A DNA stretch of 24,000 nucleotides from contig OZ271841.1 of the NCBI GenBank assembly GCA_965601755.1, positions 222,241 through 246,240 of the forward strand. Direction: 5' to 3'. Origin of the DNA: Cyclobacteriaceae bacterium. GTDB taxonomy: Bacteria > Bacteroidota > Bacteroidia > Cytophagales > Cyclobacteriaceae. The notes below the pieces were generated by a model, which saw only the letters and a list, made by a program, of their open reading frames with translations, was not told the DNA's origin and did not search any database. The number at the start of each line of letters is the position of its first letter. Position 1 is the stretch's first letter. The position numbers were made by a program, and so were the translations under genes. Positions 1 through 24,000 of this stretch are shown in pieces.

Positions 1-1
1 A

Positions 2-316
2 TATATCAGGGACTACATCATTCGGGAGATTGATCGCGACTTCAGGATACGGGAAGTGGTCATTGATGCGTCAGCTATCAGCTACGTTGATGCGTCGGCT
101 ATTCAGGGGATTATTGATCTGATAGAAGTGCTAAGAACGAGGGGAGTCAGATTTTTGATTGCCGAGGTGGTGGGTCCTGTAAGAGATGCCATGTTCAAAA
201 CCCGGTTAATGGACGAAATAGGTATTGAAAACATCTATCTTACATTGAATGATGCCCTGGAGTCTGAAGGATTGATAGCCAAAAGGAGAAGGGCAAGGGC
301 TGTTCAGCATAATTGA
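2..316 (+). CDS. STAS-domain C-terminus of a probable SulP-family anion (sulfate) transporter; 5' end lies outside the window
   Basis: The frame of the 56..316 ORF stays open back to base 2 (YIRDYIIREIDRDFRIREVVIDASAISYVDASAIQGIIDLIEVLRTRGVRFLIAEVVGPVRDAMFKTRL...). This has a STAS-like pattern as found at SulP C-termini. Stop TGA at 314..316. Confidence 0.7.
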   Translation, partial: YIRDYIIREIDRDFRIREVVIDASAISYVDASAIQGIIDLIEVLRTRGVRFLIAEVVGPVRDAMFKTRLMDEIGIENIYLTLNDALESEGLIAKRRRARAVQHN

Positions 317-370
317 AAGATGAAAGCTAGTAGATGGCAATAAACCGAGTTTTAAACAAACCAAACTGAC

Positions 371-386
371 TGTAACTATTGTTACA
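371..386. promoter_or_regulatory. Perfect palindrome TGTAAC-tatt-GTTACA upstream of the MBL/rhodanese gene; candidate operator
   Basis: Seen directly: TGTAAC at 371..376 and GTTACA at 381..386. It lies 55 nt before the ATG at 441 and is followed by TAATATTG (408..415), which resembles the Bacteroidota -7 element TAnnTTTG. Any function is inferred. Confidence 0.3.
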
Positions 387-440
387 TCCGGAGAAGTGCC
401 TCATCCGTAATATTGAAGTAGAACAGAACCGATTACAAAT

Positions 441-1844
441 ATGAAAATAGAGCAGATATATACAGGGTGCCTTGCACAGGGTGCATACTACATTGAGAGT
501 GATGGGGAAGCTGCTATCATTGACCCTTTGCGAGAGTCAAAGCCATACATCGAAAAAACTAAACGTGAAGGTGCTCAAATCAAATACATTTTTGAGACAC
601 ACTTCCATGCAGATTTTGTTTCTGGTCATGTGGATCTTGCTGATAAAACGGGAGCAACCATTGTGTATGGGCCTAAAGCACAGGCATCATTTCAATTCCA
701 TGAATCCAAAGATGGAGAAATCTTTCAATTAGGAAAGATCAAAATCAAGGTGCTTCATACGCCTGGCCATACCATGGAAAGTGCAACCTATTTGCTGTTG
801 GATGAAAAAGGAAAAGAGCATGCTATTTTCAGCGGTGACACCCTGTTTATTGGTGATGTAGGACGTCCGGATCTGGCGCAAAAGGGAGATATGACACAGG
901 ATGATCTGGCTGGCTTCTTATATGATAGCTTGCGACAAAAGATCATGCCTTTACCTGATTCGGTGATCGTCTATCCGGCCCATGGTGCTGGTTCGGCATG
1001 TGGAAAGAACATGAGCAAAGAAACTACCGATACGCTGGGCAACCAGAAAAAGACCAACTATGCCTTAAGAGCCAACATGACCAAAGAAGAGTTTATCAGG
1101 GAAGTGACGGAAGGTCTCTTACCACCGCCGCAATACTTTGCTCAAAATGTGGCCATGAATAAGTCGGAGGCCCAGGGCCTGGATGAAGTGCTGAAAAAAG
1201 GTAAAGTAGCACTGGATGTGGAAACCTTTGAAGCCATGGCCAATCACGAGGGAGCTTTGGTGCTGGATACCCGAAAGCAGGATGAGTTCTCCAGGGATCA
1301 CATTCCCAATGCTATTTTTATCGGCATCGATGGGGATTTTGCTCCCTGGGTAGGCGCTTTGATTCCTGATCTGCAACAGCCGATCATCTTTATTGCTTCA
1401 GAAGGCAGGGAAGAAGAAGTGGTTACCAGGCTTTCCAGGGTAGGCTATGATAATACTCTTGGATACCTCAAAGGAGGCCTTGAAGCCTGGAAAGCAGCCG
1501 GTAAAGAGACTGATCAGGTTAAATCTATTTTAGCACAGGACTTTGCGTCGGCTTATCAGTCCGGAGGGGTCAATGTGCTTGACGTACGAAAGCCTACCGA
1601 ATATGACGCTGAACATGTTGATAAGGCACAAAGCTTCCCCCTGGATTATATCAGTAAAAACATGAGTGAAATTAACCCTGACAAAGCCTATCATGTGCAT
1701 TGTGCTGGTGGATACCGCTCCATGATTGCGGCATCTATCCTGAAATCACGAGGCTTCCATGATGTAATAGATGTAAAGGGAGGGATGAAGGAAATTAGTA
1801 AAACTACCATCCCTAAATCAGACTTTGTTTGTTCTTCAAGCTAG
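441..1844 (+). CDS. MBL-fold metallo-hydrolase (persulfide-dioxygenase-like) fused to two rhodanese domains
   Basis: The 467-aa ORF carries the metallo-beta-lactamase motifs THFHADFVSGH and HTPGHT. Two rhodanese-like repeats follow: the first lacks an active-site Cys (IFIASEGRE) and the second has the catalytic loop HCAGGYRS. Confidence 0.9.
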   Translation: MKIEQIYTGCLAQGAYYIESDGEAAIIDPLRESKPYIEKTKREGAQIKYIFETHFHADFVSGHVDLADKTGATIVYGPKAQASFQFHESKDGEIFQLGKIKIKVLHTPGHTMESATYLLLDEKGKEHAIFSGDTLFIGDVGRPDLAQKGDMTQDDLAGFLYDSLRQKIMPLPDSVIVYPAHGAGSACGKNMSKETTDTLGNQKKTNYALRANMTKEEFIREVTEGLLPPPQYFAQNVAMNKSEAQGLDEVLKKGKVALDVETFEAMANHEGALVLDTRKQDEFSRDHIPNAIFIGIDGDFAPWVGALIPDLQQPIIFIASEGREEEVVTRLSRVGYDNTLGYLKGGLEAWKAAGKETDQVKSILAQDFASAYQSGGVNVLDVRKPTEYDAEHVDKAQSFPLDYISKNMSEINPDKAYHVHCAGGYRSMIAASILKSRGFHDVIDVKGGMKEISKTTIPKSDFVCSSS

Positions 1845-1994
1845 TTAGCGTTAATTGATTGAAGAAGGTCGTCTCTGAGGTAAAAGAGGCAGCCTTTTTT
1901 TGTGCCTTTCCTTTCTTCAATGGGGCTTTTTCGACTGATTAAAGAGTTGACAGCATGATCCAACATATACTGGATCACAGATTTTTTGGGGATC

Positions 1995-2026
1995 AAAAAA
2001 AAGAGGGTGCCCTTATGGAGGCACCC
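1995..2026 (-). terminator. Rho-independent terminator for the minus-strand small-protein genes
   Basis: GGGTGCC (2005..2011) pairs with GGCACCC (2020..2026), giving a 7-bp GC-rich stem with an 8-nt loop. On the minus strand it is followed by a run of 8 T (plus-strand A run 1995..2002). It lies about 30 nt downstream of the stop of the 2059..2340 gene. Confidence 0.65.
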
Positions 2027-2058
2027 CACTTTCATTATACATTTCAAAAGCTTGGGGA

Positions 2059-2340
2059 CTAGAAGATCACTTTTCTGATTTTGTCCTGTGCTATCGTCTT
2101 GCTGCCTTGCAGGATGGCATATCTATCGGTCACTGCTATTACCACTGCATCCTTTGTCGTGAATCTCTCATAATGATTCTTGTAGACTAATTGAACAGAT
2201 TTTCCGAACACCTTTCCAATGGTGACTGCTGTCAGCAGCTTTCGCTTGATTCTTTCAATTTTAGTACTCTTTTTCCTCACTGTTTTTGGAGAGGATATGA
2301 CTTTCATATCGCCTGACTCCTGTATTGCAATATTTGACAT
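2059..2340 (-). CDS. Hypothetical small basic protein (93 aa)
   Basis: ORF with an ATG start, a Lys/Arg-rich N-terminal half, and a strong terminator directly downstream. I recognise no family. Confidence 0.5.
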   Translation of the reverse strand: MSNIAIQESGDMKVISSPKTVRKKSTKIERIKRKLLTAVTIGKVFGKSVQLVYKNHYERFTTKDAVVIAVTDRYAILQGSKTIAQDKIRKVIF

Positions 2341-2400
2341 TTGCTGTTTTGAATTAACTGAAAATTAAAATTTGGTGTGAATGAATTAATTCATCACCAG

Positions 2401-2715
2401 TTAATCCAAGAGCTTAAAAGCGTGATAAAGTATGTAGAGTTTAGAGTTTGTAAAAGGTGGTTCAGTGGCAGAAGGGCTGATTGATGTGACTTTCTCAAAG
2501 GGTATGTGCTCTGTTTGAGTGTCTTGCTTTTTCCTTAGATTCTGAACTACAACCTTATGCTCACCCTGGAAGATTGTTGACTCTTTTACATCCACTGATT
2601 CAGTTTTTTCTGCTGCTGAAGCAGGGGAAACAAAGAAAATGACAGCCAGGATGATCAGGCAAGCTGACCGGGCCCCATTTACGAGTTTACTTGATGAACC
2701 AGTGATTGGATACAT
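2401..2715 (-). CDS. Hypothetical small secreted protein (104 aa)
   Basis: The N-terminus has a signal-peptide pattern (ACLIILAVIFFVSPASA|AEK). It is co-oriented with the 93-aa ORF and sits 60 nt upstream of it. I recognise no family. Confidence 0.5.
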   Translation of the reverse strand: MYPITGSSSKLVNGARSACLIILAVIFFVSPASAAEKTESVDVKESTIFQGEHKVVVQNLRKKQDTQTEHIPFEKVTSISPSATEPPFTNSKLYILYHAFKLLD

Positions 2716-2835
2716 TAATAAAGCGTGTATGCCTAGAGTAATACGCTAATTATTAAAACCTGTTACATAAAAAATGCTAATGACATCAATAAGTGTCATA
2801 TCCAACAATTAGGATAATATGGTAGTTCAATTGAT

Positions 2836-3162
2836 ATGGATATATATGCAGCATTAGGTGAAAGGCCGTACTACAACAATTACTCAAGAAAATTCGCCCA
2901 TTACTACGACGTTTACTACACCAATGTTGATAAGATCGATCGTATCATCATCGATAGTCTTCAAAAAGGTTATAAGCCCCAGGATGTATTAGTTATTCTG
3001 GATCGCATTTGGCAAAATAGTATCCAAAGAGAAGACGATTATAGGAAACCCAATGGCAATCCATTAAATACACACGAAGCTGTATTTGAGCTATACCTGA
3101 GAAATGTGCTGCGAAAGATCCTGGTCTTTGATGAATTTGAGAAGGTCTTCTCAGAGATATAA
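2836..3162 (+). CDS. Hypothetical protein (108 aa, Tyr-rich N-terminus)
   Basis: ATG-started ORF divergent from the 2401..2715 gene and followed by a long perfect-arm hairpin terminator. I recognise no family. Confidence 0.5.
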   Translation: MDIYAALGERPYYNNYSRKFAHYYDVYYTNVDKIDRIIIDSLQKGYKPQDVLVILDRIWQNSIQREDDYRKPNGNPLNTHEAVFELYLRNVLRKILVFDEFEKVFSEI

Positions 3163-3194
3163 TAGATCACAATCTAATTTTAGGTTAATCTCGT

Positions 3195-3250
3195 GTGTGT
3201 ACGAACACATGGATATAAAAATTGAATGTGCTCGTACACACTTGGTTTTT
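3195..3250 (+). terminator. Long-stem Rho-independent terminator after the 108-aa ORF
   Basis: GTGTGTACGAACACAT (3195..3210) pairs with ATGTGCTCGTACACAC (3226..3241) as 16 bp with one mismatch and a 15-nt loop, followed by TTGGTTTTT (3242..3250). Confidence 0.65.
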
Positions 3251-3289
3251 AGTTACTTATAAAAATTCCCAATTGATTTTTAAGTAACT
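3251..3289. other. Second, AT-rich imperfect inverted repeat immediately after the terminator
   Basis: AGTTACTTAtAAAA (3251..3264) pairs with TTTTTAAGTAACT (3277..3289) for about 13 bp with a 1-nt bulge. It lies about 90 nt upstream of the ECF sigma gene start. Role unknown; it could be a second terminator or an operator. Confidence 0.35.
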
Positions 3290-3375
3290 TATAATCATAA
3301 AAAGAAATATTTTCTTTCAGGCAACCTCTGCTGAAAAGTCCGGGTTCTATCATTAAACAGGTTTAATAAAAGCAA

Positions 3376-3930
3376 TTGGAAGAGTCAGAGCTCATCAAAC
3401 AACGCTATTCCAGGAAGGGCCAGAGGTTGCTTTTTGATACCTACTATGATAATATGTACCAGGTTTCACTACAATATCTCAAAATAAAAGAAGACGCACA
3501 AGATGCCTTGTGTGAAGCATTTGTCAGGGTATTTAACAGGCTTGACAATTTTGAATATCGAGGAGAAGGAAGCTTGAGAAGCTGGATAAAAACGATTGTG
3601 ATCAATGAATCTCTACGGCTTATTGAAAGAAACAGGAAGTTTATGTACAATGATGACATTGATGAAGCTGAAGACCTGGACACCATAGAGCTGAATGAAA
3701 ACCTTGATATGCAGCTTTTCTCTGAGATTGTACAGCAACTGCCTGATGGCTACCGGGTCATATTTTTGATGTTTGCCATGGATGGGTTTTCTCATCAGGA
3801 AATATCTGAGAAATTAAATATCAGCGTTTCGACATCTAAAAGTCAATTGTTTAAAGCCAGAAAAATGATAATAAAAGAATTACAAAAAATAGAAGCATAT
3901 GAAGCTTTGGGAGATCGAAAAAAAGTTTAA
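3376..3930 (+). CDS. RNA polymerase ECF-type sigma-70 family factor
   Basis: Region 2 pattern (DAQDALCEAFVRVFNRLDNFEYRGEGSLRSWIKTIVINESLRLIER) and region 4 HTH (GFSHQEISEKLNISVSTSKSQLFKARKMI). The start is TTG at 3376; no in-frame ATG would retain region 2. Confidence 0.9.
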   Translation: MEESELIKQRYSRKGQRLLFDTYYDNMYQVSLQYLKIKEDAQDALCEAFVRVFNRLDNFEYRGEGSLRSWIKTIVINESLRLIERNRKFMYNDDIDEAEDLDTIELNENLDMQLFSEIVQQLPDGYRVIFLMFAMDGFSHQEISEKLNISVSTSKSQLFKARKMIIKELQKIEAYEALGDRKKV

Positions 3931-4465
3931 GGAATACCTGGGACAGCAGGAACCCCTCACTCAAAGTAAGGACAAAGAGCAGGTCTGGAGTCAGGTGCAG
4001 AACAAAATGCAGCGACCAAAAAGGCTATATCCGGTTTGGTACCTGGCTGCAGCTTCTGTTACCCTTGTCTTGCTTTCCTCTTTTGCCCTCTATCAACTGC
4101 ATTTGAAAAATCAGACCATAGCCAGGTTACAGGCTGCACTTGAAGAAGTAAATGGACAGCAGGAGGTAATGGCCAATAATAATAAGCAGCTCAAAGGAGA
4201 ATTGGAGGAAGTAATGAACAGGCCGCTACAAGTTGATACTGTTTTCATAACAAAGGTCGTATACCGGGCCCCAGAAAAACGAAGTCAGGTAGATGCTGCA
4301 ATAACTGAGACGGTGAGTCCCTTAGAAAGTGTACCTGTTGAACAGGACCAGGAAATGCCAGTCTTGGCCAATCTTCAAAGTGAAGTGGAGAGTTTAGAAA
4401 TAGAGTATGGAGAAAAAACAGGAGAGGGTATAACACCATGGAGATTTACAGTAAAGTATCATTAG
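3899..4465 (+). CDS. Putative single-pass anti-sigma factor
   Basis: Its ATG overlaps the sigma gene's 3' end by 32 nt. It has a short cytoplasmic N-terminus, one TM helix (LYPVWYLAAASVTLVLLSSFALY), then a coiled-coil-like acidic region. The call rests on position and topology, not on a recognised domain. Confidence 0.6.
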   Translation: MKLWEIEKKFKEYLGQQEPLTQSKDKEQVWSQVQNKMQRPKRLYPVWYLAAASVTLVLLSSFALYQLHLKNQTIARLQAALEEVNGQQEVMANNNKQLKGELEEVMNRPLQVDTVFITKVVYRAPEKRSQVDAAITETVSPLESVPVEQDQEMPVLANLQSEVESLEIEYGEKTGEGITPWRFTVKYH

Positions 4466-4488
4466 GAAAGAAATTGGAAAATTTAAAA

Positions 4489-5352
4489 ATGGACCGAATT
4501 ACACGCATGAGAGAACAAATCAAAATAGGCCTCGTCCTGCTGATTATTCTTTTTGCCTATTGGGCAAAAGGGCAGGTGTTTAATGAGCCGCGCGTCAATG
4601 CCTGCACAGATAAAAACGTCTTTATCAAAAAGATAGAAATTACGGACCAGGAAACGATCTTCACCCTTTGGTTAAGACCCTATCATCACAATACCATTTT
4701 TGTTTCTTCCAAGACCTATATCACATCTAGCAATGGAGGAGACAAACTATTTATCAATGAAGTAAAAGATTATGCGTTGGATCGAACCCTGCAATTGGAC
4801 GAAGAGAAAAAGTACCAGGAGCTGGTATTGTATTTCCCTAAGATTGACCCTTCTGTGCAGGCTTTAAATTTCCGTGCTGGAGAGGATGGTAGCTACTGGC
4901 ATTTCTTTGACATTGATGTGAGTACCAATATCGGTATCGATAAATCAGTTAAGTCAGGAAGAAAAGGTGAGGAAGACAATTGTAAATTCATTGAGAGTCC
5001 AGGCTATACGGCAAAATCAGGAGGCTTTGCCATTACTCGGATTGATTTGTGTGAGGATGAAACGGTGCTCTACTTCGAGGTGAATCTAAGGCAGTTTTCT
5101 GCTATATGGATACCACCAAAATCTGCCATTCGTGATAGCAATGGAGGAAAAGACCTGTTTGTGATCAAAGCGGAAGGAACGAATATCGGGGAACGGATCA
5201 CTGCAGGTGACAATGATGGTGAGATCCTGAATTATAAGTTATTCTTTCCGCCCATAAAGGAATCAGTGAAAAAAATAGATTTCAGGGAGGTGAACAAAGG
5301 AGGTACCTGGTTTATCTATGAAATGGATGCTGATGTATCCAATGTAGAATAG
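4489..5352 (+). CDS. Secreted protein with two tandem ~100-aa homologous domains (unknown family)
   Basis: The ORF is open from 4438. Starts at 4489 (MDRITRMREQIKIGLVLLIILFAYWAKGQ) or 4507 give a signal peptide and avoid overlap with the anti-sigma gene. Internal repeat A is at 4618..4923 and repeat B at 5026..5340, sharing SNGG, LF, FP, FR and DVS landmarks. Confidence 0.7.
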   Translation: MDRITRMREQIKIGLVLLIILFAYWAKGQVFNEPRVNACTDKNVFIKKIEITDQETIFTLWLRPYHHNTIFVSSKTYITSSNGGDKLFINEVKDYALDRTLQLDEEKKYQELVLYFPKIDPSVQALNFRAGEDGSYWHFFDIDVSTNIGIDKSVKSGRKGEEDNCKFIESPGYTAKSGGFAITRIDLCEDETVLYFEVNLRQFSAIWIPPKSAIRDSNGGKDLFVIKAEGTNIGERITAGDNDGEILNYKLFFPPIKESVKKIDFREVNKGGTWFIYEMDADVSNVE

Positions 5353-5407
5353 ATAGCCACTTAAAAAAGTAATAATTCTCTTCATATACATATACACTCA
5401 GAATAGG

Positions 5408-5436
5408 GTCTGCTCCATGAGCGGACTTTATTTTTA
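5408..5436 (+). terminator. Rho-independent terminator ending the ECF operon
   Basis: GTCTGCT (5408..5414) pairs with AGCGGAC (5420..5426) as 7 bp including one G-U pair, with loop CCATG, followed by TTTATTTTTA. Confidence 0.6.
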
Positions 5437-5527
5437 TACCTGGCTCAATTGGGTTTTACTAAACACTTTTATCATCTTTCGGTAACCCTCCATTCCCTAT
5501 TTTTGCCGCTTCCCATAAAAATTAAGT

Positions 5528-6304
5528 ATGAGAATATTCATTGGCGCTATCATTTTCCTATTCTCTTTTCAGACAATCGCCCAACGAGATTCTTCCTACT
5601 ACAAAGTAAATATTCCGGTAGAGGGAGCGATTACTGCTGCAGGTTTTGTGACAACCACCATCCTGTTCAAAAGGCTTTTCAGGGTGGCTTCAATGAGCGA
5701 GAGCGATGTAATGGCCCTGAATATTGATGATATCAACAGGTTTGATCAGCCTGTTGCCAGATTCAGTCCAGAGGGATATGAAACCAGTCAGAGGTTGTCT
5801 GACCTGTCTTTAAATCTCTCTACTGCACTGCCTTTTTTCCTGTTGATCGATAGGAAGGTAAGAAAGGATTGGGGTGAATACCTGGTGCTTTACCTGGAGT
5901 CTCAGATGATCAATACATCGATCTATCAGGTTGCTGCATTCAGTTTTCGCAGACCAAGACCTCTGACTTACAACAATGAGGCTGATATGCAAATGCGCAC
6001 CGGGGATCAGCGCAGCAATTCCTTCTACAGCGGACATGTTTCTACAGCCGCCACTGCCACCTTTTTTATGGCCAAGGTATATACAGATTATCATGACATC
6101 ACAGGCTGGAAACGACTAGCCTTATACGGTGCAGCATCTGTACCGCCTCTGTTTGTTGGTTATCACCGCATGCATGCCGGTAAGCATTTTCGGACTGATG
6201 TGCTTCTGGGATTCGCCATTGGAGCCGCAAACGGTATCCTTATTCCACACCTGCATAACTGGTTGGGGGGGAAGCGGAAGCAAAAACCTCCAGTGGAGTT
6301 TTAG
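5528..6304 (+). CDS. PAP2-superfamily (phosphatidic acid phosphatase type 2 / haloperoxidase fold) membrane phosphatase
   Basis: All three PAP2 signature blocks are present: FRRPRP (KX6RP-like), YSGH (PSGH) and YHRMHAGKHFRTD (SRX5HX3D-like). It also has a signal peptide and several hydrophobic helices. Confidence 0.85.
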   Translation: MRIFIGAIIFLFSFQTIAQRDSSYYKVNIPVEGAITAAGFVTTTILFKRLFRVASMSESDVMALNIDDINRFDQPVARFSPEGYETSQRLSDLSLNLSTALPFFLLIDRKVRKDWGEYLVLYLESQMINTSIYQVAAFSFRRPRPLTYNNEADMQMRTGDQRSNSFYSGHVSTAATATFFMAKVYTDYHDITGWKRLALYGAASVPPLFVGYHRMHAGKHFRTDVLLGFAIGAANGILIPHLHNWLGGKRKQKPPVEF

Positions 6305-6355
6305 CAGCTTCATAGGATGATACTTAATCTTTCATTTAATCATAAAATCTTTGTA

Positions 6356-6381
6356 GGTTTAGTTTAAGTAAAAACTAAACC
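6356..6381 (+). other. Perfect 10-bp hairpin ending 10 nt before the next start codon
   Basis: GGTTTAGTTT (6356..6365) pairs with AAACTAAACC (6372..6381), loop AAGTAA, with no U tract. It sits between the PAP2 stop (6304) and the ATG at 6391. Confidence 0.4.
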
Positions 6382-6390
6382 CAGAATGCT

Positions 6391-6804
6391 ATGCAATTAG
6401 ATTTCAGTGCAATAAATTGGTTGTCCATTGTCGTATGCTTTGTTATAGGACAGATTTTCCTGACCCTATGGTTCAGTGTGTTTTTTGGTGAGCCCTGGGC
6501 AAAAGCCTATGACCCTGCTAAAAACAAAAAGGAGCACACAAAAGAAATTCCCGGTTACACATATGCTTTCGTAGCAGTCTGTACTTTCCTTTTGACACTG
6601 GGTCTGGAGCTTTTTCAAATAGCTTTTGGTGTAGATGATTTAGGTTCGGGACTGCAGCTTGGAGTGATTATTAGTGTTTTCTTCATTATTGCCACTATGT
6701 TGCCTGGATATGCTTTTCTGAGGCGGTGGAATGCACTGAGACTTTCACTTGGGAGCCAGGTTTTTGTCACTTTGATTATTTCGGCAATATTAGGAGCCTG
6801 GTAG
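6391..6804 (+). CDS. DUF1761-family small membrane protein
   Basis: 137 aa with about 4 TM helices. The N-terminus INWLSIVVCFVIGQIFLTLWFSVFFGEPWAKAY matches the INWL...FG..W pattern I associate with DUF1761. This is recalled from memory, not searched. Confidence 0.65.
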   Translation: MQLDFSAINWLSIVVCFVIGQIFLTLWFSVFFGEPWAKAYDPAKNKKEHTKEIPGYTYAFVAVCTFLLTLGLELFQIAFGVDDLGSGLQLGVIISVFFIIATMLPGYAFLRRWNALRLSLGSQVFVTLIISAILGAW

Positions 6805-6828
6805 GTGTTTGTGGCGGTGAAATAGGTT

Positions 6829-7347
6829 ATGTCAATACTTGAAGATATTTTGCAGAGACCTTCTACTAAAAAGCCGCTATTAGATCAGCTAAAGAATGAC
6901 CAGGAAGGGGTTCGTAAGGCTATTGACATCGCTTTGTCAGACAAACAGCCACAGGGATGGAGGGCGGCCTGGGTGCTCAAGGATATTATCAAAGATGAAG
7001 ACCCTAGACTTGCCCCACATCTTACCAGAACGATCAAAGTCCTTGCAGATCGTCCTGACGGCCATCAACGTGAACTCATACATTTGGTGGATAAATTCAC
7101 GCTGTCTGATGATCAGGAAGGAATGTTATTTGACGTCTGCCTGGATATCTGGTCTTCCATCAGGAAATCCCCTTCGGTCAGGATATTGGCATTTAAGCAA
7201 ATTGCTGGTATTATCAGGAAATATCCTGAATTGGTCCATGAGCTAGAACATGTGTTGGATGACGAATATGCGGAAACACTCTCACCGGCGATAAAACGCA
7301 TCTTTATACGGTTGCGTGAAGAGTTGTTGGTACTAAGACAGTCATAG
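6829..7347 (+). CDS. Hypothetical all-helical (HEAT/ARM-like) protein; its last 17 codons are part of the tandem repeat
   Basis: 172-aa ORF starting 24 nt after the DUF1761 gene. The stop TAG (7345..7347) lies inside the first repeat hairpin (CAGTCATAGGATGACTG, 7339..7355). Confidence 0.6.
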   Translation: MSILEDILQRPSTKKPLLDQLKNDQEGVRKAIDIALSDKQPQGWRAAWVLKDIIKDEDPRLAPHLTRTIKVLADRPDGHQRELIHLVDKFTLSDDQEGMLFDVCLDIWSSIRKSPSVRILAFKQIAGIIRKYPELVHELEHVLDDEYAETLSPAIKRIFIRLREELLVLRQS

Positions 7348-7925
7348 GATGACTGCTCTTAAGAATTAGCTTTACTACGAAACCAGAAATTACTTTTATA
7401 TGTCGGTTTTGAATAAGAAGTGACTAATCAGAGTCATCCTATGACTCTCAGGAAACGCATCTTTATACGGTTGCGTGAAGAGTTGTTGGTGCTTAAGCAG
7501 TCATAGGATGACTGCTCTTAAGAATTAGCTTTACTACGAAACCAGAAATTACTTTTATATGTCGATTTTGAATAAGAATATGTCGATTTTGAATAAGAAG
7601 TGACTAATTAGAGTCATCCTATGACTCTCATGAATACGGTTGCGTAAAGAGTTGTTGGTACTAAGACAGTCATAGGATGACTGCTCTTAAGAAATAGCTT
7701 TACTACGAAACTAGAAATTAATATTATATGTCGGTTTTGAATAAGAAATGACTAATTAGAGCCATCCTATGACTCTCAGGAATACGGTTGCGTGAAGAGT
7801 TGTTGGTGCTTAAGCAGTCATAGGATGACTGTTCTTAAGAATTGGCTTTTCTACGAAACCAGAAATTAATATTATATGTCGATTTTGAATAAGAAATGAC
7901 TAATTAGAGTCATCCTATGACTCTC
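7294..7925. repeat. Tandem array of four 148-180 bp units, each carrying two reverse-complementary hairpins
   Basis: Units span 7294..7452 (159 bp), 7453..7632 (180 bp), 7633..7780 (148 bp, an 11-nt deletion relative to unit 1) and 7781..7925. Unit 2 contains an internal 21-bp direct duplication (7557..7577 = 7578..7598). Hairpin A (CAGTCAT-AGG-ATGACTG) is at 7339, 7498, 7667 and 7815. Hairpin B (AGAGTCAT-CCT-ATGACTCT) is at 7430, 7610, 7758 (one mismatch) and 7906. Confidence 0.95.
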
Positions 7926-10405
7926 TAACTTGACTTCTTCTTAAACACCCCCGGATCTACAGACCAGGGGTCATCAGGCCAGCGGTGCTTTGGATACCTT
8001 CTTTTTAGCTCCTTTCGGACCTCAAAATAGGTGTCATTCCAAAAGCTATTCAGATCATTTGTTCGCTGCACGGGCTTGAAACCAGGAGATAAGAGGTCCA
8101 ACAACACACCTTGCTTACCATTATTGATTTTGGGAGTCTCAGCCAAACCAAAGAGTTCCTGCAGCCGAACGCTTAATATCGGAGGCTCTCCATTTTCCCG
8201 GTATTTCAGCTTGAGCTGGCTACCACTGGGTACTGTAATTCTGAAAGGTGCCTGACTATCCAGCGCTTGTTGTTTGTCATACTCCAGTGTGTGCTGGAGT
8301 ATATCTCTCAAATTGAGTTTCTTCAGGTCTTCCGCGGTACGTACATGATCGAGGTAAGGTTCAAGCCAAGAATTGACGGATTCAAGGAGATTTGATGTGC
8401 TCACGTCAGGCCAAGATTCGTCCGGGTTCCATATCCGCAGAGAGAGTACCCGCAATTGCCATTGAAGGACTTCCTCGCTAAAATCCAGTAACTGCTTACC
8501 TTCTTTTTTGACAGCCTCCAGAATGGCGCTTTTTATATGTGCGGGGTCCGGATTGCTCAATGGCTTACTTTGTAAAACTATACTTCCTATGGAAAGATCT
8601 TTAGTTGCTATCAATCCTCCCTTTCGTGTATCCCACGCAATGACTTCGCGTTCCTTCACCCTTACTGCAAGGTCTTTTGGGTTTAGTGGAGCAGCCAGAT
8701 GGATCTTTCCCAGGCCATCCCGGGCATTGAGGTGGGCTACTGCCAACCAGGGCTCATGAGCCAGGTCATCCCGATGACCTGCTACGGCATATCTTCCATT
8801 GGCCAACTGGAACTGAGCATTGTTCCCCGGACGTGCACTGGCAATACGCTCAGGATAGGCCATGCTCAGCACAAAACCTACTTCGTAAGGGTCAATTATG
8901 TCCTCATTCGCCTCGGCTTTAAGCATTTCACGATAGCTATTTGCTACTTGTTCGATGCGGCTCAATCTTCCTCCTTTCCTGTTCTCTGAACGAAAACGAT
9001 GCAATGCTTCTACACGAACAGATAAATCAATTCCTGCATCTGGCAGGGGATCCCGTTCTTCGATCAATGCGGCCACATCCGCTGCCAGGGGAGTTAATCC
9101 CATCTCATCTGCCTCCAGCAACATATGTGCAATCCGGGGGTGGCAGGGGAGTTGTTGTATTCTTTTACCATGCTCCGTGATCCTGTTGTCTTCCAGGGCC
9201 TCCAATTCGTGAAGCAGCGCACGAGCGGAAGCCACGTGGCCGGCAGGAGGGGGATTGAGCCATTTCAGGTCATTCACATTGGTGATACCCCAATTGGCCA
9301 GCTCCAGCACAAGACTGCTCAGGTCAGCATCCAGCAATTCAGGAGTACTAAAATCCTGTAAATGAGCATGAGTAGACTGAGTCCACATGCGATAGCATAT
9401 ACCAGGAGATAATCGACCTGCTCGTCCTGCCCGTTGGTCGGCGGTGTCTTTTGTAACTGGTAATGTGACAAGCCGAGATAGCCCTGAACCAGGATCAAAA
9501 GTTGCCTTGCGGATAAAACCTGCATCTACCACTACCTTGATGCCTTCTATAGTTAGACTGGTTTCCGCAATTGAGGTAGCTAATACGACTTTCCGTCTAC
9601 CATTTTTGTCAGGAAAGATGGCCGCAAGCTGCTTGTTTTGGGGTAGCTGACCAAATAAAGGATGGATGGCTGCCTGAGGGAGCTCCTTTTTCAAGAGCTC
9701 TTCACACTTCCGGATCTCGCCTTCACCAGGAAAGAAGGCCAGGATGTCTCCAGGCTGTTCCCCGAAAGCTTGCTTGATCACCCGAGCCGCCATTTCCGGG
9801 ATCATAAACTGGTCTGTTTCACCTGTATATCGGACTTCAATAGGATATTGTTTCCCCTGGCTCACTGCTACAGGAGCTCTGAGTAGCGTCTCTAGCTCAG
9901 GCATATTGAGCGTGGCCGACATCACAACGAGTCGGAGGTCAGGCCGAAGGACCTGTTGTGACTCCAATGACAGAGCCAACGCCAGGTCAGCGTGCAAGCT
10001 ACGCTCGTGAAACTCATCAAACATGACTAAACCGACACCCTCCAAAGCATTATCTGATTGGAGCATGCGGGTAAGGATACCCTCAGTGACCACCTCGATC
10101 TTTGTTTGCTCCGAAACACGGGTTTCGAACCGGATCCGATAGCCAATTGTCTGGCCAACTGGTTCTTCGAGAAGCTGAGCCATTCGGTAAGCGATAGATC
10201 GTGCCGCCAATCTACGAGGTTCTAGCAAGATGATCTTTTGGCCTTCCAGCCATTTTTCTCCAAGTAAAGCCAGGGGCAGAATAGTGCTTTTTCCTGCTCC
10301 GGGAGGAGCATTGACAATGAGCCGGTTACAAGAAACCAGTTTAGATTTTACCTCATCTATGATTTCGGTTATCGGCAGGTCGACCTGATGGGGATTGAAT
10401 GGCAA
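7925..10405 (-). CDS. hrpB: ATP-dependent DEAH-box RNA helicase HrpB
   Basis: 826 aa with Walker A (APPGAGKST), DEFHERS (motif II), SAT, TSIAETSLTIEG and QRAGRAGR (motif VI), plus a long C-terminal extension typical of HrpB. The start is TTG at 10405. The stop TAG (7925..7927) abuts the last repeat hairpin. Confidence 0.92.
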   Translation of the reverse strand: MPFNPHQVDLPITEIIDEVKSKLVSCNRLIVNAPPGAGKSTILPLALLGEKWLEGQKIILLEPRRLAARSIAYRMAQLLEEPVGQTIGYRIRFETRVSEQTKIEVVTEGILTRMLQSDNALEGVGLVMFDEFHERSLHADLALALSLESQQVLRPDLRLVVMSATLNMPELETLLRAPVAVSQGKQYPIEVRYTGETDQFMIPEMAARVIKQAFGEQPGDILAFFPGEGEIRKCEELLKKELPQAAIHPLFGQLPQNKQLAAIFPDKNGRRKVVLATSIAETSLTIEGIKVVVDAGFIRKATFDPGSGLSRLVTLPVTKDTADQRAGRAGRLSPGICYRMWTQSTHAHLQDFSTPELLDADLSSLVLELANWGITNVNDLKWLNPPPAGHVASARALLHELEALEDNRITEHGKRIQQLPCHPRIAHMLLEADEMGLTPLAADVAALIEERDPLPDAGIDLSVRVEALHRFRSENRKGGRLSRIEQVANSYREMLKAEANEDIIDPYEVGFVLSMAYPERIASARPGNNAQFQLANGRYAVAGHRDDLAHEPWLAVAHLNARDGLGKIHLAAPLNPKDLAVRVKEREVIAWDTRKGGLIATKDLSIGSIVLQSKPLSNPDPAHIKSAILEAVKKEGKQLLDFSEEVLQWQLRVLSLRIWNPDESWPDVSTSNLLESVNSWLEPYLDHVRTAEDLKKLNLRDILQHTLEYDKQQALDSQAPFRITVPSGSQLKLKYRENGEPPILSVRLQELFGLAETPKINNGKQGVLLDLLSPGFKPVQRTNDLNSFWNDTYFEVRKELKRRYPKHRWPDDPWSVDPGVFKKKSS

Positions 10406-10746
10406 TGGAAGTGCGGATTAGTATATCCGCGAAGTTAAAGGATGTGGGTAAAATTGAATCTTAATAAGGTCTTAAATAATGAGCCGGCCTTTATGGTTGT
10501 TCTCTCATCTATTAGCATAAAGGGATAGTTCCTTCAATTGATTTTAAATGGGTTGAATAAAAAGACAGGCCGCTCCTACGGAGCTAACTATGATTACATC
10601 GATTAATGTTATGGACAGGTCGACCCTGCGGGACTTTTCTCTTGCCTTGATTGGTATTCAATGATTTAACTGCCAATGTTGCATGGTTTAAAAATTATTT
10701 TAGCCAGTGGGTAACAGTAAGTAGAAACAAGAAGCCGGAATATATC

Positions 10747-11094
10747 TTAAAAGAATGAGCCAAACACAATATTTTGAGCCAGCTGCTGAGAATCATCCTC
10801 AAGCGTCAGGTCAATTTTTGACGTATTTTTTTCGACCTTTTTCTCAACGGTTTTCAATCCAATAGAGGAGTAAATTAATGTGGCATCCTTTGGTACCTCC
10901 AGTTTGTATTCTCCTTTTGAATTGGTAATAGCCGCTAAATCGGTTCCCTTGATTTGGATAGTAACACCTTCCAGGGTTTTACCATTCTGATCTTTAACGA
11001 TGCCGCTTACAGGAATTTCTGCAAGTGCTTGTGTGGAAAATTGTAACAGTAAAATAACAATAACCACTTTGGTAGCCTTTTTTATAAACCTCAT
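10747..11094 (-). CDS. Small secreted carboxypeptidase-regulatory-like (CarboxypepD_reg) domain protein
   Basis: 115 aa with a signal peptide (VVIVILLLQFSTQALA). SGIVKDQNGKTLEGVTIQIKGTDLAAITNSKGEYKLEVPKDATLIYSSIGLKT follows, which is the pattern found at the N-terminus of SusC-type TonB-dependent receptors. No plug or barrel follows. Confidence 0.7.
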   Translation of the reverse strand: MRFIKKATKVVIVILLLQFSTQALAEIPVSGIVKDQNGKTLEGVTIQIKGTDLAAITNSKGEYKLEVPKDATLIYSSIGLKTVEKKVEKNTSKIDLTLEDDSQQLAQNIVFGSFF

Positions 11095-11345
11095 ATGTCA
11101 GCTTTCGATTGCGATGCAAAGTAAGGTTAAAATTGAATAAAATTCAATATTGCATCGGTTTATATATGGTATTTGCAAAAATATGAATGTTTTTTTACAC
11201 CAATAAATAAGTTGGGTTGAATGAGCCCACATGCATATAAAATTTTGCAAAAGGCATTTCTTTCAATAGGTATATAAACTTGATGCATTTGAAGATTATC
11301 TGTTTATTTTGAAGACCTACATTGCTAAAATCAACATCCCTCATC

Positions 11346-12437
11346 ATGAAAGCCCCATCCAGAGACAAAATAGAAAATCGAAGAGACTTTTTAGTCAAAG
11401 CCGGATTATTGTTTGGAGGGTTGCATCTCGGACAAGCAGCCTCCGCTTTTAATATCATAAACAGAAAGAAACTTCCTAATGAAATCATTGGGCATGGAGA
11501 TTTTAAGTTTAGGGTCGAACGAGACTGGTGTCAGGCCAATGCCGTACAAACTCCGATAACCAATTGCCATGAGATGGTCGAGGATCAGCAGGGTAGACTG
11601 ATCTTACTTACTGATCACCCCAAAAACAATATCATCATTTTTGAAAGATCCGGTAAGGTGTTGGACTCCTGGACGCTGAATCTAAAAATGGGGCATGGGT
11701 TAACAATCCATGATGAAAATGGAGAGGAGTTCCTTTATATCACGGATGGCAGTGCGGGAGAGGTATACAAAACCACTTTGGATGGAAAGGTGATCATGCA
11801 GTTACCCAGACCTGACCAGCTTGGGATCTACGCGGAATGTGACAGGTACAGACCTACGGAAACAGCCATAGGACCAAATGGAGATATTTATGTTGCGGAT
11901 GGATATGGTTCCCAGTTTATTCTCATATTTGATCATAAGGGCAACTACCTGGATAGGTTTGGAGGAAGTAGTTTCCAGGATAAGAAGCGATTCAAAGAGG
12001 CACATGGGATAGCCCTGGATAACCGGGATAAGCAAAACCCAACCTTACTTGTGACGGCAAGGATCAAGAACACCTTCAAGCGATTTACATTGGATGGAGA
12101 GCACCTCGAAGATATCTACCTACCCGGTGCTTATATCAGCCGGCCGGTGATTCATGGTGAAGAGTTATATTCCGGGGTATGCTTTGGAATGACAAAGCAT
12201 GATTTCAACTTGCAAAATGATCTGGGTTTTGTTACGATCCTTAACAGGGAGGGAAGGGTAGTTTCCAATCCCGGTGGTACAAAACCAAAATACAAAGACG
12301 GTCACCTCTTACCACTTTTTCAGGACCAACCCATCTTCAAGCATTGTCATGACGTGTGTGTGGATCGGGATAAAAATCTGTATGTATGTCAATGGAAAGC
12401 AGATGGTGTCTATCCCTACAAGTTGCACCGTGTTTGA
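11346..12437 (+). CDS. Tat-signal six-bladed beta-propeller (NHL / PAL-like) protein
   Basis: Twin-arginine motif RRDFLVKAGLLFGG, repeated propeller-like segments (ITDGSAGEVYK, IYVADGYGSQFILIFD, HGIALD, LYVCQW). The ORF is open from TTG 11322, but ATG 11346 (MKAPSRDK) is the more likely start. Confidence 0.8.
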   Translation: MKAPSRDKIENRRDFLVKAGLLFGGLHLGQAASAFNIINRKKLPNEIIGHGDFKFRVERDWCQANAVQTPITNCHEMVEDQQGRLILLTDHPKNNIIIFERSGKVLDSWTLNLKMGHGLTIHDENGEEFLYITDGSAGEVYKTTLDGKVIMQLPRPDQLGIYAECDRYRPTETAIGPNGDIYVADGYGSQFILIFDHKGNYLDRFGGSSFQDKKRFKEAHGIALDNRDKQNPTLLVTARIKNTFKRFTLDGEHLEDIYLPGAYISRPVIHGEELYSGVCFGMTKHDFNLQNDLGFVTILNREGRVVSNPGGTKPKYKDGHLLPLFQDQPIFKHCHDVCVDRDKNLYVCQWKADGVYPYKLHRV

Positions 12438-12620
12438 TTGATATTGATTGATTTATACCTAAAAACTGGGTTTTGTTTAATTAAAGTAATGCTTCTTTAA
12501 CTAACGGTATATGTGGTTATATATCAATGAGTTATGAAGATATATTAAAGTAGGTAGCGCTGATTTACAGAATTAGCTGTCCTAAAGGAAACCTACCCTT
12601 CAAACCATCAGATAAGAAAG

Positions 12621-12649
12621 TTTACATAGTCATAGGATGACTATGTAAA
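12621..12649. repeat. Solo 13-bp-stem hairpin carrying the same 15-nt core as the tandem array
   Basis: TTTACATAGTCAT-AGG-ATGACTATGTAAA is a perfect palindrome around an AGG loop. Its core AGTCATAGGATGACT is identical to hairpin A of the 7294..7925 array. It lies between convergent genes (stops at 12437 and 12737). Confidence 0.9.
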
Positions 12650-12736
12650 TCAGAAAGGAGGTCTGAAATTTAATGCACAGCGATATAATACTTAGGAACT
12701 ACGTTGGTTTAAGGTAGTCACCTCATCATGACTTAC

Positions 12737-13318
12737 TTACCTTGCCTTGCTCAGCTCTCGGGTGATCTTATTTCTTACCCAGAGTCCGAAGACGAAGAGC
12801 CAGAGGATAGCTGCTTCCAGGATAAATACAAGCGGTGGCCATACCCATTTAAGGGCCAGGAAATAGATGATCAATATACCTTCGGCTATCCAGATATACA
12901 ATCCAATCTTGGTGAGCAAGGGATAGGCAAGAGGCAAGTTGAAGGTTACCCTGAGATGCCACCCAAGCAATGCAAAAAAAGCAACTGCATGGATGATGTG
13001 GAAATACCCGGTCCATTCGGTTGCGCCAGGTGCATGGGTAGGTACCAGTGCAATTAACAAAGTGATGACTCCAGTACCCACCAACATCACCAGGTTTCGG
13101 CTCGATGTAAAACCATATAAAATAAAGGTAGCTCCAAAAAGTACCAGAAAGCCTATAAATAAAAACTTCATTTCAGAATAATAATAGGTGCTGATAGATG
13201 GCAACAATATCTGTTCGGCACTCAGCAGGAACATACCTAGAGGCAATACAATCGGAAGCATTAAAGCCAGGGAGCCTAGAATGATTCGGAGTACTTGTTT
13301 TGGGATGGGGGTTTTCAT
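12737..13318 (-). CDS. Multi-pass integral membrane protein, family not recognised
   Basis: 193 aa with about 6 hydrophobic helices. The opposite-strand ORFs here (12728..13057, 12939..13181) lack any such organisation. Confidence 0.65.
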   Translation of the reverse strand: MKTPIPKQVLRIILGSLALMLPIVLPLGMFLLSAEQILLPSISTYYYSEMKFLFIGFLVLFGATFILYGFTSSRNLVMLVGTGVITLLIALVPTHAPGATEWTGYFHIIHAVAFFALLGWHLRVTFNLPLAYPLLTKIGLYIWIAEGILIIYFLALKWVWPPLVFILEAAILWLFVFGLWVRNKITRELSKAR

Positions 13319-13403
13319 AATAGCTAAAGATAAGTGTTTTGAATCATTCCTCGAATGTACCAGGTCGATGTATTGCTATTACATTAAATATAACTTGCAG
13401 CCA

Positions 13404-14780
13404 TCATTTACCCAACTTATTACCTCCGATCAAACCAAGAATAGAAGCCCCAAACCCCAAAAACATGGCAGGAACAGCCTCGTAAGGAAACAGCTCAAAA
13501 AGTACATAAACGCCCAACCCAAAGCTCATGGACAACCATGCGCCAAGGGGTTTTTGACTACGCTGATGAAATAGGGCTGCATACAATGGCACTAGGATAG
13601 AAACCATCCCCAGTATTGAGGATTGACTCACCAGGTGATAAATGCTGTCACTCATTATAGAAAGTATGGTTGCGAGGGCTGTAATGATCACCACGGAAAC
13701 CCTGCTCAGAAGAAGCAACTGTTGATCGGTGCTCCCCGGAAAAAATATAGGCTTAAGTAAATTCTCTGCCAGAATAGAAGAAGGAGCCAGTAACGCCCCA
13801 CTACAGGTGCTGAAAATAGCAGAAGTCAAAGCTCCATAAAATAAGACCTGCAACCACATTGGCGTATATTGAGCAATCATGGTCATCAGGGCATGCTGTG
13901 TATTATCAGCAACAAGTTCAGGATTTAGCTGATAGACCATGAGCCCAAGCAAAAGAGGCAGCATAGCAAATATCAAATACAAGGATGCCCCTAAAAATGT
14001 AGACCGAACAGCGATGGATTCTGACCTGGCTGCATTGGCACGTTGAAATATATCTTGTGAGGCCAGAGACCCAAGCCCTAAAGCGCACCAGGCAGCCAGG
14101 TAATCCATCCAGGAAACTTCCGGGTTATTTACGGGAGTAAAATCAAAGAAATGGGGATCTTTGGATTGGAACAGTATTGATGGATCGACCAGGTTAAAAA
14201 GAAAGAAGGTGATAAATACCAGTCCTATGATGATGATGACACTTTGCACAAAATCTGTGATGGAAACAGACCACATGCCCCCAGCTGCAGTATATACCAT
14301 TACCAGCAAAGCACTGATCAGTCTGCCAGCATATTCATCCAATCCAAAAATGGTGTGAAAGAGTATCCCAAGGGCGATAATCTGTGCAGCTGCATATCCA
14401 AAGAATGATAAAATCATTAAACCGCTGGACAACCGCTCTACTTTGGGCCCGTAGACGCTTCGAAAAAGATCCCCCAGGGTCAGGATATTTTTTCGGTAGA
14501 GTGGCCGAACAAATATCAGGGCAAAAAGTATCAGGCAGAGAAAACCTCCAAAGGGGTCTTCAATAACTCCAAGCAAGCCATGCTGGATAAATTCTGAGGA
14601 AGCTCCCAACACGGTTTCGGATCCATACCAAAAGGCGAAGAGTGCTGAAGCATTGAGTACTAATGGCAATCTTCGGCTTGTGAATAAAAAATCTGATGAG
14701 GAATGAATAAACCTGGAAGCCAGTACTCCTATTACTACCGTAATAAGCAAGTAGAGGATGATCCAGAGTCCAAGATTCAT
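13404..14780 (-). CDS. Sodium:solute symporter (SSS) family transporter
   Basis: 458 aa with about 12-13 TM helices. The N-terminal pattern (VVIGVLASRF...SDFLFTSRRLPLVLNASALFAFWYGSETVLGASSEF) is typical of SSS family proteins. Confidence 0.85.
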   Translation of the reverse strand: MNLGLWIILYLLITVVIGVLASRFIHSSSDFLFTSRRLPLVLNASALFAFWYGSETVLGASSEFIQHGLLGVIEDPFGGFLCLILFALIFVRPLYRKNILTLGDLFRSVYGPKVERLSSGLMILSFFGYAAAQIIALGILFHTIFGLDEYAGRLISALLVMVYTAAGGMWSVSITDFVQSVIIIIGLVFITFFLFNLVDPSILFQSKDPHFFDFTPVNNPEVSWMDYLAAWCALGLGSLASQDIFQRANAARSESIAVRSTFLGASLYLIFAMLPLLLGLMVYQLNPELVADNTQHALMTMIAQYTPMWLQVLFYGALTSAIFSTCSGALLAPSSILAENLLKPIFFPGSTDQQLLLLSRVSVVIITALATILSIMSDSIYHLVSQSSILGMVSILVPLYAALFHQRSQKPLGAWLSMSFGLGVYVLFELFPYEAVPAMFLGFGASILGLIGGNKLGK

Positions 14781-14936
14781 AGAAGCAAACTACAAACTTA
14801 TTTTGATTTCAGAACATGATTACAGAACCACAGACTCAAAACCAAAAAAGTATCCTTATGTACAATAACGAGCATGCTTAATGGATCATTTTGTTGGTCT
14901 AAAACCTGTATATTGTCATGAAGCAAGAATTTGACG

Positions 14937-15707
14937 ATGAAAAAGTTAAGTTACTCAAAGGAATATGCCAAACTGTCTCGTGAGCTTGTATATATGCAGG
15001 AATGGATCAAAAGCCATGGTCTCAAGCTGGTGGTAATTTTCGAAGGGAGAGATGCTTCCGGAAAGGGAGGCGCTATCAAAAGAATTCTGGAGCCACTGAA
15101 CCCCCGTGTTTGCAGGGTGGTAGCCCTGGGAGTACCTACGGAGCGGGAAAAAACTCAGTGGTATTTTCAAAGATACATAAAGCACCTTCCTGCTGCAGGC
15201 GAGATGGTGCTTTTTGACAGAAGCTGGTACAACCGAGCCGGTGTTGAAAAGGTCATGGGGTTTTGCACCCAGGAAGAGTATGAAGAATTTCTGAGGTCCT
15301 GCCCGGAGTTTGAGCGGATGATCATTCGTTCTGGGATCATCCTGGTGAAATACTGGTTTTCTGTCAGCGATGAAGTGCAGGAGCTCAGATTCAGGGAGCG
15401 AATTGATAATCCAGTGAAGCGCTGGAAGTTTAGTCCAATGGATTTAAAGTCAAGGGAGAAGTGGCAGGAATACTCGAGGGCAAAAGATGAAATGTTTGAT
15501 GTGACCGACACCAAACAGTCACCTTGGTTTGTAGTGAATGGAGACAATAAGCGTAAGGCAAGGCTTAACTGTATTGCCCATTTGCTCACCATGGTGCCCT
15601 ATGAGAAAACCAAATACAAGAAAATCCAGTTACCACCTTTGCCGAGCAAAAACGAATACTTACGTCCTCCTGTAGACAAGCAGACCTTTGTACCAGAGAA
15701 ATACTAA
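14937..15707 (+). CDS. ppk2: Polyphosphate kinase 2 (single-domain PPK2)
   Basis: P-loop VVIFEGRDASGKGGAIKRI, and the conserved blocks FDRSWYNRAGVE and YWFSVSDEVQELRFRER. The ORF is open from TTG 14931; ATG 14937 (MKKLSYSKEY) is preferred. Confidence 0.9.
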   Translation: MKKLSYSKEYAKLSRELVYMQEWIKSHGLKLVVIFEGRDASGKGGAIKRILEPLNPRVCRVVALGVPTEREKTQWYFQRYIKHLPAAGEMVLFDRSWYNRAGVEKVMGFCTQEEYEEFLRSCPEFERMIIRSGIILVKYWFSVSDEVQELRFRERIDNPVKRWKFSPMDLKSREKWQEYSRAKDEMFDVTDTKQSPWFVVNGDNKRKARLNCIAHLLTMVPYEKTKYKKIQLPPLPSKNEYLRPPVDKQTFVPEKY

Positions 15708-15798
15708 GGACCTCTATAGACTCATTCTCTGCACAATCGTTTGCTTTCCCGGGCCCTCTTATTTTACCTATTCTTGTGAGTCAAAGAAATAACCAATC

Positions 15799-16599
15799 GT
15801 GGAGATCGCCCTAAAAGGAAAACTGGAGAAGGAATTACTGGTGAAAGTTTCGAAGATGAAACCTGTGATCAAGCCCACAGTTCCACATAAGCATGATGGG
15901 TATCATGAATTGATTTTCCTAACCGGTGGATCCGGATCGCATACCGTAAATGACCAGGTATATGATGTAAAGCCTTTTGATGCATTTTACCTCCAACCAG
16001 GTAGTGTGCATTGTTGGGATTTTAGCCAGATACCGGATGGGTATGTAATCCTTTTCCGCGAAAAGTTTCTGCGGCATCACCTTTCCACACTCAATAGTCT
16101 ATATCGGTTACCGCAGCAATTTCAGATTCCGACAGATCATCAGCTACTCCAACTTGTTGATATCTTCTATGAGTCGTACAAACAAGGCCAGGACGAGGAT
16201 GTTTTAGGTGCTCATATAAACCTGATTCTACTGTATACACTGGGAATTGTAAAAGCACAGGCCTCCGCCGCTTCTCCGTCAGCCGCTGACTTTAACCAGT
16301 TTAAGAACCTGGTAAATCATCATTTTCTCGAATTAAGAACAGTTCAGGAGTATGCCAACCTGATGAATGTGAGTGTTCCCAGGCTAAATAATATCTGCCA
16401 GCAGGCAGCCTTTACTACCGCTTTTAGTGTGATCAAAGAAAGGATCATTGTAGAGTCAAAAAATTTGATCACCCATACCAGCCTGTCTATTTCTGAGATT
16501 GCCTACAGACTAAATTTTTCAGATGCCTCTAACTTTGTCAAGTTCTTTAAAGCACAGACTCGCATGACCCCATCAGCTTATCGGGAGGCACTTCATTGA
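15799..16599 (+). CDS. AraC-family transcriptional regulator (cupin-like N-domain plus HTH)
   Basis: C-terminal AraC HTH signature (SISEIAYRLNFSDASNFVKFFKAQTRMTPSAYR). The N-terminal region has a cupin-like HxH pattern (HKHDGYHELIFLTGG). The GTG start at 15799 is uncertain. Confidence 0.85.
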   Translation: MEIALKGKLEKELLVKVSKMKPVIKPTVPHKHDGYHELIFLTGGSGSHTVNDQVYDVKPFDAFYLQPGSVHCWDFSQIPDGYVILFREKFLRHHLSTLNSLYRLPQQFQIPTDHQLLQLVDIFYESYKQGQDEDVLGAHINLILLYTLGIVKAQASAASPSAADFNQFKNLVNHHFLELRTVQEYANLMNVSVPRLNNICQQAAFTTAFSVIKERIIVESKNLITHTSLSISEIAYRLNFSDASNFVKFFKAQTRMTPSAYREALH

Positions 16600-16630
16600 A
16601 AATTGACCATAATTCAAGAAAAATTACCAT
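16600..16630 (+). promoter_or_regulatory. Direct repeat AAATT(G)ACCAT x2 at 21-bp spacing in the AraC-to-receptor gap; candidate AraC operator
   Basis: AAATTGACCAT at 16600..16610 and AAATTACCAT at 16621..16630, with a related GACATAATT at 16640..16648 and TTGACA at 16662..16667 ahead of the ATG at 16684. Function is inferred from the usual AraC-family direct-repeat architecture. Confidence 0.3.
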
Positions 16631-16683
16631 CGCTAGATGGACATAATTGCCGTCTTTTGCGTTGACATTATTATTTAATACGA

Positions 16684-19143
16684 ATGCGATTTACTTTTCT
16701 ATCGATACTTTTTCTTTCTTTCCTCTGTTCCTATGGTCAGACAGGCATACAAGGTAAGCTTCTAGACATGACGGCCAATGAGCCATTACCATTTGCCAGT
16801 GTAGCTGTTTACCAGGCTAGTGATAGCACCCTGGCCGGAGGTGTGGTATCTTCTTTTGATGGTACGTTTGAGATCACCAACATCAAGCAAGGTACCTATT
16901 ACCTAAAGGCTCATTTCATGGGTTTTGATGAGCAAACCATAGAAAACATTGCTGTAACTAAAAATCAATTAACGAATGTGGGTGCGGTAGCTATGAAGGC
17001 TAACCAGAAGATGCTTGATGAAATAGAGGTGACTGGTGAGACAGTGACCATGCTTTCCAAAGCCGATCGTCAGGTCTTCGAAGCAGAAAAGTTTCAATCC
17101 AGCAGAGGCGGAACTGCCACAGATGTACTACGTAACCTGCCATCTGTATCCGTAAATGCCAATGGTGAAATCTCCGCAAGAGGTTCATCCGGCTTTGTAG
17201 TGCTGATCAATGGAAAGCCTGTGCAGTCTGATCCGCAAATGATTTTAAACCAACTACCTGCGAATGCGATAGAAAACATCGAATTGATCACAGCACCTTC
17301 AGCGAAATATGATCCGGAAGGTAAGGGTGGGATCATCAATGTGGTTACGAGGCGTGGTGCAGTCGATGATACGTATATGCAGTTCAACGCCAGGATTGGG
17401 GCTCCCAGCATCGAAAACTATGACAATGCAGAGTATGCACAACGCTATGGTGGAGATTTCACCTTAAATCATCGTTCAGGGGACTGGGACGTTTCTGCCG
17501 GATTGAGTTTTCAGCGCAACGATATCACCGGAAGACGGGTAGGGGACGTATACACGATTCGAAATGATACCACGATCCAGTTTCCCTCTGATGGGGAAAG
17601 AAGTTTCGATGAAGTAAATTACTCTGGCCGGTTTACCCTGGGCTACACACCTAATTCAAGCAACAACTTTAACCTGGGATTCTATGCTGGTAAACGCAGT
17701 AAAGACCGGACAGCAGATATTGTGTATTACGATAATCATGCAAGGTTCAACGACCAACGGCTTTATACCATCCAGTATTACAATGAAAACCTGCGTATCA
17801 GAAAAGGGGATTTCGTCTTAGGAAGTGTTGACTACGGTCATATCTTCGATAATGGATCGAGCCTTTCAACTTCGTTTCTATACGAATATACGCTACTTGG
17901 AGGTCCCACAACCAACAGAAACCTGGGTTATCCCGAAACCTCCGTAATCTATCAGGATGAGTACAATACAAATGACAATCCACTCTTTGGTACAAGATTC
18001 CAGTTGGATTATGCCTTTAAACCATTGCCCATTGGGAAAATTGAAACAGGGTATCAGTTCCGAAATCTGGATCATACAGGGGATTTTGTATATGAAAGAA
18101 GAAACAACAATACAGGGGAATTTGAGCTGGTCCCGGAGTTTTCCAGTAATGTCAACCTACTGAGATCGATCCATTCTGGGTATGCCCAATTTTCAGGAAA
18201 GTCAGGTGCTTTGAGCTATGGTGCCGGTCTGAGAATGGAATACATGGATCGGGAGCTGGAGCTGAAGGACAAAGCCGGTACCATCGATACGATGTATTAC
18301 TATGATTTTATCAAACCATTTCCTTCAGCCAATATTCAGTATGCTGCAGGAGAGGGGCTTACCTTGAAAGCTGCCTACAGCCGAAGGATCGAGCGGACCA
18401 CTACCTTCAAGATGAACCCTTTCCCGGAAAGAGAACATTCAGAGACCCTCGAGCAGGGAGACCCTGAGTTGCTGCCAGAGTTTATCGATCTGGTGGAACT
18501 TGGGTTTATCAAGGACTTTTCAGATCACAGCATCTATGCAACAGCTTATTTCCGGGATGTAAAAAATGTGGTAAACAGGGTAAACAATATTTATAATGAT
18601 TCCATTCTAAACAGGATTTATTCCAATGTGGGTGATGCCGTGTCTTTAGGTGTGGAAGTAGGTTCAGACCTGCAGCTGACAGAAAAATGGAATGCCTTTA
18701 TCGGGGGTAACCTGTATCATTATGCCATTGATGGCATGTTTGATAGCTATCCTATCAATACCTCCAGCTGGATCTATAACATCAATATGAATACCTCAAT
18801 GAAGTTTACGAAGGACTTCAGCATGCAATGGACACTCAACTACATCTCCGACCGTGTTACTGCCCAGGGGAAAGACTCCAGGTTTCTGTCGCCCAACCTG
18901 ACGCTACAGAAGAAGTTCCTCGATGATCGCCTCACCGCTACACTTCAATGGCTCAACATGGATATGGGGTTTTTAGATACCAATGAGCAACGGATCACTA
19001 CCTGGCGGGACGGAGAGTTTTACACCACCACCAACTATGTTTATGAGGTAGATCAGGTGATTCTCAACCTGAGCTATGCCATCAACAGTGGCAAGAACAG
19101 GGCGAAGTTTATCAAGAGCGAGTTTGGCGCACAGGAGTTTTGA
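16684..19143 (+). CDS. TonB-dependent outer-membrane receptor with N-terminal CarboxypepD_reg domain
   Basis: 819 aa with a signal peptide, a CarboxypepD_reg-like segment (GIQGKLLDMTANEPLPFASVAVYQ...GTFEITNIKQGTYYLKAHFMGF) and a plug-like region (LDEIEVTGE...VLINGKPV). A long beta-strand-rich barrel ends in a terminal Phe. Confidence 0.9.
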   Translation: MRFTFLSILFLSFLCSYGQTGIQGKLLDMTANEPLPFASVAVYQASDSTLAGGVVSSFDGTFEITNIKQGTYYLKAHFMGFDEQTIENIAVTKNQLTNVGAVAMKANQKMLDEIEVTGETVTMLSKADRQVFEAEKFQSSRGGTATDVLRNLPSVSVNANGEISARGSSGFVVLINGKPVQSDPQMILNQLPANAIENIELITAPSAKYDPEGKGGIINVVTRRGAVDDTYMQFNARIGAPSIENYDNAEYAQRYGGDFTLNHRSGDWDVSAGLSFQRNDITGRRVGDVYTIRNDTTIQFPSDGERSFDEVNYSGRFTLGYTPNSSNNFNLGFYAGKRSKDRTADIVYYDNHARFNDQRLYTIQYYNENLRIRKGDFVLGSVDYGHIFDNGSSLSTSFLYEYTLLGGPTTNRNLGYPETSVIYQDEYNTNDNPLFGTRFQLDYAFKPLPIGKIETGYQFRNLDHTGDFVYERRNNNTGEFELVPEFSSNVNLLRSIHSGYAQFSGKSGALSYGAGLRMEYMDRELELKDKAGTIDTMYYYDFIKPFPSANIQYAAGEGLTLKAAYSRRIERTTTFKMNPFPEREHSETLEQGDPELLPEFIDLVELGFIKDFSDHSIYATAYFRDVKNVVNRVNNIYNDSILNRIYSNVGDAVSLGVEVGSDLQLTEKWNAFIGGNLYHYAIDGMFDSYPINTSSWIYNINMNTSMKFTKDFSMQWTLNYISDRVTAQGKDSRFLSPNLTLQKKFLDDRLTATLQWLNMDMGFLDTNEQRITTWRDGEFYTTTNYVYEVDQVILNLSYAINSGKNRAKFIKSEFGAQEF

Positions 19144-19204
19144 TCACTCCGTGAAGCCTGCCAGCAGGGTAGTCAGAGATCTTGGTATCAGAAGCATCTT
19201 AAAC

Positions 19205-20740
19205 TCAATAATTGATCTTTTCCAGGTGGATGTCCAGACTTTTGTTTGTCTTTGAGTAATCATAAACCAGGATATGGCCAGGTTTGCCAGGTAAAACCCG
19301 CCTGATTACATTTTGGCCAGGAGGTCTGAATTCAACATAGTCCTTCTTTATTTGACCTTCCTCAAAAATTGAAACACTAAAATTCCAGTTCTTTTGAAGC
19401 GAGGCCTCGCTACGTTGCCAGTCAACATAGGCCACCATTGGAATTTTTTCGAAACCCAGTTGTGATAAATAGAGATACCCAAAACCACCCACATCATTGA
19501 TGTATTCAGATACTAAATGGATGTTGGAAAAATCATATCCTGCCGGTAGTAAAAAATCTCTTTTACCCTTTTCAATGAAGTCTACGGATTGAACGTTAAA
19601 TTCTGGATCAAATCTGAAGACAATTAGGTCACCAATCACCATTTTGGTCACCCCAGCGCTTGAATAAGATCCTGTGGCGGCTGCCAGTACATTTAGAGCG
19701 ATTCCAGCACCACTTACAGCTTTACGATATTGTTCAGCGATGGCCATGATCGTACCATCAGGCTGTTTGAAGATTTCGTGGAAGTACATAAATCCTCGTT
19801 TGTCTTCACTGCTCACCTTTCCCTCATTGTCGATATCCATAAACTCCCGGAATTCATGAGTCCAGCTGAGGTATTTATTCTCAATGATCTCACCTGATTT
19901 GCTCAATTGAATATTTGCCAAACCAACCCCATTGTCTTTATAGACCTTTTCATCAGGGGCATAATAAAGTCCAAGAACATTGATAATTCCCGTTTCAAAA
20001 TCATAATAAGCATTCAGTGGCTGCGTATGATAGTTTCCTTTTAATCCCGTGAAAAACACTTCATGACCAGTTTCATGGTCTAATCCCTGGAGGTAAAAAT
20101 TAAGCTTATTAGTGTTCCAGTTTTTCTTCACTGTCACGAGGTTTACCAGCAGGTCCTCAGTGCTACAGAGGTAAGTGGCTGACGCTACGGAATCGGTATT
20201 TGCAGGGAAGAAATAAGTCCAGGGGGATGCTTCGTCACCTTCTACAGGATTCGGGAAATACTCAACATGGTAGTTTTTGTTCTGATAATCAGTCTGATAA
20301 TTTGCAAACCCATAGTTTGGAACTGAATATAAAGATCCCGGACTATTGAAGAAAACGATTCTCCTGGCCTCTGAAATTTGGTTAGCTTTGGTATCAAAAA
20401 ATTTATAGGTAGCCACATCATTTCGAATATCATTAAACCGCATCAGTATTGTGCTGCCATTGAATAAAGCTCCTTGTAGGTTTTGTGTCTTCGTATCCTG
20501 AAACGTGATTGTGTTGACATCTTCAAGGTTTTCGTCAAGAATCCTCAAAGCGAAATTCCGCTGACCTTTTTTAAGCTTACCAATGGAATAAAACATGTAA
20601 TAGCCAATCACATCTCTTTCTTTAGTAATAACTCCGGAATTTCTGACATCAAGTTTAGTAATATCTAAAAAGTTTCTACTCTGAGAAAAGCTGGCAAAAG
20701 TGATTAAGGTAGCCAATGTGTAACAAAATAGTTGCTTCAT
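19205..20740 (-). CDS. Uncharacterised secreted beta-rich protein (511 aa)
   Basis: The preferred start ATG at 20740 gives the signal peptide MKQLFCYTLATLITFASFSQ. This ATG overlaps the stop of the upstream M48 gene by 1 nt (TAATG on the minus strand). The 41 extra codons of the long ORF (to 20863) lie inside the M48 gene. Confidence 0.7.
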   Translation of the reverse strand: MKQLFCYTLATLITFASFSQSRNFLDITKLDVRNSGVITKERDVIGYYMFYSIGKLKKGQRNFALRILDENLEDVNTITFQDTKTQNLQGALFNGSTILMRFNDIRNDVATYKFFDTKANQISEARRIVFFNSPGSLYSVPNYGFANYQTDYQNKNYHVEYFPNPVEGDEASPWTYFFPANTDSVASATYLCSTEDLLVNLVTVKKNWNTNKLNFYLQGLDHETGHEVFFTGLKGNYHTQPLNAYYDFETGIINVLGLYYAPDEKVYKDNGVGLANIQLSKSGEIIENKYLSWTHEFREFMDIDNEGKVSSEDKRGFMYFHEIFKQPDGTIMAIAEQYRKAVSGAGIALNVLAAATGSYSSAGVTKMVIGDLIVFRFDPEFNVQSVDFIEKGKRDFLLPAGYDFSNIHLVSEYINDVGGFGYLYLSQLGFEKIPMVAYVDWQRSEASLQKNWNFSVSIFEEGQIKKDYVEFRPPGQNVIRRVLPGKPGHILVYDYSKTNKSLDIHLEKINY

Positions 20741-22242
20741 TATTCCTGGTGTTTTTGCTTTAAAAAGTGATTTGCGTAGATCCCATGAGGGAATTTTTCT
20801 AAATAAGTATTTGTGATGTTTTCCTTTACAGCTTGCTCGTTGCCATATAGAGCTGCCTTCCACAGTAGATGGTATTGCTCTTCGTTTTGATAATCAAATT
20901 CTATGTTCTTCTGAAAATAATGATAGGCTAATTGCCCCAGCTCAGATAAAGTGATGTTGTTGAGGAAGTTAACATAGTTTTTCAACCATGGCACTTCAGC
21001 TGAGTGATCTACGTATAACCCGAATTTGTGGCTTTTTCGAACTTCATAAAGATCCATGAGGATTTTGAGGGTTTCATATTTGAATGTTTCATCAGAGGGG
21101 TAGAGGTCACGAAATTTTAATGCATAATAGAATGCATAATCATATCGCTTGTCCAATTTGAGCAAGTCGATCAATTGAAAATCCAAATGATTTTTTATCT
21201 CCTGAAATCCGGAATCTAAAACCCTATGTTCCCTCATATCTTTATCCTTAGAAAATTGATGAAAGGCAAACAATCGCTCTTCTGCCAGAGGATGTGTATG
21301 GATTGAGTCTTTTTCAAAAATGAAATTAGAGCCATTATTATTTGATAAGATGGACTGACTTCCACGGATCCATTCATCTTTGAAAGGGCTCTTATTGAAA
21401 TCCAAATGGGATCTGATGTCCGGGTGGTCCTGGTACTCTGAAATTTCAGCAGAATCAAGTTTATTTAGCACATTTTTGCAGGCCTGCAAATCGTAAGTTG
21501 AATTGTGGACCATGATAAATGCCAGCGAATCAGCAGCTAATTCATTGGTCCTGGTGTGGGAGAGGTGGTCATAAAACAATGTTCTTATGGCATTGATATC
21601 GCCATATTTCACCTGGTTGTACAGTTCAGTATCAGCGTTTTTTATTCTTACATTTCGTCTAACCATCTCATTGGTATGGTCCAGATGATAATGCGCCAGC
21701 TCGTGGGCCAACAGGTAAGCCAGCTCACTGATAGATGATAGTTTGCGGAACGTGCCAACATGAATTCCGATTGTGCCTTCACCCAGGCTGTAAGCATTAA
21801 AAGTAATATCCGAATCCAGCAAGACTAATTTTGGGGGCTTAACCCCAGGATTTGCAATCAATAGTTGATGAATAACCTGCTCAACAACTGTATTGATACT
21901 GCGACATTCAACAAAATCACCATTTTCGATCTTGTCAATGATTAGATCCTTCCGGAGATTATAAAACTTATTGATCTGAGATCGTTTTTTCCCTTTCTCC
22001 ATCTCTATCTGTACCCGTGTTTGAGATTCTATTCTGTCAACCAATTCATCTGTCTTGAGGACTTTCAGGCAGGGTAATGTTCCATTGATTTGACAGATTG
22101 CCTGCAAAGAAGTGAAAAGGAAAAGAAGTAACAGAAATTGAGGGGTCAACTTGTACAAGTAGTTATCTAGAATAAAACTATAAAAAGACAGGTATTTAAT
22201 TCCGTTTTTTGTAAGAAATATTTTGAAGGTTATTGTCTCCAT
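20740..22242 (-). CDS. M48-family zinc metallopeptidase with helical (TPR-like) C-terminal region
   Basis: HEXXH in LLAHELAHYHLDH, with a downstream third-ligand block RTNELAADSLAF (ExxAD). An alternative TTG start at 22158 would give a cleaner signal peptide (MYKLTPQFLLLLFLFTSLQAICQ). Confidence 0.85.
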   Translation of the reverse strand: METITFKIFLTKNGIKYLSFYSFILDNYLYKLTPQFLLLLFLFTSLQAICQINGTLPCLKVLKTDELVDRIESQTRVQIEMEKGKKRSQINKFYNLRKDLIIDKIENGDFVECRSINTVVEQVIHQLLIANPGVKPPKLVLLDSDITFNAYSLGEGTIGIHVGTFRKLSSISELAYLLAHELAHYHLDHTNEMVRRNVRIKNADTELYNQVKYGDINAIRTLFYDHLSHTRTNELAADSLAFIMVHNSTYDLQACKNVLNKLDSAEISEYQDHPDIRSHLDFNKSPFKDEWIRGSQSILSNNNGSNFIFEKDSIHTHPLAEERLFAFHQFSKDKDMREHRVLDSGFQEIKNHLDFQLIDLLKLDKRYDYAFYYALKFRDLYPSDETFKYETLKILMDLYEVRKSHKFGLYVDHSAEVPWLKNYVNFLNNITLSELGQLAYHYFQKNIEFDYQNEEQYHLLWKAALYGNEQAVKENITNTYLEKFPHGIYANHFLKQKHQE

Positions 22243-22277
22243 CTTTTGGTGTTATCCCATTTAGAGTACTTTACCCT

Positions 22278-22329
22278 AAGATCCTTCACAACCGGAGAAC
22301 AATGGGAACTAATTTCCCTGAAGGATCTT
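22278..22329. promoter_or_regulatory. 11-bp perfect inverted repeat in the divergent M48/MATE intergenic region
   Basis: AAGATCCTTCA (22278..22288) and TGAAGGATCTT (22319..22329) are separated by 30 nt, 36 nt upstream of the M48 ORF start. It could be an operator or a 5' leader structure; this is untested. Confidence 0.35.
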
Positions 22330-22406
22330 TCCATCTTCAACCAATTAACCATTTACAGGGTCTGATAAAGGTTAATTTTTAATAATTCTCAAAAACTTAA
22401 AATAAC

Positions 22407-22441
22407 AGTGACATAGGGTTGTCACTCAAGACGGTTTTTTT
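22407..22441 (+). other. Hairpin plus T-run inside the leader region of the MATE gene
   Basis: AGTGACA (22407..22413) pairs with TGTCACT (22420..22426), loop TAGGGT. CAAGACG follows, then GTTTTTTT (22433..22441, a G followed by a 7-T run); about 95 nt upstream of the ATG at 22534. The 7-nt gap between stem and T-run is not canonical for a terminator. Confidence 0.3.
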
Positions 22442-22533
22442 GCGTAGAGAAAGTTATCCTTTGTCGGAAATGACCCTTACTTATGTCGTTTTCGCATCGG
22501 ATGATTTTAGATATTAAGTAACAATTTTGTTTT

Positions 22534-23958
22534 ATGGATTCAAACAATCAAATGCCAGTAATGGAGGCACCCAAACATTCGATCTGGCGCCAACTCAAAG
22601 ATGCTATCCAGGGTACGGATGCAGATTATACCACCATTGACCTGAAGAAAGCCATCTTTCTGCTGGCTGTACCTATGATCCTGGAACTGGTGATGGAATC
22701 TACTTTCGCTGTGGTGGATATCTACTTTGTTGGACAGCTGGGGTCATCCGCTGTAGCGACCGTGGGGTTGACAGAAACCTACCTTTTCCTGCTGTATTCT
22801 GTTGCGATGGGCCTGGCCATGGCTGTCACGGCCATCATTGCACGAAGAGTTGGGGAAAAAGATAAAACTGGAGCCGGCAAGTCGGCTGTACAATCCATAT
22901 TTCTCTCACTGTTGATATCACTACCTTTTACCATTGCAGGGATCTTCTTTGCTAAGGACATGCTCGCACTCATGGGTGGAGACCCATGGAGCCTGGAGCA
23001 TGGGTACCGATACACACAGTGGATGCTGGGTGGTAATGCGGTGATTGTATTGTTATTTGTTATCAACGCCATCTTTCGTGGTGCCGGTGATGCAGCCATT
23101 GCGATGCGGGTGCTATGGATTGCCAATGGCCTTAATATCATTCTAGACCCGCTCCTGATCTTTGGGTGGGGACCGATTCCTGCCATGGGGATCGAAGGTG
23201 CGGCGATTGCAACAACGATTGGGAGAGGCATCGCGGTAGGTATTCAGCTTTGGACGCTTTTTAAGGGAGGCAGGCACATCCAGGTATATCTGACAGATTT
23301 AGTGTGGGATGCCAAAAGGATCATCAATATCATAAAGACTTCATTAGGCGGTGTGGGTCAAATGATCGTGGCCATGTCTTCCTGGATCTTCCTCATGCGG
23401 ATCCTGGCAGATGTGGGCAGTGAGGCTGTTGCCGGGGCCACAATTGCGATGCGGGTGATGTTGTTTACCCTGATGCCAGCCTGGGGGCTGTCTAATGCTG
23501 CAGCGACCCTGGTGGGGCAAAACCTTGGTGCCGGAAATCCCGATAGAGCAGAATCATCGGTTTGGAAGATTGGGTTTTATAACATGATCTTTCTGATAGG
23601 GGTTTCCATCGTTTATTTCTTCTTCAACCGTTCACTGGTGAGCATATTTACTGATGACATAAGAGTTATTGCTATTGGGGGAGAGTGGCTGAGGATATTG
23701 TCATATGCCTACTTCATTTATGGCTGGTGGATGGTGTCTGTACAGGCCTTCAATGGTTCCGGTGATACCAGCACACCGACCAAGATCAACCTGGTATTTT
23801 TCTGGTTGATTCAGATCCCTCTGGCTTACCTGCTAGCCATACATTGGCACTGGGATCATTCAGGAGTGTTCTGGGCAGTATTCTTTTCAGAAACAGCCGT
23901 TGGGTTGTTTACCCTGTGGTTGTTTAAAAGAGGCAAGTGGAAACTGGCGACGGTGTAA
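22534..23958 (+). CDS. MATE-family efflux transporter
   Basis: 474 aa with about 12 TM helices. The N-terminal MATE pattern (LAVPMILELVMESTFAVVDIYFVGQLG) is present and the second half repeats the fold (IIKTSLGGVGQMIVAMSSW...). Confidence 0.9.
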   Translation: MDSNNQMPVMEAPKHSIWRQLKDAIQGTDADYTTIDLKKAIFLLAVPMILELVMESTFAVVDIYFVGQLGSSAVATVGLTETYLFLLYSVAMGLAMAVTAIIARRVGEKDKTGAGKSAVQSIFLSLLISLPFTIAGIFFAKDMLALMGGDPWSLEHGYRYTQWMLGGNAVIVLLFVINAIFRGAGDAAIAMRVLWIANGLNIILDPLLIFGWGPIPAMGIEGAAIATTIGRGIAVGIQLWTLFKGGRHIQVYLTDLVWDAKRIINIIKTSLGGVGQMIVAMSSWIFLMRILADVGSEAVAGATIAMRVMLFTLMPAWGLSNAAATLVGQNLGAGNPDRAESSVWKIGFYNMIFLIGVSIVYFFFNRSLVSIFTDDIRVIAIGGEWLRILSYAYFIYGWWMVSVQAFNGSGDTSTPTKINLVFFWLIQIPLAYLLAIHWHWDHSGVFWAVFFSETAVGLFTLWLFKRGKWKLATV

Positions 23959-24000
23959 AAAGGTAGTTCCAAGCTCATAAAGGCATTTTTATTCAGGAAT

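Follow-up and report, generated by a model that had tools for sequence, protein, structure and literature searches.

A tandem array between two convergent genes

The window analysed here, i.e., the whole 24,000-nucleotide stretch of a contig from a Cyclobacteriaceae bacterium, contains at 7294-7925 a head-to-tail array of four units (~630 bp), which fills the gap between a 172-aa gene and the convergent hrpB gene (Table 1). TRF called this array at 7294-7898, with a period of 159 and 3.8 copies, and made a second call at 7578-7925 with a period of 148. A separate repeat search returned four copies starting at 7306, 7465, 7634 and 7782, at spacings of 159, 169 and 148. With the units phased at 7294, 7453, 7633 and 7781 and the end at 7925, their lengths come to 159, 180, 148 and 145 bp, the same as those which an earlier note on this DNA had given for its four head-to-tail units. 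Pairwise identity between units is 91.7-95.8%, with differences at 6-12 of 144 aligned positions (4-8% substitutions). Additionally, the unit alignment reveals that units 3 and 4 have an 11-nt deletion, and that the extra length of unit 2 comes from a 21-bp duplication internal to its linker (7557-7599). The variation among the units follows an ABAB pattern in their 5' part and an AABB pattern in their 3' part.

The TAG stop codon of the upstream gene (7345-7347) lies within the stem/loop of hairpin A1. Copies of the end of this gene open the following units, comprising its last 17 codons in unit 2 and its last 13 in units 3 and 4, and each finishes with TCA-TAG inside hairpin A, in keeping with the earlier description of units that begin with the last 13-17 codons and the stop of this gene. 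Because the reading frame of the actual gene ends in hairpin A1, the additional copies of its end are untranslated, non-coding pseudo-copies. At the far side of the array, the hrpB stop codon (7925-7927) directly abuts hairpin B4. In the alignment, the string ACTCTC also follows each hairpin B, and it is at this microhomology, within the gene, that the duplication junction is located. No ORF of at least 60 aa is present within 7348-7924, and the tested ORFs of the window contain neither a transposase nor a recombinase domain, with no Y1 gene in the window; both the lack of such ORFs in the array and the lack of a transposase nearby had been anticipated.

Table 1. Features of the window discussed in the text (positions count from the first letter of the window)
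Feature	Position	Strand	Remarks
Degenerate core copy	6306..6322	+	TTCAT-AGG-ATGAT, just past the PAP2 gene stop
Upstream gene	6829..7347	+	172 aa, weak HEAT-repeat similarity
ACTCTC(A) microhomology	7279..7285	+	Inside the upstream gene; proximal breakpoint of the original duplication by unit alignment, mechanism as proposed in the text
Unit 1	7294..7452	+	True gene end, hairpin A1 7339-7355, 77-nt linker, hairpin B1 7430-7448
Unit 2	7453..7632	+	Gene-end copy 7453-7506, A2 7498-7514, linker, B2 7610-7628
Unit 3	7633..7780	+	Gene-end copy 7634-7675, A3 7667-7683, linker, B3 7758-7776
Unit 4	7781..7924	+	Gene-end copy 7782-7823, A4 7815-7831, linker, B4 7906-7924
hrpB-type ATP-dependent helicase gene	7925..10405	-	Convergent
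Second locus, hairpin	12621..12649	+	Perfect 13-bp stem, TTTACATAGTCAT-AGG-ATGACTATGTAAA, downstream of an NHL-repeat gene
Second locus, degenerate partner hairpin B	12716..12733	+	AGTCAC-CTCATC-ATGACT, 3 nt from the stop of a convergent 193-aa gene

Hairpins, core sequence and predicted folding

Downstream of the gene end, each unit carries a module of ~107 bp, in which hairpin A (CAGTCAT-AGG-ATGACTG) is separated by a ~77-nt linker from its reverse complement, hairpin B (AGAGTCAT-CCT-ATGACTCT), such that two inverted copies of the core AGTCAT-NGG-ATGACT lie ~90 nt apart. All four A and all four B positions were located, B3 bearing one stem mutation (AGCCAT), and an extra half-site, G/ATGACT, is found at 7420, 7600, 7748 and 7896. 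This agrees on every point with the earlier account of a module bounded in each unit by hairpins A and B, of a 15-nt core shared by the two in opposite orientation and of a fifth half-site before hairpin B. The inverted ends of the module are perfect over 15 nt, and up to ~30 nt long if a 4-nt indel is allowed. Counted with any loop, the 15-nt core occurs nine times in the window as against an expectation of 0.15. The stem-loops consist of stems of 6-13 bp, with 2-4 G:C pairs, and a 3-nt loop, and all copies are either intergenic or overlap a stop codon only. Further, the stems continue past the invariant core into bases that vary between copies: 60% of the ±1 and ±2 positions are paired, as compared with the 25% expected. 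The 5' GT[AG]G guide tetranucleotide at the hairpin foot, GTAGTCAT, is present in ~9 of 40 distinct copies (~2.5 expected), and the eight hairpins of the array have CAG or GAG at the foot in place of a GTAG-type tetranucleotide.

The module is predicted to fold with A paired to B, with a z score of -3.4 for the RNA (-34.3 kcal/mol) and of -3.2 for the DNA (-17.1 kcal/mol). Both the minimum-free-energy and the centroid structures have this pairing, which makes the doublet one long hairpin that few shuffles match, and the linkers are self-complementary. Since A and B pair with each other, the module constitutes a ~105-nt imperfect palindrome. The further notion of a tandem set of structured RNAs or terminators received no support: Rfam 15 yielded no match at the gathering score and, at a permissive threshold, chance-level matches to miRNA models (E>0.03), and a terminator scan of 7294-7925 recovered no terminator-like site, with no T-run after either hairpin. 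The covariation check that the earlier note had proposed also came out negative, as RNAalifold returned the two invariant hairpins alone with no compensatory pairs; there is no covariation because all pairs are invariant. A promoter scan likewise detected no promoter-like signal above chance.

Distribution of the core in the window, the clade and other Bacteroidota

Within the window the core is found in three intergenic regions, including those at 12628 and 6310, and it is likewise found in three neighbouring gaps in two relatives (L002 and L122). The partner hairpin B of the second locus is intact in relatives. The gap beside the PAP2 gene has intact hairpin copies in relatives at L002:9467 and L122:9956, both singletons antisense to the flanking genes, and at L123:2539, which, like the copy at window position 6310, is sense to them; singletons therefore occur in either orientation. 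The idea that the PAP2 stop codon lies inside the hairpin proved wrong, as its TAG (6302-6304) precedes the hairpin by 5 nt.

A/B doublets are present at three independent loci with a hairpin spacing of 80-92 nt despite non-homologous linkers, and the linkers of different loci are no more alike than shuffles. Across orthologous loci the hairpin sequence, including the NGG/CCN loop, and the spacing are kept, and the linkers have diverged to noise; at the second locus, the window and a relative of 95% identity have completely different linkers. As the hairpins are intact where the linkers have been randomized to this degree, the hairpins themselves appear to be maintained. Doublets are also found in tandem-gene gaps. 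Species whose proteins are only ~75% identical still have the same doublets at orthologous sites, a persistence that would also fit a non-mobile, selected cis element.

Cyclobacteriaceae SS2, UBA7330 and L174 have a separate mosaic cluster of ~1 kb containing the core, which has undergone rearrangement even between genomes that are 98% identical. This cluster is missing from the orthologous site in L175, and the version in L021/L174 includes a second hairpin family. Beyond the clade, close inverted doublets were recovered in Draconibacterium, Sphingobacteriaceae and Bacteroidales MAGs, and the core is denser elsewhere in Bacteroidota, with two gaps per 8-kb tile in L036, L059, L099 and L118. 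The doublets in these other Bacteroidota tiles are neighboured by housekeeping genes only (GNAT, DsrE, SIMPL, ribF, truB, aroE and a two-component system), with no transposase beside them. No extra core loci were seen in ~44 kb of clade sequence not picked for the hairpin (the remainder of L174 plus L175), nor in L126, and the core family looks sparse and low-copy in this clade. Among the matches listed, a scan of the genome collection with the bare 15-mer gave two 8-kb tiles per related genome, the listed matches as a whole being mostly due to chance. The doublet pattern had one match in metagenome contigs, at the same locus as L028. Viral contigs had 47 single matches, which is chance level, and no doublets, and hence point to no phage link.

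A RAYT/Y1 gene flanked by this hairpin was not found in the window and the fetched related loci. Repeats of another family bracket the sole Y1_Tnp seen (L001:13863-14324); this Y1_Tnp was accordingly discarded as the cognate enzyme, and a tblastn search with its protein against all fetched loci retrieved itself only. REP-associated Y1 transposases do exist in Bacteroidetes (PMC6006769).

The orthologous site in relatives

In the closest genome, a Cyclobacteriaceae MAG sharing 94-95% identity with the window across 15 kb, the orthologous site contains a single A and a single B, and L001, L122 and L123-125 have one module each there. In L002 the site consists of a single hairpin in a 22-bp gap, without the linker and the second hairpin. 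The single unit of the close relative matches unit 1 in its 5' part and unit 4 in its 3' part, the 3' part of unit 4 being orthologous to it. As read from these alignments, the ancestral state is shown to have been one module or a single hairpin. Given that all other orthologous loci recovered from relatives have at most one module, the four-copy array is, by the same comparison, a lineage-specific 1-to-4 amplification, and the site offers a natural series of 0.5, 1 and 4 modules.

Origin of the array and alternative explanations

In this lineage the module has been reiterated in tandem to four copies, together with the terminal ~40-54 bp of the upstream gene. The probable explanation is that a BIME/REPIN-type REP doublet occupies the gap separating the 172-aa gene from hrpB and was tandemly amplified along with the upstream gene end. 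Two suggestions of the earlier note are thereby strengthened, namely that of a REP/BIME-like cluster, by the recurrence of the core at other intergenic loci of this and related genomes, and that of an amplified element which dragged the gene end with it, by the single-copy module in relatives and the junction microhomology inside the gene. In the literature, REP clusters are described as dimers that are tandemly reiterated along with fragments of the adjacent DNA; REPs are found preferentially in convergent or unidirectional gaps, and their termini often supply the TAG stop (PMC3733652). The REP reading is confronted by the apparently low copy number, the few GTAG feet, the lack of a cognate RAYT among the loci searched and the linkers, which differ from those of young REPIN populations in being unconserved between loci.

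In mechanistic terms, the first duplication may have joined the ACTCTC after hairpin B to the ACTCTC inside the gene, through microhomology-mediated slippage or template switching that a replication-stalling palindrome would favour. Later rounds could have proceeded by unequal exchange or gene conversion, and the 11-nt deletion, the 21-bp duplication and clustered, template-switch-like substitutions would then have produced the present mosaic. By analogy with REPs, the hairpins probably act at the 3' ends of genes as stem-loops of single-stranded DNA or RNA, where a Y1/RAYT-type enzyme or another protein may recognise them, and the amplification is most likely a neutral by-product. On this reading, as a local tandem amplification of a REP/BIME-type module, the array would be fairly ordinary intergenic junk or structure in an under-studied family.

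An alternative that is rather unlikely is that the hairpin is a host cis-element as opposed to a mobile repeat, i.e., a sequence-specific 3'-end stem-loop bound by a conserved Bacteroidota protein, for instance a signal for the protection or processing of mRNA 3' ends or an unconventional terminator/insulator for convergent transcription, with the four-copy array either strengthening that function or being incidental. The conservation of hairpin sequence, loop and spacing at orthologous loci as linkers diverge is consistent with this, as are the occurrence of the core in several Bacteroidota orders beside unrelated housekeeping genes and the apparently low copy number of the family in this clade; further, in convergent gaps each gene's transcript would carry an AGUCAU-AGG-AUGACU hairpin beside its stop codon. 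However, the stems lack a T/U-run behind them, scanning the array for terminators gave nothing, and neither an Rfam match nor covariation was obtained, all pairs being invariant. The singleton hairpins in both orientations relative to the flanking genes, the doublets in tandem-gene gaps and the appearance and disappearance of clusters between close relatives also argue against such a role. A simple assembly artefact, in which the assembler mis-expanded a single unit, would account for the one unit in the closest relative, but mis-expansion should generate identical copies. The substitutions at 6-12 of 144 positions and the unit-specific indels, namely the 11-nt deletion and the 21-bp duplication, make it unlikely, to the point where it can be given next to no weight.

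The inverted ends of the module bring two further possibilities into view. A classical MITE, i.e., a ~107-bp non-autonomous DNA transposon with TIRs which was inserted by a DDE transposase and then amplified, would explain these ends, perfect over 15 nt and extending to ~30 nt with the indel, the length, and the site in L002 that lacks the linker and second hairpin. Yet that 'empty' site already holds one hairpin, the module has no target-site duplication or flanking direct repeat, hairpins also occur singly and in doublets spaced by 3-50 nt, different loci have unrelated interiors and the window has no transposase, all of which renders a MITE very improbable. The MITE-like character noted earlier thus holds only superficially, in respect of the inverted ends, and not in respect of a target-site duplication, hairpins confined to pairs or a conserved interior. 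If the 15-bp inverted cores were instead recombinase sites flipping the ~77-bp linker, the locus would be an invertible DNA switch, which might be read from the perfect inversion of A and B around an asymmetric 3-nt centre, the wholly different second-locus linker in the 95%-identical relative and the loop in L021 that is flipped between two otherwise collinear repeat copies. But the replaced linker did not arise by inversion of the other allele, to which it is ~60% identical in both orientations, a background level; further, all orthologues of the first locus and all four units share a single orientation, no recombinase gene lies nearby and no promoter-like signal exceeds chance. A length of 77 bp is also very short for recombinase-mediated looping, and a switch is accordingly a highly improbable reading, even more so than a MITE. 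Lastly, an integron attC/CALIN array was rejected because the R''/R' boxes are absent.

Implications

For annotation, these results mean that the 630 bp are non-coding repeat DNA, and that neither a cassette system nor a CRISPR-like array nor an RNA gene is present. They document a probable REP/BIME-type palindromic repeat in Cyclobacteriaceae, where a literature search turned up no such element. The 0.5/1/4-module series shows how a cluster may grow, by microhomology-mediated duplication that captures coding DNA, followed by unequal exchange. The locus is also likely to be useful as a marker for strain typing, and it is a pitfall when genomes are assembled from short reads.

That distant Bacteroidota share this core hints at a conserved factor which recognises it. 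Pursued further, this leads to the speculative proposal, which we consider doubtful, that AGTCAT-NGG-ATGACT is a Bacteroidota-wide element maintained by a conserved single-strand-specific protein, with the ~88-92-nt doublet as a length-constrained 3'-end unit. The 12-nt stem and G-rich loop would then be conserved across Cytophagales, Marinilabiliales, Sphingobacteriales and Bacteroidales, and candidates for the protein would be a RAYT subclass of Bacteroidota or an RNA-/ssDNA-binding factor not recognised before. If true, this would be the first REP-type family with a core conserved at the phylum level.

Comparison with known repeat systems

With integron attC/CALIN arrays the locus shares arrayed, imperfect palindromes (57-141 nt in attC sites) with conserved ends and a variable centre, but it has no RYYYAAC/GTTRRRY core sites, integrase or ORF cassettes, and its units are clearly paralogues copied from local DNA. 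MITEs are comparable in their size of ~100 bp, inverted ends and lack of an ORF; unlike in MITEs, there is no target-site duplication here, the ends are stem-loops that also occur alone and the interiors are not conserved.

The BIME-2/REP clusters of enterobacteria and the GTAG-REP clusters surveyed by Di Nocera et al. 2013 (PMC3733652) resemble the array in comprising short extragenic palindromes in alternating orientation with linkers between them, in lying in convergent or co-directional gaps where they sometimes supply the TAG stop, and in varying in copy number between close relatives. Compared with these, the core described here is shorter (15-19 nt versus ~35 nt) and a perfect palindrome save for the loop, the linkers are long (~77 and 52 nt, one of them coding-derived), the GTAG foot is restricted to a minority of copies, and the family appears to be low-copy in the clade, with no cognate RAYT found among the loci searched. 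Populations of REPINs (Bertels & Rainey 2011, PMC3116915) have a common spacer sequence, tens to hundreds of copies per genome and one flanked RAYT, whereas here the spacers are unrelated between loci, the copies apparently few and no RAYT linked among the loci searched. In both REPINs and the modules described here, however, two inverted REPs with a ~70-nt spacer make up a hairpin of ~105-110 nt, and the doublets persist vertically at orthologous sites.

Anatomy and genomic setting of the array

The array at 7294-7925 arose by tandem amplification, specific to this lineage, of a palindromic doublet (hairpin A, a linker and hairpin B, the reverse complement of A), and the amplified segment took in the end of the neighbouring gene. 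The four units described in the earlier note are recovered from the sequence at 6700-8300, by Tandem Repeats Finder (period 159 with 3.8 copies over 7294-7898; period 148 with 92% matches over 7578-7925) and by a repeat search, which places unit starts at 7306, 7465, 7634 and 7782. Its claim that the units carry copies of the last 13-17 codons of the 6829-7347 gene, stop codon included, agrees with the sequence and alignment: the gene-end copy spans 17 codons at the head of unit 2 and 13 at the head of units 3 and 4, and the TCA-TAG inside hairpin A is present in every gene-end copy. Also as noted there, the array contains no ORF of 60 aa or more. No transposase or recombinase is found among the window genes. 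Pairwise identity between units is 91.7-95.8%; units 3 and 4 share an 11-nt deletion at their start, and unit 2 contains a perfect 21-bp duplication (7557-7599). Mis-expansion by the assembler is an unlikely source of copies that have diverged in this way and carry unit-specific indels. The window contains nine occurrences of the core AGTCAT-N3-ATGACT where 0.15 are expected, and none of the shuffles reached nine.

At three loci, the A-to-B spacing is 80-92 nt from start to start. The linkers of different loci resemble one another no more than shuffles do; individual linkers are self-complementary, and the whole module is predicted to fold with A paired to B. Further, the stems are extended by flanking bases of differing sequence, the first two flanking positions being paired in 60% of cases against 25% expected.

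The product of the 6829-7347 gene is 172 aa long, its only match, to HEAT repeats, being below threshold, and the convergent gene downstream of the array (7925-10405, minus strand) encodes an HrpB-type helicase. Other window genes are unremarkable and encode metallo-beta-lactamase/rhodanese, ECF sigma factor, PAP2, DUF1761, NHL-repeat, SSF transporter, PPK2, AraC regulator, TonB-dependent receptor, M48 peptidase and MatE proteins. In two relatives the hrpB stop (TCA-TAA) lies within a third, degenerate hairpin copy, AGTCAC-CTT-ATGACT on the plus strand (L001:10636-10650; L122:10625-10639), and a hairpin-borne Ser-stop there terminates both convergent genes; the window has lost this copy.

Coordinates of hairpins and doublets in the window and in tiles (L-numbers) from other genomes
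Feature	Position	Remark
Hairpin A (CAGTCAT-AGG-ATGACTG)	starts 7339, 7498, 7667, 7815	from sequence
Hairpin B (AGAGTCAT-CCT-ATGACTCT)	starts 7430, 7610, 7758, 7906	from sequence
Second-locus hairpin, 13-bp stem	12621-12649	another convergent gap
Degenerate partner of second-locus hairpin	12716-12733	
Degenerate hairpin copy	6306-6322	after PAP2 gene
Doublets, Draconibacterium	L059; L097:2698-2730; L099:6066-6099 and 7273-7293	
Doublets, Sphingobacteriaceae	L118:5596-5641 and 6415-6458	consecutive spacers of ribF, SIMPL, truB
Doublet, Bacteroidales	L076:105-137	
Doublet, Bacteroidota	L100:1923-1955	inside 25-nt-arm palindrome
Doublets, unclassified	L036:975-1021 and 4764-4809	

Orthologous sites and history of the array

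Over ~15 kb the window is matched at 94-96.5% identity by two neighbouring tiles of a Cyclobacteriaceae MAG (CBDDGZ010000002.1, 5.82 Mb), which places the window in a Cyclobacteriaceae genome (Cytophagales, Bacteroidota). The orthologous site of this close relative holds a single hairpin A and a single hairpin B. L001, L122 and L123-125, with 74-87% identity in the 172-aa protein, each have one module lacking a gene-end copy. In L002 (76% identity) the gap measures 22 bp and contains a single hairpin adjoining the stop codon, and L126, a more distant and non-syntenic homologue, has no hairpin. Because no orthologous locus recovered from relatives holds more than one module, the four-unit state is lineage-specific. 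This clean series of 0.5, 1 and 4 modules with an identifiable microhomology junction is of some mild interest.

In the multiple alignment, ATGACTCTCA after every hairpin B matches ACACTCTCA within the gene (7279-7285). The first duplication would have joined two ACTCTC microhomologies, one after hairpin B and one inside the gene, with the junctions trimmed thereafter. Across the four units, variable sites are distributed as ABAB in the gene-derived part and as AABB in the linker, and the single unit of the close relative is like unit 1 in its 5' part and like unit 4 in its 3' part. These patterns indicate that the array grew by repeated duplication and by unequal exchange or conversion rather than in a single burst. 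It is not brand new either, since divergence between units approximates that from the close relative. Additionally, four substitutions in 7 nt (ACTAAGAC to GCTTAAGC) set units 1 and 3 apart from units 2 and 4, changing how long the extended hairpin A stem is and in which register it pairs; such a cluster would be typical of template switching in quasi-palindromes.

Further copies in the clade and in other Bacteroidota

The close relative and Cyclobacteriaceae SS2 have both partners of the second locus intact, 87-88 nt apart. The ~73-nt linker is completely different between the window (12643-12715) and the close relative (L102/L112, reverse complement, 12697-12769), and flanks and hairpins are conserved despite this change in genomes otherwise ~95% identical; neither linker is an inversion of the other. 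The linker is much more self-complementary in the close relative than in the window. The gap after the PAP2 gene holds intact hairpin copies in L002, L122 and L123.

Two doublets and a lone B occur at an unrelated locus in SS2 (L021), UBA7330 (L028/L121) and a 5.64-Mb genome (L174), where they are embedded in a ~1-kb mosaic of several repeat types adjoining a VRR_NUC gene. Genomes with a 98%-identical flanking gene differ by rearrangement of this cluster (L174:6881-9306 versus L021:4150-5140). In L174 a DDE_Tnp_1 insertion sequence lies next to the cluster; L175 lacks the cluster and has a 162-bp gap at the orthologous position (L175:9839-10001). Within L021, 4226-4305 and 4954-5033 form an 80-nt direct repeat, 86% identical, with hairpin loops AGG and CCT; the 3-nt loop is flipped in situ, the surrounding sequence being collinear.

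Among the exact-15-mer matches listed, several tiles from elsewhere in Bacteroidota contain one or two additional copies 3-50 nt away, inverted and with complementary loops (AGG/CCG, CGG/CCG, GGG/CCC), an arrangement vastly improbable by chance. These tight doublets of AGTCAT-NGG-ATGACT and AGTCAT-CCN-ATGACT often occupy short gaps separating housekeeping genes, with no transposase next to them. In an uncultured Clostridiaceae MAG, the same 15-mer centres a perfect palindrome, at least 60 nt long, on two contigs (L063:66-110; L103, minus strand, ~1023-1067), ...GGACGGAGGTGTTTG-AGTCATAGGATGACT-CAAACACCTCCGTCC..., with 24-26 nt of further stem to either side of the core; the repeat is probably unrelated, with the core common by chance.

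Nature of the hairpin family

Copy number is the weak point here. The exact-15-mer scan finds at least two tiles in each related genome among the matches listed, most matches being due to chance; ~44 kb of clade sequence not chosen for the hairpin holds no further copy, the doublet pattern has one match in the metagenome collection, and viral contigs yield chance-level singletons only. Thus, the family looks sparse and locally clustered in this clade and seems denser in some other Bacteroidota, four genomes of which have two separate gaps with copies per 8-kb tile among the matches listed.

The main rival reading, that the hairpin is a selected, non-mobile cis-element, draws on the persistence of hairpins and spacing where linkers have decayed, and on a core common to several orders. 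An RNA or terminator role is opposed by stems without a following U-tract, by the lack of a match to any Rfam family and of covariation, and by the inconsistent orientation of singletons relative to flanking genes; the structured RNAs or terminators entertained in the earlier note are therefore not borne out. MITE, inverton, attC and assembly-artefact readings each fail specific tests.

For the REP reading, no cognate enzyme of the hairpin was found in the loci covered, the only Y1_Tnp seen being that of L001 (153 aa; assigned to subclass 1.2 by its motifs DHTH, WQ and YVLNQEEHH). Its gene is flanked by a second palindromic family unrelated to the hairpin, GCCGCTCCTACGGAGC then ACAGGTCGNCCCTNCGGGAC; three copies of this second family, arranged as long inverted and direct repeats, surround the gene at L001:13270-14630 in a REPtron-like layout. 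A solo GCCGCTCCTACGGAGC relic lies at the same position in the window (10569-10640), between hrpB and a CarboxypepD_reg gene.

No paper containing the core sequence was found in the literature, and a search for REP elements in these taxa turned up none. The apparently phylum-wide hairpin core, with a putative partner protein, is mildly interesting. For Bacteroidetes, Y1 transposases are reported in association with REPs of canonical, 'double-foot' or atypical form (PMC6006769). The GTAGTCAT...ATGACTAC copies here resemble the double-foot type, but GTAG is present in only ~9 of 40 hairpin copies. The suspicion of a REP/BIME-like cluster was correct. In anatomy and behaviour there are four points of agreement with REP doublets (BIME/REPIN): the elements are short extragenic palindromes in inverted pairs, each pair forms a long hairpin, they lie in convergent and co-directional gaps, and their clusters are mosaic, fast-changing and attract IS insertions.
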